In this document: in pieces, positions 1 to 64,000 of the stretch | Layout: the number at the start of each line of letters is the position of its first letter | How positions within the stretch are numbered: the first letter of the stretch is position 1 | Origin: Minisyncoccota bacterium | Lineage (GTDB): Bacteria; Patescibacteriota; Minisyncoccia; Phycocordibacterales; UBA9973 | NCBI GenBank assembly: GCA_018061145.1 | Contig: JAGOUR010000004.1 | Span: forward strand, 10,625 to 74,624 | Length of the DNA: 64,000 nt | Direction: 5' to 3' | The notes under the pieces: generated by a model | What the model saw: the letters and a program-made list of their open reading frames with translations, nothing else | Told to the model about the DNA's origin: nothing | Databases searched by the model: none | Program-made: the position numbers and the translations under genes

Positions 1-498
1 ATTCCACCCGAAGTACGCATTGCAAATCCTGACAATGTCAGACTCGGTGCATACCTATCACCCGGAACTACAATAATGCATTATGGTTTTGTGAACTTTA
101 ATGCTGGAACGCTCGGGAAATCAATGGTTGAAGGCAGAATCTCTGCTGGAACTACTATTGATGATGGTACAGATATTGGAGCCGGTGCTGGATTCCTCGG
201 TACTCTCTCTGGAGGAAACTCAATAAAACTTTCCGCCGGCAAAGATTGCCTTATTGGAGCTATGGCTGAATGCGGTGTGATCCTTGGAAACAATTGTGTA
301 GTAGCAACAGGAACCTGTTTTTCACAAAATACACCAATTTGGGAAATATATCCTGACGGAAATGCTGCTTGGAAAAAAGTGAAAGATTTAAACGGAAAAG
401 ATAATTTAACTTTCCGCCGAAATGCCGTGAATGGTAGGCTTGAAGTAATTCATAAAGGAAACAAAGCAATCCTGAACGAAGAACTCCACAAGAATTGA
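1..498 (+). CDS. Hexapeptide-repeat acyltransferase, DapD-like (tetrahydrodipicolinate N-succinyl/acetyltransferase family); 5' end truncated by the window edge
   Basis: Frame 1 is open from base 1 (IPPEVRIANPDNVRLGAYLSPGTTIM...) and continues into the listed ORF 76..498. Left-handed beta-helix repeats (GAY..G..I, GT..GK, GAGAGFLGTLSGGN) match the DapD C-terminal domain. Confidence 0.5.
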   Translation: MPPEVRIANPDNVRLGAYLSPGTTIMHYGFVNFNAGTLGKSMVEGRISAGTTIDDGTDIGAGAGFLGTLSGGNSIKLSAGKDCLIGAMAECGVILGNNCVVATGTCFSQNTPIWEIYPDGNAAWKKVKDLNGKDNLTFRRNAVNGRLEVIHKGNKAILNEELHKN

Positions 499-518
499 CC
501 TATTTTTATTTAAAATAA

Positions 519-555
519 ACACCCTATGTATAACAATATATAGGGTTGTTTTTTT
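519..555 (+). terminator. Rho-independent terminator after the DapD-like gene
   Basis: Stem accctat(521-527)/atagggt(540-546) followed by a T-run 547-555. Confidence 0.45.
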
Positions 556-622
556 GCCCAAATGTGGTACTGTAAAAGAAAAATTCTTAAATTCAAAATC
601 ACTCTTTAAACAATTAATTTTT

Positions 623-1396
623 ATGAAAAGAACAGAAACCGAGAAACTCATTGAGCAGTTTGAAAATGATCCCCTGGCCCTCCTTGCCGCCATTGGTGGC
701 TACTATGAATGCCAAAAAAGCCCGGATGGTAAAAGACTTACTCCCCTTGTTGGCTATGCAGCAAAGTACCCTACCGACGATGGAAAGGGCCTCAACTATG
801 TAGGAGAAATTTACGCAAACTTTTCTAAGGCTGAAGAACGCCCACTGATTATGAATCATTTTACTAGTAGATTATGGGAAGAAATACATCTTCACTTGGA
901 TCCCAGAAAAATTAATTCAAACCTTGTGTTTGTTGGTCCACAATTAGGAGGTATCTCCGTTGCTCAATTTTTATCCTTGCATGCCTCTAGTGTAGATGCC
1001 AGATATGCATGTGCTGAAAAAAAGACAATTGCCGTTGCTACAGAAACAGCACGAGAGCAAACAGAATTGTTTTTTGGACGTCATGAGATAAAAAAAGGAG
1101 ACAGAGTAGTTATTTCCGAAGATGTGCTAAATAATTTTTCAACAACCAAGCAAACAGTTGAGCTGATTGAGAAATACGAAGCCGAGGTTATCTGCATTGC
1201 TGGCCTGCTAAACCGGTCCATGACAATAGATACTCACTTTGACTATGGGGATAAATTAATACCTGTCATATCACTTGCGCGCAAGCCATTTAAAGAATAT
1301 CACCAAAATGATTCTTATGTGGCCGAAGACATACTGAAAGGTAATGTGATTTTAAAACCAAAAAATGAATGGAGCAAACTCACAAAAACTATTTAA
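623..1396 (+). CDS. Type I phosphoribosyltransferase-domain protein (PyrE-like paralog); an alternative start at 554 is possible
   Basis: PRPP-binding loop GDRVVISEDVLNNFSTTKQTVELIE resembles the PRTase motif (VLIVDDVITTGGT). MKRTETEK at 623 is the most plausible start. Confidence 0.45.
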   Translation: MKRTETEKLIEQFENDPLALLAAIGGYYECQKSPDGKRLTPLVGYAAKYPTDDGKGLNYVGEIYANFSKAEERPLIMNHFTSRLWEEIHLHLDPRKINSNLVFVGPQLGGISVAQFLSLHASSVDARYACAEKKTIAVATETAREQTELFFGRHEIKKGDRVVISEDVLNNFSTTKQTVELIEKYEAEVICIAGLLNRSMTIDTHFDYGDKLIPVISLARKPFKEYHQNDSYVAEDILKGNVILKPKNEWSKLTKTI

Positions 1397-1421
1397 AAAA
1401 TAGGTATGTGGAACAAAATAA

Positions 1422-1457
1422 AAAGAGGGCGACACTGTTGTGTCCCCCTCTTTTTTC
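1422..1457. terminator. Bidirectional rho-independent terminator between the convergent PRTase and pyrF genes
   Basis: agagggcgacac-tgtt-gtgtccccctct hairpin with an A-run before and a T-run after. Confidence 0.55.
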
Positions 1458-1473
1458 GTTTAGCAAACTTTTT

Positions 1474-2247
1474 TTAATGCCTTGATTGATCATCTCTTTC
1501 TTTTAACTCTTTTAAGGCTTTTTCCACTTCTTCAAGGATCAATTTTACTGCTTTTACACAATCACCAATTTCAGCAGGTGGTTGAAGTATCGGCCTCCCG
1601 ATAACCAAAATATCACACCCACCCATTATTGCTTTGTATGGGGTCATGATACGATCAGGATTCTGATCATTGGGCGCAGCCCAAATCGGACGGATAGCCG
1701 GAGTGATAGTTATCAAATTAGATGTAACAGATGTACCCTTGATGATTGAAGCCTCTGAAGCTGCACTAATCACGGCCTGCAAACCACAATTCGCAATATC
1801 AGCAGCAAATACAGCTACTTTTTCTTTTGTCTCTTCACCATAACTATGGAAGCAGTCTTCCTCAGTCATCGAGGTCAGAACGGTAACTCCGGCAACTATT
1901 GTATCACCAGTAACCTTTCTTACGGCTAACATTGTGGCAACGCTTGCTGAAGCATGAAGATTAAAGATTTTTACACCTTGCTTGCAAATGTCGATAGCAG
2001 CTTTTATCATTGTGTCCTGAGTGTCTTTAATCTTGCAATCATAAAAAACTTCTCCGCCAGCATCCTTAACAACCTTTGTTGCTTGAGGACCTCCCACAGA
2101 GTGGATCAATTGAAAGCCAATTTTAAACATTCCTACATAAGGAGCAAGTATTTTTACATAATGCTCAACTTCTTCAAGTGTGTTAACATCCAATGCTACA
2201 CAGATACGATTCCTTGGAATCGTAAGATCTAAATTTAATTCACTCAT
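1474..2247 (-). CDS. pyrF: Orotidine 5'-phosphate decarboxylase
   Basis: Motifs RICVALD, FKIGFQL, DCKIKD and C-terminal ILVIGRPI are typical of OMP decarboxylase. Confidence 0.7.
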   Translation of the reverse strand: MSELNLDLTIPRNRICVALDVNTLEEVEHYVKILAPYVGMFKIGFQLIHSVGGPQATKVVKDAGGEVFYDCKIKDTQDTMIKAAIDICKQGVKIFNLHASASVATMLAVRKVTGDTIVAGVTVLTSMTEEDCFHSYGEETKEKVAVFAADIANCGLQAVISAASEASIIKGTSVTSNLITITPAIRPIWAAPNDQNPDRIMTPYKAIMGGCDILVIGRPILQPPAEIGDCVKAVKLILEEVEKALKELKERDDQSRH

Positions 2248-2367
2248 ATTCCTATTTATTTAAGGGTTTTTGTATACATTACCAGATATATAGTCTATGT
2301 CAATACAAAAAATTTTGAGTTTAAGAGATGAGCTGATACTATAGAGCAAAACCTTCAAAAAAAATAA

Positions 2368-3057
2368 ATGAAAAAACAAGAAAAACTAGTAAAACTGCTT
2401 TTAGAAAAAGGAATTATTAAATTCAGATCCGAGGGACCGGTAGAAGAGAATCCCAAGATCAAGAGCCCTATGTACACAAATTTTTCACGGATTCCAAAAG
2501 AGCACCAGATATGCTCTTTAATTACTGAAATACTAACAGAAAAAATTGATCAAAAAGTAAATGAGCGCGGTCTCATGTTTGATTTTGTTGTTGGCACTAG
2601 TGTAGCTGGAATACAAGTAGGTAAATTGGTCTCGGGGGAATATGGAAAGTCATTCACAAGAATAAAAAGTGGCCAAACATATTTAGGAAATTCTGGTGAC
2701 AATAATTTCATGCATATACCTCATGACGTGACCGATAAAAAAGCCCTAATCATAGAAGATCTGGTCTATGCGAATGGAAGCATGCTAAAAGAGGCCGACC
2801 TGATCAGGAGACTCGGAGCAGACGTAGTGATGGGTGCATCCATCCTCACATACAATACCCTTGATAACCAAGAAAAAAATGCAACAGAAAAAAAGATTCC
2901 ACTAGTTCACGCTCTATCAATCGATGAAGTTTTGATTATTTGTATTGAAAAAGAAATAATAAAACCAAACGATTTTGAGATTCTAAAAAAATTTTTCATT
3001 GACCCCCGAAGCTGGTACAACAAGAACTTTCCAAAAACAGTAACTGGGTCTAATTAG
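2368..3057 (+). CDS. pyrE: Orotate phosphoribosyltransferase-like protein
   Basis: N-terminal LLEKGIIKFRSEG...SPMYTNFSRI resembles the PyrE hood region. PRPP loop KALIIEDLVYANGSM. Adjacent to pyrF. Confidence 0.5.
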   Translation: MKKQEKLVKLLLEKGIIKFRSEGPVEENPKIKSPMYTNFSRIPKEHQICSLITEILTEKIDQKVNERGLMFDFVVGTSVAGIQVGKLVSGEYGKSFTRIKSGQTYLGNSGDNNFMHIPHDVTDKKALIIEDLVYANGSMLKEADLIRRLGADVVMGASILTYNTLDNQEKNATEKKIPLVHALSIDEVLIICIEKEIIKPNDFEILKKFFIDPRSWYNKNFPKTVTGSN

Positions 3058-3075
3058 CACATTTACCAAAACATA

Positions 3076-3113
3076 AAAAATCCCTTACGATTCATTCGTA
3101 AGGGATTTTTTTA
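3076..3113. terminator. Bidirectional terminator between pyrE (+) and rplB (-)
   Basis: aaaatcccttacga-ttcatt-cgtaagggatttt hairpin with flanking A-run and T-run. Confidence 0.6.
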
Positions 3114-3189
3114 TTTAAGATTACAACTGTATAGAACAAAAAGCACCCCAATGGGTGCTTTTTGTGATAGAGATTTAAAATAGGATAGA

Positions 3190-4035
3190 CTATTTCTTTG
3201 CTTTACCGACACGTCGTCGTGAGACAATGTGCATATTTGAGTATTTCTTTGGTGTACGAGTCTTCTGGCCCTTTCCAGATGGCTTTCCCCACATAGTCTT
3301 GGCACGGCGTAGACCTCGTCCTTGAGCTCCTTCACCTCCTCCGTATGGGTGGTCTACAGGGTTCATGGCACTTCCACGTACTGTTGGGCGGATACCCTTC
3401 CAGCGTGAACGTCCAGCTTTACCAAAATTCTGAAGATGGAATTCTCCATTTGAAACTTCACCGATACATGCCCAACAGTTTTCAGAAACTTTTCGAACTT
3501 CTGTAGATGGCATCTTGATGTTTGTAAAACCATCATCGTTTGCAACTACTTGTCCGAATACTCCTGCTGCACGTACTAGTTTTCCACCGTTACCTGGCTT
3601 TATCTCGATGTTGTATACAAATGTACCAACTGGGATAAACTTTAGAGGAACGCGGTTTGCAACTGTAAGTGGTGCTTTTTCGCCAACGATAAACTTGTCC
3701 CCTACTTTTACAGACTTTGGAACCACAACATAGCGCTTTTCTCCGTCAGCATATACTGCAAGACCGATAAATGCATTTCTGTTTGGATCGTATTCTATAG
3801 AAGTTATCTTTGCTGGGATATCATGCTTGTTGTACATAAAGTCAACTTCACGATATAGACGCTTGTGACCACCCCCCTTGTGGCGAGTAGTGATGCGACC
3901 CTGGTGATTGCGTCCAACTGAACGCTTGAAACCATGAGTCAAAGATTTTTCAGGTGTACTTGTTGTAAGAACATTGCGGTATGAGACAGTAGTCTGATGA
4001 CGCTTTGATGGTGTTGTAGGTTTATATGTTTTCAT
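3190..4035 (-). CDS. rplB: 50S ribosomal protein L2
   Basis: Matches L2 throughout, including the GGGHKR motif. Confidence 0.95.
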   Translation of the reverse strand: MKTYKPTTPSKRHQTTVSYRNVLTTSTPEKSLTHGFKRSVGRNHQGRITTRHKGGGHKRLYREVDFMYNKHDIPAKITSIEYDPNRNAFIGLAVYADGEKRYVVVPKSVKVGDKFIVGEKAPLTVANRVPLKFIPVGTFVYNIEIKPGNGGKLVRAAGVFGQVVANDDGFTNIKMPSTEVRKVSENCWACIGEVSNGEFHLQNFGKAGRSRWKGIRPTVRGSAMNPVDHPYGGGEGAQGRGLRRAKTMWGKPSGKGQKTRTPKKYSNMHIVSRRRVGKAKK

Positions 4036-4040
4036 AAAAA

Positions 4041-4367
4041 TTATACAAATTCAATCTTATCGCCCTTCTTTAAATATACGACCGCCTTTTTACCACCCTG
4101 TTTCTTTCCAGCTTTACCACGGATGAAAACAGCTTTTTCTGTGATTTGTGTTGTTGTCACTCTTACTGGAGTAACTCCGTAAAGCATTTTGATTGCTTTT
4201 TTGATTTCTGTCTTGTTTGCATTTGTAGCAACATTGAATGTATAAGCATTGTTTTGTGCAGCACGTGCAGCCTTTTCAGTAATACGAAGCCCTTTTATAA
4301 GAGGGTGTGTCTTTGTCGCCTTTTCATCTACCTTAGTATCTACTTTTTTTGTTTTTGTTGTAGCCAT
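4041..4367 (-). CDS. rplW: 50S ribosomal protein L23
   Basis: L23 fold sequence. Sits between rplD and rplB in S10-operon order. Confidence 0.85.
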   Translation of the reverse strand: MATTKTKKVDTKVDEKATKTHPLIKGLRITEKAARAAQNNAYTFNVATNANKTEIKKAIKMLYGVTPVRVTTTQITEKAVFIRGKAGKKQGGKKAVVYLKKGDKIEFV

Positions 4368-4371
4368 AAAA

Positions 4372-5040
4372 TTATTTCTTTTCTATTTTACCTCCCAAAA
4401 ACGCAACAGATTCTGTTGGAGAAGCAATAATAAGATATTTATATGAAAGAAGATCGACTGGATTCATGTTGCGAACTTCGTCAATCTCAGCGATTGGGAT
4501 GTTTGCAAAACTCTTCTTTAAGACATCATTTTTTGCAGGAACTGTGATGTAAGCTTTTGGCTTTGTACCTACACAGATTTTTTCAAATCCAGATACAGTA
4601 CTCAAATCTTTCAACACAGCAATTGCGTCCTTTGTTTTGATATTTTTCATTGAAAGATCTTCAACAAACAATATTTCACCATTCTTAAATTTCTTTGAAA
4701 GAACTGTGAATAGAGCTTGAATCTTCATCTTCTTGTTGATTTTTTGCGCGTAGATCTTATCGTTGCGTGGACCATGAGTCACACCTCCGCCTACCCAGAT
4801 AGGTGAGCGAGATGAACCGTGACGTGCACGTCCTGTTCCCTTTTGTTTCCAAGGCTTGCGTCCTCCACCGCGAACTTCTCCGCGTGTTTTGACATGAGCT
4901 ACAGGTGTACGAGCATTTGCTTGCATAGCTGTAACTACTTGGTGAACTAGGTCAGCGTTCCATTTTAGACCAAAAACTTGCTCTGGAAGTTTTAGACTTC
5001 CAACAGACTTACCCTTTTGATTGTATACTTGTGTTTCCAT
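4372..5040 (-). CDS. rplD: 50S ribosomal protein L4
   Basis: L4 family sequence (RGGGRKPWKQKGTGRAR). Confidence 0.9.
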   Translation of the reverse strand: METQVYNQKGKSVGSLKLPEQVFGLKWNADLVHQVVTAMQANARTPVAHVKTRGEVRGGGRKPWKQKGTGRARHGSSRSPIWVGGGVTHGPRNDKIYAQKINKKMKIQALFTVLSKKFKNGEILFVEDLSMKNIKTKDAIAVLKDLSTVSGFEKICVGTKPKAYITVPAKNDVLKKSFANIPIAEIDEVRNMNPVDLLSYKYLIIASPTESVAFLGGKIEKK

Positions 5041-5044
5041 AATA

Positions 5045-5644
5045 TTATCCTATGACTTCCACTAGAGTACCACGTCGTCCAGGGATTGCGCCTTTAATGA
5101 GTAATTGGTTGTTTTCAACATCTACGCCGACCACTTTCAAGTTGCGAACTGTGATACGATCACCACCCATGCGTCCCGCCATGCGCATACCTTTTGGTAC
5201 ACGATTACGTAGACCTCCACCGATAGAACCTGGCTCACGCTCAGAGTGCTTCTGACCGTGTGTACGAGGACCTCCGGCAAAGCCGTGACGCTTCACTACA
5301 CCTTGAAAACCTTTTCCTTTTGATACACCTGATACGATAACTGTATCCCCTTTAGCAAAACTGCTAACAGTGATACGATCACCGACTGCGATTTCTTCGA
5401 TATCGCGAAACTCTCGAAGATGCTTGTAAGCACCCTCCTTAACATGGCCCAGGTGTGCTTTTGTCGCACGCTCCTTTTTCTGATCGAGGAATGCTACTTG
5501 AACAGCAGTATAGCCATCAGATTCTGGAGTCTTCACTTGAGTAACGACAATAGGACCCGCATCGATAACCGTTGCTGGAACCACTGTACCGTCCTCTTCG
5601 AAGAACTGCACCATATTCTGTTTTTTACCTAGAATAAATTTCAT
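5045..5644 (-). CDS. rplC: 50S ribosomal protein L3
   Basis: L3 family (KGKGFQGVVKRHGF). Confidence 0.9.
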   Translation of the reverse strand: MKFILGKKQNMVQFFEEDGTVVPATVIDAGPIVVTQVKTPESDGYTAVQVAFLDQKKERATKAHLGHVKEGAYKHLREFRDIEEIAVGDRITVSSFAKGDTVIVSGVSKGKGFQGVVKRHGFAGGPRTHGQKHSEREPGSIGGGLRNRVPKGMRMAGRMGGDRITVRNLKVVGVDVENNQLLIKGAIPGRRGTLVEVIG

Positions 5645-5661
5645 AAATATATAGTCTCTAA

Positions 5662-6015
5662 TTACATCATTTTCACATCAATATCTACTCCGGACGGAAG
5701 AGACAAGTTTGTCAACGCCTCGATAGTCTTTGGATTTGGGTTCAAGATATCGATAACACGCTTGTGAATTCTTATTTCAAACTGTTCACGAGCATTCTTG
5801 AATACGAATGATGCACGGTTCACAGTGTACTTCTTTATTTCAGTTGGAAGAGGGATTGGACCGACGATCTTTGCATCGTAGCGAAGTGCTGTATCGATAA
5901 TCTGCTTGACACTAGTGTCAAGAATCTTATTTTCATAAGCTCTTACGCGGATACGAAGTCGAACGACACCGTCCTCTTTCACCTTTTTTTCTTTTTTAAC
6001 GGTAGTTGTTGTCAT
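5662..6015 (-). CDS. rpsJ: 30S ribosomal protein S10
   Basis: S10 family (IRIRVRAYENKILD...GPIPLPT). Confidence 0.9.
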   Translation of the reverse strand: MTTTTVKKEKKVKEDGVVRLRIRVRAYENKILDTSVKQIIDTALRYDAKIVGPIPLPTEIKKYTVNRASFVFKNAREQFEIRIHKRVIDILNPNPKTIEALTNLSLPSGVDIDVKMM

Positions 6016-6092
6016 TTGTTTGAAAGCACCGGGTTTTGATTTCTAATAACCAGTATTTCTACTAGTTATTAGAAACTAGACCCAGGAACTTA

Positions 6093-7292
6093 TTAAGCGA
6101 TAACCTTTGTTACGACACCAGCACCGACTGTCTTACCTCCTTCACGGATAGCAAAGTGTGTTTGATCTTCGAGAGCTACAGGAGTAACTAGTTTTACCTT
6201 TAGTTTTACAGTATCACCTGGCATAACCATTTCTACGCCTTCTGGTAGAGTTGATTCACCTGTAACGTCTGTTGTACGGATGTAAAATTGTGGCTTGTAA
6301 CCAGTAAAGAATGGAGTGTGGCGACCACCTTCTTCCTTCTTTAGAACATAAACTTCACATTCAAATTCTGAGTGTGGAGTAACTGAACCGATTTTAGCAA
6401 GAACTTGTCCACGAGTGATATCTTCTTTTTTGATACCACGGATAAGGATACCTGCGTTGTCGCCAGCCATACCTTCTTTTAGGTTTTTGTTGAACATTTC
6501 GATACCAGTAACTGTAGTCTTTACAGTGTCCTTGATTCCGACGATTTCTACGTCTTCACCAACTTTCACGATACCACGCTCGATTTTACCTGTAACCACT
6601 GTTCCACGTCCTTCGATAGAAAAGATATCTTCGATTGGCATTAGGAATGGCTTTGTAACATCGCGTTCTGGTTGTGGGATGTATGTATCTAGAGCATTTG
6701 CAAGATCTAGGATCTTCTTTGCCCATTCATCATTGTTATCTGCTGATTCTAGAGCTTTTAGAGCTGAACCACGGATAACTGGAGTGTTTGCACCATCGTA
6801 ACCGTTCTTTGTAAGCAATTCACGTAGTTCTTCTTCAACAAGTTCCAACATGTCTGCGTCATCCACCATGTCACACTTGTTAAGAAATACGACGAATTGT
6901 GGCACACCAACTTGCTTTGCTAGGAGCACGTGTTCACGTGTCTGTGGCATTGCACCGTCAGTAGCTGCAACAACAAGAATAGCACCGTCCATTTGAGCGG
7001 CACCAGTAATCATGTTTTTGATGTAGTCAGCGTGACCTGGAGCATCAATGTGAGCGTAGTGACGATTTGGAGTCTCGTACTCGTTGTGAGAAAGCGCGAT
7101 AGTGATTCCACGAGCTTTTTCTTCAGGAGCTGAGTCAATATCACCCACTCCCTTTAGTTTTGCACTATATCCACCACCTTGGCGAGCCAATGTGTTAAGG
7201 ATTGCTGCTGTTAAAGTCGTCTTGCCGTGGTCAACGTGGCCAATAGTACCAACGTTTACGTGCGGCTTTGAACGATTAAATTCTTCTGCCAT
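6093..7292 (-). CDS. tuf: Elongation factor Tu
   Basis: G-domain motifs [18 protein letters not shown], plus EF-Tu domains 2 and 3. Confidence 0.97.
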
Positions 7293-7472
7293 ATATGTTT
7301 TATTGGTTTATAATAATAACGGAACCATTCAAGGTCTATTACTACTACAAACATAAATTATTAATAATTATCTTCTCCCTCACCTAGCTAAGGCTCGGGT
7401 CCCTTTTTTAGGAGGGCACGCAGAAAATGCGATGAACCAATAGTAGCAAATTTCAGGAAAATGTCAAATAAA

Positions 7473-7503
7473 AACCCCGCCGATTATCGGCGGGGTTTTT
7501 ATT
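7473..7503. terminator. Bidirectional rho-independent terminator ending the minus-strand secreted-protein operon
   Basis: ccccgccgat/atcggcgggg hairpin flanked by aaaaa and ttttt. Confidence 0.7.
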
Positions 7504-7506
7504 GAT

Positions 7507-8802
7507 CTACCAAGATATTCTAACTGCACCATTAGCACCTCTTCCTGTTCCATAATCTCTGTTAGTGATACCACCCTCTCCTACTTCTATGGCATAAGTT
7601 ATGCTAGAAGTATCATCTACCCAATCAAATTCAGCTACAACATAACCCCCAGCCCCTCCACCAGCACTTCTTGGGCGTTTCCAATCTGTTGCACTATAAG
7701 GGATTGGAGCTTCACACAATGCAAGTGTTCCTGCTAAGTGACCTCTTCCACCCCCTCCAGAACCAAAATTTACACCTTGTTTACCAGTAGAACCATTTAG
7801 AGTACTACCTCCCTCTCCCCCATAACCACCGTAATTACCATCAGGAGATTTTGCAGACACACCCCCGCGACCACCAATACACTGAGTAACATATACAGGA
7901 GGTATCGTGGGTAGTGGGTCAGGATTAAATGCTGATTTAATCAATAAAGGCATAGGAGGCCAAATTGCGGCAGAAATATAAAATCCTGAATTTTGTCCAT
8001 TACCCCCCTTAACAGCTACCGCATCTGTAATATTATTTGTATAAGCATTTCCACCCTCTCCTCCAACGAGCCATGTCCCCATTTTACCTGACTCTGCGAC
8101 CATACTCTTGCCTGTCGCGACTCCATTTTTATACTCTGTAACATAACTATTATCGGCTGGATTAGTATGATTGCCATCATTACCTGGGTTTGGATCATTA
8201 CTTGGTACACTATTTCCACCACCGCCCCACAATTCTATCTTATATCTTTCAACCCCAACAGGAAGATCCGCCTGAGGGTTAAACACATGTCCACCTGGAG
8301 TGCTTCTTATCCACTCTCCATGAGGGGCAGGACAAGGGAACAACATCCCCACATCATTTACGCACAATTTTCTTCTTCCCTGCTTTCCTTTTATGTCTAT
8401 ATTATTCAAATACAATAACTTAGTAGTCAAATCTCCACCACTCATATTGTACTCAGCACCGATAGAATCTGAAGCCCCTCCAGATCCACCGCAAGCAGTA
8501 GCACAAGCAACACCCACAGTAGTATTTCCAAAAGCTGTAAGGTATTTGGAGAACATCACACCTCTAACATCAAGAGTAGCGACAGGACTAGATGATGAAC
8601 CCAAACCGATATTACCCAATATTGATTGATAGACATCAGACCCCTCAAACAACACAGATATAGGTGTGTTCGTAGAAGAAACGTTGCTAGAGTTAGGAGT
8701 AACAGCAGGCTTCGCTGTATATGTTGCAGATACTTGATTAATTGCCAACGTCAAAACAAGTGCGGGTATAATTATCTTAAAGAATTTTAAATATTGTTTC
8801 AT
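7507..8802 (-). CDS. Secreted glycine-rich protein with a cleavable signal peptide; no recognisable homolog
   Basis: N-terminal hydrophobic segment with an ...VSA|TYTAKP cleavage site. Many GGxGG / GNxG stretches. Same operon strand as the next four genes. Confidence 0.5.
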   Translation of the reverse strand: MKQYLKFFKIIIPALVLTLAINQVSATYTAKPAVTPNSSNVSSTNTPISVLFEGSDVYQSILGNIGLGSSSSPVATLDVRGVMFSKYLTAFGNTTVGVACATACGGSGGASDSIGAEYNMSGGDLTTKLLYLNNIDIKGKQGRRKLCVNDVGMLFPCPAPHGEWIRSTPGGHVFNPQADLPVGVERYKIELWGGGGNSVPSNDPNPGNDGNHTNPADNSYVTEYKNGVATGKSMVAESGKMGTWLVGGEGGNAYTNNITDAVAVKGGNGQNSGFYISAAIWPPMPLLIKSAFNPDPLPTIPPVYVTQCIGGRGGVSAKSPDGNYGGYGGEGGSTLNGSTGKQGVNFGSGGGGRGHLAGTLALCEAPIPYSATDWKRPRSAGGGAGGYVVAEFDWVDDTSSITYAIEVGEGGITNRDYGTGRGANGAVRISW

Positions 8803-8819
8803 TTGTTTAATATTAATTA

Positions 8820-9203
8820 TTAATTACACTTTATAACTTGTTTTGTTGCAGTCATAATACAAAGCTCATTTGATGTATAAGAAGGACTAAAAGCATCCGG
8901 AGTAAAGTACAGATGGTTAGACATCATATCCCCTGTCACCACTGCAATGTTTGAAACAACCATACTATCAGCAGACAAACTTCCATTTACATACAGCTTA
9001 CCAGAACCTGTACCAGATGTACCCACGGCCACAGACCCCATTCTAGCTTGAGCGCTAGCACCAGTATTTATCATCGCTGGAGTGTTGCATGATGGTGCGA
9101 CACAAGATGGCTTTGCTATATATGCAGCAGATACCCAATTTATCGCTACAGTAAAAATTAATGCAATAATTATTATTTTTGTTGTCTGTAAAATTTTTTT
9201 CAT
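8820..9203 (-). CDS. Small secreted protein whose N-terminal module is paralogous to that of the 7507..8802 gene
   Basis: KIIIIALIFTVAINWVSAAYIAKP aligns with KIIIPALVLTLAINQVSATYTAKP. An identical ttaattaataattaa sits upstream of both ATGs. Confidence 0.45.
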   Translation of the reverse strand: MKKILQTTKIIIIALIFTVAINWVSAAYIAKPSCVAPSCNTPAMINTGASAQARMGSVAVGTSGTGSGKLYVNGSLSADSMVVSNIAVVTGDMMSNHLYFTPDAFSPSYTSNELCIMTATKQVIKCN

Positions 9204-9213
9204 ATTTTAATTA

Positions 9214-9966
9214 TTAATTAACTTTTAAATAAGCAGTGACAGATGATGAACCATTACCACAAGTCAATTCATATACAGTACCACTACCGATGAGCGTGAC
9301 ATTACGAGTTCCATTTGGTGCCAATATCAGATTAACCAGAGTAGGATCACTCTGCGGATCGATTCTCTCTAGAGAACAAGAAGTGGTATTCACAGAAGTC
9401 CAAGATAGTAATTTTGCAGTTGAACTATTCCCCGATTTTGTAAAAGAAGTGATGGCAGGGGCGAGTGCTGGAGTTGTGGTAGGGGTATTTGAACAGATTA
9501 CAACTTTGTTAGATGAATTTACGCAGAGACTTTTTATTGTATTTGAATTTTTAACTGTAGCAATATCTATGACAGAAAAATTTGATTGCTTTGTGGCATC
9601 AAGTGGATCAGTATCATTTACAGTTAGACTATTCCCAACCTGAAGACTAGCATTTACCCTTGTTATATCATTTGAAGTAGACAGAGATCCTACAGTAGTA
9701 GAACCTTCTACGTGAAGAGTACTATCACTCGCGGGGAAACTGGCACTACCTATAGACAGTGCATGTGGCACCTTGTACCCGACAGCCCCAGTGGCAGGTA
9801 AACCTAATTTTGATTGATTTACAGCAGGGCTCAATACGATTGGAGCACCTACATTTTTATTTGGTGGCAATGCAGATGGTCCAGCAAATGCGATACCAGC
9901 AAATGCGATACCTACCAAAACCATGATTGAGAAAATTTGTTTTGTGTTCATATGATTAGCGTTCAA
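9214..9966 (-). CDS. Secreted Ser/Thr-rich protein (start may be the internal Met at 9951)
   Basis: Signal-peptide-like N-terminus with a GIAFAGIAFAG duplication. Low-complexity S/T/N-rich body. Overlaps the upstream gene stop by 11 nt. Confidence 0.45.
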   Translation of the reverse strand: MNANHMNTKQIFSIMVLVGIAFAGIAFAGPSALPPNKNVGAPIVLSPAVNQSKLGLPATGAVGYKVPHALSIGSASFPASDSTLHVEGSTTVGSLSTSNDITRVNASLQVGNSLTVNDTDPLDATKQSNFSVIDIATVKNSNTIKSLCVNSSNKVVICSNTPTTTPALAPAITSFTKSGNSSTAKLLSWTSVNTTSCSLERIDPQSDPTLVNLILAPNGTRNVTLIGSGTVYELTCGNGSSSVTAYLKVN

Positions 9967-12769
9967 TTACTTTTATCTTTTTTGTTAATGGGTCGAAATT
10001 CACAGGCACATCATCATGATTTGAGAATGATGAATTTGAACATGCTACTCTAAATGTTGTAGAACCAGGGTCCGCAACAGTGACTGCATATCCAGCATCT
10101 GGCGGAATAGCACTGTTATCCATCTGTGCAGGTTGATTAGAAGCCACAGAAACACCCTTTGTATGATTAGAGATAGCACATGAAGTTGCATCTGTAGATG
10201 TCCAATATATTCTTACATTTTCTCCAATTTTTGCACTTACAGGTAGAGCCCATGCAGTTACTGTGGGTGTTGGTAACACTACATTAATACGCACAGTTAC
10301 AGGGACAGTAATCCCATCCAGACCAACACAAGACAGTGTATATGGTTGGTTATTCCCTAGTGTGTTTAAAGTCAAATTAGCAACACCACTAGTAGCACCC
10401 CCAATGATAGTAAATGGTGCAGTATTCCAAGCTGGCCCAGGAGAAGCAGGAGAGCAAGAACTCGCTCCTGTTACATTCCAAACAAGGCGACTAGGTGAAC
10501 CAACTGCTACAGTAGCAGAAATTGTACCGACAGATCCAACTCCGAATCCTACAACTGCTGGGGTAGGAGGCACAACACTTATAGTCAAAGGACTCGTAAC
10601 GCTTGATCCCGTAGAATTAAAACATTCAAGTAGATATGATTCACCAGTTCCAGCTACTGAGATAGGAAGAGCACTACTTGATACTCGATTTGCAGTTGCA
10701 GCTGATCTTGTAACCAATTTTGTATTTGTTGTCGTATTCCAGACATCACAACCAGCACTTGCATTTGTAGATGCCCAATATAATCCTGTATTTCTGTTTG
10801 TTGAGGGTACAGAATTATTTAAAGCAGTAGTTTTCAATCCCGCACCAGGACCAAATGAAGGAGGAGCGGTGACACCAACTGTGACGTCTACAGTCTTAGT
10901 AACTGTATTGATACCATTAGTACAAGACAGCTGATATTTGGAATTTGCCGTTACAGTATCTAAATCATTACCAATAGCAGGAAGACCACTACTTACAGAA
11001 GAGTAAGTCGGACTAATCCTGTCTAATTTACAAGATGAAACATACACCGCAGTCCAATAAAACCCAGAAACACCAGACGAAGCTGTAAATGAAGGAGGTG
11101 TAGCTGTGAATGATGTGATAGATGGCATAGGAATTGCATTCAGACCAGTAACAGGCACAAACACTGATGCAGTAGCAGTCTCTCTTGTGGCATTGTTTGT
11201 ACAAGTGATTATATATTCTGCATCCGCTGGACCAGCAGTCACATATTGGCTCTTTGCTGTATAAGTAGGAGATACATATGGGTTGCTACTGCCGTATTTA
11301 CCATAAACGATAGATGGCGGAGTCTTTATATATCCAAAACCCCATATATTCAAGAAATCATAAGCACCTGTAGTGTACACACCTGAAACCCTCTTCATAC
11401 CATTACAAGACACTCCTCCAGAATATTGGAAGTTCGTCATATTCCAAGTTAATAAAACTTGGTTTGCTGAAGTTTGAGTAGTAGATCCAGAAGGTAGGGC
11501 GACGGCACTCACAGGAGTAGTGTTATTAGATGGGACAGTAGCAGTAGCTGTTATAGTCATAGCTGGCTTTGCTATTGTAATAGTGACACTCTTTGAAGAG
11601 ACTAGATCTGGTCTAGCTCCTACGCAAGTGATGACATAAGTCACATCAGAATTGCCATCATAAGTTACTGCCTTTGTGCCTGACACAGGAGTGACAGAGG
11701 AATTACCAGTCCAGATAGTACCGGTCCACACAGGATCAGAAACGTCAGAACCATTTATCACCTTCTTTGCTGTACAAGAATTTGAGTGCTTTGCAGTCCA
11801 AGATAATGTAATTGGATTCTTTACCGGAAGATTGGATTGGAAATAATAAGGAACCTGAGGTGTACTAGAAGCAAGAGTAATTTCTGGAGCAAATCCTACT
11901 ATAATAGAGGCAGAGGCAGTTTGATTTGTCAGACTATTGCGACAGTTAATACTATATGTAGTTGTGTAAGGCTGATCTTTAAGATCGTAATATCTAGAAT
12001 CAGAAACTGCAGCAGTGTTGGTAACATTCCAAGTATTCCAAGTTGTATTTGGAGAAACTACTCCATCTACGGTCTTTGATCTGTTACAAGTAAGGGCTGT
12101 GCCCCCAGGAGCAGGAGTAGCAGAATATGATATCAAAACGCGTGAAGCCTCAGCATTAGCCAAACTCAATGTTTGTTTATTTGCAGTTAGATTAATAGTG
12201 AGCGCAGGAGACCAACTCGGTGGTCCAACAGACACATCACTCATATCTATCCAACCGATAAGATCACTACCCCATGCATAAGAATTTGCTAGCATCTTTC
12301 TTGATCCACTAACAGCAGAACCAGTATTTAATCCATTCAAGTCTATAAAACCAGAAAATCCAGCAGCAGAAGTAGATCCATTGCCAGACAAAACTTTTGC
12401 AAAACCATAGAATGTATACTTATCACCTAAACCTGCTCCACTATATATCACACGAGGAGCACACACAGAAGCTGAAGTTCCACCCGGGCAGGAAGAGAGG
12501 TTTGGATCAAATCGAACCCAGCCAACATTGTCACTCCATGCATAACCATCTAATTTATTTTGATCATTCAAAATAACTTTATAGGCAGTAGAATTACTAG
12601 GACCACAGGTAGATGTAGACAAACAGTTAAATGTGATCCATCCGATATTACCAGACCAGGCGCTACCATACATATCAGACAGAGCAGAAGCAGTATGAGC
12701 AAAAGAGAATATACCAAATACTGCCACCAGAGTGATACTTATATTTAAAATGTATTTTTTAATATTCAT
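9956..12769 (-). CDS. Large (937 aa) secreted surface protein with N-terminal aromatic-Gly-Trp repeats and Thr/Ser-rich, probably Ig-like, C-terminal domains
   Basis: Signal peptide (MNIKKYILNISITLVAVFGIFSFAHTASA). Repeats AWSGNIGWITFN, AWSDNVGWVRFD, AWGSDLIGWIDMS at roughly 42-aa spacing. Long beta-rich T/S/N regions follow. Confidence 0.55.
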   Translation of the reverse strand: MNIKKYILNISITLVAVFGIFSFAHTASALSDMYGSAWSGNIGWITFNCLSTSTCGPSNSTAYKVILNDQNKLDGYAWSDNVGWVRFDPNLSSCPGGTSASVCAPRVIYSGAGLGDKYTFYGFAKVLSGNGSTSAAGFSGFIDLNGLNTGSAVSGSRKMLANSYAWGSDLIGWIDMSDVSVGPPSWSPALTINLTANKQTLSLANAEASRVLISYSATPAPGGTALTCNRSKTVDGVVSPNTTWNTWNVTNTAAVSDSRYYDLKDQPYTTTYSINCRNSLTNQTASASIIVGFAPEITLASSTPQVPYYFQSNLPVKNPITLSWTAKHSNSCTAKKVINGSDVSDPVWTGTIWTGNSSVTPVSGTKAVTYDGNSDVTYVITCVGARPDLVSSKSVTITIAKPAMTITATATVPSNNTTPVSAVALPSGSTTQTSANQVLLTWNMTNFQYSGGVSCNGMKRVSGVYTTGAYDFLNIWGFGYIKTPPSIVYGKYGSSNPYVSPTYTAKSQYVTAGPADAEYIITCTNNATRETATASVFVPVTGLNAIPMPSITSFTATPPSFTASSGVSGFYWTAVYVSSCKLDRISPTYSSVSSGLPAIGNDLDTVTANSKYQLSCTNGINTVTKTVDVTVGVTAPPSFGPGAGLKTTALNNSVPSTNRNTGLYWASTNASAGCDVWNTTTNTKLVTRSAATANRVSSSALPISVAGTGESYLLECFNSTGSSVTSPLTISVVPPTPAVVGFGVGSVGTISATVAVGSPSRLVWNVTGASSCSPASPGPAWNTAPFTIIGGATSGVANLTLNTLGNNQPYTLSCVGLDGITVPVTVRINVVLPTPTVTAWALPVSAKIGENVRIYWTSTDATSCAISNHTKGVSVASNQPAQMDNSAIPPDAGYAVTVADPGSTTFRVACSNSSFSNHDDVPVNFDPLTKKIKVIER

Positions 12770-12771
12770 AA

Positions 12772-13089
12772 TTATTGATATAGACTTTTGATAATTTCGG
12801 CTTCACGAGCTTTTGCTTCTTTTGGTGGGAGTGTATGACCTGGAGCTTTTAGCGCTTCATCCATCGCATTTATACGATCTTCTTCGGTGAGATTTATTTT
12901 TACCGCATCTTCGGCTGCAGTATTTATCATCTCTTGTATTTTTTCTTCTTCTGTCGGAGGTATTAGAGAAGCTTTGTATTTTTTATAAAAAAAGACACCG
13001 AGTAGCACTAGAACAATTAATAATATTAATATAATAATATTTTTTTTCTGAGAGAAAAAATTTTGTGAAACTTTTTTTATGTCAATCAT
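12772..13089 (-). CDS. Small membrane-anchored protein, first gene of the secreted-protein operon
   Basis: One TM helix (IIILILLIVLVLLGVFFY). Its stop is 2 nt from the start of the 937-aa gene, suggesting translational coupling. Confidence 0.4.
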   Translation of the reverse strand: MIDIKKVSQNFFSQKKNIIILILLIVLVLLGVFFYKKYKASLIPPTEEEKIQEMINTAAEDAVKINLTEEDRINAMDEALKAPGHTLPPKEAKAREAEIIKSLYQ

Positions 13090-13135
13090 TGTATTTTTAT
13101 TATATCACGCATGCAAAGTATCACAACACAAAATC

Positions 13136-13164
13136 TTGCTTTTCTGTGGAAAAGTTGGTATTAT
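13136..13164 (+). promoter_or_regulatory. Sigma-70-type promoter for the nusA transcript
   Basis: TTGCTT (13136-13141), a 17-nt spacer, then TATTAT (13159-13164). Confidence 0.45.
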
Positions 13165-13176
13165 ATTTATACAAAT

Positions 13177-13200
13177 GTCCGTCTCGAACCGGACTTTTTT
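13177..13200 (+). promoter_or_regulatory. Leader hairpin plus T6 immediately downstream of the predicted TSS (attenuator-like)
   Basis: gtccg-tctcgaac-cggac followed by tttttt. Confidence 0.3.
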
Positions 13201-13389
13201 AGTAAAATAATGAGCCGTAGGCGAATATATTTTATTTATGCAAAACAAGGAGCATCGCGACTATGTTTTGCGCTAGTAAAATAAGGAGCTACGTGTGAAC
13301 ATATTTTATTTATTCAAAATAGGGAGCGAAGCGACCATATTTTGTATTTTAGCAAAATTAAATAGAAGGCATAAATATTTTTTCATGCC
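13201..13389 (+). repeat. Tandem repeat of a ~75-bp unit, about 2.5 copies, in the nusA 5' leader
   Basis: Unit 1 is 13201-13275 and unit 2 is 13276-13350 (agtaaaataaKgagc...atattttatttatKcaaaa.a.ggagc..gcgac.at.ttttg), with a partial third unit. Each half-unit carries a GGAG element. Confidence 0.6.
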
Positions 13390-13402
13390 GGACAATAAAT
13401 AA

Positions 13403-14590
13403 ATGATTGATATAAAAACAATGAAATCAGCCCTCGAACAACTCGAGACTGAGAGAAAAATACCAAAGGACAAGATACTCGATGCTATCGAGCAGGCTCT
13501 TGCTGCTGCCTACAAGAAAGAATATGGCAAAAAAGGCCAGATAATCCGTAACAAATTTGACCTAGAAAATGGGGAAATGAGTTTTTACCAAGTAAAAATC
13601 GCAGTAGACGAGACTATAGTATATATTCCAAAGAATATTGAGGGTGAAGAGGAGGAAGAATTAGCTGACGATGACGAACGCACACGATTCAACGAGGAGC
13701 ATCACATCATGATAGACGATGCCCGCAAGATAAAAAGTGATGTTCAGCTAGAAGAAGAATTGATTTTTCCACTAGAAACACATGAAGATTATGGACGTAT
13801 TGCTGCTCAGACAGCAAAACAAGTGATAATCCAGAAGATCCGTGAAGCAGAGAGAGCATCTATTATAGATGAATACGGAGCAAAAGAGGGTGAAATCATC
13901 AATGGTTTCATACAAAAGGTAGAGAGAGGTGTAGTTTACATCGAATTCAACCGTGCAACAGGCATAATGCTACCTGAAGAACAGATCCCAGGGGAGTTTT
14001 ACAAGCGTGGAGACAGAATCCGTGCGTACCTATATGCAGTCGAGGAGACTCCAAGAGGTATAAATCTAAAGCTTTCTCGTACACATCCTCAATTTATCGA
14101 AGGATTGTTCGCAGTTGAAGCCCCAGAAATAGCAGGTGGCACAGTAGAGATAAAGTCTATAGCCCGTGAAGCTGGTAGTCGCTCAAAGATCGCAGTTTAC
14201 TCAAATGACGACCATATCGACCCAGTAGGATCATGCGTAGGCCAAAAAGGTATCCGTGTAACTACAGTTATGAGTGAATTGGCAGGTGAAAAGATAGATA
14301 TCATCCCATGGTCAGCTGATCCAAAGGAATATGTGGTCAGTGCTCTTTCTCCAGCAAAAGTCCTAAATATTACAGTAAATGAAGGCGATCACAAGGCTAC
14401 AGTAGACGTAGCAGCAGATCAGTTATCTCTAGCTATCGGTAAAGGTGGTCAAAATGTACGCCTTGCAGCAAAGCTCACAGGATGGAGAATCGATATCAAT
14501 GGTACAGAGGCTACACCAGAGGCAAGTACAGATGATATAATAGACGAAGAATCTATCGATGACGGTATCGTCGACGATGGAACAAATTAA
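13403..14590 (+). CDS. nusA: Transcription termination/antitermination factor NusA
   Basis: NusA N-terminal domain, S1 and two KH domains (GxxG: IGKGGQNVRLAAKLTGWRIDI). Acidic C-terminal tail. Confidence 0.9.
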   Translation: MIDIKTMKSALEQLETERKIPKDKILDAIEQALAAAYKKEYGKKGQIIRNKFDLENGEMSFYQVKIAVDETIVYIPKNIEGEEEEELADDDERTRFNEEHHIMIDDARKIKSDVQLEEELIFPLETHEDYGRIAAQTAKQVIIQKIREAERASIIDEYGAKEGEIINGFIQKVERGVVYIEFNRATGIMLPEEQIPGEFYKRGDRIRAYLYAVEETPRGINLKLSRTHPQFIEGLFAVEAPEIAGGTVEIKSIAREAGSRSKIAVYSNDDHIDPVGSCVGQKGIRVTTVMSELAGEKIDIIPWSADPKEYVVSALSPAKVLNITVNEGDHKATVDVAADQLSLAIGKGGQNVRLAAKLTGWRIDINGTEATPEASTDDIIDEESIDDGIVDDGTN

Positions 14591-14680
14591 TTAGCACGCT
14601 AGTAACTAGGTTCTAGGGACTAGCAAAGTTATAAATCATTAATACTAGCAACTAGAACCTAGTTACTAGAAACTAATCCT

Positions 14681-15265
14681 ATGGCAAATATCAACCAAAA
14701 ACCTAGTAAATTCATGTATAACCTATTGCACGTGCTACCAGCATTTGCAAACGAAGAAAAGGGTGTAATCAATGCAATTATCGAAGTATCAGCAGGATCT
14801 ATCAATAAATACGAGATGATCACAGAAAGTGGCCAATTAAAGCTTGATCGCGTAGGATACTCGTCTCTAGCATACCCATTTACATACGGAGCTATCCCTA
14901 TGACTTGGGATTATGATGGTGATCCACTAGACGTAGAGATTGTGAACATCACAGAGCCTCTAGTGCCAGGATCACTAGTAGAAGCAAGAGTAATCGGTGT
15001 CATGAAATTCGTAGATGGTGGTGAGGTAGACGACAAGATCATTGCAGTACTAGCTGACGATCGTCGCTCAGACCACATCAAGACAGTAGAAGATCTAGGT
15101 GAATACTTTAAAACAGAGACTAAATATTTCTGGGAAAACATAAAATACCTAAAGAAACCAGGCACAGGAGTAGTAGAGACATTTTATGGACCAGAGGAAG
15201 CAATCAAGGTCCTAAAAGAATGTGAAGAGAAATACGCAAAAGAATACGCTCCAAAACTGGACTAA
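14681..15265 (+). CDS. ppa: Inorganic pyrophosphatase (family I)
   Basis: DGDPLDV and ADDRRSDHIK-type motifs of family I PPase. Confidence 0.85.
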   Translation: MANINQKPSKFMYNLLHVLPAFANEEKGVINAIIEVSAGSINKYEMITESGQLKLDRVGYSSLAYPFTYGAIPMTWDYDGDPLDVEIVNITEPLVPGSLVEARVIGVMKFVDGGEVDDKIIAVLADDRRSDHIKTVEDLGEYFKTETKYFWENIKYLKKPGTGVVETFYGPEEAIKVLKECEEKYAKEYAPKLD

Positions 15266-15273
15266 TACATATA

Positions 15274-15306
15274 AAACACCCCTATTTACAGGGGTGTTTT
15301 ATTGTT
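15274..15306 (+). terminator. Rho-independent terminator after ppa
   Basis: aacacccc-tatttac-aggggtgtt then ttattgttttt. Confidence 0.65.
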
Positions 15307-15354
15307 TTTGACAAAATACAAATTAATGCTATTCTAAAGAAAAAACCCAAAACC

Positions 15355-16212
15355 ATGAGACAATTAAAAATTTCAAAGCAATTCACAAATAGGGATGCCA
15401 GATCTCTTGATGTATTTTTCAACGAAATGAGCAAGACACCACGCCTTAGCTGTGAGGAGGAGATATCTCTAACACAAAGGATAAGAGATGGAGATCACGT
15501 AGCCCTAGAAAAACTAGTGACCTCAAATCTGAGGTTTGTAGTATCGGTAGCAAAACAATACCAAAACCAAGGATTATCATTGGGAGACTTGATAAATGAA
15601 GGTAGTATCGGACTAACCAAGGCGGCCCAAAAATTTGACGAGACCCGTGGATTTAAATTTATATCTTATGCAGTATGGTGGATCAGGCAATCAATAATCG
15701 CGGCTATAGTGAATAGCGCCAAAATGATTCGTCAACCATTAAACAAAGTTGTTCTGGGTAATAAAATAAATGCAAAAACGGGACAGCTTGGGCAAGAATT
15801 AGGGAGAGAACCTAGCGACGAAGAGATTATGGAATATTTAGACATAGATAAAGAAAGTTTTAACCATTATTTAGAAAGCGCAAAACATCTATCTCTAGAT
15901 TCCCCTATCAGCGAAGAAGGCGATATCACTATTTTAGACACCATCGATAATCAAGAAGAGAGCCCTGACTCAATCTTAATGAAAGAATCTCTTAGTATTG
16001 AATTAAAAAGAGTTATAAATAAATCATTAAACGAAAAAGAGAAAGAGGTTTTAATCTATTATTATGGATTGGACGGCAATGCCCCACTAAGATTAGAAGA
16101 CATAGCCAAAAGAATGAAAATCACCAGGGAGGGTGTACGCCAGATAAAAGAAAGGTCTCTTAGAAAATTGGGTAAACATACTTACCGAAAAAAATTAATC
16201 TCATATTTATGA
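15355..16212 (+). CDS. rpoD: RNA polymerase sigma-70 family factor (compact primary-like sigma with regions 2-4)
   Basis: Region 2 (LRFVVSVAKQY, YAVWWIRQSI), region 3, and region 4 HTH (LRLEDIAKRMKITREGVRQIKERSLRKL). Confidence 0.8.
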   Translation: MRQLKISKQFTNRDARSLDVFFNEMSKTPRLSCEEEISLTQRIRDGDHVALEKLVTSNLRFVVSVAKQYQNQGLSLGDLINEGSIGLTKAAQKFDETRGFKFISYAVWWIRQSIIAAIVNSAKMIRQPLNKVVLGNKINAKTGQLGQELGREPSDEEIMEYLDIDKESFNHYLESAKHLSLDSPISEEGDITILDTIDNQEESPDSILMKESLSIELKRVINKSLNEKEKEVLIYYYGLDGNAPLRLEDIAKRMKITREGVRQIKERSLRKLGKHTYRKKLISYL

Positions 16213-16217
16213 GAATA

Positions 16218-16255
16218 AAGCCTCTGCAATTAATAACTGCAGAGGCTTTTTTGAC
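16218..16255 (+). terminator. Rho-independent terminator after the sigma factor gene
   Basis: agcctctgca-attaataac-tgcagaggct followed by tttttt. Confidence 0.7.
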
Positions 16256-16289
16256 AAAAAGGTGTTATTTATATAGACTGTGAACACAT

Positions 16290-17351
16290 ATGATCAAAAC
16301 AACAGTAACAAAATTAGAAAAAAGTGAAGTAGAAATCACTGGAATTATAGAGAGTGCAGTATTTATGTCCTATGAGGACAAGGCCCTAGCACACCTAGGA
16401 GAGAGAATAGAATTACCAGGTTTTCGCCCAGGTAAAGCTCCTGCTGAGATAATAAAGCAAAATATCAACGATATGATGCTATTAGAGGAGATGGCAGAGC
16501 GTGCAATCACTGCATCATATGCAGAGATAATCGAACAGGAAAAGATCGATGCTATCGGTCGCCCAGAGATCAGTATTACAAAGATTGCTCGTGGTTCTGA
16601 CCTTGAATTCAAGATCAAAACAGCAGTTCTACCAGAGATAAAGCTCCCAGACTACAAGAAAATAGCAAAAGAAGAGAATGCAAAGGAAGATTATAAGAAG
16701 GAGGTCGTGATAGAAGAGGCAGATATCGAAAAGACGCTACTCGATCTACGTAAAATGCGTGCTCACCAAGATCTTCATAAGAATGATGAACCAGGTACAC
16801 CCCACACAGAACACCCAGAGCCAGAAGAAAAAGATCTACCTGTGATCGATGACGAATTTGCAAAATCAATCGGTAAATTTGAAAATGTAGCAGAATTAAA
16901 GGCAAAAATTGCAGAAAACCTAAAGACAGAAAAGGAAACTGACCAAAAAGACAAGCGCCGTCTAGCTATAATCGAGAAACTATTGGAACAGACAGAGGGT
17001 GAACTACCTGAAATTCTAGTAAATGCAGAATCAGACAAGCTGATGTACCGCCTAGAAGCAGATGTGACTCAGATGGGATTCAAATTCGATGAATATTTGA
17101 CTCAAGTAGGAAAAACAGAGGCTGATTTGAGAAATGAATGGAAGCCCGAGGCTGAAAAGCGTGCAAAACTAGCTATGGTCATACACCGCTTGATGGAATT
17201 GGAAAATCTAAGACCAAGCGATGAAGAAGTTCAAAAAGAAGTAGACGTATTGGTAAATATGTATAAAGATGCGGATCCAATCCGTGCTCGTGCATATGTA
17301 GAACAGATGATCGGTAATGAAAAAGTATTTTCTTTCCTAGAAAATCAATAA
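16290..17351 (+). CDS. tig: Trigger factor, short form apparently lacking the PPIase domain
   Basis: Ribosome-binding signature GFRPGKAP. The N-domain links directly to a C-terminal arm domain. At 353 aa it is about 80 aa shorter than canonical TF. clpP is downstream, as in the tig-clpP arrangement. Confidence 0.7.
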   Translation: MIKTTVTKLEKSEVEITGIIESAVFMSYEDKALAHLGERIELPGFRPGKAPAEIIKQNINDMMLLEEMAERAITASYAEIIEQEKIDAIGRPEISITKIARGSDLEFKIKTAVLPEIKLPDYKKIAKEENAKEDYKKEVVIEEADIEKTLLDLRKMRAHQDLHKNDEPGTPHTEHPEPEEKDLPVIDDEFAKSIGKFENVAELKAKIAENLKTEKETDQKDKRRLAIIEKLLEQTEGELPEILVNAESDKLMYRLEADVTQMGFKFDEYLTQVGKTEADLRNEWKPEAEKRAKLAMVIHRLMELENLRPSDEEVQKEVDVLVNMYKDADPIRARAYVEQMIGNEKVFSFLENQ

Positions 17352-17379
17352 AGATTTGTTTCTAGTGACTAGAAAGAAA

Positions 17380-17412
17380 AAAGACCGGAGCGTAAACGCT
17401 TCGGTCTTTTTC
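17380..17412. terminator. Bidirectional terminator between tig (+) and the lipoprotein gene (-)
   Basis: gaccggagcg-taaa-cgcttcggtc with flanking A-run and T-run. Confidence 0.65.
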
Positions 17413-17430
17413 ATTTGTTTGCCTAATTTT

Positions 17431-18102
17431 TTACTTAGTTAGGTCTAATTTGTGAATGACAGCATTTGCTGTATCCACTTTAAATTCGATAGTATCCTTG
17501 TACTTTAAATTTCCAAGATCCAAATCAAATTTAAATTTTTCTGGTAAAGAATTGTAATCGAATTGGTCAAAATAAGAGTAAGGTAGCTCGGAGTATCTAT
17601 CAAAACCACTCTTACCCAGAGTCTTACCATAAAAATGGGTCACCAAGAATGTAGATTCAATGTATTTTGGATATCCGTCAACTTTTGCCAACTTGCCATC
17701 CTCGTACATAACCACTATGGCATTACCATTACCACCAATACCTGCTGGACCTTGATTGTAATCCCAACCACAGTTTACGTCCAACTTTTTAAGAATAGCT
17801 TCATCATTGCAACGGATCTCGTGCTTATCGTTGCCATCTTTGTCACGGACGTCCACATAAGGACCATAACTAAGATAGTAGCAAAATACCCATCCGGTGA
17901 ATCTAGCGCCTCCAACAATGATTGTTTCGAACATCTGCAGTTTCACTGGAGGCTGAGGAGATACTACAACTACCGCCTGTTTTGGGGGAGGTGTTGTCTT
18001 GTAACCACAAGTTAGACACTCCTTTTGACAAGAACTCGATGCAAAGATAAATGCAAAGATCATCGCTATCGAAATAGCGGAAAAGAAAAAGTTATTTTTC
18101 AT
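17431..18102 (-). CDS. Secreted protein or lipoprotein, hypothetical
   Basis: Signal peptide ending FASSSCQKEC (lipobox-like SSC). No recognisable domain. Confidence 0.4.
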   Translation of the reverse strand: MKNNFFFSAISIAMIFAFIFASSSCQKECLTCGYKTTPPPKQAVVVVSPQPPVKLQMFETIIVGGARFTGWVFCYYLSYGPYVDVRDKDGNDKHEIRCNDEAILKKLDVNCGWDYNQGPAGIGGNGNAIVVMYEDGKLAKVDGYPKYIESTFLVTHFYGKTLGKSGFDRYSELPYSYFDQFDYNSLPEKFKFDLDLGNLKYKDTIEFKVDTANAVIHKLDLTK

Positions 18103-18157
18103 TTTGTTTTTATTTAATTTTGCTCATATTATATCATATTTGAACCCTATTTGTCAA

Positions 18158-18228
18158 CCCCGTTAGAAGCAGGTCGCCCCAAGGTGACCGTAGCACTCGC
18201 ATGCTAGCGAGGGCGGCTTCTAACGGGG
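18158..18228. repeat. 71-bp element with perfect 13-bp terminal inverted repeats ccccgttagaagc / gcttctaacgggg (a member of the CCCGTTAGA family)
   Basis: Both arms read directly from the sequence. GC-rich interior. Confidence 0.6.
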
Positions 18229-18239
18229 TCAATGGGGTA

Positions 18240-18335
18240 AATCCCCCCTCCCATTAGCCAAGGGGAGGATTGAGGAGGGGTGAATAATTTTAGCACCCCC
18301 TCTCAGTCTCCCCCTTAGCAAAGGGGGAGAGGAAA
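18240..18335. repeat. GC-rich double-hairpin element (copy 1), REP/MITE-like
   Basis: Hairpins cctccc-attagccaag-gggagg and ctccccc-ttagcaaa-gggggag. About 85% identical to the copy at 61670..61762. Confidence 0.6.
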
Positions 18336-18439
18336 TCAAACCTACGGGTACTCCTCAAGAGGATAATTATCTGTTATACTAACCCTACAATTACCAATAA
18401 TTCCCTAGTCACTAGCAACTAGTCACTAGAACCTAATCC

Positions 18440-19024
18440 ATGTTAATCCCAACAGTTATAGAGAAGACAATGAATGGTGAACGAGCATATGATATATACT
18501 CTCGCCTTTTGAATGAACGCATTATTTTCCTAGCGGGTCCAATCGATGACCACATGGCCAATCTGGTCATAGCCCAGCTACTATATCTAGAGCATACTGA
18601 TAATAAGAAGGATATCTCACTATATATCAATTCCCCTGGTGGTTCTGTGACTGCGGGACTGGCTATCATCGATACTATGAATTTTATAAAGAGTGACGTA
18701 TCTACTATCTGCGTAGGTATCGCCGCATCTATGGGAGCACTAATCCTATCTGCAGGTGAAAAAGGTAAAAGATTTACTCTACCGAACTCTGAGGTTATGA
18801 TCCACCAAGTGATGGGAGGAGCCGAGGGTCAAGCCAGTGATATCGCGATAAATGCAAAGCATATACTACGAAGCAAGGATACATTGAACAAAATCCTAGC
18901 AAAAAATACAGGCAAGAAGTTTGAAGAAGTAGAAAAAGATGCAGATCGCGACTACTGGATGAATGCAGATGAAGCCAAGAAATACGGCATCATCGACCAG
19001 ATAATCACAAAAGTAAAAAAGTAA
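18440..19024 (+). CDS. clpP: ATP-dependent Clp protease proteolytic subunit
   Basis: Catalytic triad context [12 protein letters not shown] and DRD. Typical ClpP length. Confidence 0.95.
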
Positions 19025-19032
19025 AACAAAAA

Positions 19033-19068
19033 AAATCTGCCCAAGGCTCGAGCCTTGGGCAGATTTTT
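19033..19068. terminator. Bidirectional terminator between clpP and the P-type ATPase gene
   Basis: aaatctgcccaaggctc / gagccttgggcagattt perfect 17-bp stem with flanking A-run and T-run. Confidence 0.75.
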
Positions 19069-21634
19069 ATTTTATATGTTTATTTATAAAGAAATATTTT
19101 GTAAATTCTATCACCCATACATTTACAGCGAGCCATCCAAATAAAATCCATAAATAATTAAAAGGTGTCGGAACCAAACCAAATACATTTTGACCGATTT
19201 TCGTGTACACTGTCGCAAAGATTAGTACAAGACCAATCAAAACACTCAAATTCAAACGCCAGTTGCTAAATATATTATAATTCCAGATATATCTATCTAA
19301 ATCTATAAATGAATATGAGATTATCAGTATATATGATGCAAAACACAAGAAAAATACAGACTGAGCTACGCTTATATCAATAATATTCTTTGTTAACAAA
19401 TAGTACAAAACAAAAAGTAGCAAGGAGGATACAGTGCCTATACCTAGTGCCATGAATTTAATTTTAAAATCAAATATTTTTTTATTTTTAGTCCTTAATA
19501 TATTGTTCCGATCATATGCAAAAGCGATAGCTGGTAATGTACCTGTGAGGACATTTACCCATATGATCTGTAGTGCGGTCAGAGGTAGAGCTAGTCCTGC
19601 GATAAGTGAACCAGTTATCACAAAGACTTCATCCAGAGAATTAGACATCAAATACACAAAGACCTTTTGTATATTTTTCCTTATACCGTGTCCCAGTGCA
19701 ATAGTATCTACTATAGTTCTGAAATCATCCCTCAATAAAATCATGTCTGCTGCACTTTTTGCAACCTCACTACCAGAAGATAGAGATATCCCTATATCCA
19801 TTGCTTTTAATGATGGAGAGTCATTCACCCCATCCCCAGTCATAGCCACGATCTCACCGAGCTTTTGATATAACTTTCCTATTCTCAATTTATCCTCGGG
19901 GGTAACTCGGGCAAATATTTTAATCTTTGGTAGGATCTCTAGTAAATCTTCGTCACTTATATTTTCCAATTGAGAACCGGTCAAGACCTCGTCATCACTC
20001 GCATTTATCCCGACCTTTTCCCCTATGAATTTAGCTGTCCCAGGAAGGTCACCAGTGATCATCTTGACTGCCACACCTCTCTTTACTATCTCATCGATAT
20101 CATTTTTTATACCCTCTCTGAGCAAATCTGAAAAGACAAAGAGTCCGAGTAAGTTCAAATCACTCAGACTGGAACTATCACCTCCACTCTTTTGAGCTAT
20201 AGCTATCAATCTTTTTCCTTCATTACTCAAAGAGTCTATATTTTTTAATAATTCTGTTTTATGAACACTATCAAGATTGGAATTATTTATTAAAATATCT
20301 GGTGCACCCAGAAATACAAACAGACTATCCGATGAGGATATTGAATATTTATTTGTAGAATTAAAGGGTGATATTATCTTGGCACTATTTATTTTAAAAT
20401 CAGGATCGATATTCTGCCCATCGATAATCCTAGACAAGATCACTTCAAAAGCATTGCCGGAATATTCTATTTGTTTTTCATCATTCTTCCGGAGAACAAC
20501 AGAGAAATTTTTCCTAGCTTTTATTAAAATATTTTTATGATTATCAGATAAATTGCCTACATCAAATACCGGCATGTCAGCAAAATTAAAACCCTTATCT
20601 AAAAGTAAAATATTTTCAAGATTCAACTTCCCTTCAGTTAAAGTCCCTGTTTTATCGGTCAAAATCAAAGTCGTAGATCCTAGAGTCTCTGCGGCAGATA
20701 ATTTTCGAATCAATCCTCCCTTTTTTGAAATATTCAAAATTCCAACTGAGAGTATCACCGTGAGGGCGATAGGCAAAGCCTCCGGCACTGCACCTACAGC
20801 TACGGCAGAAGCCAGGACTAGCATTTCAAATATATTCTCTCCTCGATGTATACCCAAGATAAATACAAAAGATACTATCAAAATCGCAACGATCAATATA
20901 TACCAAGAAACATTTTTAACCGCAGATTGAACAGGGGTCAATACTTTTTTTGTATTTGCCAATGTGTGTGCTATTTTACCGATTTCAGTATTTTCACCTA
21001 TGTGAGTAACAACTCCCATGCCATTCCCATTTGTCACCAAGGTCCCACAAAAACAATAATTGCGTCTTTCTGTGATTAGTGAATCTGTGACTACCCCCTC
21101 AATTTTTTCCACGGGGAGAGATTCCCCCGTGAGGATCATCTCGTCAGTTTTTAAGTTTGTAACTTCGATCAATCTTATATCTGCAGGGACTCGAGCACCA
21201 TACTGCAAAACAACGATATCCCCCACGACCAAATCTTCTGCTTCTATCTCTATAATCTCTCCGTCTCTTTTAACTAGGGCTTTATTTTTAATGAATTTTT
21301 TTAAATTCTCGATAGTGTTCTCTGCTCGATACTCTTGATAAGTACTAAGGAGAACATTTATTAAAATAGCGGCCCAGATCACTATAGTCTCCATATTTTC
21401 CCCTAAATAGACAGTGACGAAGGAAGCAAATATAAGTATAAATATCAATGGATTCAGGAATTGAGTAAAAAATGTACGGATCAAGCCATTTTTACTATTT
21501 TCTTCAAATATATTCTTACCATATTCTTTTTGTCTGAGTTCTACATCTTTTTCAGAAAGACCAGAAATATCTGTTTTTAAATTTTCTAGGACAAGTTTTG
21601 AGTCCAAGTTATAAGAGGAATGTAAATTTTGCAT
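19067..21634 (-). CDS. P-type cation-transporting ATPase (P2-type, Ca2+/Mg2+ family)
   Basis: DKTGTLT phosphorylation motif. TGDGVNDSPSLK hinge. Ten predicted TM helices. The likely start is MQNLHSSY at 21634 rather than the ORF-track start at 21682. Confidence 0.85.
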   Translation of the reverse strand: MQNLHSSYNLDSKLVLENLKTDISGLSEKDVELRQKEYGKNIFEENSKNGLIRTFFTQFLNPLIFILIFASFVTVYLGENMETIVIWAAILINVLLSTYQEYRAENTIENLKKFIKNKALVKRDGEIIEIEAEDLVVGDIVVLQYGARVPADIRLIEVTNLKTDEMILTGESLPVEKIEGVVTDSLITERRNYCFCGTLVTNGNGMGVVTHIGENTEIGKIAHTLANTKKVLTPVQSAVKNVSWYILIVAILIVSFVFILGIHRGENIFEMLVLASAVAVGAVPEALPIALTVILSVGILNISKKGGLIRKLSAAETLGSTTLILTDKTGTLTEGKLNLENILLLDKGFNFADMPVFDVGNLSDNHKNILIKARKNFSVVLRKNDEKQIEYSGNAFEVILSRIIDGQNIDPDFKINSAKIISPFNSTNKYSISSSDSLFVFLGAPDILINNSNLDSVHKTELLKNIDSLSNEGKRLIAIAQKSGGDSSSLSDLNLLGLFVFSDLLREGIKNDIDEIVKRGVAVKMITGDLPGTAKFIGEKVGINASDDEVLTGSQLENISDEDLLEILPKIKIFARVTPEDKLRIGKLYQKLGEIVAMTGDGVNDSPSLKAMDIGISLSSGSEVAKSAADMILLRDDFRTIVDTIALGHGIRKNIQKVFVYLMSNSLDEVFVITGSLIAGLALPLTALQIIWVNVLTGTLPAIAFAYDRNNILRTKNKKIFDFKIKFMALGIGTVSSLLLFVLYYLLTKNIIDISVAQSVFFLCFASYILIISYSFIDLDRYIWNYNIFSNWRLNLSVLIGLVLIFATVYTKIGQNVFGLVPTPFNYLWILFGWLAVNVWVIEFTKYFFINKHIK

Positions 21635-21671
21635 TAGTTTATTATAGCAAAAAACATAGTATAATAGACCT

Positions 21672-22424
21672 ATGGAAATCATAATATTAACTATTTTAGT
21701 AATCGTACTATTTATCTATTGCCTAAAGATCAAGACTGACAGTGTCGCTATCGAAAAATCTTTCACTTCTATCGTGAATCACACATTTCGTACACCACTC
21801 ACTCGTATAAAGTGGATGAGTGACAATCTAAAACCCGAGACTACTCTAGCAGAACAGATGGAAATTGCGAAAAACATATCCTATTCTACAAATCATCTCC
21901 TAGAGATAGTAGACACCCTAGCTGGGATAAAAGATTTGAACAATGGATCCGTATATGCAATGAAGACTATATCTCTACGCGAGATTATCGAAGATGGCAT
22001 AGCAAAATTCAACAATCCGATAAATGAAAAGAAATTAAAGCTCCAAATCCCAGCATTTAACTCTATTCCCCTATTTACAGCAGATACAAAAAAGATTTCA
22101 TTTGCTATTCACGCAGTGCTGGAGAACGCTATCTGGTATTCAAAACCTGAAGGCACTATCTCTATCGAGGCTGGAGTATCGGGTAGCAGTATCGATCTAT
22201 CTATCCGAGACGAGGGTATGGGGATGAACTGGAAAGATCGTCGCAATGTCGGGGATAGATTCTACCGTAGCACCGAAGCAGTCAAGATGAACACAGACGG
22301 AATGGGACTATCCCTATATATGGCCAAAAAGATTATGGAGATGCACGGAGGTAGTATATCTTTCAAATCACACGGTCGTGACCGGGGGTCTGTATTCTAT
22401 TTATCGATACCAATATCAAAATAA
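21672..22424 (+). CDS. Membrane-anchored sensor histidine kinase (compact), no cognate response regulator nearby
   Basis: H-box HTFRTPLT. G1 box DEGMGM and G2 box GMGLSL. One N-terminal TM helix. Confidence 0.7.
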   Translation: MEIIILTILVIVLFIYCLKIKTDSVAIEKSFTSIVNHTFRTPLTRIKWMSDNLKPETTLAEQMEIAKNISYSTNHLLEIVDTLAGIKDLNNGSVYAMKTISLREIIEDGIAKFNNPINEKKLKLQIPAFNSIPLFTADTKKISFAIHAVLENAIWYSKPEGTISIEAGVSGSSIDLSIRDEGMGMNWKDRRNVGDRFYRSTEAVKMNTDGMGLSLYMAKKIMEMHGGSISFKSHGRDRGSVFYLSIPISK

Positions 22425-22454
22425 ACACACCTCTCTGTCCGTCGAGTACTAGGA

Positions 22455-22482
22455 CATCTCTCCTTTGCAAGGAGAGATTTTG
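22455..22482 (+). terminator. Terminator hairpin after the histidine kinase gene, of the polypyrimidine/polypurine type
   Basis: atctctcc-tttgcaa-ggagagat followed by tttt. Confidence 0.5.
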
Positions 22483-22731
22483 GTAGATAACCCAAAAAAT
22501 ATTTTGGGTTAAACTTTGTTGGACAAATCGACTTTTTTGGCGTATTATATAGTTATCGAATTTTAATAGTTAGAAGAGTGTCTAATTTAAAGTACGGTTT
22601 ATCTGGTAATTCCCAAAATGATATTTATTTCTATGAACAAAATTTTCCTTTCAATCCCCCGTTTGTACAAAAATACCTATATTCTAAAGCGCCTATAAAG
22701 CGTAGTATTTTAAAGTGACACAGTCACATTT

Positions 22732-24258
22732 ATGAGTTTAACAGCAATAATGATATCGATTGCCGCCGCACTAGCTGGGGTAGGTATTGGATATTATTTG
22801 CGTCTGATCATCTCTCTTGGACAAAAAGGTTCTATGGACCTTGAGATCAAGCAGATGATGATGGCCGCAAAAGAAGAAGCACAGAAAGTCGTCGACGAGG
22901 CCAAGAAAAAGACCGAGGAGAGAGTAGCTGAGCTTCACGCAGAAGAAAAGAAAAAAGAGGCTGAATGGAAAGAGACAGAGCGTCGCCTAGTAAAAAAGGA
23001 TGAGATGCTAGATAGTCGCCAAGCCGAGATTGATAAAGAGGTAGAGAAGATCAAAGTGAAAGTAGAAGAGGTAAAGAAGATAAAGGAGCGTGTCGATGGC
23101 ATGCAAGAGGAAAAGCAAAAAGAATTGGAAAAGGTGGCTCACCTATCATCCGATGATGCTCGTGAACTCCTCATGAAGAACATTGAAGTAAAGTACGAAG
23201 AAGATTTGCTAGTCCGCATGCAAAAGATGGAGACTACAAATGCCGAAAAGCTTGATCGCCGTGCAAAAGATATCCTATCTACATCTATCAACCGCCTTGC
23301 AGCTTCAACTGCTAGTGAGATGATGATGACATCCGTAAATATCCCAAATGATGAGATCAAGGGAAAGATTATCGGAAAAGAAGGTAGAAATATCCGCGCA
23401 TTCGAGCGAGCAGCCGGTGTAGAGCTAGTGATAGACGAGACTCCAGGTGCAATAGTCATCTCTTCATTTGATCCAGTTCGCAGACAAGTAGCCCGTCTAG
23501 CATTGGAAAACCTTATCCTTGATGGCCGAATCCAACCAGCAAAGATCGAGGAAGTAGTAGCCAAAGCTCAAGAGGATATAAACAAGATCATCAAAGACAA
23601 GGGAGATCAGGCAGTATACGAATGTGGAATATTCAATCTTGACCCACGTATCGTAGCGATAGCAGGAAGACTTTACTTCCGTACTAGTTATGGACAAAAT
23701 GTTCTCCAGCACTCTATCGAGATGGCACACATCGCAGGTATGCTAGCCGAAGAGCTAGGTGCAGATATACAGATAGCAAAGGCAGGTGCACTAGTACACG
23801 ATATCGGTAAGGCCCTAGACCACGAAGTCCAAGGTACACATATCGACATCGGTATCAGAATCCTCCAGAAGTTCGGAGCTGACCCACGTATCATCACAGC
23901 GATGAAGTCCCACCACGATGATTGCCCTCATGAATCTATCGAGGCGGTAATCGTGCAGACAGCTGACCATATCTCCGGAGGACGCCCAGGTGCGAGACGT
24001 GATAGTGTAGAGAACTACATAAAGCGCCTACAGGATCTCGAGGCACTGACCAAGACATTCGACGGTGTAGAGAAATCATATGCTCTAGCAGCAGGCCGTG
24101 AAATCCGAATATTTGTCACTCCAGAAAAAGTCACAGATGTACAGGCAAAAGATATGGCTCGTGAGATAGCAAAGAAAATCGAACAAGAGCTCACCTACCC
24201 AGGAGAGATCAAGGTAACGATGATCCGAGAAAACCGAGTCGTAGAATTCGCAAGATAA
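22732..24258 (+). CDS. rny: Ribonuclease Y
   Basis: N-terminal TM anchor, coiled coil, KH domain (IIGKEGRNIRAFE), and HD domain (HDIGK...H..D). Confidence 0.85.
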   Translation: MSLTAIMISIAAALAGVGIGYYLRLIISLGQKGSMDLEIKQMMMAAKEEAQKVVDEAKKKTEERVAELHAEEKKKEAEWKETERRLVKKDEMLDSRQAEIDKEVEKIKVKVEEVKKIKERVDGMQEEKQKELEKVAHLSSDDARELLMKNIEVKYEEDLLVRMQKMETTNAEKLDRRAKDILSTSINRLAASTASEMMMTSVNIPNDEIKGKIIGKEGRNIRAFERAAGVELVIDETPGAIVISSFDPVRRQVARLALENLILDGRIQPAKIEEVVAKAQEDINKIIKDKGDQAVYECGIFNLDPRIVAIAGRLYFRTSYGQNVLQHSIEMAHIAGMLAEELGADIQIAKAGALVHDIGKALDHEVQGTHIDIGIRILQKFGADPRIITAMKSHHDDCPHESIEAVIVQTADHISGGRPGARRDSVENYIKRLQDLEALTKTFDGVEKSYALAAGREIRIFVTPEKVTDVQAKDMAREIAKKIEQELTYPGEIKVTMIRENRVVEFAR

Positions 24259-24272
24259 TAGAATAGTAAATA

Positions 24273-24306
24273 TAAAATCCCACAGGTCAGACCTGTGGGA
24301 TTTTAT
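24273..24306. terminator. Bidirectional terminator between rny and the HIT gene
   Basis: atcccacaggt-cag-acctgtgggat with flanking A-run and T-run. Confidence 0.7.
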
Positions 24307-24312
24307 ATTTAG

Positions 24313-24714
24313 TTAATTCTCCTCTCTTCTCAAGATTAGTAAATGCAAATGAAAGTGATTGGATATAGTGGCACCACTCGGCAAATTTTCATAGAGGACA
24401 TCATAATTAGATCGAATATAGTCTCTTTTGATTTGATCGAATTCTGCAAGCTCTTCTGGTGATAGTAGCGCCCAGTCAAATGCAACTTCCCTCTTTGTCG
24501 ATATCATGTGACTAGTGGACGCGATAGCGTCATAGGGGAATTCATTAGTAACGATTACCCAATGAGTGAATTCTTTGATCAATCCCTCGTGCCAATCTGT
24601 AAAATGAGTTGGCTTTTGCCCTAATCTCTTTCTCTCTTCAGATATCTGCATATATCTATTCATACTCTCCTCTGTTCGAAGGAATGTTCTAGTGACTTTT
24701 TTTGTTGGATCCAT
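24313..24714 (-). CDS. HIT-family (histidine triad) hydrolase-like protein; the true start is MDPTKK at 24714, not 25011
   Basis: C-terminal NHFHLHLLIL matches the HxHxHxx triad. The ORF-track extension to 25011 runs into the RNase P RNA gene and looks non-coding. Confidence 0.5.
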   Translation of the reverse strand: MDPTKKVTRTFLRTEESMNRYMQISEERKRLGQKPTHFTDWHEGLIKEFTHWVIVTNEFPYDAIASTSHMISTKREVAFDWALLSPEELAEFDQIKRDYIRSNYDVLYENLPSGATISNHFHLHLLILRREEN

Positions 24715-24799
24715 ATGAAAAAAATTATAGCATAAAATATTTTTTCTCCCCAAGGACGGACCTTGGATCCAACAAAGGACCGTCCTTTTTCCGAAAAAC

Positions 24800-25285
24800 A
24801 CCCAGACGTGAAAATACACCAGCTTTGGTCTGGTGTATCTCCATGTATTTCGCATTCGTAAGCCGAATTCTGTTTCTAAGTGAATATTTATCTGGGCCAT
24901 ATGTCGCCATATAGCTCGAGCGATTCTTTCCAACCTAGGTCGGAACACGATCTTGCACTCGCGTAAGGATTTAGCCGTTTCACTAAAACTTTCAGTTTTA
25001 GTGTACCGCATAGCTCAAAGAGCGACGTGGTACATATTTACCTTATAGTTTTATTCGCCCCACTTCGCTTTCGCTACGCGGGGCGCTTTTCGGCTTTCGC
25101 CTAAAAGCGTCTCTGCTCGCACCTCTATCGTTACCGACGGCAGGCGTTACCTGCTACGTTTAATGAATTTGCATTCACTGAGTGTTCGGACTTTCCTCCC
25201 CTTCTATTCTTGCGAATAGTCGGAGCATTCACTCGCTGCGGAACAAGACTAACAATACCATAATCTGGGAATTAAGCAAGAAAAA
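24800..25285 (-). ncRNA. rnpB: RNase P RNA (bacterial type A-like)
   Basis: Minus-strand reading shows P4 5' strand GGAGGAAAGUCCGAAC (rc of 25181-25200), AGCAGGUAACGCCUGC (P10/11 GGUAACGCC), the ACAGAAUUCGGCUUAC 3' conserved region (rc of 24858-24873), and P2 agugaau/auucacu pairing. Ends are approximate. Confidence 0.7.
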
Positions 25286-25323
25286 AGGCTTCAACACATT
25301 TCTGTGCGAAGCCCTCTTTTTTT
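25286..25323. terminator. Bidirectional hairpin plus T-run between the basic-protein gene and rnpB
   Basis: ggcttc-aa-caca-tttc-tgtg-c-gaagcc interrupted stem, A-run before and T-run after. Confidence 0.4.
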
Positions 25324-25377
25324 GTAATCAATCATACCAAGAATTATTCGGTACAATATTTTAAACCAAAAAACCTG

Positions 25378-25635
25378 TTACTTCAATCCCTCTGGTAAAT
25401 CTGGCTTCCTCCTGTATTTTTTTGCGCGCTTGCGAGAGGCATCAGCTTTCTTTTTCTGAATTTTTTTCACCTCGTCTGGAACAACTACTACAGACTTTAG
25501 TAGATCATCAATAGATTTTGCTTTTGATTTTTTTGTAAAACCTTTAATTGGCAATATTCTATCCTGAGGTTTTTTTGTTGTGTTGCCGATCTTTTTTTTA
25601 GCAACTCTCTTAATTCTTCTAACAGTCTTCCCCAT
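25378..25635 (-). CDS. Small, highly basic Lys/Arg-rich protein, function unknown (nucleic-acid binding is plausible)
   Basis: 85 aa with more than 30% K/R (KRVAKKKIGNTTKKP...RKRAKKYRRKPD). Ends 55 nt upstream of the bidirectional terminator. Confidence 0.35.
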   Translation of the reverse strand: MGKTVRRIKRVAKKKIGNTTKKPQDRILPIKGFTKKSKAKSIDDLLKSVVVVPDEVKKIQKKKADASRKRAKKYRRKPDLPEGLK

Positions 25636-26050
25636 TTTAATTAAATTAATTTACATGTGAATAAAAACTTTTTAATCTTTATTTTTTTGAGAAAAATAAA
25701 TTTTAGCCTTATCACATCGGTCAATTAAAAATGAAAGGGGTATAAAAAGGCCGTAATAGAATAATCTTGGAGCCAGGTACCCCGAGATGCTGTGCACTGG
25801 GCGAATAGTCTTTCTTTTCATGGTTTTATTTGTTTTTAAAGATTTACAGATTTTTAAGTGTTTCAGGCATTTTAGAATATATACGACCAGAATAGTTATA
25901 TATTTTCCTAAACAAGGACCTGATTTTTACTAAAAAAATTCTCGTTCGATAATTTAATTCTACTCTCATAGTCGTTAAAATTATTTGTTTAAATAAAATA
26001 TACCACTTATAAATCAAAAGTCAATATTTCCCTTTTAAAATCCATTGGTG

Positions 26051-26056
26051 TATAAT
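26051..26056 (+). promoter_or_regulatory. Candidate -10 box (TATAAT, preceded by TG) for hupB
   Basis: ggtgTATAATg lies about 95 nt upstream of the hupB ATG. No convincing -35. Confidence 0.3.
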
Positions 26057-26149
26057 GTTTTTACTCCTGTTTACCAGGGATCGTTTGCAAACGGTCGAAA
26101 TATTATTCAACTAGTCCCCCTATTTGCAAAAATAGGCGCTACAAAAAAT

Positions 26150-26422
26150 ATGAATAAACAAGCATTAGTAGAAATGGTTCACGAAAAGCTAGGTGGTACA
26201 AAGGTACAAGCAGAAGAAGTAGTGAACGGTATATTTGATGCAATCGTTGCAACTTTGAAAAAAGGCGGCGAAGTATCAATAGCAGGTCTTGGAATCTTCT
26301 CAGTTAAGGCTCGTGCAGCTCGTATGGCTCGCAATCCAAAGACTGGAGAACAGGTTAAGGTTGCTGCAACTACAGTTCCAAAATTCAGAGCAGCAAAGGC
26401 TCTTAAGGACGCAGTTAAGTAA
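26150..26422 (+). CDS. hupB: DNA-binding protein HU
   Basis: HU/IHF fold signature (GFGTF-like GLGIFSVKARAARMARNPKTGE, RAAKALKDAV). The start at MNKQALVEMV is preferred over the upstream ORF-track start at 26045. Confidence 0.85.
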   Translation: MNKQALVEMVHEKLGGTKVQAEEVVNGIFDAIVATLKKGGEVSIAGLGIFSVKARAARMARNPKTGEQVKVAATTVPKFRAAKALKDAVK

Positions 26423-26449
26423 TTTAAGCTTTTAAATACAAAAAATGAA

Positions 26450-26484
26450 AAAACACCTTATTCTATCTAAGGTGTTTTTTCTTT
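26450..26484 (+). terminator. Rho-independent terminator after hupB
   Basis: aaacacctta-ttctatc-taaggtgttt followed by tttttcttt. Confidence 0.7.
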
Positions 26485-26643
26485 GGTAGAATCGGCTATT
26501 TTATGGTCACAAATAATTTTTCGCCGCCGCTCCAAATTTTCGCGACCCCACCTCGTGGTTTTGCATGCTTGCAAAACATCACTCCGGCTCACGAAAACGA
26601 GAAAGAGCACTTAAATAGTGCTCTTTCTAAACTCACGTTTTTG

Positions 26644-26714
26644 TGCGGGATAGGAGAATCGAACTCCTGTCTCATCCTTGGCAAGGACGTGTTCTACCAC
26701 TAAACCAATCCCGC
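26644..26714 (-). tRNA. tRNA-Gly (anticodon GCC), CCA not encoded
   Basis: Hand-folded cloverleaf: acceptor gcgggat/atcccgc, anticodon arm cgtcc-ttGCCaa-ggatg, T-arm aggag-ttcgatt-ctcct. Confidence 0.85.
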
Positions 26715-26796
26715 ATTTGCCTATTATATTTTAAAATATATGGCTTTGTTGACACGATAAACCACTAAACCAATCCCGCATACGAAACCGAAACTG

Positions 26797-26867
26797 TCGG
26801 GGTGCAGGGAATTGAACCCTGTTCTCACGGTCCCAAACCGCGTATACTACCGGTGTACTACACCCCG
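26797..26867 (-). tRNA. tRNA-Pro (anticodon UGG), CCA not encoded
   Basis: Acceptor cggggtg/caccccg, anticodon arm cgcgg-ttTGGga-ccgtg (G37), T-arm caggg-ttcaatt-ccctg. Confidence 0.8.
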
Positions 26868-26914
26868 AAACGTCTTTCTATAGTAGCATATTTTAAACAA
26901 AAAACAATGCCCTC

Positions 26915-27322
26915 CTAAAGTATTATATTCTCCATCCTTTTTACTCTCGCTTTTCTACTCTCCAGATCCAGATAAACCACCAATATATCAAATTGCCATT
27001 CCCTATTCCCTATCCTGTTATGTATTAGATATGTCTGTATAACTCGAGCCAGTCTCTGGCGCTTCCACATGTGGACATTCTCTTCTGGTCTGAACCACCC
27101 ACTTTTAGTTTCATGTGTAACATAATCCAGATCTGATACAGATTTTGCCTTTACTTCTATAAAATATAGAGAATTCCCCTTTTCAGCTATTATATCTACC
27201 TCCCCCCATTTCTTTGTATAGTTGCGCTCCAATATAATAAAGCCATGTTTCCCGAGAAACATACAGGCTACATCTTCGCCCAATTCCCCTATTTTTTGAG
27301 TATTTGAAGTAAATTTCTTCAT
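26915..27322 (-). CDS. yraN: YraN/UPF0102 family endonuclease (PD-(D/E)xK fold)
   Basis: GELGEDVACMFLGKHGFIILERNYTKKWGEVDIIAEKGNSLYFIEVKAK matches the UPF0102 signature (GE.GE..A...L...G..IL.RN.R...GEIDII..FVEVK). Confidence 0.7.
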   Translation of the reverse strand: MKKFTSNTQKIGELGEDVACMFLGKHGFIILERNYTKKWGEVDIIAEKGNSLYFIEVKAKSVSDLDYVTHETKSGWFRPEENVHMWKRQRLARVIQTYLIHNRIGNREWQFDILVVYLDLESRKARVKRMENIIL

Positions 27323-27440
27323 CCCGTTAGAGATAGGAAGTCCTTAGACTTCCGTATCTTACTTATTAATAGTAAACAATACAAATTTATCTATATACTA
27401 TATATTATAATTAAAATAAAAACGAAACATCTCTAACGGG
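27323..27440. repeat. 118-bp MITE-like leader cassette with CCCGTTAGAGAT / ATCTCTAACGGG terminal inverted repeats, abutting the yraN start codon
   Basis: Termini at 27323-27334 and 27429-27440. Internal hairpin ggaagtc-cttag-gacttcc. Near-identical 40-nt block shared with the element at 35790..35905. Confidence 0.65.
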
Positions 27441-27815
27441 ATTCATATTGTTACATGTGTAACTAATAAAGTGTGCCACGTGAAACGTTTTTCTATTTAT
27501 TAGACATCCAAACCATTATATAATATGTCTTTCACTTAAATAGCTTGATAAATAATGGTATTATAGATATTGTCTTATCTCTTTCGTGTATGACTTTATC
27601 CAATAAAAGCCTGTCTTATAAACAATACACACATAGTTATCCACATAAATGCTTATTTTGTAGGGGATTAACCTGGGGATAAAGGGACAAATCAAGGACG
27701 TCCATTAAAATAGATCTAGTAAATTTTGTGGTCAGGCATAATTTTCTGCTGAAAATTTGCACGACCCTGGCTCACGTCGTCACGTTCCACCTCGCACAAA
27801 ATGTCCGACATTTTG

Positions 27816-27887
27816 TGCGCCTGGCAGGAATCGAACCCACATCATCGATTCCGAAGATCGATGTCCTATCCATTGAACGACAGGCGC
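27816..27887 (-). tRNA. tRNA-Arg (anticodon UCG), CCA not encoded
   Basis: Acceptor gcgcctg/caggcgc, anticodon arm tcgat-ctTCGga-atcga, T-arm gtggg-ttcgatt-cctgc (two G-U pairs). Confidence 0.75.
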
Positions 27888-28024
27888 ATAGCAATACATA
27901 TATTATACATAAATGTTGCACAATTACAAATAATCCTTTATTTTAAAGGATTATTCCCAGATAATTGCATTTTAAATAAAAAAATACTATAATCTATCTA
28001 TTGTTTAATTGACAATATACATAT

Positions 28025-28095
28025 GCGGGATTAGTTTAGTGGTAGAACTACAGTTTTCCAAACTGTTGGCAGGCGTTCGATTCGCCTATCCCGCA
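28025..28095 (+). tRNA. tRNA-Gly (anticodon UCC), CCA not encoded
   Basis: Acceptor gcgggat/atcccgc, anticodon arm acagt-ttTCCaa-actgt, T-arm aggcg-ttcgatt-cgcct. Confidence 0.85.
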
Positions 28096-28116
28096 CAGTA
28101 TTTATTAACCGTATTT

Positions 28117-28232
28117 GCGGGATAAAGAGCAAACTTCTTTGCTCTTGTAGGCAATCGAAAGACTTTTTGTTGTTTTTCCTCTGGAAAACCAAAAAGTACC
28201 TGACTACGTGGTAGTGATTCGCCTATCCCGCA
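28117..28232 (+). pseudogene. tRNA-Gly-like remnant: a gcgggat 5' acceptor and a ggtag-tgattcgcctatcccgca 3' end separated by a ~90-nt insert with a 9-bp hairpin and no anticodon arm
   Basis: Includes the 28-bp direct repeat (28216-28243) of the tRNA-Gly(UCC) 3' end plus 12 downstream nt. Interior hairpin aagagcaaa-cttc-tttgctctt. Confidence 0.4.
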
Positions 28233-28269
28233 CAGTATTTATTCGTAACAAACGAATATCGAGTTTCAT

Positions 28270-29808
28270 ATGAAACTACAACCTATAAACAACTCAAATA
28301 TACCTGAATATGTTACACATGTAACATCTACCCTCGAAAACGCTGGTTTCGAGGCATTTCTCGTGGGAGGCTGTGTCCGAGACCTGATGATCGGTAGGGA
28401 AGTAAAGGATTGGGATATCACAACCAACGCCACTCCAGAGGAAATCATCCCACTGTTTGAAAAGACAATATACGAGAACAAGTTTGGTACAGTGGGTGTA
28501 TGTATTCCAAAGGTTACACATGAAACTGTTTCAGGTGAAACTAACTCTACCTCACCCAAACCCTCTCCCGCGCCAGAAGAGGGGGCAATTCAGTACCACA
28601 TAATGGAGGTCACACCGTACAGAACTGAAGCAAAATATAGCGATAACAGGCACCCAGATGAAGTGAAATTCAGCCGGGATATATCCGAGGATCTTCAGAG
28701 ACGAGACTTCACAATCAATGCCATGGCATACAATATAGATAAAGGACAGGTGATTGACCTTTATAAAGGACAACAAGACCTAACGGACAGTGTTATACGG
28801 GCCGTGGGTGCCCCGTCCTTGAGATTCCAGGAGGATGGTCTAAGAATGCTCCGTGCAGTACGATTCGCCTCACAGCTCTCCTTTATGATTGATTCCGATA
28901 CTATGACCGGGGCTGTGGATAACTCACATCTTTTAAAAAATATTTCTGGAGAGAGGATTCGTGATGAATTCATGAAAATCATCGAGAGTCCTCGTAGTGT
29001 CGAGGGTGTAGGCATGCTACAAAAACTCGGACTACTAAAATACATCGTTCCTGAACTCGAAGAGGGTATAGGGTGCGATCAGGGTGGGGCACATATCTAT
29101 GATGTATTCACTCACTGCCTAGGTGCACTAGGTCATGCTACTGACAAGGGATACTCTACCGATATCCGCCTGGCTGCACTGTTCCACGATATAGGAAAAC
29201 CTAGGACTAAGAGAAAGGGGATAAAGAAACCTACATTCTATGGCCACGAGGTAGTGGGTGCGAGGATGACAAAGGTGATCATGGAAAGACTCAAATTCCC
29301 AAAGGATACAATAGAATTTGTATCAAATATGGTTCGTCGTCACATGTTCTTCTCCGATACAGAGCAGATCACTCTCTCTGCAGTGCGCAGAGTGATACAG
29401 AATGTCGGGCCAGAACATATCTGGGAACTGATGGAGATACGTGAATGCGACAGGGTAGGGATGAAAAAAGCTGAGGCTCCATATAGACTGAGGAAATATC
29501 ATGCGATGATCGAAGAATGTCTACGCGATCCGATATCTGTCGGTCAGCTCGTAGTAGACGGCAACATTATGAAGAACGAATTAGGCGTAGCACCTGGACG
29601 TCGGATGGGATGGATTCTCCACTCATTACTAGAGGAAGTCCTCGAAGACCCCACAAAAAACACTCGAGAATATCTAGACATCCGCGTGCGAGAGTTGAAT
29701 GATATGACTGATGAGATATTAAAAGAGCTTGCCGATAAAGCAAAAGAACAAAAAAATTTACTTGAGGAAGAAGAGATCGCTGAATTACACAAAAAACACA
29801 AGGTGTAG
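28270..29808 (+). CDS. cca: CCA-adding tRNA nucleotidyltransferase with C-terminal HD domain
   Basis: Pol-beta NTase motif GGCVRDLMIG...DWDITT, RNA-binding region, and HD motif (LFHDIGK). Carries a ~35-aa S/T/P-rich insertion near aa 90-125. Confidence 0.8.
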   Translation: MKLQPINNSNIPEYVTHVTSTLENAGFEAFLVGGCVRDLMIGREVKDWDITTNATPEEIIPLFEKTIYENKFGTVGVCIPKVTHETVSGETNSTSPKPSPAPEEGAIQYHIMEVTPYRTEAKYSDNRHPDEVKFSRDISEDLQRRDFTINAMAYNIDKGQVIDLYKGQQDLTDSVIRAVGAPSLRFQEDGLRMLRAVRFASQLSFMIDSDTMTGAVDNSHLLKNISGERIRDEFMKIIESPRSVEGVGMLQKLGLLKYIVPELEEGIGCDQGGAHIYDVFTHCLGALGHATDKGYSTDIRLAALFHDIGKPRTKRKGIKKPTFYGHEVVGARMTKVIMERLKFPKDTIEFVSNMVRRHMFFSDTEQITLSAVRRVIQNVGPEHIWELMEIRECDRVGMKKAEAPYRLRKYHAMIEECLRDPISVGQLVVDGNIMKNELGVAPGRRMGWILHSLLEEVLEDPTKNTREYLDIRVRELNDMTDEILKELADKAKEQKNLLEEEEIAELHKKHKV

Positions 29809-29939
29809 TAAATTTTTTTGAATCAAAGATGACTAAAACATTTTAGTAAAAATGTTCGTCCGACCATACTAATGTATGGTTTAGGAACTCGAGAATGAAG
29901 AAATAGGGGAATTAAGAAAAAAACATAATGTATAAATAA

Positions 29940-29972
29940 AAACACTAGGTCCTACCTAGTGCTTTTATTTTA
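29940..29972. terminator. Bidirectional terminator between cca and the yceI-like gene
   Basis: cactagg-tccta-cctagtg followed by cttttatttt and preceded by aaaaa. Confidence 0.6.
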
Positions 29973-29976
29973 TAGA

Positions 29977-30564
29977 TTATTTAACTGGGACTACGATATT
30001 TAATTCTACAGTCTCGTTTGCGAATTTTTGATCAATACCGAAATCTTTCATATTTAGATTGAACATTATATTGTAAGCTCCATTTACTGGCTCGCCTGCA
30101 TTTACTGTGACATTCTTTGTCGTACCATGCACAGAGAGTGTTCCAGATAGCTTGCCGTCTACTAGACTCATAGCCGTGAATTTTGCAGTAGGATACTTTT
30201 CTGTATCAAAGAAATCCTTTGATTTTAAATGTGTTGTAAGTTTTTCTGTATCGGTAGTCATAGAATTCAAGTCTACAGAGATATCACCCTTGATACCTGA
30301 TCCATCAGTAGAAAGATTTGAAGTTATCCCACTAAATGAACCGTTGTGAACTTTTCCTGGACCAAAACCTTTGAATGTTATCTTGATATTTGCATTATCT
30401 ATTTGTTTTAAAGATGCTACGTTTTCCTTATTATTTTCAACTTCACCAACTACAGCATCAGATACTACTGCATTTTGGACTTCGGCATTTGGCTTTGTCT
30501 GTATTGCATACCAAATACCCGCACCTACTAAAATCAAAACTATTATTGAACCAGCTATTTTCAT
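29977..30564 (-). CDS. YceI-family (polyisoprenoid-binding-like) periplasmic/secreted protein
   Basis: N-terminal TM/signal segment. YceI-like beta-barrel motifs (ITFKGFG.GKV.G.F.G, KSKDFFDTEKYPTAKF). Confidence 0.6.
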   Translation of the reverse strand: MKIAGSIIVLILVGAGIWYAIQTKPNAEVQNAVVSDAVVGEVENNKENVASLKQIDNANIKITFKGFGPGKVHNGSFSGITSNLSTDGSGIKGDISVDLNSMTTDTEKLTTHLKSKDFFDTEKYPTAKFTAMSLVDGKLSGTLSVHGTTKNVTVNAGEPVNGAYNIMFNLNMKDFGIDQKFANETVELNIVVPVK

Positions 30565-30618
30565 ATTTTTAAAAAATTTATTAATAATGTTTTAGTATTA
30601 TACACGATGAAGTAAGAA

Positions 30619-30650
30619 TAAAAAAAGGAGGCCAGCATAACTGGACCTCC
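30619..30650 (-). terminator. Minus-strand rho-independent terminator downstream of xth and a small ORF
   Basis: On the minus strand, ggaggtccag-ttatg-ctggcctcc is followed by ttttttt. Confidence 0.55.
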
Positions 30651-30691
30651 CATCGTAAAACTCCCAAACTAAGCGAACTATGCTCGCAATT

Positions 30692-30850
30692 TCTTATTTA
30701 CTCCCGCTGAATGATTGATTATGGGGTGAATTAAGTTTTGGGTAAAATACTTTACCTGTAAATTTAACATATCCGATAAGCAAAGCTAATATAATTAGCG
30801 AATAAGCTACAGGATTTACTGCTTTGATTTCTTTTGTTGTCTTTTTCATA
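30692..30850 (-). CDS. Possible 52-aa small membrane protein (absent from the ORF track)
   Basis: Hand-translated as MKKTTKEIKAVNPVAYSLIILALLIGYVKFTGKVFYPKLNSPHNQSFSGSK, with one TM helix, between xth and the terminator. Confidence 0.25.
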
Positions 30851-30905
30851 AAACAATGATTTTTAGGTTCTTTTATATTATATCACGAAACAAATAAAAA
30901 TCAAG

Positions 30906-31700
30906 CTATTTGAGTTCCAATACAAGAGGGCAGTGGTCAGAGCCCATATAGTCTGTGAGCATATATGAATCCTTTACCTTTTTAATCAGAGGAGATGATA
31001 CAAAGAAGTAGTCGATGCGCCAGCCGACATTGCGGGCTCGGGCACCGGTCTTTTGATCCCAGTATGTATACATATCGAGAGTTTCAGGGTGAAGATGACG
31101 GAATGTATCAATATAGTCATCCTTTATGACTTTATCTATCCATGCACGCTCGATAGGAAGGAATCCCGTATTCTCCTCATTTGCCTTTGGCCTGGCTAGG
31201 TCTATCGCTGTGTGTGCAGTATTCACATCACCAGTAAATATGATCTCGTAGCTGAGCTTTCTCTTTTTATTTATAAATTTTAGAAATGCATCGTAGAATT
31301 TGAGCTTGTATTCCAGACGATCTGGACCCGAGCCACCATTTGGATAGTAGCCATTTATTAAGATCACCTTATTTTTCAATCCTGTAAATCCTTTTTCGAA
31401 ATAAAGTACGAGCAGGCGACCCTCTTGGTCGAGTTCTGGCACACCCATACCTTCTTCTACTTTGTCGGGCAATACCCTCGTATATATAGCTACACCACTA
31501 TATCCCTTTCGAGTTTTGGAGTGTGAGAAATATGAATTATAGCCAAAATAATTCTGGACTTCATTTGGAAGTTGTTCTTTTTCAGCCTTTGTCTCCTGGA
31601 GGCAGACAATATCTGGCTTGTATTTGTTGAAAAGGGGATCAAAATTGCCTTGCTTTATAGTCGCCCGCAATCCATTTGTATTCCAACTGATGATTCGCAT
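30906..31700 (-). CDS. xth: Exodeoxyribonuclease III / AP endonuclease
   Basis: ExoIII family throughout (MRIISWNTNGLRA, DIVCLQETK, C-terminal SDHCP). Confidence 0.9.
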   Translation of the reverse strand: MRIISWNTNGLRATIKQGNFDPLFNKYKPDIVCLQETKAEKEQLPNEVQNYFGYNSYFSHSKTRKGYSGVAIYTRVLPDKVEEGMGVPELDQEGRLLVLYFEKGFTGLKNKVILINGYYPNGGSGPDRLEYKLKFYDAFLKFINKKRKLSYEIIFTGDVNTAHTAIDLARPKANEENTGFLPIERAWIDKVIKDDYIDTFRHLHPETLDMYTYWDQKTGARARNVGWRIDYFFVSSPLIKKVKDSYMLTDYMGSDHCPLVLELK

Positions 31701-31818
31701 AAAATAATTTTTATAATTTTAAATGTTTAATTTTTAAATAATTTCTTAATTCCTAAATTTCTAAACATTAATGCATTGTAACATTATTTAAAAATTTGAA
31801 ATTACAAAATTAAAAATT

Positions 31819-32760
31819 CTATTTCCCCTTACTGTGAAACTTCTTGTGCACATCACGTAACTGTGAGTCTGTCACATGGGTATAGATCTGTGTAGTGGCA
31901 ATATTCGCATGACCGAGCATCATCTGCACAGAGCGGATATCTGCGCCATTGGATAGTAAATCAGTAGCAAAGCTGTGGCGGATCACGTGAGGGGTGACCT
32001 TTTTAGATATACCTGCTTTGATGGCATAGTATTTCACGATACGCTCAATAGATCGGGGAGTGAGGCGTCCAGAATCAGAGCGGTTGCGAGAATTCTGCAC
32101 AAATAGCGGCTCGTCTAGATCCTTTCTATTTTTTAAATATACTTTGATTGCCTCCTTGGCTGTAGGGGATAGGAATACCACTCGTACCTTTTCACCCTTT
32201 CCGCGGATAGAGAATTCATCTTTAGATAGATCAAGATCTCGATTCAATGAACATAGTTCAGAGAGACGAAGTCCGGTAGAAAAGAATAGTTCCAGTATCG
32301 CCTTGTCGCGAAGACCCTTTGGTGTAGTCATTTCAGGTGCATTCATCAGGCGAGAGAGCTCCTCGACTGATATCAGATCCAAATGTCGCTCTTTTATCTT
32401 GGCTAGTTCGATCTTGTCGGGGGATAGGGATGTGACACTGCGTTTCATCATGTATTTTAGGAATGCACGCAATGCGATGAGGTGATAATTCTGTGTATTT
32501 TTCTTTAGTGTCGCCGAGGACTGTCCGCGGACTTTCATGCCAGGGAGTCTATTTATATGCAACCTGAATTCACGAATCATATCGTCGGTGATATCAATGG
32601 GATCTTTTGCTTTTGAAATTTCTAAAAAGCGAGAGATATAGTGATCATAATTGCGCACAGTCAGCAGACTATTGCCCTTTTCTATCTCTACGTGCTCGAG
32701 GAATTCTCTTTTTAATTTTTCTAGTTGTGTCATATTAATGTCGTACAATAATTTTACCAT
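31819..32760 (-). CDS. xerD: Tyrosine site-specific recombinase XerC/XerD family
   Basis: Catalytic R..HRGY pattern (RHSFATDLL, LGHANIATTQIYTHV). N-terminal SAM-like core-binding domain. Confidence 0.85.
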   Translation of the reverse strand: MVKLLYDINMTQLEKLKREFLEHVEIEKGNSLLTVRNYDHYISRFLEISKAKDPIDITDDMIREFRLHINRLPGMKVRGQSSATLKKNTQNYHLIALRAFLKYMMKRSVTSLSPDKIELAKIKERHLDLISVEELSRLMNAPEMTTPKGLRDKAILELFFSTGLRLSELCSLNRDLDLSKDEFSIRGKGEKVRVVFLSPTAKEAIKVYLKNRKDLDEPLFVQNSRNRSDSGRLTPRSIERIVKYYAIKAGISKKVTPHVIRHSFATDLLSNGADIRSVQMMLGHANIATTQIYTHVTDSQLRDVHKKFHSKGK

Positions 32761-32775
32761 ATATTTATAAATATT

Positions 32776-33348
32776 ATGTATAATGATGATATGAGAGAAA
32801 TAGAAGTTAAGGCAAAAATAAAAGATAAGGATAAATTATTAAAAAAGTTAGCAGACCTTGGTTTTGTTTTTGATTCAGAAAAACATCAACACGACAGAGT
32901 ATACTTTCCAAATGGAGTAGAATTTACCGGTTCAAATATTATAGGGCAAAATATCCTCCGTATTCGTACAGAAGAAAAAGACGGCAAGAAAAAATCAATG
33001 TTTGCATTAAAATATTCTGCGAGTGCTGCACTCGACAAGATAGAGAAGGAATTCGAGATAGGGGACACAGATCAGATGCATGAAGTAATCAAAATGCTAG
33101 GCCACTATCTATTTATCGAGATAAAGAAGCACAGAAGGACAGGCAAGTATGGAGATTACGAGATATGTATAGACGAGGTAGAGGACCTAGGATCATTCAT
33201 AGAAGTAGAAAAGATCGTAGAGGAGGATGTAGCTGCAGATCAGATACTGCTAGAATTAGATGAATTCTTAAACACTCTCGACATAGACCAGTCCGACAAG
33301 ACAATCCACGGCTACGATATCCTAATGGGAAATCTAAAGAAAAAATAA
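32776..33348 (+). CDS. CYTH-domain protein (class IV adenylate cyclase / triphosphate tunnel metalloenzyme family)
   Basis: N-terminal EIEVKAKI acidic motif and beta-barrel periodicity typical of CyaB/CYTH proteins. Confidence 0.5.
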   Translation: MYNDDMREIEVKAKIKDKDKLLKKLADLGFVFDSEKHQHDRVYFPNGVEFTGSNIIGQNILRIRTEEKDGKKKSMFALKYSASAALDKIEKEFEIGDTDQMHEVIKMLGHYLFIEIKKHRRTGKYGDYEICIDEVEDLGSFIEVEKIVEEDVAADQILLELDEFLNTLDIDQSDKTIHGYDILMGNLKKK

Positions 33349-33350
33349 GA

Positions 33351-33381
33351 AAAGCGCGACATAACTGTCGCGCTTTTTTTG
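33351..33381. terminator. Bidirectional terminator between the CYTH gene and the 417-aa gene
   Basis: gcgcgaca-taact-gtcgcgc followed by ttttttt and preceded by an A-run. Confidence 0.7.
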
Positions 33382-33394
33382 TTTTAGATTAACC

Positions 33395-34648
33395 TTACAC
33401 AATGATAGACCCTAATTGAATACAATCCTTTGCTCCATGCACAGCCTTGTCTCTACGCGCAGTTACTATTATGTCCGCTAGTTGTCTTTGGACATATTGA
33501 ACAGTAACGCGCATATTCCAATTGTGAGCTGTCTGTAAATCTTCAGACCCGTGCTCATAAAAAGAAAAAGATTGATCACTATTAGATACTTCCTCTTGGA
33601 GAATCCAATTCATCTTGGATCCGCAAGCCTCCCCTAGAGTAGACTCAAATTCAGGAGTACCTGAAAAGAGTGTTCCCTTCATACCACTTGAAATCGCTTC
33701 TTTTAGTACATATCTTTTAAAGTTTGTTTTCTCGTTAATACTTTTTGCATCTAATCCTTGCTTACCTACGATATAAGTCTCGGGGATATAAGAACGCAAT
33801 AGATTTAAAGATTCACTACTCATAAAAGATTTCAAGATGGATTCAATATGATCATCATGAGTATCATTACGAAGAATAGCGAGCAGCCCCTTAGAACCAA
33901 GAAATGGCTTAGGTGGGATAACAAACGAAACATTGCCATCCTTGTAAGACTGAATCAATTTTGAATACAGAGAAGGTTTTCTGTATAAGAAAGGTAGGTC
34001 GAGAAACAAGCCACTCTGCATATCAGCATCAGTCGCCTCCGTCTCAGAGAACAACTTGCATTCAATGCCGTGCTTAGAAAATTCCTTTTGTGCAATTTCA
34101 AATTCAGGAATATAAAAACGTTCCTGATCTGCATAAAAGAAATTCAGAGAAGAATGTTTTTGGCGAATTATCTCTTTAGAAAGAGACTTTACTACACCAG
34201 GCAAACTCGTCGAGAGGGGGTGAGTAGCTTCTTTGAGCATTTTACCTAGGGTAGAGTACCCAATGCCATGCTTGTTGTGCCCATCTATCTCGGCAATTTT
34301 AAATTGACCCTCTTGATCAAGCATCAAATCCAATTTTACCAGCTGAGGGATACGACTAGGGTGCATACCCTGGAGTTCGTGATACATCTTTGGTACACCC
34401 GTACCAAAGATGTTGCGGAGAGTAGCCCATGAATTTTGATAACCAAAATTAGGCATTGCAGAAACTACTGCAATTTGAGAAATGCCTCGCAGACAGTCAA
34501 ATATTGCAAACCCTAAATCTTCAAGCTCTTTTTTCTGAGCAGAAGTTATAGAGTAGACACTAGGTGACAGGAGAAAAGCGTGGCTTTGTTCGCGTGAACC
34601 ATTCCAAATCCCAGATTCAGAGATGGCATTCATTAGTGATTTTTTCAT
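33395..34648 (-). CDS. Hypothetical 417-aa cytoplasmic protein (possibly ATP-grasp-like, weak)
   Basis: Long unbroken ORF with compositional coding signal. No confident motif. Confidence 0.35.
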   Translation of the reverse strand: MKKSLMNAISESGIWNGSREQSHAFLLSPSVYSITSAQKKELEDLGFAIFDCLRGISQIAVVSAMPNFGYQNSWATLRNIFGTGVPKMYHELQGMHPSRIPQLVKLDLMLDQEGQFKIAEIDGHNKHGIGYSTLGKMLKEATHPLSTSLPGVVKSLSKEIIRQKHSSLNFFYADQERFYIPEFEIAQKEFSKHGIECKLFSETEATDADMQSGLFLDLPFLYRKPSLYSKLIQSYKDGNVSFVIPPKPFLGSKGLLAILRNDTHDDHIESILKSFMSSESLNLLRSYIPETYIVGKQGLDAKSINEKTNFKRYVLKEAISSGMKGTLFSGTPEFESTLGEACGSKMNWILQEEVSNSDQSFSFYEHGSEDLQTAHNWNMRVTVQYVQRQLADIIVTARRDKAVHGAKDCIQLGSIIV

Positions 34649-34812
34649 ATATGTGTATTTTATTTAGTTTTAATGTGCAAATTTATTTAAAGAGCCCCGA
34701 ATTAATTCGGGGCTCTTTCATATATTCCTTGCGCAAATAGAACTACATAAAACAACTCCGAATTTTTATTTCGTAGTGCCAAAAGAAGTTTGTAGTATTT
34801 GTTCTTATTGTT

Positions 34813-35241
34813 TTACTCATATATTTTTATAATTTCTTTTAAATCCAAGATATTATCTATCTTATGCTTTGGTAATTCTATGTCAGATACAGGACCCTCT
34901 TTGCCAAACAATCCTTGTGCGGTCCACACAGTACGGAAACCCAACATATTACCAATCATTATCTCTGCTCTCACACGGTCACCAACCACCAGTACATCAC
35001 TATCTCCATCTGCCAATTTCAAAAATAATTCGGGTGTTTTTTGCTCAACAAAATGAACTTCTCTAAAAAAATCTTTAATACCTAGTTCTTGAATCATACC
35101 CAGTCTGACTGGTTCCAATTTGCTGACTAAAAATAGGACATGTCTAGATGACAGATCTGCGAGTAAATCTAAAACTCCGTCATACAGTGCGCCAGTTTCA
35201 GGATTATATATTGTTCTATTGTAATCAAAAATAATTTTCAT
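34813..35241 (-). CDS. HAD-superfamily hydrolase-like protein (small)
   Basis: N-terminal IIFDYNRTIY (a motif-I variant) and C-terminal VLVVGDRVRAEIMIGNMLG (HAD motifs III/IV). Confidence 0.45.
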   Translation of the reverse strand: MKIIFDYNRTIYNPETGALYDGVLDLLADLSSRHVLFLVSKLEPVRLGMIQELGIKDFFREVHFVEQKTPELFLKLADGDSDVLVVGDRVRAEIMIGNMLGFRTVWTAQGLFGKEGPVSDIELPKHKIDNILDLKEIIKIYE

Positions 35242-35482
35242 AAAAAAATCCAGCCTTTGATAGCTGGGTTGAAATAATTGTTCGTTTTAAATCTTAAAAA
35301 AGTATTATGCGACAAAATCAACCAGCTTTTCGTGGTTCCAGAAGTGATTATATGATTTTACTGCAAAACTTATCATATATTTAATATACCACAAGCAGTA
35401 AAATACACAAATATTTGATACCTGCCAATATTAAACGAGGTTACACATAGGGCTTGCAAAATATTTCAATCTGTGATACTAT

Positions 35483-35749
35483 ATGCATATGTTAACAACG
35501 AAGAAAAAGGCAAATGTAATCAAGAAAAATCAGCTTCACGACAAGGACACTGGCTCTCCAGAAGTTCAGATCGCTGTTATTACTGAGAAAATTGATGAAC
35601 TTGCATCACATTTAAAGAAGCACAAGAAGGACAATCACTCTCGTCGTGGACTTATACAGATGGTTGCTGACCGTCGCAAGCACCTCAAGTACCTTGAGAA
35701 GACAGACAAGACTCGTCACGAGACAGTAGCTAAAAAATTAAAAGCATAA
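35483..35749 (+). CDS. rpsO: 30S ribosomal protein S15
   Basis: S15 signature (TGSPEVQIAVITEKI..L..HLK.HKKD.HSRRGL..MV..RR.LL.YL). Confidence 0.85.
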   Translation: MHMLTTKKKANVIKKNQLHDKDTGSPEVQIAVITEKIDELASHLKKHKKDNHSRRGLIQMVADRRKHLKYLEKTDKTRHETVAKKLKA

Positions 35750-35752
35750 TTA

Positions 35753-35785
35753 AAACATCTCGACTAACCTCGAGATGTTTTAATT
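35753..35785 (+). terminator. Rho-independent terminator after rpsO
   Basis: catctcga-ctaacc-tcgagatg followed by ttttaattt. Confidence 0.65.
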
Positions 35786-35789
35786 TGGT

Positions 35790-35905
35790 CCCGTTAGAGA
35801 TGCGTTGTTGTAAATTTACGGGATAGTGTAAAATAAGAAGAGGAACATATTATTAACAATAATTAACAAGATACGGAAGTCTTTGGACTTCCTATCTCTA
35901 ACGGG
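35790..35905. repeat. 116-bp MITE-like leader cassette with CCCGTTAGAGAT / ATCTCTAACGGG termini, directly abutting the NYN-gene ATG
   Basis: Termini at 35790-35801 and 35893-35905. Hairpin ggaagtc-tttg-gacttcc. The last 40 nt are almost identical to the yraN leader. Confidence 0.65.
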
Positions 35906-36409
35906 ATGATTATAAAACATAAAGAACAAAGAGTTGGAGTGTTTATCGACACAGCCAATCTATATCACAGCGCAAAAAACCTCTATAAGAGAAAGGTAAA
36001 CTTTGGTGCTGTACTAAAAGACGCAGTAGCAGGACGTAAACTAGTCCGTGCAACAGCATATGTGATAACTAGTGAGGGAGGCGACGAAAAGAGTTTCTTT
36101 GAAGCTCTCACGAAGCTAGGCATAGAGACAAAGACAAAAGACCTCCAAGTATTTTCAGGTGGAGCAAAGAAGGGCGACTGGGATGTAGGTATAGCAGTAG
36201 ATGCTATGAAGATGGCACCCCGCCTCGATGCAGTAGTACTAGTAGCAGGAGATGGGGACTTTATCCCTCTCGTAGAGTACCTCCGAAATACATATGGCAC
36301 ACAAGTAGAAGTGGTTTCATTTGGGAAATCTGCTTCTATGAAACTAAAAGAAGCTGCCGATGACTTCCTAGACTTATCAGTGAGCCCACAAAAATACCTA
36401 ATGAGATAA
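35906..36409 (+). CDS. NYN-domain (LabA-like, PIN-fold) protein
   Basis: VFIDTANLYH...GDWDVGIAVDAM...VLVAGDGDFIPLVEYLR..G..VEVVSF matches the NYN/LabA pattern. Confidence 0.65.
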   Translation: MIIKHKEQRVGVFIDTANLYHSAKNLYKRKVNFGAVLKDAVAGRKLVRATAYVITSEGGDEKSFFEALTKLGIETKTKDLQVFSGGAKKGDWDVGIAVDAMKMAPRLDAVVLVAGDGDFIPLVEYLRNTYGTQVEVVSFGKSASMKLKEAADDFLDLSVSPQKYLMR

Positions 36410-36414
36410 ATTGT

Positions 36415-37281
36415 ATGGAAAAACTTTGGCCAATCACATTAACGAGGAAAATATCTGATATACACTGCGGTGGTTTCACCATGGCAGAGGAGGAGAGTCT
36501 CAGCTTCAAAGCAGGTGAATTATTTGAGGCACCGAATGAGCTTTTTGAACTAGTGACATTTCACAAGAAAAATCTTTCAACAAATTTAAATAAATACAAA
36601 GAGGTAATAATAAAAAATAACGATTACACCGAGGTCAGACCTGGGGTTTTTGCTCATGCAGGTGCAGTTATAGATGAGCAAGTAGTTTTTAATACTAAAA
36701 ATGGATTGGTCATAATAGAAAAAGGTGCACACATAAATCCATTTAATTATATATCTGGGCCAGTACGTATAGACGAGAGTGCGACAATTAATCCACATTC
36801 AAATATCTCAAATTCTTATATAGGTAAATACTGCAAAGTTGGAGGTGAAGTATCAAATTCTATAATAGAGTCATATAGCAACAAAGGTCATCATGGATAC
36901 CTAGGTGATAGCTACGTAGGATCATGGGTAAATATAGGAGGAGGTGCATCTACTTCAAACTTGAAAAATACATACGGCAAGATAAAGCTAGGTGGAGTAG
37001 AGACAGGCGAACAATTCCTCGGATCAATTATCGCCGACCATGCAAAAATAGCCATCAATGTATCTATATATACAGGGAAGATAATAGGTACTGGTGCACA
37101 TATATACGGCACTGTAGAGACTGATGTACCAAAATTTGTAAACTATTTCAACAAAGACAAGATGACCGAGATACCCATTGAAATCACTGAAAAGATCGCA
37201 GAGAGGATGATGTCTCGTAGGAAGGTACAATTTACAGAGGAAGACAAAAAAATGCTAAAATACGCATATACAATAATTTAG
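36415..37281 (+). CDS. Left-handed beta-helix (hexapeptide-repeat) protein, probably an acyl/nucleotidyl-transferase; an internal start MAEEES is possible
   Basis: Many [LIV]-G-x-x-x-x-I hexapeptide turns (GKYCKVGGEVSNSII, GSWVNIGGGAS, GSIIADHAKIAINVSI). Confidence 0.5.
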   Translation: MEKLWPITLTRKISDIHCGGFTMAEEESLSFKAGELFEAPNELFELVTFHKKNLSTNLNKYKEVIIKNNDYTEVRPGVFAHAGAVIDEQVVFNTKNGLVIIEKGAHINPFNYISGPVRIDESATINPHSNISNSYIGKYCKVGGEVSNSIIESYSNKGHHGYLGDSYVGSWVNIGGGASTSNLKNTYGKIKLGGVETGEQFLGSIIADHAKIAINVSIYTGKIIGTGAHIYGTVETDVPKFVNYFNKDKMTEIPIEITEKIAERMMSRRKVQFTEEDKKMLKYAYTII

Positions 37282-37292
37282 TTAAATCAATT

Positions 37293-38237
37293 ATGTCAAA
37301 AATTTTAATCATTGGTGCGTGCGGTCAGATAGGGGTGGAGCTTACTTTGGCTCTACGGAAAATTCATGGTAACGAAAATGTAATAGCGAGCGATATCCGT
37401 GGTGAGCATGCGATGCTCGCAGGTACTGGACCATACTACACACTAGATGCTACTGATGCAGAGGGGACTCGAGCGATAGTAGAAAAAGAAGGGGTCACAG
37501 ATATATACTTACTCGCTGCGCTACTATCTGCAACAGGGGAAAAAAATCCAAAGCTATGCTGGGATTTAAATATGAACAGTCTCCGACAGATTCTAGATCT
37601 AGGAGTAGAAAAGAAATTAAAAATCTTTTGGCCTAGTTCTATAGCAGTATTCGGACCGACTACACCTCGAGACAATACAAAACTTCACACTATTATCGAG
37701 CCTACTACTATGTACGGAGTGACAAAGTATGCAGGTGAGATGCTCTGCCAATACTATGCAAATAGATTTGGACTAGATGTCCGCTCTGTGCGATACCCAG
37801 GTCTCATCAGCTGGAAGAGTGAACCAGGTGGTGGAACTACAGACTATGCAGTAGAGATATTTTATGAAGCTATCAAGAATAAAAAGTATTCTTGTTTCCT
37901 CTCTGAAAATACTTATCTACCTATGATGTATATGGATGATGCAATACGTGCGACGATCGAGCTGATGCAGGCGCCACTTGAAAATATAAAGACTCGTATG
38001 TCATACAACCTATCTGCAATCAGCTTTTCTCCTACAGAGATAGCAGGTGAATTAAAAAAGCATATGCCAGAATTTGAGATATCTTATGCTCCGGATCACC
38101 GCCAAGCTATCGCCGACTCATGGCCTGCATCTATAGATGATTCTGATGCACGTGCAGACTGGGGATGGAAGCATGAATTTGATCTAGAAAAAATGACAGA
38201 AGTAATGCTTGAGAATTTAAAAATAAAACTTGGATAA
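37293..38237 (+). CDS. tdh: NAD-dependent L-threonine 3-dehydrogenase (extended-SDR / epimerase-like type)
   Basis: Rossmann motif ILIIGACGQIG. YxxxK catalytic pair (YGVTKYAGE). Gene context with kbl. Confidence 0.7.
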   Translation: MSKILIIGACGQIGVELTLALRKIHGNENVIASDIRGEHAMLAGTGPYYTLDATDAEGTRAIVEKEGVTDIYLLAALLSATGEKNPKLCWDLNMNSLRQILDLGVEKKLKIFWPSSIAVFGPTTPRDNTKLHTIIEPTTMYGVTKYAGEMLCQYYANRFGLDVRSVRYPGLISWKSEPGGGTTDYAVEIFYEAIKNKKYSCFLSENTYLPMMYMDDAIRATIELMQAPLENIKTRMSYNLSAISFSPTEIAGELKKHMPEFEISYAPDHRQAIADSWPASIDDSDARADWGWKHEFDLEKMTEVMLENLKIKLG

Positions 38238-38784
38238 TTTTAAAATGGAAATATCAACAAATATTGAGGTTGAAATAAAATCACTATCACCAGAAATTGC
38301 AGAAAGATTATTTGAACTTACAGAAAAGAATAGAAATCATATAGGGAAAACATTGCCGTGGATTGATGGCGTAAAAACTGTAAATGATACTCTTGATTTT
38401 ATTAATAATTTCAAGAAACAAGAATCTGAAAATGAAGGTATTGTATTTGGAATTTGGTATCAAAATAATCTTGTCGGAGTGATTGATTTCCACAAGATAA
38501 ACAATAAAGAAAAAAATGCACAAATTGGATATTGGATAGATGAAGACTATCAAGGCAAAGGTATCGTGACAAAGGCATGCGAGATGTTAGTCAAACACGG
38601 CTTTAATGTTTTGAACTTGAATAGATTAGAAATACATTGCTTAACGGATAACTCAAAAAGTGCAAACATTGCAAAGAGACTGGGATTTGTAAAAGAGGGG
38701 ATATTACGAGAATCAACTATTCGACATGGTAGATTTCAAGATATGGAACTGTATAGTTTATTAAAAAATGAAGTAAAATTTTAA
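38230..38784 (+). CDS. GNAT N-acetyltransferase (RimJ/RimL-like)
   Basis: GNAT motif A QGKGIVTKACEMLVKHGF. Overlaps the tdh stop by 8 nt. Confidence 0.7.
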   Translation: MDNFKMEISTNIEVEIKSLSPEIAERLFELTEKNRNHIGKTLPWIDGVKTVNDTLDFINNFKKQESENEGIVFGIWYQNNLVGVIDFHKINNKEKNAQIGYWIDEDYQGKGIVTKACEMLVKHGFNVLNLNRLEIHCLTDNSKSANIAKRLGFVKEGILRESTIRHGRFQDMELYSLLKNEVKF

Positions 38785-38795
38785 ACACAATTAAG

Positions 38796-40004
38796 ATGAA
38801 TAAACTTTTAGAAAAAATAAATACTGAGCTTGAAAACTTGAAGCAATTAGGCAAATTCAAGAGCGAGAGAGAGATCGAGGGTAGGCAAGGCGCCCATGTA
38901 GAAATTGCTGGCAAGGACTATATAATGTTTGCTTCAAATAACTATATCGGATTGGCAAATCATCCAGAAATTTTAAAAGCATCAAGTGTTTACCAGGAAA
39001 AATATGGCTATGGTCTTTCTTCTGTGCGATTCTTATCTGGCACACAGACAATACACAGAGATTTAGAAAAGAAATTGGCAGAATTCCTAGGTACAGAAGA
39101 TGCGATACTGTATTCTACAAATTTTATGTCAAACCTTGGATTTTTTGCCACAATAACAAATGAACCACTAGGTGAAACTACATGGAGGGACGCCATATAC
39201 AGTGACTCACTAAATCATGCATCAATCATAGATGCATTCAAGCTCTGTAAAAAAGAAAATGTAGACAAGAGAATTTATCCGCACAAAGACCTAAAAGTAT
39301 TAGAAAATATGCTAGTAGAAGATATGGATAAGGGGTATCGATTCAAAATCATTGTGACAGATGGGATATTTTCCATGGAGGGAGACTGTGCAGATCTAGT
39401 AGGGATAAAAAAATTGGCTGACAAATATGATGCATTGATATACGTAGATGATGCACATGCAGTAGGAGTGATGGGAGAAGATGGTAGTGGTACCCCATCA
39501 TACACAGACACCAAAGGTTGTATCGATATTATCTCGGGAACATTTGGAAAGGCTCTCGGTGGAGCAGTTGGTGGATACATAGCTAGTAAAAAAGAAATAG
39601 TAGAATTGCTACGCCAAAAATCTCGAACATATCTATTTTCAAATTCTGTTCCTCCTGCAGTAGTAGGTGCATCGATCAGAGCACTTGAGATATTAAAAGA
39701 AAATAAAAATTTAATATCTCAAGCAAAAGAGAATGCAGATTATTTTAGAACAAAATTAAAAGAAGCTGGTATGCCAATATTAGAAGGCAATCACCCTATA
39801 GTCCCGCTAATGACACATGATGCGAATAAAAATACGAACCTAAGTAAAGCATTATTTGAAAGAGGTGTATACGCTACCGGATTATCATTCCCAGTAGTAC
39901 CAGAGGGAGAAGCACGCATACGCTTCCAGATATCTGCATTGCATACAAAAGAAGACTTGGATAAAACAATAGGCATAATAAAAGAAGAATATAAAAAGTT
40001 ATAA
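38796..40004 (+). CDS. kbl: 2-amino-3-ketobutyrate CoA ligase (glycine C-acetyltransferase)
   Basis: Class-II aminotransferase / alpha-oxoamine synthase family. PLP lysine context SGTFGKALGGAVGGY and DDAHAVG. Confidence 0.8.
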   Translation: MNKLLEKINTELENLKQLGKFKSEREIEGRQGAHVEIAGKDYIMFASNNYIGLANHPEILKASSVYQEKYGYGLSSVRFLSGTQTIHRDLEKKLAEFLGTEDAILYSTNFMSNLGFFATITNEPLGETTWRDAIYSDSLNHASIIDAFKLCKKENVDKRIYPHKDLKVLENMLVEDMDKGYRFKIIVTDGIFSMEGDCADLVGIKKLADKYDALIYVDDAHAVGVMGEDGSGTPSYTDTKGCIDIISGTFGKALGGAVGGYIASKKEIVELLRQKSRTYLFSNSVPPAVVGASIRALEILKENKNLISQAKENADYFRTKLKEAGMPILEGNHPIVPLMTHDANKNTNLSKALFERGVYATGLSFPVVPEGEARIRFQISALHTKEDLDKTIGIIKEEYKKL

Positions 40005-40007
40005 TAA

Positions 40008-40040
40008 AATAAAAGCCACAATTGTGGCTTTTATTTTTTA
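40008..40040. terminator. Bidirectional terminator between kbl and glmS
   Basis: aaagccacaa/ttgtggcttt flanked by an A-run and a T-run. Confidence 0.7.
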
Positions 40041-41873
40041 TTCTACTGTTACAGACTTGGCTAAATTTCTCGGCTTGTCTACATCCGCTCCACGCAGTAC
40101 TGCAGTATGATATGCCAATAGCTGTAGTGGTATCACAGATAGTATCGGCATCCACTCATCGGGCACATTTGGAATCTCGATAATGTGATCAAAGATATTT
40201 TTCAATTCTTCGTTGCCACTGCGGACTATACCGATAGTCAGTGCTCCACGAGCTTTGACCTCTTGGACATTTGATATTACTTTTTCAATCAATGCATTAT
40301 TTGTAGCGACTACAATAACAGGGAAATCTTTTTCTACTAGTGCTATCGGACCGTGCTTCATCTCGGCTGCTGGATAACCCTCGGCATGGATATAAGAAAT
40401 CTCTTTTAATTTCAATGCTCCCTCGAGTGCGACGGGGAATAGTACTCCGCGCCCCAGGAACAATGCATTGTCTTTTTCTTTTAGTATCTCAGCTATCTTT
40501 TTAACCTTTCCTTCTTCTTTCAACACTTGTTCTACCTTGTCTCCGATAGTAGACAATTCTTTTACCAATCTTACATATTCATCTGCATCTAGAGTCTGGC
40601 GATCTTTTGCTAGTAATAGAGAGAGCAGTGATAGTATCACAGCCTGACCAGTAAAAGCTTTTGTCGATGCTACTCCGATCTCGGGGCCGACGTGGATATA
40701 TGAACCTGCGTCAGTGATACGTGCGATAGATGATCCGACTACATTTGATATTCCGTATGTCATAGCACCAGATTCACGAGCGATCTGCAGCGCAGCTAGT
40801 GTATCTGCAGTCTCTCCGGATTGTGATATAGCTACTACGATGTCGTCTTTGTAAATTATCGGATTGCGATAACGGAATTCTGATGCATACTCTACTTCTA
40901 CTGGGATCCGAGCTAAAGTCTCGATCAGATATTCACCGACGAGTCCCGCTATCCAAGATGTACCACAAGCTGTGATGATTATCCTCTTTGCATTTTTGAA
41001 TTTATCAGCCATCTCTTCTATTCCGCGTAGGTGCACAGTGTTATCGGGCAGTATGTGACCACGGAGTGCATCGTGTATAGTACGAGCCTGTTCAAAAATC
41101 TCTTTTTGCATATAGTGATCGTATCCACCTTTTTCTAGCATCTCAGCTTCGATAGTCAATTCCTCTATGAATGGAGTATGTACCACACCATCGATAGACT
41201 TTACATAGAATTCACCACTGCGCATTACTTTTGCCATATGGCCATCCTCTAGATAGATCACACTCTTTGTATATTCTACGATAGGGGATGCATCCGAAGC
41301 GATAAAGAATTCTTTTTCTCCTATACCGATGACGAGTGGGCTACCTTTGCGTGCGACAATCAATGTATCGGGATCCTCTTCGTCTAGTACGACGATAGCA
41401 TAAGCCCCCACTACCTGAGATAGTGCTTCGCGAACGGCCTCTTCGGTGCTGAGATTGTCCTTTATTTTTACTTTTTCTATCAGATGAGCTAAGACTTCTG
41501 TATCAGTATCGCTCTTGAAAGTATCTCCATCCTTGAGCAGAGCCGTCTTTAAAGTCAGGTAATTCTCTATAATACCGTTATGTATCAAGGCTATAGATCC
41601 AGATTCTGATAGGTGGGGGTGGGCATTGCGATCTTCTGGTGCACCATGGGTGGCCCAGCGAGTATGACCAATACCTATATTCCCAGCGGGATTATGGTCT
41701 TTTGCATACTTAAAAAGCTCGGCAACCTTGCCTTTTTTCTTGAAAACATTCATCTTTCCATCTAGAAGTGCGACTCCAGCTGAGTCATACCCTCTATATT
41801 CGAGCCTCTCTAAACCCTTTATAATAATGGGAAAGGCTTCTCTTTTTCCTATGTATCCGATTATTCCACACAT
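40038..41873 (-). CDS. glmS: Glutamine--fructose-6-phosphate aminotransferase
   Basis: N-terminal MCGIIGYIG with catalytic Cys2 (start at 41873, not 41900). Two SIS domains. C-terminal ...SVTVE. Confidence 0.9.
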   Translation of the reverse strand: MCGIIGYIGKREAFPIIIKGLERLEYRGYDSAGVALLDGKMNVFKKKGKVAELFKYAKDHNPAGNIGIGHTRWATHGAPEDRNAHPHLSESGSIALIHNGIIENYLTLKTALLKDGDTFKSDTDTEVLAHLIEKVKIKDNLSTEEAVREALSQVVGAYAIVVLDEEDPDTLIVARKGSPLVIGIGEKEFFIASDASPIVEYTKSVIYLEDGHMAKVMRSGEFYVKSIDGVVHTPFIEELTIEAEMLEKGGYDHYMQKEIFEQARTIHDALRGHILPDNTVHLRGIEEMADKFKNAKRIIITACGTSWIAGLVGEYLIETLARIPVEVEYASEFRYRNPIIYKDDIVVAISQSGETADTLAALQIARESGAMTYGISNVVGSSIARITDAGSYIHVGPEIGVASTKAFTGQAVILSLLSLLLAKDRQTLDADEYVRLVKELSTIGDKVEQVLKEEGKVKKIAEILKEKDNALFLGRGVLFPVALEGALKLKEISYIHAEGYPAAEMKHGPIALVEKDFPVIVVATNNALIEKVISNVQEVKARGALTIGIVRSGNEELKNIFDHIIEIPNVPDEWMPILSVIPLQLLAYHTAVLRGADVDKPRNLAKSVTVE

Positions 41874-42171
41874 ATAATATAATAAGCGGGCCAAATCCAT
41901 CTGCTTTGTTGTCGATTCCGTTTATTCCCGCAATGTAGATAACTACATCTTGGTCATAATACTCATCGACGCCTCGCACCTGCATTCGTCCGGCTGATTA
42001 TATGATTATACATTTAAACTATTTATTTCAAAAATCCTTTCTTCGCATATCTTTTTCAGGGTACGCAAATTTTTTGCTAAAAATTTACTCAGGCTTCGCG
42101 CCAGTCGCGCTGTAGAAGCCCCTAAAAAAGATACGCGTGCGACAGATTTTACAAAATGATAAAATATAAAG

Positions 42172-43203
42172 ATGTTAAAAAACGATATTAAAAAATACGA
42201 TTCAAAGAATGTGCTAGCTTCAGTCGAGCTTTTTTATGCCCAATGCAAAAAATCATGGGATACGACTATTTATAAAAATGATAAAAATGAGATATCAAAT
42301 ATATTAGTCATAGGTATGGGTGGATCTGCACTGGGTGCACAGATAATACAGTCACTAAATATATTGAAGGTGCCGATGCATATATCAAATGAGTACACGA
42401 TACCAGAATGGGTAAATAAAAATACCTTGGTCTTGGCGATGAGCTACTCTGGTGGCACAGAGGAGACAGTCAAGGCACTCGACTCTGCATTAGCAAAAAA
42501 GGCAAACATAGTAGGAATAACTACTGGAGGTAAACTAGCAGAAATCTTGAAAAAGAAAAAGCTTCCACTGTGCCTGATCGACAAGACAGACAATCCCTGC
42601 GGTCAGCCACGATTTGCAGTGGGGTCTATGATGATGATCATGCTGCGAATTTTTATCCATCACAAATTGTGCAGATTAAATACAAAAGACATATCAAGCG
42701 CACTATCAGAATTAGAGAGTGAAAAAGTGCTAAATGATAAATCTCTAGAGAAAAAATACAATCAAATAAGTAAATTAAAAGATAAGATACTCGTACTAGT
42801 ATATGCAGAGCATCTATCCAATGTCGGACTATTCGCTAGGAATCAGATTCACGAGACATCAAAGACTTTTGCAGTCACACACAATATACCAGAGCTGAAT
42901 CACCATCTGATGGAGGGGCTATCGTACCCGGCATCAAATAAAAATATTCTGCATTTTATATTTACAGAATCCACACTATACAGTGACAAAATACAAAAGA
43001 GAATAGGTGTGACAAAAGAAGTACTAAAAAAACAAAAGATAAAATCAAGTGTAGTAGAGGCGAGAGGGGGCAGTCATCTATCTGAAGTATTGATCCAGAT
43101 ACTAGACTCTATGTATTTTGCTTATCTCCTAGGTATAGCAAATAAAAAAGACCCGAGTGACATCCGCTGGGTAGACTATTTTAAAGCACAATTAAGTAAA
43201 TAA
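42172..43203 (+). CDS. SIS-domain bifunctional phosphoglucose/phosphomannose isomerase-like protein
   Basis: SIS motif VIGMGGSALGAQI and second SIS half. Archaeal-type PGI/PMI family architecture. Confidence 0.6.
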   Translation: MLKNDIKKYDSKNVLASVELFYAQCKKSWDTTIYKNDKNEISNILVIGMGGSALGAQIIQSLNILKVPMHISNEYTIPEWVNKNTLVLAMSYSGGTEETVKALDSALAKKANIVGITTGGKLAEILKKKKLPLCLIDKTDNPCGQPRFAVGSMMMIMLRIFIHHKLCRLNTKDISSALSELESEKVLNDKSLEKKYNQISKLKDKILVLVYAEHLSNVGLFARNQIHETSKTFAVTHNIPELNHHLMEGLSYPASNKNILHFIFTESTLYSDKIQKRIGVTKEVLKKQKIKSSVVEARGGSHLSEVLIQILDSMYFAYLLGIANKKDPSDIRWVDYFKAQLSK

Positions 43204-43296
43204 TTTCGTAAAAAGCCCTTGATAATCAAGGGCTTTTTACATTGACAAATTCATATAAAAATGATATAATACCAAAAAAATTAAAACCACATAAAA

Positions 43297-44547
43297 ATGA
43301 AAAAGCCGAAAATTATTGCATTCATTAGCCTAGCAATCTTAATTGCTTCTATTATTTACCTTTCAAGCTGGAGCGGATACCGCTCGTTTGAATGTGACAC
43401 AATTGAAATCTACCCCCGCTTCTACAAAGGGGCTAATGGGGAGATAAACTATCATGGAGCCCACTCACCAACAGGTTTTGAAGCTCAAAGTATCGTGTAT
43501 GACACTGTGAGGTTTACCCACAGGGTGATATACCCAGTGGCACCACACTTTAAAATGGTGGAACCAGAGTACTCTCCAGAAGCCAAAGTGGCCGAGGAAA
43601 TTAAAAAGGTTATTCTAGACAGTCTGAGTAGGATCGAATATGATCTTTCGTTGGATTATGATGGGCAAGCTCTTGCTGTAAGGCAACATGCGAACCCTGA
43701 AACTATCAAACCAGGAAAAGCTAAAGTTTACGTGTATACACACAACACAGCGTCACCTGAAGGAATAAAGTATGGATTGAGAGAGAGCTTGATGCCGGGA
43801 CATTTTGAAGATGAAAATTACATGCTCTCGCAACACAGAGGTATCAGGACAAACGCAATTCTAGCAAGAGAGCTTGATTCTAAAAATGATAGTCCTTTTG
43901 ATTTGTATTTTACAGGATCAACCTCAGAAGAGTTGCAATTGAAAGACGAAGCTGAAGTTGAAAAGGCAATCTTAGACCCTTCTATCCTAGACACAATGCG
44001 ATACGTAGATGCGGACATATCTATTATTACCCAAAAGGTAAAGATAACTACTGCAACTGCACCCATCGCACTGCCAATATGGATTGGACTTATCTCTCTC
44101 TTGCTTTGGAGTATTTATCGCTGGATAGCAGATGCATCTCGCAGGAGATACTATGGTAACTATATCCACACAAGGCCAAAAAGAAAATTTGATTTATGGT
44201 GGTTGGTGTTGATACTAGCAGCATTGGTGATATATTTTGCATTTTTATTATTATTCCCAGTTTGGGTGATACTGATAATGATGTTGGCATATTTAATATA
44301 TGCAATATATACCATCTACCATTATGCAAACTTTAGTATGTTCTGGGTTGGATTTATCACTACGGTGCTTCAGATTATAGATGCAATCGTCAGATTTATC
44401 AGATGGATCAGAGACGGGATTGCATCAATCTGGAATTGGTGGAGAGAGATGTGTGGATGCTGTCGTTTTTTCATTATTTTGTCATTTATCCTTCTATTAC
44501 TCTGGGTAACCGGGGTGATGCACGTCACTTTTGTATGGCCATTTTAG
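43297..44547 (+). CDS. Polytopic membrane protein, hypothetical (N-terminal anchor, ~230-aa extracytoplasmic domain, 4-5 C-terminal TM helices, CGCC motif)
   Basis: Hydrophobic segments at aa 7-23 and several after aa 250. No recognisable domain. Confidence 0.4.
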   Translation: MKKPKIIAFISLAILIASIIYLSSWSGYRSFECDTIEIYPRFYKGANGEINYHGAHSPTGFEAQSIVYDTVRFTHRVIYPVAPHFKMVEPEYSPEAKVAEEIKKVILDSLSRIEYDLSLDYDGQALAVRQHANPETIKPGKAKVYVYTHNTASPEGIKYGLRESLMPGHFEDENYMLSQHRGIRTNAILARELDSKNDSPFDLYFTGSTSEELQLKDEAEVEKAILDPSILDTMRYVDADISIITQKVKITTATAPIALPIWIGLISLLLWSIYRWIADASRRRYYGNYIHTRPKRKFDLWWLVLILAALVIYFAFLLLFPVWVILIMMLAYLIYAIYTIYHYANFSMFWVGFITTVLQIIDAIVRFIRWIRDGIASIWNWWREMCGCCRFFIILSFILLLLWVTGVMHVTFVWPF

Positions 44548-44649
44548 CCTTATGATAAACGTTTCTGTTATTTTCATTATCTTTAACCCTGACTATCTAT
44601 TTAGTATGGGAAAAGAGATGAGTGTTGCATATAATATATGCAAAATATT

Positions 44650-44688
44650 TAAACTCCATTTGCTCAAAAGGCAAGTGGAGTTTTTCGT
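44650..44688 (+). terminator. Rho-independent terminator after the membrane protein gene, upstream of the pnp leader
   Basis: aaactccatttgc-tcaaaag-gcaagtggagttt followed by tttcg. Confidence 0.55.
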
Positions 44689-44828
44689 TGTATACCTTTA
44701 AAAAAAGGCTGTTTTCTGGTAAGATGACAGTATTAACAGGTTAATGAGTTTGCCTCCGGACAATTAGAGTTGAAGGGCAAAATGGCCATTTCAAAGCTAG
44801 AGTCTGCAGGCAAGCTCGATAAAAAAGT

Positions 44829-46970
44829 ATGCAAAGTAAAGAATACAGTGTGGAGATAGGCGGCAAGCAAGTTGTCGCGGTTTTCAGTGACCTAGCAAAC
44901 CAGGCCAATGGTTCTGTGATGCTAAAGTGCGAGGGGACAGTAGTCATGGCTACCGCCGTGATTAGTCGTGATGGAAAGTCGAATCCGGGATTCTTTAACC
45001 TAACAGTAGAATATTTAGAAAAGTTCTACGCCGCAGGCAAAATCCTCGGATCACAATTTACTCGTCGTGAAGGTCGTCCTAGTGAGCAGGCGATACTAGC
45101 TGCTCGTGTGATCGACCGTACAATCCGTCCATTGTTTGAACATCACATCAAAAATGCAGTCCAGGTAATAGTCACAGTCATAGCAGTAGGGAAAGCAGAC
45201 CCAAAGACTCTGGGTATCAATGCTGCATCTATCGCACTCTGCACATCTGACATACCATGGCACGGACCAATCGGTGCAGTGCATATGTCTATGACAAAGG
45301 ACGCACCGACAATAGCTATCAACAATTATATCCCCCAGGCAGACGAGCCAGTATATACACTAGACCTGATGGTTTGCGGAAAGGACCGCAATATCGCCAT
45401 GATCGAGGCGATGGCATTTGAACTATCTGAAGATGTGATCGGTGAAGGTTTTGATCGTGCAGTAACTGAGATAGAAAAGTGGGAGAATTTCCAAAAGATG
45501 CTCGTAGCAGAATTCGGAAAAACAAAACTACTATTTCCAAAACCAGAAACACCAGCAGAACTCTCAGACCTATTCGCAACTACAATCAAGCCAATATTGG
45601 CGGAAGGTGCCTTTGGACCAAATAGTAAAAAAGTTCTAGATGATGCATGGCACATCTGGAAGGGAATAGTCGACGAAAAATATGCAGATATGCCCGAGAC
45701 AAAGTTCGTAGCAGAAGACTATATCGAAGAATATATAAATAAAATAATTCACGATGCCGCACTCCTAGAATCAAAACGCCCAGACCTAAGAGCGCTCGAT
45801 GAAGTTCGCAGTCTATACGCAAAAGCTGGTGGAATATCAGAGGTACTTCACGGATCTGGAATATTCTACCGTGGAGAGACTCATGTCATGTCAGTGCTGA
45901 CACTCGCAGGACCAGAGAGTATGTTCACAATAGATGGCATAGAATTTTCTGCAAAGAAAAGATTTATGCATCACTACAATTTCCCTCCATACTCAGCCGG
46001 AGAGACTGGCCGTGTAGGTGGTATCAATCGCCGAGAGATGGGTCATGGATTCCTAGCAGAAAAAGCACTCATCCCGGTTCTACCCGTAAAAGAAATTTTC
46101 CCTTACACTATTCGCGTAGTTTCTGAATCTACAGCTTCAAACGGTTCTACTTCACAGGCCAGTATCTGCGCTTCGACAATAGCTATGATGGATGGGGGAG
46201 TGCCGATCAAGACACCTGTAGCAGGAATTTCTATCGGTGTGATGATCGATGAAAATGATAATACAAAGTACGCACTCATCTCTGATATCCAAGGACCAGA
46301 GGATCACTACGGAGACATGGACTTTAAAGTCGGAGGAACTGTGAATGGTATCACTGCTATCCAGCTCGATATCAAAGTAGGAGGTATCCCAGTATTCATC
46401 TTGAAGGATGCGCTAGTACGTGCAAAAACTGCTCGCCTACAAATACTAGAAGCAATCACAAAAGAGATACCTACACACCGCGCAGACATCTCTGAAAATG
46501 CTCCAAAGATTTTGACTGTGAAAATAAACAAGGATCAGATCGGTATGGTCATCGGCCCAGGAGGAAAGAATGTAAATATGATTCGTGAGAAAACTGGTGC
46601 AGAGATTACGATAGAAGAAGACGGTACAGTATTTGTCACAGGTAAAAATGGTGCAGCAGAAAAAGCACAAAAGATCATCGCGGACATGACACATGAATAC
46701 AAGGTAGGCGAAGAGGCGACAGGTACCGTGGTCAAGCTCATGGAATTCGGAGCATTCGTATCTATCGCAGCTGGCACAGAGGGACTAGTACACATCTCAG
46801 AGATCGCACCATTCCGTGTAGAGAAAGTTTCTGATATGCTTAAAGAAGGAGACACAGTTCCAGTGAAGATAATCAAAGTAGACGAAAAAGGAAGACTCAA
46901 TCTTTCTATAAAAGAAGCAAACAAAGATTTCTTCAAACCAAAAGTAGCAACTCCTACAGAAGTAAAATAG
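44829..46970 (+). CDS. pnp: Polyribonucleotide nucleotidyltransferase (PNPase)
   Basis: Two RNase PH domains, KH (IGPGGKNVNMIREKTGAEI), and S1 (GTVVKLMEFGAFVSI...GLVHISEI). Confidence 0.9.
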   Translation: MQSKEYSVEIGGKQVVAVFSDLANQANGSVMLKCEGTVVMATAVISRDGKSNPGFFNLTVEYLEKFYAAGKILGSQFTRREGRPSEQAILAARVIDRTIRPLFEHHIKNAVQVIVTVIAVGKADPKTLGINAASIALCTSDIPWHGPIGAVHMSMTKDAPTIAINNYIPQADEPVYTLDLMVCGKDRNIAMIEAMAFELSEDVIGEGFDRAVTEIEKWENFQKMLVAEFGKTKLLFPKPETPAELSDLFATTIKPILAEGAFGPNSKKVLDDAWHIWKGIVDEKYADMPETKFVAEDYIEEYINKIIHDAALLESKRPDLRALDEVRSLYAKAGGISEVLHGSGIFYRGETHVMSVLTLAGPESMFTIDGIEFSAKKRFMHHYNFPPYSAGETGRVGGINRREMGHGFLAEKALIPVLPVKEIFPYTIRVVSESTASNGSTSQASICASTIAMMDGGVPIKTPVAGISIGVMIDENDNTKYALISDIQGPEDHYGDMDFKVGGTVNGITAIQLDIKVGGIPVFILKDALVRAKTARLQILEAITKEIPTHRADISENAPKILTVKINKDQIGMVIGPGGKNVNMIREKTGAEITIEEDGTVFVTGKNGAAEKAQKIIADMTHEYKVGEEATGTVVKLMEFGAFVSIAAGTEGLVHISEIAPFRVEKVSDMLKEGDTVPVKIIKVDEKGRLNLSIKEANKDFFKPKVATPTEVK

Positions 46971-46994
46971 ATCTGAGGTAAAAATTTAAACTAT

Positions 46995-47876
46995 ATGGAC
47001 GAAAAAAATAACCCGACAAAAATACAAAACATCCACACATATTCATCCGATATGGCAGATGCAGTACGCGAACAAGAAGCGACGGTTATTAAAATCGCCC
47101 TAGCAGAAAAAGAAAGAAAGGACAGAGAAAAATATGTAGAAGAAAATAAAAGTAATTTTTCTTCAAATATTTTTTATGTTATAGGGGGAGTTGCACTAGT
47201 AGTATCGTCCATCTGGGCCACATCTTACTTTATACAAAAAGGCAAAGAGGCATCCTCGATCGCAGTTAAAAAAACTACAGTAGATACTCTGATAAAGACA
47301 GACGAGCAGGCGATGCTAGACGTGACAAACATCACAAACAAGCAAGACCTGATAAACGCAATAAAAACAGAAAAATTAAAAGAAATTAAAATTGGAAACA
47401 CAAAATCGATAGTTCTATACACAAGCACAGAAGCTGGGGTAAAAATGCTAACCACTACGGACCTACTGGAAAGACTATCTATAAACATTCCAGGAACTCT
47501 AGCTCGATCACTACATGAGAGTTTCATGCTGGGGGTTTATCAGATAGGAGGAGAGAGAAACTTATTTTTAGTTTTCTCGACAAATGACTACAACTCTTCC
47601 TTTGCAGGGATGTTATCCTGGGAACCTACCATCCTCTCTTCTATGTTTAATCTATTTAGTGTGAATGTTTCATCTAGCCTAGAAGGTGTATTTGAAACAC
47701 CGTGGGGAGATAAAATCATTTTAAACAAAGATTCGAGAGTATTATCTCTGACTGACGGGACAGAATTACTCTCCTACATGTTTATAGACAAAAATAAATT
47801 GATTTTAACTGACAAAGAGGAGACCATAAAAGAAATGATCCAGAGACTAGTTACACAGAACATAAAACCCATATAA
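46995..47876 (+). CDS. Membrane-anchored hypothetical protein
   Basis: Single TM (FYVIGGVALVVSSIWATSYFI) followed by a ~210-aa domain. No known motif. Confidence 0.35.
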   Translation: MDEKNNPTKIQNIHTYSSDMADAVREQEATVIKIALAEKERKDREKYVEENKSNFSSNIFYVIGGVALVVSSIWATSYFIQKGKEASSIAVKKTTVDTLIKTDEQAMLDVTNITNKQDLINAIKTEKLKEIKIGNTKSIVLYTSTEAGVKMLTTTDLLERLSINIPGTLARSLHESFMLGVYQIGGERNLFLVFSTNDYNSSFAGMLSWEPTILSSMFNLFSVNVSSSLEGVFETPWGDKIILNKDSRVLSLTDGTELLSYMFIDKNKLILTDKEETIKEMIQRLVTQNIKPI

Positions 47877-47910
47877 TTGCTGTTTTAATTATAAATGATA
47901 AAATTTAACT

Positions 47911-48252
47911 ATGGAAAACTACAAAATAAAACTCGAAGAAGAAAAGCAAATACTAGAGGAAGAGCTATCTGGACTAGGCAAGAAGAATACAGAGACAGGG
48001 GAGTGGCAAGCAGTCAGTGACGACGCCGGGGCAACAGAAGCAGACGAGAGTGACATGGACGACAGAGGTGAGGACTACGAAGAAAAATCTTCACTCATCA
48101 GAGTCCTATCAAAGAGACTCACTGGGATACTAGTAGCACTCGACAAGATAGAAGGTGGCTCATACGGCAAGTGTGAAAAATGTGGATTAGATATCGAAGT
48201 CGAGAGACTCGAGGCGAATCCATCAGCGCCGACTTGTAAAAATTGTATGTAA
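47911..48252 (+). CDS. DksA/TraR-family C4 zinc-finger protein
   Basis: Coiled-coil N-terminus. C-terminal CxxC-(17)-CxxC (GKCEKCGLDIEVERLEANPSAPTCKNC). Confidence 0.6.
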   Translation: MENYKIKLEEEKQILEEELSGLGKKNTETGEWQAVSDDAGATEADESDMDDRGEDYEEKSSLIRVLSKRLTGILVALDKIEGGSYGKCEKCGLDIEVERLEANPSAPTCKNCM

Positions 48253-48254
48253 TA

Positions 48255-48283
48255 AAAAAATCCGCAATTGCGGATTTTTTTTA
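48255..48283 (+). terminator. Rho-independent terminator after the dksA-like gene
   Basis: aaaaatccgcaa/ttgcggattttt followed by ttttatttat. Confidence 0.7.
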
Positions 48284-48461
48284 TTTATAAATCATTCAAA
48301 AGAAAAAATTAAATATTTCCTGAGTAGGGGGTCTTGCGAGCGGCCGGCGAGCAATTTCAGAAAATTCTTAGCAAAGAATTTTCGTACCCGGAGCAGGAAG
48401 ATATTTTATTTTTTCTTTGAAATATTTTGAGTTTTTATATTGATAGAGTTATAATTATTTT

Positions 48462-50033
48462 ATGTCATTCTCGCGAATATATTCGGCGCAGACACATCTA
48501 CTAAAAGGCAAAGTAGTAACTATCGAAGTGGACATCACAAAGGGGACACTCCATGCATTTACTCTTGTCGGACTACCAGACAAAGCGGTCGATGAATCCA
48601 AAGACCGAATGAGCTCAGCGCTCAAAAATTCTGGATTCAATTCTCCTAAAAATCAAAATCAAAAAATAGTAATCTCGCTGTCCCCGGCAGATTTAAAAAA
48701 GGAGGGACCGTATTTTGATCTGGGTATCGCACTGGCATATCTACTATCCGCAGGGGAGATTGATTTTGATCCAGAGGGAAAAATATTTCTAGGCGAGCTA
48801 TCACTCAATGGTGAACTACAAAATATAAAAGGTGCACTACCCCTGGCAGAGGAGGCCAAGAAGCGGGGCTTCAAAGAAATATTTTTACCAATCGGCAATG
48901 CGACAGAGGCAGCACTAGTGTCAGGGATAAAAATATTTGGAGCCCGAAATCTCCGCGAAGTCATCGATCATCTATCTACCCCGCGCCGTGACAAAAAGGG
49001 AAATTTACTAGAGAAAGAATTGAATAAAATCACACAGACCCCCGAGACAAAAATAATTTTTGAAAATAAAAAACATGCGATAGATTTTTCTGACATCCGG
49101 GGGCAAGAGGGTGCAAAGCGTGGATTAGAAATCGCAGCAGCCGGTGGACACAACATAGCGATGAGTGGATCACCCGGCACAGGCAAGACGATGCTCGCAC
49201 GAGTCTTCTCGCATATCCTACCAGAATTATCCAAAGAAGATATTTTAGAAATTACAGGTATTCATTCTGTCGTCGGATTACTCGATGGAGCACTCGTGAC
49301 TGAATCTCCATTCCGCGCACCACATCATACTGCGAGTTATGTATCGATGATCGGTGGTGGCACAAATCCAAAACCAGGCGAGGTCACCCTCGCACACAAG
49401 GGAGTACTCTTCCTCGATGAATTTCCAGAGTTCGAGAAAAAAGTTCTCGAGTCGCTACGCCAGCCACTCGAAGACAATATAGTATCCATCTCTCGCGCGC
49501 GAGGGTCTGCAATTTTTCCATCAAATTTTATTCTAGTAGCTGCGATGAATCCCTGCCCATGTGGCAATCGTGGTGACAAGAAAAAAATGTGCATCTGCAA
49601 ACCGATGGATCTGGATCGCTACAATAGGAAACTCTCCGGACCGATTCTAGATCGTATTGATATCTGGGTAAATGTATCATCAGTAGACTATGACAAGCTA
49701 GCCAGTGGAGGAGTCGAAGGAGACAGAACAGAGACTATCAAAGAGCGCGTAGCCCGAGCCAGAAATATCCAGGAGAAGAGATTTAAGAGTGCCACTAGGA
49801 ATATAAAAACAAATAGCGAGATGAATGTAAAAGAATTGAATGCATTTGCGCCACTATCGCCCGAGGTGCGCGAGATACTACACAGCAGTGCCGAGCGTCT
49901 CCAACTATCTGCCCGTGCATACCACAGAGTGATAAAGCTCGCCCGTACTATCGCAGACCTCGAGAGCTCTGAGCACATCACAACCCCACATATCCTAGAA
50001 GCCCTGCAGTATAGACCGCGGACACAGAATTAA
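48462..50033 (+). CDS. comM: ComM/YifB-family Mg-chelatase-like AAA+ ATPase
   Basis: Lon-like N-domain. Walker A GSPGTGKTM and Walker B VLFLDEFPEF. C-terminal Mg-chelatase subunit ChlI domain. Confidence 0.85.
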   Translation: MSFSRIYSAQTHLLKGKVVTIEVDITKGTLHAFTLVGLPDKAVDESKDRMSSALKNSGFNSPKNQNQKIVISLSPADLKKEGPYFDLGIALAYLLSAGEIDFDPEGKIFLGELSLNGELQNIKGALPLAEEAKKRGFKEIFLPIGNATEAALVSGIKIFGARNLREVIDHLSTPRRDKKGNLLEKELNKITQTPETKIIFENKKHAIDFSDIRGQEGAKRGLEIAAAGGHNIAMSGSPGTGKTMLARVFSHILPELSKEDILEITGIHSVVGLLDGALVTESPFRAPHHTASYVSMIGGGTNPKPGEVTLAHKGVLFLDEFPEFEKKVLESLRQPLEDNIVSISRARGSAIFPSNFILVAAMNPCPCGNRGDKKKMCICKPMDLDRYNRKLSGPILDRIDIWVNVSSVDYDKLASGGVEGDRTETIKERVARARNIQEKRFKSATRNIKTNSEMNVKELNAFAPLSPEVREILHSSAERLQLSARAYHRVIKLARTIADLESSEHITTPHILEALQYRPRTQN

Positions 50034-50049
50034 TACACCTCATCCGCCC

Positions 50050-50140
50050 TACGGGCACCTTCTCCTGGAGAGGAGAAGGGGGATTAATACGAATTAGAAT
50101 TTCCTCCTCTCCTTTCCAGGAGAGGGTCAGGGTGAGGTTG
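50050..50140. repeat. GC-rich double-hairpin element (copy 3, diverged) immediately upstream of the DUF559 gene
   Basis: ccttctcc-tggag-aggagaagg and cctctcc-tttcc-aggagagg. Confidence 0.55.
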
Positions 50141-50149
50141 ATTTATTTT

Positions 50150-50539
50150 ATGAAAAGAATCATCAACAATTTTAAGAGAAAAGAAATTAGAAAAAATCTC
50201 AGAAGAACCCAAACACCACAAGAGATAATCCTTTGGGCTCGACTCCGTAATAATCAAACAAATTTTAAATGGAAAAGGCAAGTAAGCATTGGATCATACA
50301 TTGCTGATTTTTATTGTCACAAAAAACTCCTAGTAATTGAGATTGATGGGTCACAACACCTAGAAAACAAAGAATATGACATAGAGAGGAGCAAATTTTT
50401 TCTTGATTTAGGGATTAGAACAATAAGATTTTGGAATAATGAAATTAATACAAATATAGATGGGGTGATACTAAAAATTGAGAGCGAATTAAAGAATACA
50501 CCTCACCCCAGCCCTCTCCTGAAAGGAGAGGGTGAATAA
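50150..50539 (+). CDS. DUF559 endonuclease-domain protein (Vsr-like / PD-(D/E)xK fold)
   Basis: RRTQTPQEIILWARLRN...IGSYIADFYCH...LVIEIDGSQH...DIERSKFLLDLGIRTIRFWNNE matches the DUF559 signature. The C-terminal 14 aa are encoded by a repeat hairpin. Confidence 0.65.
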   Translation: MKRIINNFKRKEIRKNLRRTQTPQEIILWARLRNNQTNFKWKRQVSIGSYIADFYCHKKLLVIEIDGSQHLENKEYDIERSKFFLDLGIRTIRFWNNEINTNIDGVILKIESELKNTPHPSPLLKGEGE

Positions 50540-50540
50540 T
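50505..50540. repeat. Half-copy of the GC-rich hairpin element, overlapping the 3' end of the DUF559 gene
   Basis: ccctctcc-tgaaa-ggagaggg followed by tgaataat, the same tail as in copies 1 and 2. Confidence 0.5.
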
Positions 50541-50543
50541 ACC

Positions 50544-51317
50544 TTAAATCTCTTTTTCTAATCTTTTAGCTTCGGACCAGGCAAGCTCGTAGATCTTTTT
50601 CATAGCATCGGCGATCTCGGCGGATTCTATTATAATACCTAGCTTTTCGCGCCAAGAGGCGATCATGACCTTGTTATCATAGATATTTATCTCTGGGTGG
50701 AAACCAAAACTATCAGGAACTATTACAGATTCACGCTTCTCTTCTTTATCAAGACTAGCTCGCTCGCGAGCTTCAGGTGAATCTGGGAAAATGGCACGGA
50801 TAGGAATTCCTTTTTTTGCACGCCTCTTGTAATACTCAGGGAAATAATGGGGAAGTGTCGGCTGGATATCCTCGACACTGGCATAGGCAAGAATTGTCTC
50901 ACTAGAGCTGAGAGTATCTTCATACACCTTCTGCAGTCCATCCTTTCCCTCATAAAATTTTATCTTTGGCCTATTCTCTTTATTGTGAATAGATACCAGC
51001 TCAGGAATGATCTCTTTGGCCTGCTTAAGTGCGCTCGTATATTCAGAGATCTTCTCCTCTAATATCTGCTCTATATTTTCAGGGGATTCCGCTGTGTATT
51101 CCTGCTTTGGTTCTTTGCCCGAGGTACGCACGAGCTTTTTTAATTCTAGAGATGCTAATACATGGTATGCAGTAGGGCGGTTGATACCAGCTTTGCGGGC
51201 AATCTGCGTAACGGTACCTTTTCCCAATTCCAGTAGAGCCAAATAGACTTCAATTTCTTTCTCCGAAAAGCCAATAGAAAGTAGGCTTTTTTTGATATCA
51301 AATGATGTGTTTTCCAT
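50544..51317 (-). CDS. TrmB-family transcriptional regulator
   Basis: N-terminal winged HTH EIEVYLALLELGKGTVTQIARKAGINRPTAYHVL. TrmB-like C-terminal domain. Confidence 0.7.
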   Translation of the reverse strand: MENTSFDIKKSLLSIGFSEKEIEVYLALLELGKGTVTQIARKAGINRPTAYHVLASLELKKLVRTSGKEPKQEYTAESPENIEQILEEKISEYTSALKQAKEIIPELVSIHNKENRPKIKFYEGKDGLQKVYEDTLSSSETILAYASVEDIQPTLPHYFPEYYKRRAKKGIPIRAIFPDSPEARERASLDKEEKRESVIVPDSFGFHPEINIYDNKVMIASWREKLGIIIESAEIADAMKKIYELAWSEAKRLEKEI

Positions 51318-51548
51318 CCCATTAAAAAATTAAAATAATAATGTTTATTTACAGTTTCCCGTAAGTCGATTTTCTAACGGGACAAGTATATTCATTGTAT
51401 TCCAAGCAATATATTTTGTCAATCTATATCAACAAAATTATTTAAATCTATAAAACACCCTGTTTTACAAGATTAAAATTAAAGAAATTAGTTCTGTATG
51501 CTTGACAAATATTGCATGCCTGATATTATATATATAAAATTTTAAAAC

Positions 51549-51971
51549 ATGGAACAAATAGAAAAAGGGCTCGATGACTTTCGAGTAGAAGCAGTTCGGG
51601 GTTTTTTAGGATATCAATCACTAAAGTACGATTTGTCTAAAATAACACCAATTCAAATAAAGTATTCTAGATTATGCTTTAAAAAAGAAGGATGTTTTAT
51701 CGGTGACCTCAGATTAGAAGAAGCTACTTATATTAGCGATGCGATACTTCCTAATACCGAGGTCAAAAATGTACTATTAGAGGTAGACAGAGCTGGTAAT
51801 CGGTGGCGAGTAGTCATGAAAATTAATTTTTTTGGCTTGAGCTTGTGTGTGTCCCACACGGAAGAAAAACAATTCTATCTAGTTGGAATTCCTGATAATT
51901 TTGCCCCCAGATTCAAGGTGATTTGCAGGGAAGATGACCCTAATTTTCACAGAAATGACAATCTAATTTAA
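51549..51971 (+). CDS. Hypothetical 140-aa protein
   Basis: ORF with an adequate start context. No motif recognised. Confidence 0.3.
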   Translation: MEQIEKGLDDFRVEAVRGFLGYQSLKYDLSKITPIQIKYSRLCFKKEGCFIGDLRLEEATYISDAILPNTEVKNVLLEVDRAGNRWRVVMKINFFGLSLCVSHTEEKQFYLVGIPDNFAPRFKVICREDDPNFHRNDNLI

Positions 51972-52049
51972 TTTTTCATATAGAGCAGTGGGCTAACTAC
52001 TGTTCTATATTATAAAGTTAATTTAAGTTATTATTAAATAAGTAAATAT

Positions 52050-53735
52050 ATGACAAAGCAAAATTGTAAAACATGTAGTAGCGAGTTTGAGATAAGGAAT
52101 GAGGATCTTGTTTTTTACGAGCAGATGAAAAGCCCTGCACCATTACATTGCCCTGACTGTCGGATGATGAGACGACTAGCATTTAGAAACGAGCGTACCT
52201 TGTACCGCAGAGATTGTGATCTGTGTAAAACTAGTGGAGTATCTCTATACCCAGAAGGAACAGCTTTCCCCGTGTATTGTCATAAATGCTGGTGGAGTGA
52301 TGCATGGGATCCACGCGACTTTGCAATGGACTACAACCCAAGCAGACCATTTCTTGAACAATTCAAAAAGTTACAAGCCAAAGTCCCTCGTATAGCGCTA
52401 CTAGTAATCGACTCTGTCCGATCAGACTACACAAACAATGCAGGGGAGAATAAAGATTGCTATTTAATATTTGCAGCAGAGAACAATGAGGACTGCATGT
52501 ATGGCCGTCTGGTTCAACGTTCTAAATTCTGCAATGACTGTGTCTCTACATATGACTCCGAGCTATGCTATGAATGTATCGACTGCAGGCAATGTTTCAA
52601 GTGTATGTACAGTGAACAATGTCAGTCTAGCAGTGACCTACTATTCTGCTACAACATGCGTGATTCACAAAATTGCATCCTCTGTACCAATGGTCGCCAT
52701 ATGTCGAACTCTATTTTAAATATAAAATACGATAAAGAAACTTTTGAACAAAAGAAAAGGGAAATTCTAGCGAGTCATGAGAGCATAGAGCAAGCCAAGA
52801 AACAATTTGAAGAATTAAAATCTCAATCTATTGTAAAATACGCAAGACAGACAAAATGCCACAACGTCACTGGGGACTATATGTTTAACTGCTATGACGG
52901 AATCAGGCTTTTCGACACTTCGGATTCAAAAAATTGTTCTTATATGGCTGATGCTATGGATGTAAAAGATTCTATGGATTGCAACAACTTTTATATTAAA
53001 TGTGAATTTGAATACGATATGATGGGAGTTTTAGGTGGGTCAAAAAATAAGCATGGTGTCTATGTGATGTGGTGTAACAATGCAGAATATTGTGACAGTT
53101 GCTACAATTCAAATGATCTTTTTGGGTGTATTAGACTAAACAAAGAAAGCTATTCTATCTTAAATAAAAAATATGAAAAAGAAGAATATCTAAAACTAAA
53201 AGAGCAGATAATCGAGAGTATGAAATCTGATGGAACATACGGGCAATTCTTTCCTCCAGAACTTTCTCCTTTTGGATACAATGAGACATTGGCAAAAGAA
53301 TACACTCCGATGAATAGGGAGGAGGCTCTGGCGAGAGGTTATCATTGGCAAGAAAAAAATACTGGCACATTTGGCAAGGAGACAATGAGCGAAGAGAATA
53401 TTCCGAGCTTCATAGAAAAGACTCCGGACACCATAACATCAGAGATCCTCGCCTGCAATGAATGTGGCAAGAATTATAAAATCACACAAGCAGAATTGGA
53501 TTTTTATAAACGACTAAACATCCCGATCCCGCATAAAGATTTTGAATGTCGCCACCAAGACAGGATGGGGAAAAGAAATCCGAGAAAATTATATGATGGT
53601 CAATGTATGTGTCAGACAGAAAATCATATCAATCACGAGGGCTCAAAGTGTAGCGAGATATTCAAGACGACATACAGCCCCGACAGAGGCGAGACAGTAT
53701 ATTGTGAATCATGTTACCAACAAGAAGTAGCATAA
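52050..53735 (+). CDS. Cysteine-rich 561-aa protein with duplicated terminal zinc-ribbon modules and an internal Cys-repeat array
   Basis: N-terminal CKTC...FY...P..CPDCR...RN.R.LY..DC parallels C-terminal CNEC...FY...P..ECRHQDR...RN.R.LY..QC. More than 60 Cys in total. Confidence 0.45.
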   Translation: MTKQNCKTCSSEFEIRNEDLVFYEQMKSPAPLHCPDCRMMRRLAFRNERTLYRRDCDLCKTSGVSLYPEGTAFPVYCHKCWWSDAWDPRDFAMDYNPSRPFLEQFKKLQAKVPRIALLVIDSVRSDYTNNAGENKDCYLIFAAENNEDCMYGRLVQRSKFCNDCVSTYDSELCYECIDCRQCFKCMYSEQCQSSSDLLFCYNMRDSQNCILCTNGRHMSNSILNIKYDKETFEQKKREILASHESIEQAKKQFEELKSQSIVKYARQTKCHNVTGDYMFNCYDGIRLFDTSDSKNCSYMADAMDVKDSMDCNNFYIKCEFEYDMMGVLGGSKNKHGVYVMWCNNAEYCDSCYNSNDLFGCIRLNKESYSILNKKYEKEEYLKLKEQIIESMKSDGTYGQFFPPELSPFGYNETLAKEYTPMNREEALARGYHWQEKNTGTFGKETMSEENIPSFIEKTPDTITSEILACNECGKNYKITQAELDFYKRLNIPIPHKDFECRHQDRMGKRNPRKLYDGQCMCQTENHINHEGSKCSEIFKTTYSPDRGETVYCESCYQQEVA

Positions 53736-53738
53736 ATT

Positions 53739-53768
53739 AAAATCACCCCAATATGGGGTGATTTTAAT
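53739..53768. terminator. Bidirectional terminator between the Cys-rich gene and the PG-binding protein gene
   Basis: aatcacccca-at-tggggtgatt with flanking A-run and T-run. Confidence 0.65.
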
Positions 53769-53771
53769 TTA

Positions 53772-54185
53772 TTATTTATTGTATTGTGCTCGGATCTGCG
53801 CACCAGCGATACCATCCACGGGCAAACCCTTTGAGGCTTGGAATTCACGGAGAGCTTTATCTGTCAGTGGGCCAAAGTTGTTTGTCGCTTTGTGACTAGC
53901 CAATTCTTTTGCAGCAGAACCGACGGATTTCTTTATTAAAAATTTCTGGAGAGTCGAGACATCCGCACCCTTCATACCTAGCTTCAAATTACGAACAGTG
54001 GCCTTTTTTGATTTAGCTTTTGCTTTTGGCTTTGCTGAATGGGGCGCAGTACCTACTGTGAATTTGGTTGGAGTAGGGATAAATCTTTCTGCTGAAACAA
54101 GAAGAGGTGAAACTCCTGCTAAAAATGAAGCGAATATAAAAATTGTAAATATTTTTTTAATCATTTGGTTGGAAGTCACGTGCAT
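53772..54185 (-). CDS. Peptidoglycan-binding-domain (PG_binding_1) secreted protein; start at 54164 is possible
   Basis: Signal peptide. C-terminal LKLGMKGADVSTLQKFL...LTDKALREFQASKGLPVDGIAG matches the PGBD fold. Confidence 0.6.
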   Translation of the reverse strand: MHVTSNQMIKKIFTIFIFASFLAGVSPLLVSAERFIPTPTKFTVGTAPHSAKPKAKAKSKKATVRNLKLGMKGADVSTLQKFLIKKSVGSAAKELASHKATNNFGPLTDKALREFQASKGLPVDGIAGAQIRAQYNK

Positions 54186-55257
54186 TTACTTTTAATCCTA
54201 GGTATGGATTGCTCTGTGGGCCATGGAAACCGATATGAGTATGTGGGCCTGTAGATTTACCAGTATTACCGACATATCCTATAATCTCACCCCTCTTTAC
54301 CTTATCCCCAGGTTGTACGAGAACTTTGCTCATATGACCAAATATAGCTTGTCTACCATCTGTAAAGTCGATAACCACATAAAGACCATACCCACCATTG
54401 TATCCAGTAGGGCGGGCAATCAAGACAGATCCATCATATATAGCATATATAGGTGTACCCTTTGGTGCGGCAAAGTCATAAGCATTGTCTCCGTGTAGAC
54501 CTTGAGATATGCGCCCCGTACCTCTAGGGAATGGCCAGATATAGCTACTTGAGATTGAGCCGTCTGGCTGCCCATCAGAAGCAGGCTCTTCTTTTGGCTC
54601 TTCGACTATATTTTTAACCTCTTTTACGGGGACAGCTTCTACTACGACGGGTGCTGGGGCAGGAGTTGGAGCTTGTGCTACTAGCTTTTTAGGCTGTTCG
54701 ATTAACTTTTCTGAAGAAGTAGTCTTTTTCTCTGGTGTTTTTGAAGTCACCTTGATTTCTGGAGCTTTTTCAGCCTTTTCAGTAACCTTTGGTACATTCA
54801 CAGGGATGATAGATAGGACTTGACCCACTTTTAGGACTTCGCCCTTCTTTAAGCTGGCAGCATAAACTACTGAATCCTTGGAAACCTTTAATTTTCGAGC
54901 GATGCCATCTATTGTATCTCCCTTTTTAACTACATAATTACTAATTTTCTCTGTTGTAGCGTATTTTTGAACATCATTGTTGCCGAGGAAGCCCTCTGTG
55001 GCCTCTATAGCCTGCTCACCGACAGTCCCTTGACTTAAATCTGTAACTGTATTCTTTAGTTCTGGGGTTAGATTTGATTCAAGAAGAGGGACTGTTTGCG
55101 AGTTGTGGGGCATATCACCGGTAGACTCGGGAACAACAGACGCATAGGTATCTGACCCTACAATAGCACTAAAGACATCCCCAAAAAAGCTAGCAGAGGC
55201 AGTACTAGGAGCCAGTGATACCGACAGAACAAGGGCCAAAGAAAAACAAGCTTTCAT
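54157..55257 (-). CDS. Secreted LysM-domain M23 (LytM-type) peptidoglycan endopeptidase
   Basis: Signal peptide from MKACFSLALVLSVSLAPSTASA (start 55257). LysM YVVKKGDTIDGIARKL. M23 motifs HGDNAYDF...GNTGKSTGPHTHIGF. Confidence 0.8.
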   Translation of the reverse strand: MKACFSLALVLSVSLAPSTASASFFGDVFSAIVGSDTYASVVPESTGDMPHNSQTVPLLESNLTPELKNTVTDLSQGTVGEQAIEATEGFLGNNDVQKYATTEKISNYVVKKGDTIDGIARKLKVSKDSVVYAASLKKGEVLKVGQVLSIIPVNVPKVTEKAEKAPEIKVTSKTPEKKTTSSEKLIEQPKKLVAQAPTPAPAPVVVEAVPVKEVKNIVEEPKEEPASDGQPDGSISSSYIWPFPRGTGRISQGLHGDNAYDFAAPKGTPIYAIYDGSVLIARPTGYNGGYGLYVVIDFTDGRQAIFGHMSKVLVQPGDKVKRGEIIGYVGNTGKSTGPHTHIGFHGPQSNPYLGLKVNARDFQPND

Positions 55258-55472
55258 AGTAAAAGCTTTATTTTGCAAGGCTATTTGGGGAAAATTGGCT
55301 TTCTGCTCTAGGAGCTCGTGGCGCAGATTTTCCTTTTTAGAGAAAAATGATTGCATAAGAAATGTGGGCGTACGGACAGGCGGTCATCTGAGGGAAATTA
55401 TCCACTATTCTGTATTGCAGGGGTATATTCCCCCTGTCTATATATGGTACCGCAGGGGGTATATGTAGTCAA

Positions 55473-55504
55473 CCATAGTTATGCACATATGTGCATAACT
55501 ATGG
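55473..55504. promoter_or_regulatory. 32-bp perfect palindrome CCATAGTTATGCACATATGTGCATAACTATGG (candidate operator)
   Basis: Exact reverse-complement symmetry. Lies in the divergent intergenic region between the M23 peptidase gene and the 989-aa gene. Confidence 0.5.
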
Positions 55505-55604
55505 GAAAACATAGGCACCGAGAATGGGGGTATTTTCTTTGACAACACACAACTTAATATTGTAAAATATAGGTACTTTTAATATTAAAACTTACAAACA
55601 TATT

Positions 55605-58574
55605 ATGTCAGCACCACACGGACACGGAGCACCTGGGCATTCAATACCAAAGGCGCCCCCAATGGAACCAACAACAGATAGCAAAACTATTGAGAGGAGA
55701 GCTCTCATACACAAACTTGACGACGCAGATGCAGGAGCTAGAGGACGAATACTATCAGGAACTTTAAGTCCCGAAGCAGATGCAACTGCAAGAAAAACAA
55801 TTCTAGAAAACAGAGAAAAGAGAGCAGACATACTAGATGAAGAAAAAAAGGCAAATGAATTTGTAAAAAATCTGATAGAGAAAAAAAAGTCACTAAAAAC
55901 AAAGATTGATAATTTACATAAAAATATCAATGAATATAAATATCGTGATGGTTTTAAGGATGCCCTCCAACATGAACTGGATCTAGCTCATAATGATTTA
56001 CGAGAAGTTCAAGAAAACATAGAAAATAATGCTAAAAATGTACAGGACCATAAATTAAAAGAGAATTTAGATAATACAAGAAAAGAATACCTTGCGGAAT
56101 ACGAAAAACATGCAAAAAATTTAAAAAATAAAGTAGCAATAAAAAATGTAAAGACTAGACTAAGTAACATATATCAATCTACCGCAAATATTTTTCGGAA
56201 AGAGGATAACAAAAAAAATCTAAAGGGATACAAGTCAGTAGAGACATATGGAGACAAAAATCTTAGAGAGAAGAGGGCTCTATACGATGATGCGAGAGTT
56301 TTACTTGCACAAAATATGTATGAGAGAAAAGAAGAAGAATTAAATGCCTCTGGAATAGAAGCTAGTGAACAGATAAAAAAACTAAAATACTACAAAGCTA
56401 CCGAGATAATACAAAAAGTATACGTAGAAGAAAAAGCAAAAACAAGAGAAGCCATCAGCTCACTGGAGAGAACCAAGCTAGACAGACTCGGTCTTTGGTA
56501 CAGCAAACAACCCAGATGGAAAAAGGTAGCACTAGGAACTGCTCTTTTTGTTGGTGGTGGTTCAGCTTTTGCTGCTAGTATGATTGCAAAATATGGAATA
56601 GGTTGGTGTATTGCTGGTAAATTTGCAACAAGTTATGGTGTTGGGTATATCACAAATACAGCAACAGGGAAGGTGATTGATAGAATTCACAAAAAAGGTG
56701 ATAAAGATTTCAGAAATTCAATAGATAATGACAAGCTTGATTTATCGAGCAATTTTACAAGAGGTGATACTGATATGACACTCCTGGAATACGAGAGACA
56801 ACTCTCAATCATAGAAAGAAGGGAAAATGAAAAATTGCAAAAAAGGATGAGCGCAAAAATGTGGGCTGGGCTTGGTCTAGGAATAGGAGCAGGAGCATTG
56901 ACATACAACTTAATGGCAGACTGCACCTCTCCAACAACGAGAGAGATACCAATGACAAAAGGAGATCACTTTAAAGCACCGGCACCAGTTCAATTAGAAA
57001 AAACTCTCGATGAATTTGTCGTAAAAGCAGACAGGATAGAGACAGTACCTAAACCCCCAGCACCTATTAGTACAGGAGGGGATCCAGTAATGTTAAAATA
57101 CCCAGATCTAAATATCGACCAGACAGAGTTTAAAAATATGGAAGGGGGGCTAGCTACTACATCAGATTTCACTCCACATACTACAGCAGATGAATTCAAC
57201 CCAGGTAATTCAAATGCAGACCAAACACCTGCAGTAGAAAAACCAAAATACAATTTTGGAGATTATAATCCAGACGAAAGAAACCTCGACCAAGAGAACC
57301 CTGAATCTGGAGAGAGATTAGACCTACCAGAGACTCCAGGGGATGCAACAGAACCAAAAATAGGAGGTGGCACATCTGCAGAAAATACAAATACTGAATC
57401 CGGGCTCAATAATACTGCAGGCAAAGGGTTAAAAATGGACTACCATGAGACTCAGAAAATTCAAGAAAATCAATTTCAAAAAATAAAAAGTCAGATAGGT
57501 AATGAAGAGTATGAAAAGCTGATAAAAACACTAGACAATAATATGGCATTGTATAAGACAGATATCAACGAATTAAGGACAATCGCCGTAGGAGAAAATA
57601 GAGATGAATCTTTCTCGAGAGAGCTAGCCCTGAATAATGCTAGGGAACAACTCAGAGAGCAGGCGGGATTAAAAGATGCAGTGTTTAACGACAGAGGCCC
57701 ATCACGAGTAATAACATCGCAACTACCAAATGGAGAATTCCGAACGATAGTAGTCCAAGCTGCACACCATGTAAACAATATAGAAGTTGACGACCTCTTT
57801 AATACAGAAAATATCCCAGTAACAGCAGAAGAGAACGTAAAAGCAATAATAAATCAATCAAATCAAAATGCAGAAAGATTTATGGCACTCTCTGGCACAG
57901 ATGAGGGTACGATGAAATCAATACTAACCCCAAAAGATAGTAATCATATAAGAATAGTTTCAGAAAGAACATCACCAGATTTAGCTAAAGCTAGAGAAAT
58001 GATCGTCAACGACAGGATGGCTCTGAACAAAGTTATGGGAGATGATTCAGTCTCTATGGTGGGAAACTCAATGGACAGAATCTTTAAAGATTCAAATGGA
58101 GATTATCATGTATACAGAATATACGAAATAAAAGACACAACAAATATCTCAGGGCAAGAAGGAGCAGTATCAGGGTCAGGTGGAGAGAGTTCGGAGATCA
58201 ACTACCAGAATGAAGAATATAAAGTTTCAAATATCGAATCAGGACCAACTGGCATAGAAAGTGAGACTAACCTTGCCATTGAAAATATAATAAAGGAAGG
58301 GAAATACAAGGATATAGTTAAAAACGTAGAAATGCTTGGTTATACATTTGAGGGGTCTCGCAGTGCAGATGTTACTGTTCTAAAATTCCTAGAATCTTAC
58401 AAGTCTGGTGAATACACATTAGCAATAGACTCAGCAGATGCTCCTACACATGATCTTGCGTCTCAAGCAATTAGCCAGAGACAAGGCTTCGTAAACACAG
58501 CAGAAAAAATGAATCTATGGAAAAAAACTGACAGTGGATATCATATGATTTCTATTCGTTTAATCAAAAAATAA
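55605..58574 (+). CDS. Large (989 aa) coiled-coil membrane protein, hypothetical
   Basis: ~300-aa K/E-rich coiled-coil N-region. Two Gly-rich TM hairpins (WKKVALGTALFVGGGSAFAASMIAKYGIGWCIAG; MWAGLGLGIGAGALTYNLMA). ~540-aa C-terminal region with no known domain. Confidence 0.45.
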   Translation: MSAPHGHGAPGHSIPKAPPMEPTTDSKTIERRALIHKLDDADAGARGRILSGTLSPEADATARKTILENREKRADILDEEKKANEFVKNLIEKKKSLKTKIDNLHKNINEYKYRDGFKDALQHELDLAHNDLREVQENIENNAKNVQDHKLKENLDNTRKEYLAEYEKHAKNLKNKVAIKNVKTRLSNIYQSTANIFRKEDNKKNLKGYKSVETYGDKNLREKRALYDDARVLLAQNMYERKEEELNASGIEASEQIKKLKYYKATEIIQKVYVEEKAKTREAISSLERTKLDRLGLWYSKQPRWKKVALGTALFVGGGSAFAASMIAKYGIGWCIAGKFATSYGVGYITNTATGKVIDRIHKKGDKDFRNSIDNDKLDLSSNFTRGDTDMTLLEYERQLSIIERRENEKLQKRMSAKMWAGLGLGIGAGALTYNLMADCTSPTTREIPMTKGDHFKAPAPVQLEKTLDEFVVKADRIETVPKPPAPISTGGDPVMLKYPDLNIDQTEFKNMEGGLATTSDFTPHTTADEFNPGNSNADQTPAVEKPKYNFGDYNPDERNLDQENPESGERLDLPETPGDATEPKIGGGTSAENTNTESGLNNTAGKGLKMDYHETQKIQENQFQKIKSQIGNEEYEKLIKTLDNNMALYKTDINELRTIAVGENRDESFSRELALNNAREQLREQAGLKDAVFNDRGPSRVITSQLPNGEFRTIVVQAAHHVNNIEVDDLFNTENIPVTAEENVKAIINQSNQNAERFMALSGTDEGTMKSILTPKDSNHIRIVSERTSPDLAKAREMIVNDRMALNKVMGDDSVSMVGNSMDRIFKDSNGDYHVYRIYEIKDTTNISGQEGAVSGSGGESSEINYQNEEYKVSNIESGPTGIESETNLAIENIIKEGKYKDIVKNVEMLGYTFEGSRSADVTVLKFLESYKSGEYTLAIDSADAPTHDLASQAISQRQGFVNTAEKMNLWKKTDSGYHMISIRLIKK

Positions 58575-58594
58575 TTATTAATTAATAAAAATAT

Positions 58595-58903
58595 ATGGAT
58601 ACAAAAATAAAAAACGATATTGTCCAGATTCTGGGCATAGATTCACTACCAAAAGAAGAACAGGAGGAGGTATATATGCAGTTCGGTGCGATTATATATA
58701 TGGAGGTCATGACTCGTGCCGCTGACATACTAGAAGAAGAAGACAGAATAACTCTAAATAAATTAATCCAAGAGAATCCTGATCCAGAAGTAATGTTCAC
58801 ATTTCTAGCAGAAAAAATCCCAAACCTAGATGAGATAGTGCGGGAAGAAGCAGAAAAGGTACACAAAGAAGCCGGAGATCTGATGAGTAAAGTAGGTCAA
58901 TAA
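58595..58903 (+). CDS. Small acidic hypothetical protein (102 aa)
   Basis: ORF immediately after the 989-aa gene. No motif. Confidence 0.35.
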   Translation: MDTKIKNDIVQILGIDSLPKEEQEEVYMQFGAIIYMEVMTRAADILEEEDRITLNKLIQENPDPEVMFTFLAEKIPNLDEIVREEAEKVHKEAGDLMSKVGQ

Positions 58904-58909
58904 TACAAA

Positions 58910-58938
58910 AGAAAAACGCCTTTGGCGTTTTTCTTTTG
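58910..58938 (+). terminator. Rho-independent terminator after the 102-aa gene
   Basis: aaaaacgcc-tttg-gcgttttt followed by cttttgtt. Confidence 0.6.
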
Positions 58939-58956
58939 TTCTGTATAATAGAACGC

Positions 58957-60891
58957 ATGGAGGATTATCTAAATACACTAAATGAAAAGCAGAAAGAAGC
59001 GGTCCTTCAGACAGAGGGGCCGCTTCTGATTGTAGCAGGGGCCGGAGCAGGAAAGACCAAGACTCTAACACATCGAATCGTACATATAGTACATGGTGGA
59101 GTGAAGCCAGAGAATATACTAGCAGTTACTTTTACCAATAAAGCCGCAAAAGAGATGAGAGAAAGAGTGATAGGACTACTTTCACAGAGGGAAAACGGTG
59201 CCCCCGCTGGTGGACATAGTGGTTATCCATTCGTTTCTACATTTCACGCGCTCGGAGTAAGAATTATAAAGGAGAATGCGCACTTACTAGGCCTGACAAA
59301 GCACTTTGTCATAGCAGATGACGATGATTGCATGAAGATTATCAAGGAATCTCTCAAGACCCGCGACATAGACCCAAAGCAGTATGAGCCGAGAAAGATC
59401 AAGAGTATCATTTCTCGAGCAAAGGGGGATTTTATAAACATAGATAAATTCTCAAATGAAGTAAAATCAGGATTTGAAAGTGTGGTCGCTACTATCTGGC
59501 GTGACTATGAAAGAACTCTTAAATCAGAAAAGGCTCTAGACTTTGATGACCTATTGATCGAGACTGTGATGATTTTGAAAAAGTATCCAGAAGTAAAACT
59601 ACACTATCAAAATCAATGGCAGTATATCCATGTGGATGAATATCAGGATACCAATGAAGTGCAGTATGAGATGGTAAAGCTACTCGTAGGACCCAGGGAG
59701 AATATCTGCGTAGTGGGTGATACAGATCAGAATATTTATAGCTGGCGCGGAGCAAATATAAAGAACATGCTTCATTTTGAAAAAGATTATCCGAAAACTG
59801 TGATTGTGATGCTCGAGCAGAATTACCGATCCACAAAGAATATAATCGAGGCAGCAAACAATGTGATAAACAAAAATGTATTCCGAGTGCCAAAGACACT
59901 CTTCACAGAAAAGGAGACAGGGGAGGATATCACTATATACGAAGCCTTCGACGAGATATATGAGGGGCAGTATGTAGCAAATCAGATCCATGAATTGCTC
60001 CGTGAAAATAAACCCGAAGATATAGCTATACTCTATCGTGCGAATTTCCAATCCCGCGTATTAGAGGAAGCGATGCTTTCAAAAAATATCCCGTACCAAG
60101 TACTCGGTACAAAATTCTTCGACAGAAAGGAGATCAAAGATGTCCTATCTTATCTACGTGCAGCATTGAATCGTGATAGCCTGTCAGATATCAAGAGGGT
60201 GATCAATACTCCAGCTCGTGGTATCGGCAAGGTCACACTAGTCAAATTATTTTCTGGCGGATTAAATGATTTACCCGCCGGCATGCAGATGAAGATCAGC
60301 AATTTCTACACTCTCCTAGATGAGATTCATGAATACGCGATGGTGAACAAGCCTAGTGAAATAATAAAATTCATCATTGAGCGTAGTGGACTAGAAGAAG
60401 AACTTAAAAAGGGCATTAGCGATGACCTAGAGAGACTAGAAAACATGAAGGAACTAGTGACACTCGCCATCCGATACGATGGTTTCGATATCGAGGAGGG
60501 TATAGATAAAATACTCGAAGATGCAGCACTATCTAGTGATCAAGACAGCCTGATAAACAAGCCAAAGCCCGGCGGTGTACGCCTGATGACTGTGCATGCA
60601 TCCAAAGGTCTTGAATTCAAATACGTATTTATCACAGGCCTTGAAAAAGATTTATTCCCGCACTCACGCCCCGGTGGAGGTAAGAAGGAGGATAGCGAAG
60701 AGGAGCGCAGGCTATTCTATGTAGCACTGACTCGTGCCGAGAAAAAGCTATATCTATGCTATGCATCACTACGAACAATATTCGGAATGAAGCAGGTGAA
60801 CACCCCTAGTGAATTCCTAGAAGACATACCATCACACCTAGTAGAGTATGATAGGGGTGGCGGAAATGGAGAAAGGATTGTGTATATTTAA
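58957..60891 (+). CDS. pcrA: ATP-dependent DNA helicase PcrA/UvrD (superfamily 1)
   Basis: Walker A AGAGAGKTKTLTHR. Motifs II (DEYQDTN), III, IV and VI (VALTRAEKKLYL). Start at MEDYLNTL. Confidence 0.9.
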   Translation: MEDYLNTLNEKQKEAVLQTEGPLLIVAGAGAGKTKTLTHRIVHIVHGGVKPENILAVTFTNKAAKEMRERVIGLLSQRENGAPAGGHSGYPFVSTFHALGVRIIKENAHLLGLTKHFVIADDDDCMKIIKESLKTRDIDPKQYEPRKIKSIISRAKGDFINIDKFSNEVKSGFESVVATIWRDYERTLKSEKALDFDDLLIETVMILKKYPEVKLHYQNQWQYIHVDEYQDTNEVQYEMVKLLVGPRENICVVGDTDQNIYSWRGANIKNMLHFEKDYPKTVIVMLEQNYRSTKNIIEAANNVINKNVFRVPKTLFTEKETGEDITIYEAFDEIYEGQYVANQIHELLRENKPEDIAILYRANFQSRVLEEAMLSKNIPYQVLGTKFFDRKEIKDVLSYLRAALNRDSLSDIKRVINTPARGIGKVTLVKLFSGGLNDLPAGMQMKISNFYTLLDEIHEYAMVNKPSEIIKFIIERSGLEEELKKGISDDLERLENMKELVTLAIRYDGFDIEEGIDKILEDAALSSDQDSLINKPKPGGVRLMTVHASKGLEFKYVFITGLEKDLFPHSRPGGGKKEDSEEERRLFYVALTRAEKKLYLCYASLRTIFGMKQVNTPSEFLEDIPSHLVEYDRGGGNGERIVYI

Positions 60892-61061
60892 CTGCTTCGT
60901 AGATTAATTCTCGGACTCAGCACGAATATTTTTCTGTTGAAAAATTTCTCTGCTCGTCGCTCAAGAAAATAATATTCGTCAACTCATTTATTTTCTAAGC
61001 TCCTGCGCAAGACTTCGCTCGAGAACAAATCTACTTCGCAAAAATATGGTAGTATAAAAAC

Positions 61062-61937
61062 ATGATTCATAAAGCTAAAAAATCACTAGGGCAAAACTTT
61101 CTCAAGAGCAAACCAGCATTGAATATGATGATTAGTGCCGGCGAGGTAGGGAATGCAGATACTATAGTAGAGATCGGTCCGGGTAAAGGCGCTCTCACAG
61201 AGAAACTCCTTGAAAATGCGGGACATGTCATTGCGATTGAAAAAGATCGTGATCTTATAGACTTTCTGAAAGAAAAGTTCGCGACAGAAATAGAAAACGG
61301 GAAATTTGAATTAGTGCAAGGGGATTGTCTGGAGTGGAATCCAAAAGTACTAAAAGGTTCAAACTACAAGCTAATAGCAAATATCCCATATAATATAACC
61401 GGTGCAATACTAAAAAAATTCCTCTCTGAAGAAAATCAGCCAGAGCGCATGGTGCTATTAGTCCAAAAGGAAGTAGCCGAGAGGATAGTGGCCCGAGACG
61501 GCAAGGAGAGCATACTGTCTATCAGTGTAAAAGCATACGGCACACCAAAATACATGATGAAAGTAGAAAAAAGATTCTTTTCTCCGGCACCAAAGGTAGA
61601 TTCTGCTATTATCGCTATAACAGCTATATCAAAAAAGAATTTTGAATCCGAGTCCCCCCTCCCATTACCAAGGGGAGGGCTGGGGAGAGGTGAATTAATT
61701 AAGAACCCCCTCACAGTCTCCCCCTTAGTAAGGGGGAGAGGGACTCAGAATGCAGAATCCCGATTTTTTGAAATACTAAAAGCTGGATTTGCCCACAAGA
61801 GAAAGGTGCTGAAGAAAAACCTTGAAGACTCACTATCAAAAGAAAAAATAGTCGAATTGTTTAAAACCCACAATATAGATGAAAAAGTTAGAGCTGAGGA
61901 TATAAAGCTCCAAAACTGGCTAGATTTCATAAAATAA
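61062..61937 (+). CDS. rsmA: 16S rRNA (adenine1518/1519-N6)-dimethyltransferase KsgA/RsmA, carrying an in-frame ~31-codon insertion derived from a GC-rich repeat element
   Basis: SAM-binding LGQNFL...EIGPGKGALT, NIPYNIT, C-terminal FAHKRKVLKKNL. Residues SPLPLPRGGLGRGELIKNPLTVSPLVRGRGTQ are encoded by repeat copy 2. Confidence 0.85.
   Translation: MIHKAKKSLGQNFLKSKPALNMMISAGEVGNADTIVEIGPGKGALTEKLLENAGHVIAIEKDRDLIDFLKEKFATEIENGKFELVQGDCLEWNPKVLKGSNYKLIANIPYNITGAILKKFLSEENQPERMVLLVQKEVAERIVARDGKESILSISVKAYGTPKYMMKVEKRFFSPAPKVDSAIIAITAISKKNFESESPLPLPRGGLGRGELIKNPLTVSPLVRGRGTQNAESRFFEILKAGFAHKRKVLKKNLEDSLSKEKIVELFKTHNIDEKVRAEDIKLQNWLDFIK
61670..61762. repeat. GC-rich double-hairpin element (copy 2), located inside the ksgA coding sequence
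   Basis: About 85% identical to 18240..18335. Hairpins cctccc-attaccaag-gggagg and ctccccc-ttagtaa-gggggag. Confidence 0.65.
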
Positions 61938-61972
61938 AAACCTTACAGGTCGGACCTGTAAGGTTTTTATTT
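61937..61972. terminator. Bidirectional terminator after ksgA
   Basis: aaaccttacaggtc-g-gacctgtaaggttt with flanking A-run and T-run. It shares an acaggtcNgacctgt core with the terminator at 24273. Confidence 0.7.
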
Positions 61973-61979
61973 TATTTAA

Positions 61980-62360
61980 TTAGAAAGATGTTCCTATATA
62001 GTTAATTGTTCCTTTTGAGATAGGTAGCTCGGTGCATTTCGGAGCTACCCCAATCAAACAAACACCAGCAGAAGAATACTTGCCCAACAAAAAACTACTT
62101 GGTTTTACTGAATTTCTAGCATAAGTCTTTACCGAGCTAGAATATAAGTACGTACCACTACTACTACCGGGACCCTTTATTGTAACCTGAGAACTACCAT
62201 CAGTATTGCAAGTACAAGAAACCATCGATAAAATACGCCCTCCAAAATAATTACCTCCAACAGAAGCCTCTGTCTCTGTATATGGGAATAGTGGTGAGAT
62301 AATCAAACAAATCAAGATCAATAAAATGAGTTTTTTTAAATCTACTAGAATATTTTGCAT
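61980..62360 (-). CDS. Small secreted hypothetical protein
   Basis: Signal peptide LILLILICLIISPLF. Ser/Gly/Thr-rich. Confidence 0.35.
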   Translation of the reverse strand: MQNILVDLKKLILLILICLIISPLFPYTETEASVGGNYFGGRILSMVSCTCNTDGSSQVTIKGPGSSSGTYLYSSSVKTYARNSVKPSSFLLGKYSSAGVCLIGVAPKCTELPISKGTINYIGTSF

Positions 62361-62382
62361 ACATATATGATATAATATTTTT

Positions 62383-63330
62383 GTGAATAAAGAAAATAAA
62401 AAATCTTATCTCCCTAGTCACGAATTCGTGGCTAGAGTCATCATCCTCGTCCTACTACTAGGGGCTGCAGTGGGGGGCAATGCTCTGTATAAATACTTTA
62501 AAAACAAAAAAGATAATAAATCCACATCTATCCCCACAGACACTATCAGACTCGAGAGTGGTCTGACTGTTTCTGATGTGATGTCAAAGGATTCAAATAA
62601 AAATGGTATAGCAGACTGGGAGGAATCTCTATGGGGGCTAGACCCAAAAGAGGACGGTTTTTCAAATAAAACAATAATAGACAATAAAAAGAAAGCCCTA
62701 AATGCACAAAACGGCACAATGGACACAAATACAGAAGAAAAAGAGGACGAAACAAAAAAATTAGCTATAGAATTCTTCTCTTCTTTTATGTCTCTCAAGG
62801 AATCTGGAGCTTTAAATACAAATGCTGTCGAAAATCTAACTTCAGTCATAGGGCAAGAAGTGGGGAAAACTGATGCACCCGATACATATATTGGTAACAG
62901 CATAAAAACAACCAAATCAAACAAGGAAAATCTTGCAAAATATCAAAAAGACCTTGAAAATATAATAACAAAACATGAAAATAGATTGCCGGGCACAGAG
63001 CTCGCGATAATGGCCGAAGCAATGGAAAATGAAGACAGTGCTCTCATCGGAGACCTAGCACAGATATCGAACGAATACAGAAGTCTAGCAAAAGACATGA
63101 CCACGGTAACAGCGCCGATGAATGTAGCACAAAATCATCTTTTGCTTATAAACACATACGACAAGATCGGAATGTCTATCCTCAAGATGTCCGATGCTCT
63201 GACTAATCCTATAGCAGCAGCTACAGGAACCGCGATGTATACAAGATACACAAATGAGATAAACCAAATAGTAGAAGAAATGAAGACAACATTTATAGAT
63301 AATGGTATACTTGAAAAAGATGCGAACTAG
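62383..63330 (+). CDS. Membrane-anchored hypothetical protein
   Basis: N-terminal TM (VIILVLLLGAAVGGNALY). No motif. Confidence 0.35.
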   Translation: MNKENKKSYLPSHEFVARVIILVLLLGAAVGGNALYKYFKNKKDNKSTSIPTDTIRLESGLTVSDVMSKDSNKNGIADWEESLWGLDPKEDGFSNKTIIDNKKKALNAQNGTMDTNTEEKEDETKKLAIEFFSSFMSLKESGALNTNAVENLTSVIGQEVGKTDAPDTYIGNSIKTTKSNKENLAKYQKDLENIITKHENRLPGTELAIMAEAMENEDSALIGDLAQISNEYRSLAKDMTTVTAPMNVAQNHLLLINTYDKIGMSILKMSDALTNPIAAATGTAMYTRYTNEINQIVEEMKTTFIDNGILEKDAN

Positions 63331-64000
63331 ATTTTACACACAATTTATATCGTTGTTTATTATCTTGCAATTAGTATTTGCTCCTATTGTTATAGTGGCA
63401 GCAGAGACTGCGGGAGCGGATGCATTTGGAGGATTCGGATCACTCATAGGATGCAAGGGTAGCACTGCTCGAGGTATGGGTGGAGCTCTCAGTTCTATCT
63501 CTGGATTATTTACAAAAAACTCAGACGAAACAAAATCAAAAAACATAACAGACGGATTCCTAAAATCTCAAACAACAAGTGGATCTATTGGTGCTTCTGC
63601 TGTGCCAATAGAAAACAAAGATATATCTCAGACGGCAGATAGTACAAAAAAATCACTGACCCTCGAAGAAAAAGAAAACACAAGAGAAGAATGCCTAAAT
63701 GGTCTAGCATACAGAGTAGCAAAATTCGCACTGGCAAAGCTCACCGAGCAGACAGTGAACTGGATAAACACTGGATTTAATGGTGATCCATTCTTTGTAC
63801 GTGATCCACAATCATATTTCAAAAGTATCGTAGATAGTGAAGTAAATTCAATACTAGGACCGATCAGTAAATACCAAGACAAAGAAACATACCCATATGG
63901 CAGAGATTTTGCAAGGGCTTTTCTACAGAATAGAACAAATAGCTACAGTAATTATTCTCAATCAAACCTGAATAGATATATGATGAAAAACACCACCCCG
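63320..64000 (+). CDS. Secreted hypothetical protein, 3' end truncated by the window edge (absent from the ORF track)
   Basis: Hand translation from the ATG at 63320 (MRTRFYTQFISLFIILQLVFAPIVIVAAETAGA...) is open to the window end. It overlaps the previous stop by 11 nt. Confidence 0.35.
   Translation, partial: MRTRFYTQFISLFIILQLVFAPIVIVAAETAGADAFGGFGSLIGCKGSTARGMGGALSSISGLFTKNSDETKSKNITDGFLKSQTTSGSIGASAVPIENKDISQTADSTKKSLTLEEKENTREECLNGLAYRVAKFALAKLTEQTVNWINTGFNGDPFFVRDPQSYFKSIVDSEVNSILGPISKYQDKETYPYGRDFARAFLQNRTNSYSNYSQSNLNRYMMKNTTP

Follow-up and report, generated by a model that had tools for sequence, protein, structure and literature searches.

A 32-bp perfect palindrome between divergent genes of a CPR bacterium: a probable transcription-factor operator with the core of DUF134/UPF0251 gene promoters

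The palindrome described here, located in a divergent promoter region of a Paceibacterota (CPR/Minisyncoccota) MAG, is most likely a transcription-factor operator, judging from its sequence and that of its counterparts elsewhere; in itself this is a modest feature. Its inner 20 bp constitute a cross-phylum motif found on the promoters of genes encoding HTH regulators (DUF134 at at least 91 loci, ArsR at five), and the dimeric transcription-factor operator claimed in the original prediction is therefore well supported. As regards the protein, there is about an even chance that the palindrome is bound by a homodimeric HTH regulator belonging to the specificity class of the DUF134/UPF0251 proteins with the N-terminus MRPKKTRW and the recognition helix RST(V/F)SR. 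The features of the region are given below, with positions counted from the first letter of the window, i.e., the whole 64-kb stretch of DNA that was analysed.

53772-54185, minus strand: gene for a PG_binding_1 protein, overlapping the end of the M23 gene and in the same operon
54157-55257, minus strand: gene for a LysM + M23 peptidoglycan endopeptidase; the ORF can be extended to 55356
55258-55472, no strand: strongly conserved non-coding block left of the palindrome, probably the M23 leader and promoter; function unexplained
55418-55436, minus strand: hairpin CAGGGG(N7)CCCCTG, invariant in five relatives
55444-55472, minus strand: predicted M23 promoter, TTGACT at 55472-55467, 17 nt, TACCAT at 55449-55444; start site at ~55437; 9/12 consensus positions
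55456-55464, no strand: second copy of GGGGTATAT, inside the spacer of the predicted M23 promoter (first copy at 55420-55428)
55473-55504, no strand: candidate operator, perfect palindrome of 16+16 nt, kept in loci L001, L003 (one mismatch, in the outer left arm), L004, L027, L047 and L118
55479-55498, no strand: inner 20-mer TTATGCACATATGTGCATAA, the exact sequence of the motif that DUF134/UPF0251 genes of other phyla have on their promoters
55506-55529, no strand: 24-nt spacer under no constraint, separating the palindrome from the -35 region of the 989-aa gene promoter; in L027, unrelated sequence of the same length
55539-55568, plus strand: predicted promoter of the 989-aa gene, TTGACA at 55539-55544, 18 nt, TAAAAT at 55563-55568; start site at ~55575; 11/12 consensus positions
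55605-58574, plus strand: gene for a 989-aa membrane protein, lineage-specific and hypervariable

The flawless palindrome that had been reported was found to be exact: CCATAGTTATGCACATATGTGCATAACTATGG, composed of the arms CCATAGTTATGCACAT and ATGTGCATAACTATGG, shows 100% complementarity over 16+16 nt with no spacer. In 200 shuffled versions of the window the longest arm of a perfect spacer-less palindrome was 12 nt, and an arm of 16 nt was obtained in none of them (0/200), which places the palindrome far beyond chance. The window contains four other perfect palindromes, with arms of 14-19 nt (at 19031, 34689, 40006 and 48254), all of which have G+C-rich stems between A-runs and T-runs, the shape of bidirectional terminators. 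The palindrome at 55473 is the only one of the five lacking this shape, and the only one located in a divergent promoter region.

The gene context claimed originally was borne out by Pfam searches, with the LysM + Peptidase_M23 and PG_binding_1 genes on the minus strand and the 989-aa gene on the plus strand; the 989-aa protein itself had no match in Pfam or NCBIfam. The M23 gene probably starts at 55257 rather than at 55356, because the in-frame Met at 55257 is followed by a signal-peptide-like segment (MKACFSLALVLSVSLAPSTASA) and the differences between relatives in the 33 codons upstream of it are mostly non-synonymous. The non-coding region was therefore taken to be 55258-55604. Both promoters are only consensus predictions, of the sigma-70 type, and the function of the M23 promoter is putative. 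A like promoter, TTGACA-17-TATTAT, is present at 51503, before another gene of the window.

The palindrome is placed between the two predicted promoters. Its left end directly abuts the -35 hexamer of the M23 promoter, and its right end lies 35 bp from that of the 989-aa gene promoter, while its center is at about -51.5 relative to the predicted M23 start site and at about -86.5 relative to that of the 989-aa gene. The nearest start codon, that of the 989-aa gene, is ~100 nt away, and the M23 start codon is more than 115 nt away.

Two smaller elements had also been proposed in this region. The hairpin said to hold the first of two repeat copies is present, with the stem CAGGGG/CCCCTG, and would form the extreme 5' end of the M23 mRNA, provided that the predicted start site is right. 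The repeat itself, caggggtatat, stood only in part: the copy at 55418-55428 is as described, but the second reads cagggggtatat, with one extra G. The exact direct repeat is thus the 9-mer GGGGTATAT (at 55420 and 55456), a short match in two copies that by itself says little. The M23 leader showed no significant tendency to fold (z = -0.7). No Rfam family matched the conserved left block, and Rfam searches with gathering and permissive thresholds returned only tRNAs, together with meaningless hits of miRNA models on the palindrome.

The palindrome is kept in all of the six syntenic loci from other assemblies named in the list above. In L003, the most diverged of them, 5 of 213 positions differ from the window in the left block (55260-55472), 1 of 32 in the palindrome (the change in the outer arm is uncompensated), and 15 of 99 to the right of the palindrome. 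Both hexamers of the 989-aa gene promoter are unchanged in L003 and invariant in five relatives, although the bases between and around them vary. Since the spacer of L027 has been swapped at equal length, the distance between the palindrome and this promoter is kept. Within the lineage the hexamer pairs of both promoters are retained. Such a distribution of changes would be expected if the palindrome, the promoter hexamers and, more surprisingly, the entire left block were under constraint. It should be noted that conservation of the palindrome among the CPR relatives counts as weak evidence (Poisson p ~0.05), because all of those carrying the site are close. A distant homologue of the 989-aa protein (P0004, 27% identity) has different neighbours and no palindrome at its locus, and the site is therefore specific to one narrow CPR lineage.

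The half-site search suggested along with the original prediction was run with the 16-mer and the 14-mer, allowing up to 3 mismatches each, and with the 10-mer, allowing up to 1, and the 64 kb contained no second site. The only close sequence was a 14/16 match at 27631, which contains a perfect DnaA box. In the species-representative genome the exact 18-mer core occurs as a single copy. The missing second copy is, however, uninformative as to a DUF134 gene elsewhere in the genome, because the exact 18-mer was found in none of four DUF134 promoters (0/4) chosen without bias, by protein.

The DnaA box in this match raises the question of DnaA itself. Each arm of the palindrome contains TTATGCACA, which fits the relaxed DnaA box consensus TTATNCACA, so that an inverted pair of boxes could place the promoters under DnaA control, and a related 16-mer with a perfect box (CATAGTTATCCACATA, 27627-27642) is located near the minimum of the cumulative GC skew of the window. 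We regard this as highly improbable. The window has 23 DnaA-box-like 9-mers where 19.8 are expected, which is no enrichment, the conserved unit measures at least 20 bp, and the stretch identical to the DUF134-type motif, at 20-29 bp, is much longer than a DnaA box; in the other genomes the motif accompanies DUF134 and ArsR genes rather than replication origins. A DnaA-box cluster or origin at this position was rejected, as the only boxes are the two in the palindrome and one 9-mer with one mismatch at 55398, with no dnaA gene nearby. Several other elements were set aside: a dif/Xer site, on account of the arms, which we take to be inverted relative to dif, and of the associations of the motif in other genomes, and NrdR, Fur, LexA and CRP boxes on what we assume to be their spacing and sequence.

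The decisive evidence for the operator reading comes from a comparison across phyla. The inner 20-mer was found, as an exact match, in 65 JGI/ENA metagenome contigs ranging in G+C content from 30 to 59%. In at least 55 of these a DUF134 start codon is located downstream of the 20-mer and a TTGACA box upstream of it. With an HMM built from the MRPKKTRW proteins, a DUF134 gene starting less than 250 nt from the site was detected in 54/65 contigs; the remainder include L055, where the end of the contig truncates an MRPKK start, and two contigs cut at the site. The usual order of the flanking elements is TTGACA ... (ta)TTATGCACATATGTGCATAA ... ATGAGGCC(T)AAAAA(A), followed by a gene whose product starts with MRPKKTRW. 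The 20-mer gave no matches in viral contigs.

The 18-mer core was present in 68 GTDB species genomes (one genome per species), compared to ~9 expected from the size of the collection, and 36 of the 68 have a DUF134 gene at the site. The latter comprise many Omnitrophota, MAGs of the Kiritimatiellia, Planctomycetes and Thermodesulfovibrionia types, and others. In total, the motif is associated with DUF134 genes at at least 91 loci. Only one Paceibacterota species is found among the 68 matches, and the motif is therefore rare in CPR bacteria. The outermost positions of the 20-mer are T..A in 27 of 28 distinct DUF134-linked sites chosen by the 18-mer, as they are in the window, and the common palindrome of the window site and the DUF134 site of locus L068 reaches 28-29 bp.

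The DUF134 sites have a typical geometry. The distance from TTGAC to the 18-mer is 26-33 nt, a TATTAT -10 box is completed by the four leading bases of the 20-mer, and the gene starts 8-40 nt beyond the site; this is a textbook autorepressor layout. The downstream protein, of ~100 aa, belongs to Pfam family DUF134 (PF02001, UPF0251; E-values from 1e-21 to 1e-24) and combines an HTH resembling sigma-70 region 4 with conserved cysteines (C11, C17 and a C-terminal GGCC). When DUF134 genes were chosen by protein similarity instead, [AG]TGCACATATGTGC[AG] was found between TTGACA and the start codon in 4/4 cases, the outer bases forming a TATAAT box in place of TATTAT.

The same loci carry second DUF134 genes, whose products belong to another subgroup (MPRPFKCRRVRC..., MPRPFKCRR...). 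These proteins have the recognition helix RQTFGN, compared to RST(V/F)SR in the MRPKKTRW type, and the promoters of the MPRPFKCRR-type genes contain, at the same position, a different perfect palindrome, TTATTAGCATATGCTAATAA. Two groups with two helices and two palindromes indicate that recognition helix and operator change together. This argues that DUF134 proteins themselves bind the palindromes in their own promoters.

The operons headed by the MRPKK-type genes are ars-like, with a thiol- and metalloid-stress theme. Downstream of the regulator gene lie genes for ArsP_1 permeases, Acr3-type SBF transporters and LMW-phosphatase-type ArsC, as well as for MIP channels (aquaglyceroporin), Thioredoxin_3 and methyltransferases. 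Among the best 120 of 7,320 matches in a DUF134 profile search, those with a taxonomic name were Omnitrophota, Elusimicrobia and PVC-group bacteria. The PDB holds no DUF134 structure, and only the HTH of DeoR-type regulators gave a match there, a weak one. In the literature that could be searched, no paper was found on the function of DUF134 or on the core motif; the association of the palindrome with DUF134 promoters was derived in the present analysis.

The cross-phylum distribution also bears on a structural role of the palindrome, either as a cruciform extruded under the negative supercoiling generated by divergent transcription or as an RNA hairpin (a terminator or roadblock) in a longer transcript. 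The palindrome does form a strong hairpin, both as single-stranded DNA (-14.2 kcal/mol, z = -7.3) and as RNA, and 15 of 89 distinct 20-mer sites remain palindromic for at least 4 further bp with differing flanks, which is above chance. However, it is the 20-bp sequence itself that is conserved across phyla, and not merely its pairing, which points to base-specific recognition, and no Rfam family corresponds to it. It has no T-run or A-run, it was not called in a terminator scan, and the flanking genes are divergent, not convergent; on the same grounds, and in view of the difference from the four terminator-type palindromes of the window, an intrinsic bidirectional terminator was rejected. A structural role thus appears very unlikely. 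Of the cruciform suggested originally, what stands is that extrusion is physically possible, given the folding energy of the DNA; nothing requires it.

It is unlikely, although less so, that the palindrome is the operator of a regulator from another family, namely ArsR/SmtB, a PaaX-like winged-helix protein, or the TrmB-family regulator encoded at 50544-51317, 4 kb away. The 18-mer core was found upstream of ArsR/SmtB genes in five Clostridia in all, and in Youngiibacter, two Clostridiaceae MAGs and one Acetivibrionales MAG it precedes by 8-35 nt an ArsR gene whose product has the CVC metalloid-binding motif. Like the candidate operator of the window, which contains the 18-bp core TATGCACATATGTGCATA, the operators of ars promoters are palindromes for a small homodimeric HTH repressor. 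The ArsR-linked sites, however, have A..T instead of T..A at the outermost positions of the 20-mer (TCATATGCAC...GTGCATATGA), and ArsR/SmtB operators lie over the core promoter, whereas the site in the window is located upstream of the -35 boxes. Moreover, there is no ars gene nearby, and a phmmer search with two ArsR queries detected no ArsR homologue in the window.

In the case of the PaaX-like proteins, the relevant locus is the CPR-like contig L057, in which two perfect palindromes of 36-38 bp with the same core bracket a PaaX_M-domain gene adjoining mltG. The flanking repeats of PaaX_M (Cas2-like) genes in L057 and in two further loci, L138 and L139, resemble the feature of the window in being perfect palindromes of 32-38 bp in small-genome bacteria and in their position beside cell-wall genes (MltG in L057, an M23 peptidase in L138), and the L057 repeats have a 14-20-bp core in common with the window palindrome. 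They differ in that two copies bracket the regulator gene and their sequence varies between homologues (the repeats in L138 and L139 are unrelated), whereas the window has a single copy and no PaaX_M homologue. The L057 protein has only four homologues among 5.8 billion proteins, none of them from the lineage of the window. The match in L057 may have arisen by coincidence, given the great size of the database, or the PaaX-like protein may be able to use the site. As for the TrmB-family gene, its synteny with the site is seen both in the window and in L004, but its own promoter region contains no similar palindrome. The occurrence of the same core at ArsR genes in Clostridia and at a PaaX-like gene in L057 means that the core does not single out one regulator family.

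The reading that invokes DUF134-type specificity is supported in sequence by identity over 20/20 bp, the minimal core TGCACATATGTGCA, two-fold symmetry and T..A ends. Several findings stand against it, among them the rarity of the motif in CPR bacteria, the sharing of the core with other regulator families and the lack of the site at the distant 989-aa homologue. No DUF134 gene was detected when six-frame translations of the window and of the CPR loci (L001-L004, L027, L047 and L118) were searched with tblastn and an HMM, whereas the cognate gene adjoins the site at the DUF134 loci. Homologues of ArsR and PaaX_M were likewise absent from the window and from the CPR loci. The left end of the motif lies within the -10 box (TATTAT/TATAAT) in those loci, with the gene immediately following, but in the window the site overlaps neither a -10 box nor a start site, and is upstream of both predicted -35 boxes. 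Finally, the flanking genes are not ars-like. Extension past the window by means of its end genes revealed no further regulator.

These observations could also be explained by an orphan operator, acquired, alone or along with part of a promoter, by horizontal transfer from a DUF134/ars operon, or left behind when the regulator gene was lost, with no cognate protein and no role. The site occurs once in the window and once in the species-representative genome, is confined to one narrow lineage, lies outside the core promoters and has no regulator gene nearby. In addition, the sequence on its right side resembles the region from RBS to start codon of DUF134 genes (44 nt, 86% identical to L005/L084), a similarity dominated by the 20-mer. 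A relic should nevertheless decay asymmetrically, but all 32 positions are still symmetric, including the 6 bp by which each arm exceeds the shared 20-mer, and the palindrome changes less than the adjoining spacer. We consider an orphan site quite improbable.

If the regulator is of the DUF134 type, a homodimeric HTH protein with this specificity would bind the 32-bp palindrome. Since the palindrome directly adjoins the -35 hexamer of the M23 operon promoter, the simplest outcome would be repression by occlusion: the bound dimer would block access of sigma region 4 to this hexamer and so repress the LysM-M23/PG-binding operon. Repression would be relieved once the cysteines of the regulator had been modified. 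The 989-aa gene promoter would lie on the same face of the helix (53 bp from center to center, about five helical turns) and could be modulated from a distance, although any such effect would be indirect. We infer the presence of a DUF134-type protein in this organism and its binding to the site, as well as the direction of the control and the signal to which it responds. The suggestion of the original prediction that the palindrome co-regulates a cell-envelope module stays a hypothesis, as only the predicted M23 -35 hexamer directly adjoins the site, no cognate regulator is encoded in the window, and the distant 989-aa homologue lacks the palindrome.

The present analysis ties an exact DNA motif to DUF134/UPF0251 (COG1342), a widespread family for which no function has been described and whose genes head ars-like operons. 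The two paralogue groups, with their two helices and two palindromes, provide a ready test of specificity, and the function of DUF134 is directly testable. A broader picture can be offered tentatively, as possible but rather less than probable. The DUF134/UPF0251 proteins (over 7,000 clusters matched) would be cross-phylum autorepressors responding to metalloid or thiol stress, with a nearly invariant operator (TGCACATATGTGCA within TTATGCACATATGTGCATAA) and a specificity set by the recognition helix (RST-x-SR for the GCAC core, RQT-x-GN for the TAGC core). The core would be common to the unrelated ArsR proteins of Clostridia, and in one Paceibacterota lineage a stand-alone 32-bp operator would link such a sensor to a peptidoglycan hydrolase operon and possibly also to a hypervariable surface protein. 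To our knowledge, regulators are very scarce in CPR bacteria, and hardly any of their regulatory sites have been mapped. An operator before a cell-wall hydrolase would therefore be a rare concrete handle on the control of envelope remodelling in CPR episymbionts.

The non-coding block to the left of the 32-bp palindrome (window 55258-55472) is conserved far above the adjoining coding sequence. It shows 5 differences in 213 nt from L003, a close syntenic relative of the window, whereas the adjoining signal-peptide region is only 64% identical. Neither an Rfam match nor a significant RNA fold was found within this block. The 989-aa gene itself (window 55605-58574) is hypervariable in comparison with L003 (3048-6194) and a second close syntenic relative, L004 (6001-9000). 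Its promoter shares 92-100% nucleotide identity with that of L004, but from ∼6 nt inside the coding sequence (55611 onward) the identity drops to 30-54% in 50-nt windows. The encoded protein is only 42-70% identical to its relatives, compared to 88-98% at the DNA level for the flanking genes, and a 102-aa DUF5663-like gene follows the 989-aa gene in every case.

Four perfect palindromes of 28-38 bp were also identified in the window:
19031-19068, perfect palindrome
34689-34718, perfect palindrome
40006-40037, perfect palindrome
48254-48281, perfect palindrome

All four consist of an A-run, a G+C-rich stem and a T-run, an architecture that makes them look like bidirectional intrinsic terminators; such palindromes seem to be a recurrent design in this genome. 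The cumulative GC skew is lowest at ∼26-28 kb of the window, where a tRNA-rich, mostly non-coding stretch (26600-28100) contains the following elements:
∼27472, parS-like GTGCCACGTGAAACG
27637-27645, perfect DnaA box
27674, second DnaA box with one mismatch

These features mark 26600-28100 as a possible replication origin region.

In CPR-like contigs, each gene for a PaaX_M (Cas2-like) regulator was found to be flanked on either side by a copy of a single long inverted repeat, giving a repeat-gene-repeat cassette; the repeat sequence varies from homologue to homologue. The neighbours of the bracketed genes are cell-wall genes (MltG; M23 peptidase, FtsW, MurG). The repeats are located as follows:
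L057, 2733-2770 and 3369-3404
L138, ∼5962 and ∼6590
L139, both sides of gene 94-672

Among regulators of the DUF134 family, the MRPKK subgroup carries the recognition helix RST[VF]SR and is associated with the GCAC-type motif. Proteins of a second subgroup begin with MPRPFKCRRVRC and carry the helix RQTFGN; their own motif is the perfect 20-bp palindrome TTATTAGCATATGCTAATAA, placed 3' of TTGACA-N17, at the promoter position where MRPKK-type genes carry their GCAC-type motif. It was found at four loci:
L005 2885, minus strand
L009 1897, minus strand
L049 6440, plus strand
L125 3885, plus strand

Judged from these sequences, the DUF134 recognition helix and the candidate operator covary between the two subgroups.

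The inner parts of the window palindrome (20-mer and 18-mer) also occur in other settings. The 20-mer lies upstream of Mrp/ApbC-type ATPase genes and of clusters composed of DUF5320, NifX-like and MinD-type 4Fe-4S ATPase genes:
L006/L077, 2533
L113, 5109
L038/L106, 351

Since the 20-mer precedes such genes, the candidate regulon of this operator class would extend to Fe-S-related genes in some genomes. In two contigs (L016, ∼5325-5405; L033, 1-85) the 20-mer forms the apex of an inverted repeat of ∼80 bp, which may be either a real long hairpin or a fold-back assembly artefact that started from the natural palindrome. In five high-G+C (66-71%) Actinomycetota MAGs (L075, L086, L091, L109, L119), longer perfect palindromes, such as TCGATATATGCACATATGTGCATATATCGA, are centred on the 18-mer, and no recognisable regulator gene was found beside it.

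In Youngiibacter and other Clostridia, the 18-bp core, in the form TCATATGCACATATGTGCATATGA, is located directly 5' of true ArsR/SmtB genes encoding the CVC motif:
L090 5367
L092 584
L099 1388
L135 1094
L121 5631

One operator core is therefore associated with two unrelated HTH families, DUF134 and ArsR/SmtB. MRPKK-type DUF134 genes in turn lead ars-like operons (L051, L019, L013, L058, L010, L017, L142-L145 and ∼50 more loci), whose commonest member is the ArsP_1 permease, accompanied by Acr3/SBF, LMW-PTP ArsC, MIP channel, Thioredoxin_3, SAM methyltransferase and C_GCAxxG_C_C protein genes. In these operons, the place of ArsR seems to be filled by DUF134.

Follow-up and report, generated by a model that had tools for sequence, protein, structure and literature searches.

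The stretch of DNA analysed here (64 kb in length, hereafter the window) carries a ksgA (rsmA) gene that is lengthened, without loss of its reading frame, by a short GC-rich palindromic element (Table 1). ORF 61062-61937 was assigned to KsgA/RsmA by using an RrnaAD methyltransferase domain, the SAM-binding GxGxG and NIPY motifs, and a helical C-terminal domain as the criterion, and the Pfam match, a match to KsgA in the PDB (E 1e-32), AlphaFold2, and Foldseek all agreed on this assignment. The motifs EIGPGKGALT, NIPYNIT, and FSPAPKVDSA are all intact. A preliminary description of this DNA had reported a GC-rich MITE/REP-like repeat placed in-frame in an otherwise intact ksgA, which was borne out by an empty site in a close relative, by further copies both between and within genes, and by the intact catalytic motifs and fold; the translated string quoted there is also present in the ORF.

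Table 1. Features of the window that bear on the ksgA insertion
Feature	Position	Strand	Remarks
ksgA/rsmA ORF	61062..61937	+	291 aa including the insert; Pfam PF00398, E 1.7e-53
Inserted palindromic element, subfamily A	~61645..61751	+	empty site in L001; nhmmer E 1.5e-29; 86.8% identical to 18242-18332
Hairpin H1 of the ksgA element	61657..61679	+	CCCTCCC / GGGGAGGG; consensus structure from 19 copies
Central hairpin H2 with AT-rich loop TGAATTAATTAAG	61682..61714	+	loop has stop codons in 5 of 6 frames
Hairpin H3, TCTCCCCCTT-AGT-AAGGGGGAGA	61717..61739	+	compensatory changes separate the two subfamilies
Intergenic copy, subfamily A	18238..18339	+	between a 223-aa ORF (17434-18102, -) and clpP (18440-19024, +)
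Extra half-element	50028..50085	-	directly after the comM stop codon
Left half-element (H1 and 5' strand of H2)	50099..50150	+	upstream of DUF559; nhmmer E 1e-4
DUF559 (Vsr-like / PD-(D/E)XK) gene	50150..50539	+	PF04480, E 2.1e-32, profile positions 3-108 of 109
Right half-element (3' strand of H2 and H3)	50489..50536	-	3' end of DUF559; nhmmer E 2e-5

By comparison with solved KsgA structures using HMMER, the window protein splits into two matches, one on each side of the insert, with residues 5-186 and 231-285 corresponding to residues 22-208 and 220-279 of B. subtilis KsgA and approximately 33 extra residues lying between the domains. The insertion site is therefore the linker joining the methyltransferase domain and the C-terminal domain. 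A confident KsgA fold was predicted with the insert in place: the AlphaFold2 model, built from a 121-sequence alignment, has a mean pLDDT of 86.7 and a pTM of 0.82, both domains exceed a pLDDT of 90, and the best Foldseek matches are KsgA structures. Residues 198-225 of the insert, on the other hand, have a pLDDT below 50 and no secondary structure, and this low-confidence loop lies between a strand (181-187) and a helix (226-242). The model suggests that the insert probably forms a disordered surface loop, and we infer that it is translated and that the enzyme is still active. It has been reported that KsgA contacts rRNA helices h24/h27/h45 through loop1, loop12, and loop14 (bioRxiv 10.1101/2021.09.15.460497), from which the interdomain linker is distinct. 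Placement of the insert in the rRNA-contacting loop12 was considered and rejected, since loop12 holds K169 (B. subtilis numbering), far from the linker at 209-219.

The closest uninterrupted ortholog (P0002) was found at locus L001, on a Paceibacterota contig of 258 kb that shares the gene order uvrD-ksgA-ORF126-ORF315 with the window. The two ksgA genes share 93.5% DNA identity and differ by a gap of exactly 96 nt, which provides a clean empty site (AAGAATTTCAAGGATCAG) and confirms the existence of an uninterrupted gene among relatives. The net gain in the window is 96 bp, or 32 codons, with ends uncertain by about 6 bp, and the inserted residues (about 196-228) read ...ESPLPLPRGGLGRGELIKNPLTVSPLVRGRGT... 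The insert noted earlier is thus real, with a length of 32 rather than about 31 residues; the position first given for the element (61670-61762) starts some 20-25 bp too far to the right. All ten of the nearest KsgA orthologs (81-93% amino acid identity) lack the segment. An identical insert is present in an independent assembly, L006 (Logan SRR12762275), so that it is not the assembly chimera that had been raised as a concern.

The history of this allele is complicated by recombination. The ksgA genes of L006 and the window differ only in a tract at 61094-61235 and at position 61916, and the two insert-bearing alleles are identical over 61236 to 61915. Although the dN/dS value between them is 0.118, all differences except 61916 fall within that 5' recombination tract, so that the value says nothing about selection after the insertion. 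In addition, identity to the sister genome drops from 98% over 60958-61642 to 86% over 61763-64000, with the switch exactly at the ksgA insert, and between 60958 and 64000 identity to L001/L115 varies blockwise from 86% to 98%. The ksgA locus is thus a recombination mosaic, and the insert may have been brought in on a recombined segment instead of having transposed within this lineage; as the insert coincides with a breakpoint, such transposition is not demonstrated. No unambiguous target-site duplication could be found by comparing the filled and empty ksgA sites. The recent mobility suggested in the preliminary description is accordingly upheld insofar as the insertion is polymorphic among relatives approximately 86-98% identical in DNA over the region they share, and is weakened by the breakpoint and the possible arrival by recombination.

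The palindromic repeat family

A BLAST search of the ksgA element against the window returned a single other full copy (61653-61741 versus 18242-18332, 86.8% over 91 columns, E 8e-15); the preliminary description had put the identity to the intergenic copy, at 18240-18335, at about 85%. Exact-motif searches of the element gave no matches in 100 shuffles. The sequence is GC-rich, with inverted ends of the GAATTCC...GGAATTC type, and its folding energy is -53 to -61 kcal/mol (z -3.8 to -4.3). Across the family, copies are 90-105 bp long, with inverted ends like TGAATTCC...GGAATTCA and an AT-rich centre, TTAATTAA. By using RNAalifold on 19 copies, three local hairpins (H1-H2-H3) were identified with 96.3% of positions paired, compared with 64-79% in slid controls. 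Six pairs show compensatory double changes, a number that was reached in 2 of 500 shuffles. Two subfamilies (A and B) are set apart by compensatory changes in H3, and the ksgA copy of the window groups with the intergenic copy of the same window in subfamily A.

Further members were recovered with an nhmmer profile built from the copies and a pattern scan of 185,579 species genomes, which together yielded at least 19 full copies at 14 loci. Within this search, the family was recovered in Paceibacterota only, including three Paceibacterota MAGs, and its copy number is so far low, as seen in the genome fragments examined. Most of the pattern matches lie in GC-rich Proteobacteria; these, which lack a DUF559 gene within 8 kb, were regarded as unrelated or as chance hits. 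Among these (L007-L099), several genomes of Bradyrhizobium, Methylocystis, Pararhizobium, Rhizobium, and Lysobacterales matched the pattern more than once each, which may reflect unrelated GC-rich repeat families or chance.

No consistent direct repeat could be found across 22 copies, a possible TT being indistinguishable from the AT-rich background. No Rfam family was found at the intergenic copy and no gathering-level match anywhere in the window, the ksgA copy included; Rfam produced only sub-threshold, miRNA-like matches to generic hairpins. A concatenated forward-plus-reverse peptide profile, used to look for host proteins, had no match at E <= 10, and a scan of viral contigs found nothing.

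Other structured sequences were also observed in the window. An unrelated 73-nt GC-rich palindrome (18157-18229, CCCCGTTAGAAGC...GCTTCTAACGGGG) adjoins the intergenic copy, folds at -47.7 kcal/mol (z -5.9), and has neither an Rfam family nor a second copy in the window. A GC-rich (65% or higher) structured intergenic stretch of about -30 kcal/mol lies at 25054-25146, by the tRNA cluster at 26644-28095.

Insertions in coding sequences

The distribution of the repeat is both intergenic and genic. Of the 11 copies or fragments in loci ascertained by the DNA pattern, nine lie between genes; the other two are an in-frame copy in tsaD and a copy at a second site in ksgA. The tsaD copy adds about 30 residues in comparison with solved TsaD, and a half copy encodes a loop in the uvrD gene of L003. 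In ksgA itself, the full-length element is found at an identical nucleotide position (site 1, after AATTT) in the window/P0001, P0012, and P0013. These carriers occupy three scattered places on the KsgA ortholog tree, each nested among orthologs without the insert, and the copies in P0012 and P0013 belong to subfamily B while that of the window belongs to subfamily A, implying independent insertions. Insertion at site 1 was thus recurrent. The second site (after ILxF) is likewise occupied by both subfamilies (L005/L060 and L121).

Some Pro/Gly-rich linker insert is present in at least 11 of the 121 KsgA orthologs, the full-length element at site 1 in only four (window, P0001, P0012, and P0013). 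All full-length ksgA copies have the same orientation and the same frame. Only one of six frames is free of stop codons in the window copy, and this is the frame in use; one or two of six are open in the other copies. The small number of open frames results from the AT-rich centre of the element, which is full of stop codons. The reuse of an identical nucleotide position speaks for a preference at the level of the DNA target in addition to a selective filter; a candidate junction reads ...A(A/G)TT|TGA...

A number of other loops and inserts were seen in the same genes or nearby. A degenerate sequence resembling a half-element, at 28545-28589 (ACCTCACCCAAACCCTCTCC...GAGGGGG; weak, nhmmer E about 1), is translated as ...STSPKPSPAPEEG... 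inside the nucleotidyltransferase of the CCA-adding enzyme ORF (28270-29808) and may be an old, decayed in-frame half copy. The uvrD/pcrA loop that holds the half-element in L003 (NSPSPYQGEGWGGVG) corresponds to residues about 85-97 of the window gene (58936-60891); it is longer and Gly/Pro-rich in the window and L001 (NGAPAGGHSGY), where it could be a decayed remnant of the element. A different, N-terminal KsgA insert of 15-23 aa occurs in P0006, P0010, P0013, P0025, P0031, P0059, P0096, P0100, and P0117. Bounded in many orthologs by a duplicated KAKKSLG motif (MIHKAKKSLG-LKKLPSRSFSPDTSF-KAKKSLGQNFL), it is encoded in L003 (10001-10140) by AT-rich DNA with small hairpins, not by the GC-rich element.

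DUF559 genes within related palindromes

A DUF559 gene in the same window (Table 1) occupies the position of the H2 loop in an element-like palindrome, as indicated by alignments of its flanks, and H3, the right hairpin, supplies the codons of its C-terminal tail (NTPHPSPLLKGEGE). The right half-element is identical to a solo half in the sister genome L115, in which the DUF559 cassette is absent (ComM 98.9% and TrmB 98% identical). The two genomes differ here by an indel of 462 bp with an 11-bp direct repeat (AATACACCTCA) at its borders. This repeat is common to the extra half-element after comM and to positions 50495-50505, and the solo right half remains in L115, whose state could just as well have arisen by deletion between the direct repeats. 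Another candidate for an empty DUF559 site, L111, had been taken from a gene table and was rejected because its sequence and that of the window are identical.

Four further DUF559 genes in unrelated contexts (L104, L106, L156/157, and L158) are similarly flanked, giving five contexts in all. The flanks in L156 are two whole copies of the element, and the left half of one is nearly identical to the ksgA copy. Moreover, hairpin-encoded tails are present in most of 120 DUF559 homologs, many of which are on very short contigs. No DUF559 gene was found within about 4 kb of the loci ascertained through the MITE-like repeat, and no transposase, RAYT, or Y1_Tnp gene was found in the 64-kb window. The only recombinase-type gene in the window encodes a XerC/D-like tyrosine recombinase (31822-32760, -) with no adjoining repeat copies. 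In L156, the DUF559-plus-element cluster is followed, about 200 bp further downstream, by an ORF for a 93-aa GIY-YIG nuclease (3600-3881), a second small nuclease there.

The link between DUF559 genes and the element, though strong, is an association only: the nuclease might be a helper, it might home into resident palindromes, or it might have been lost by deletion between repeats. The leading hypothesis, of fairly low probability, is that these Vsr-like nuclease genes nested in palindromes are autonomous or helper partners of the element. With a similarly low probability, the ksgA insert might be a non-autonomous member of a previously undescribed, target-preferring class of nuclease-associated palindromic mobile elements in Patescibacteria.

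Interpretation and comparison with known systems

The best explanation, with a probability of roughly 80%, is the in-frame insertion into the ksgA linker of a non-autonomous, GC-rich palindromic repeat of about 100 bp, tolerated as a selfish element in the manner of the Rickettsia palindromic element (RPE). Such an insertion would survive because it sits in the sole stop-free frame of the window copy, and because some 32 Pro/Gly/Arg-rich and probably disordered residues in a surface linker would leave both folded domains undisturbed. The family would be mobile or recombinogenic within Paceibacterota, with the ksgA position and the second ksgA site colonised independently by different subfamilies. 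This recurrent colonisation points to the joint action of a preference for particular DNA targets and a strong selective filter; target preference would explain the presence of different subfamilies at the same ksgA nucleotide, with new peptide loops being added to conserved informational enzymes. In the mechanism tentatively proposed above, the full-length form would carry a DUF559 endonuclease in the loop of its central hairpin, a REPIN/RAYT-like partnership with a PD-(D/E)XK nuclease in place of a transposase, and movement may proceed by nicking or cutting of DNA by this nuclease, followed by repair-mediated copying.

The same data were weighed against several other explanations. It is improbable, though the most credible of these, that the Arg/Gly-rich, RGG-like peptide (PRGGLGRG...VRGRG) has been exapted, giving KsgA one more loop for RNA contact or regulation that protein-level selection now retains. 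In its favour are the basic character of the peptide in an rRNA-binding enzyme, the linker inserts that recur in the orthologs at the frequency given above, and the similar in-frame peptides of the diverged lineages of P0012 and P0013. However, the frame in use is imposed by stop codons in the others, disorder is predicted for the peptide, and the conservation of the peptide is inseparable from that of the DNA hairpins. Most orthologs, the ten closest included, lack the insert, and the linker is not among the reported rRNA-contact loops.

A still less probable explanation is that the insertion is young and effectively inactivating, so that a dispensable ksgA is a pseudogene in the making in which stop codons have not yet accumulated. 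KsgA is universally conserved, yet E. coli can do without it, so that an insert is more easily tolerated; its earlier designation as essential was therefore an overstatement. Moreover, there is no post-insertion divergence with which selection could be tested, and expression could suffer from a hairpin of -53 kcal/mol in the mRNA. The motifs are nevertheless all intact, as are both domains, the insertion site is a loop, the allele is present in two recombinant backgrounds and samples, and comparable inserts persist in the intact ksgA genes of several diverged lineages.

It is very unlikely that the segment is an intervening sequence, intron-like or intein-like, which is removed after transcription or translation, or an assembly artefact. 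Patescibacteria are known for such sequences in rRNA and tRNA genes (PMC13011429). However, 96 nt (32 aa) falls well below the size of any group I/II intron or intein, no nucleophile, HN motif, or intein block could be found in the 32-aa insert, and Rfam returned no intron at the intergenic copy. The length is also an exact multiple of three and lies in the only open frame, and independent assemblies carry the insert. Least probable of all is an origin of the segment within KsgA, which the preliminary description had reasoned would follow if distant orthologs carried it; such orthologs do exist (P0012 and P0013, 66-68% identical, with a similar peptide at the same site), but the inference that intergenic copies derived from ksgA fails, as about 110 of the 121 orthologs have no linker insert, the four full-length carriers are each nested among non-carriers, the site-1 copies belong to different subfamilies that also hold intergenic, tsaD, and DUF559-flanking copies, and the element is a self-contained palindrome with conserved ends.

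The finding has several implications. The KsgA linker and second loop, together with loops in TsaD and UvrD, provide a natural experiment on where conserved enzymes tolerate insertions of about 30 residues. The reuse of one nucleotide and the nesting of DUF559 genes offer a testable lead on repeat movement without a transposase and on the role of the very widespread, uncharacterised DUF559 nucleases. A practical consequence concerns CPR metagenomes, whose gene calls and assemblies such inserts inflate and break up. In the searchable literature, coverage of which is incomplete, no description of palindromic coding elements or MITEs in Patescibacteria, or of DUF559-repeat associations, could be found.

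Among known mobile systems, free-standing or Vsr-like (EDxHD) homing endonuclease genes resemble the DUF559 genes in being small nucleases that are present or absent at a fixed locus in close relatives and could spread by cleavage and repair. The DUF559 gene differs in that it is embedded in a palindromic repeat and not in an intron or intein. The REP/REPIN-RAYT system (PMC3337134, PMC3733652) shares with the element dispersed hairpin repeats, a single nuclease-type gene flanked by inverted copies, and non-autonomous doublets that outnumber the gene. However, the aligned copies end in neither a GTAG nor a CGTC tag, they also occur outside extragenic DNA, and the associated gene in the 64-kb window is DUF559 (PD-(D/E)XK/Vsr-like) and not an HUH Y1 transposase. 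The element is therefore not a REP or REPIN, as it has no such tag and, in the window, no RAYT, and is not confined to extragenic DNA.

In-frame coding insertions have also been reported for bacterial MITEs, such as ERIC, Correia, Nezha, and the Anabaena MITEs (PMC10969869). Like these, the element is small and non-coding, with inverted ends, dispersed copies, and occasional in-frame fusions. Differences are that no clear target-site duplication was found and that no parent IS encoding a transposase, DDE or otherwise, was seen in the window; a Vsr-like nuclease is carried instead by the related longer element, and only DUF559 genes share its ends. With neither a clear target-site duplication nor a transposase parent found, the element does not appear to be a classical MITE.

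RPEs are short palindromic repeats of about 100-150 bp found between genes and in-frame in unrelated housekeeping genes (Ogata et al. 2000 Science, 2002 Genome Res; reviewed in PMC10969869). In this reduced-genome bacterium, they code for a conserved peptide and occupy positions that the host fold can accommodate (PMC10969869). The ksgA insertion, which had been called unusual, is indeed so, but it is not unprecedented in view of these repeats. The likeness lies in a palindromic repeat that is both intergenic and in-frame in unrelated genes (two sites in ksgA, tsaD, and uvrD). The present element differs in its phylum (Patescibacteria/Paceibacterota) and in being a GC-rich sequence in an AT-rich genome, folded into three local hairpins, with different subfamilies repeatedly at the same nucleotide position of one gene; its copy number is low so far, and its full-length relatives carry a DUF559 nuclease gene. 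Because the taxon is different and the likeness is not based on sequence comparison, the element was not classified as an RPE. The RPE is its closest known analogue, at most an analogue by shared features, and protein-coding selfish palindromes, so far a Rickettsia signature, would thereby be extended to the ultra-small Patescibacteria (CPR).
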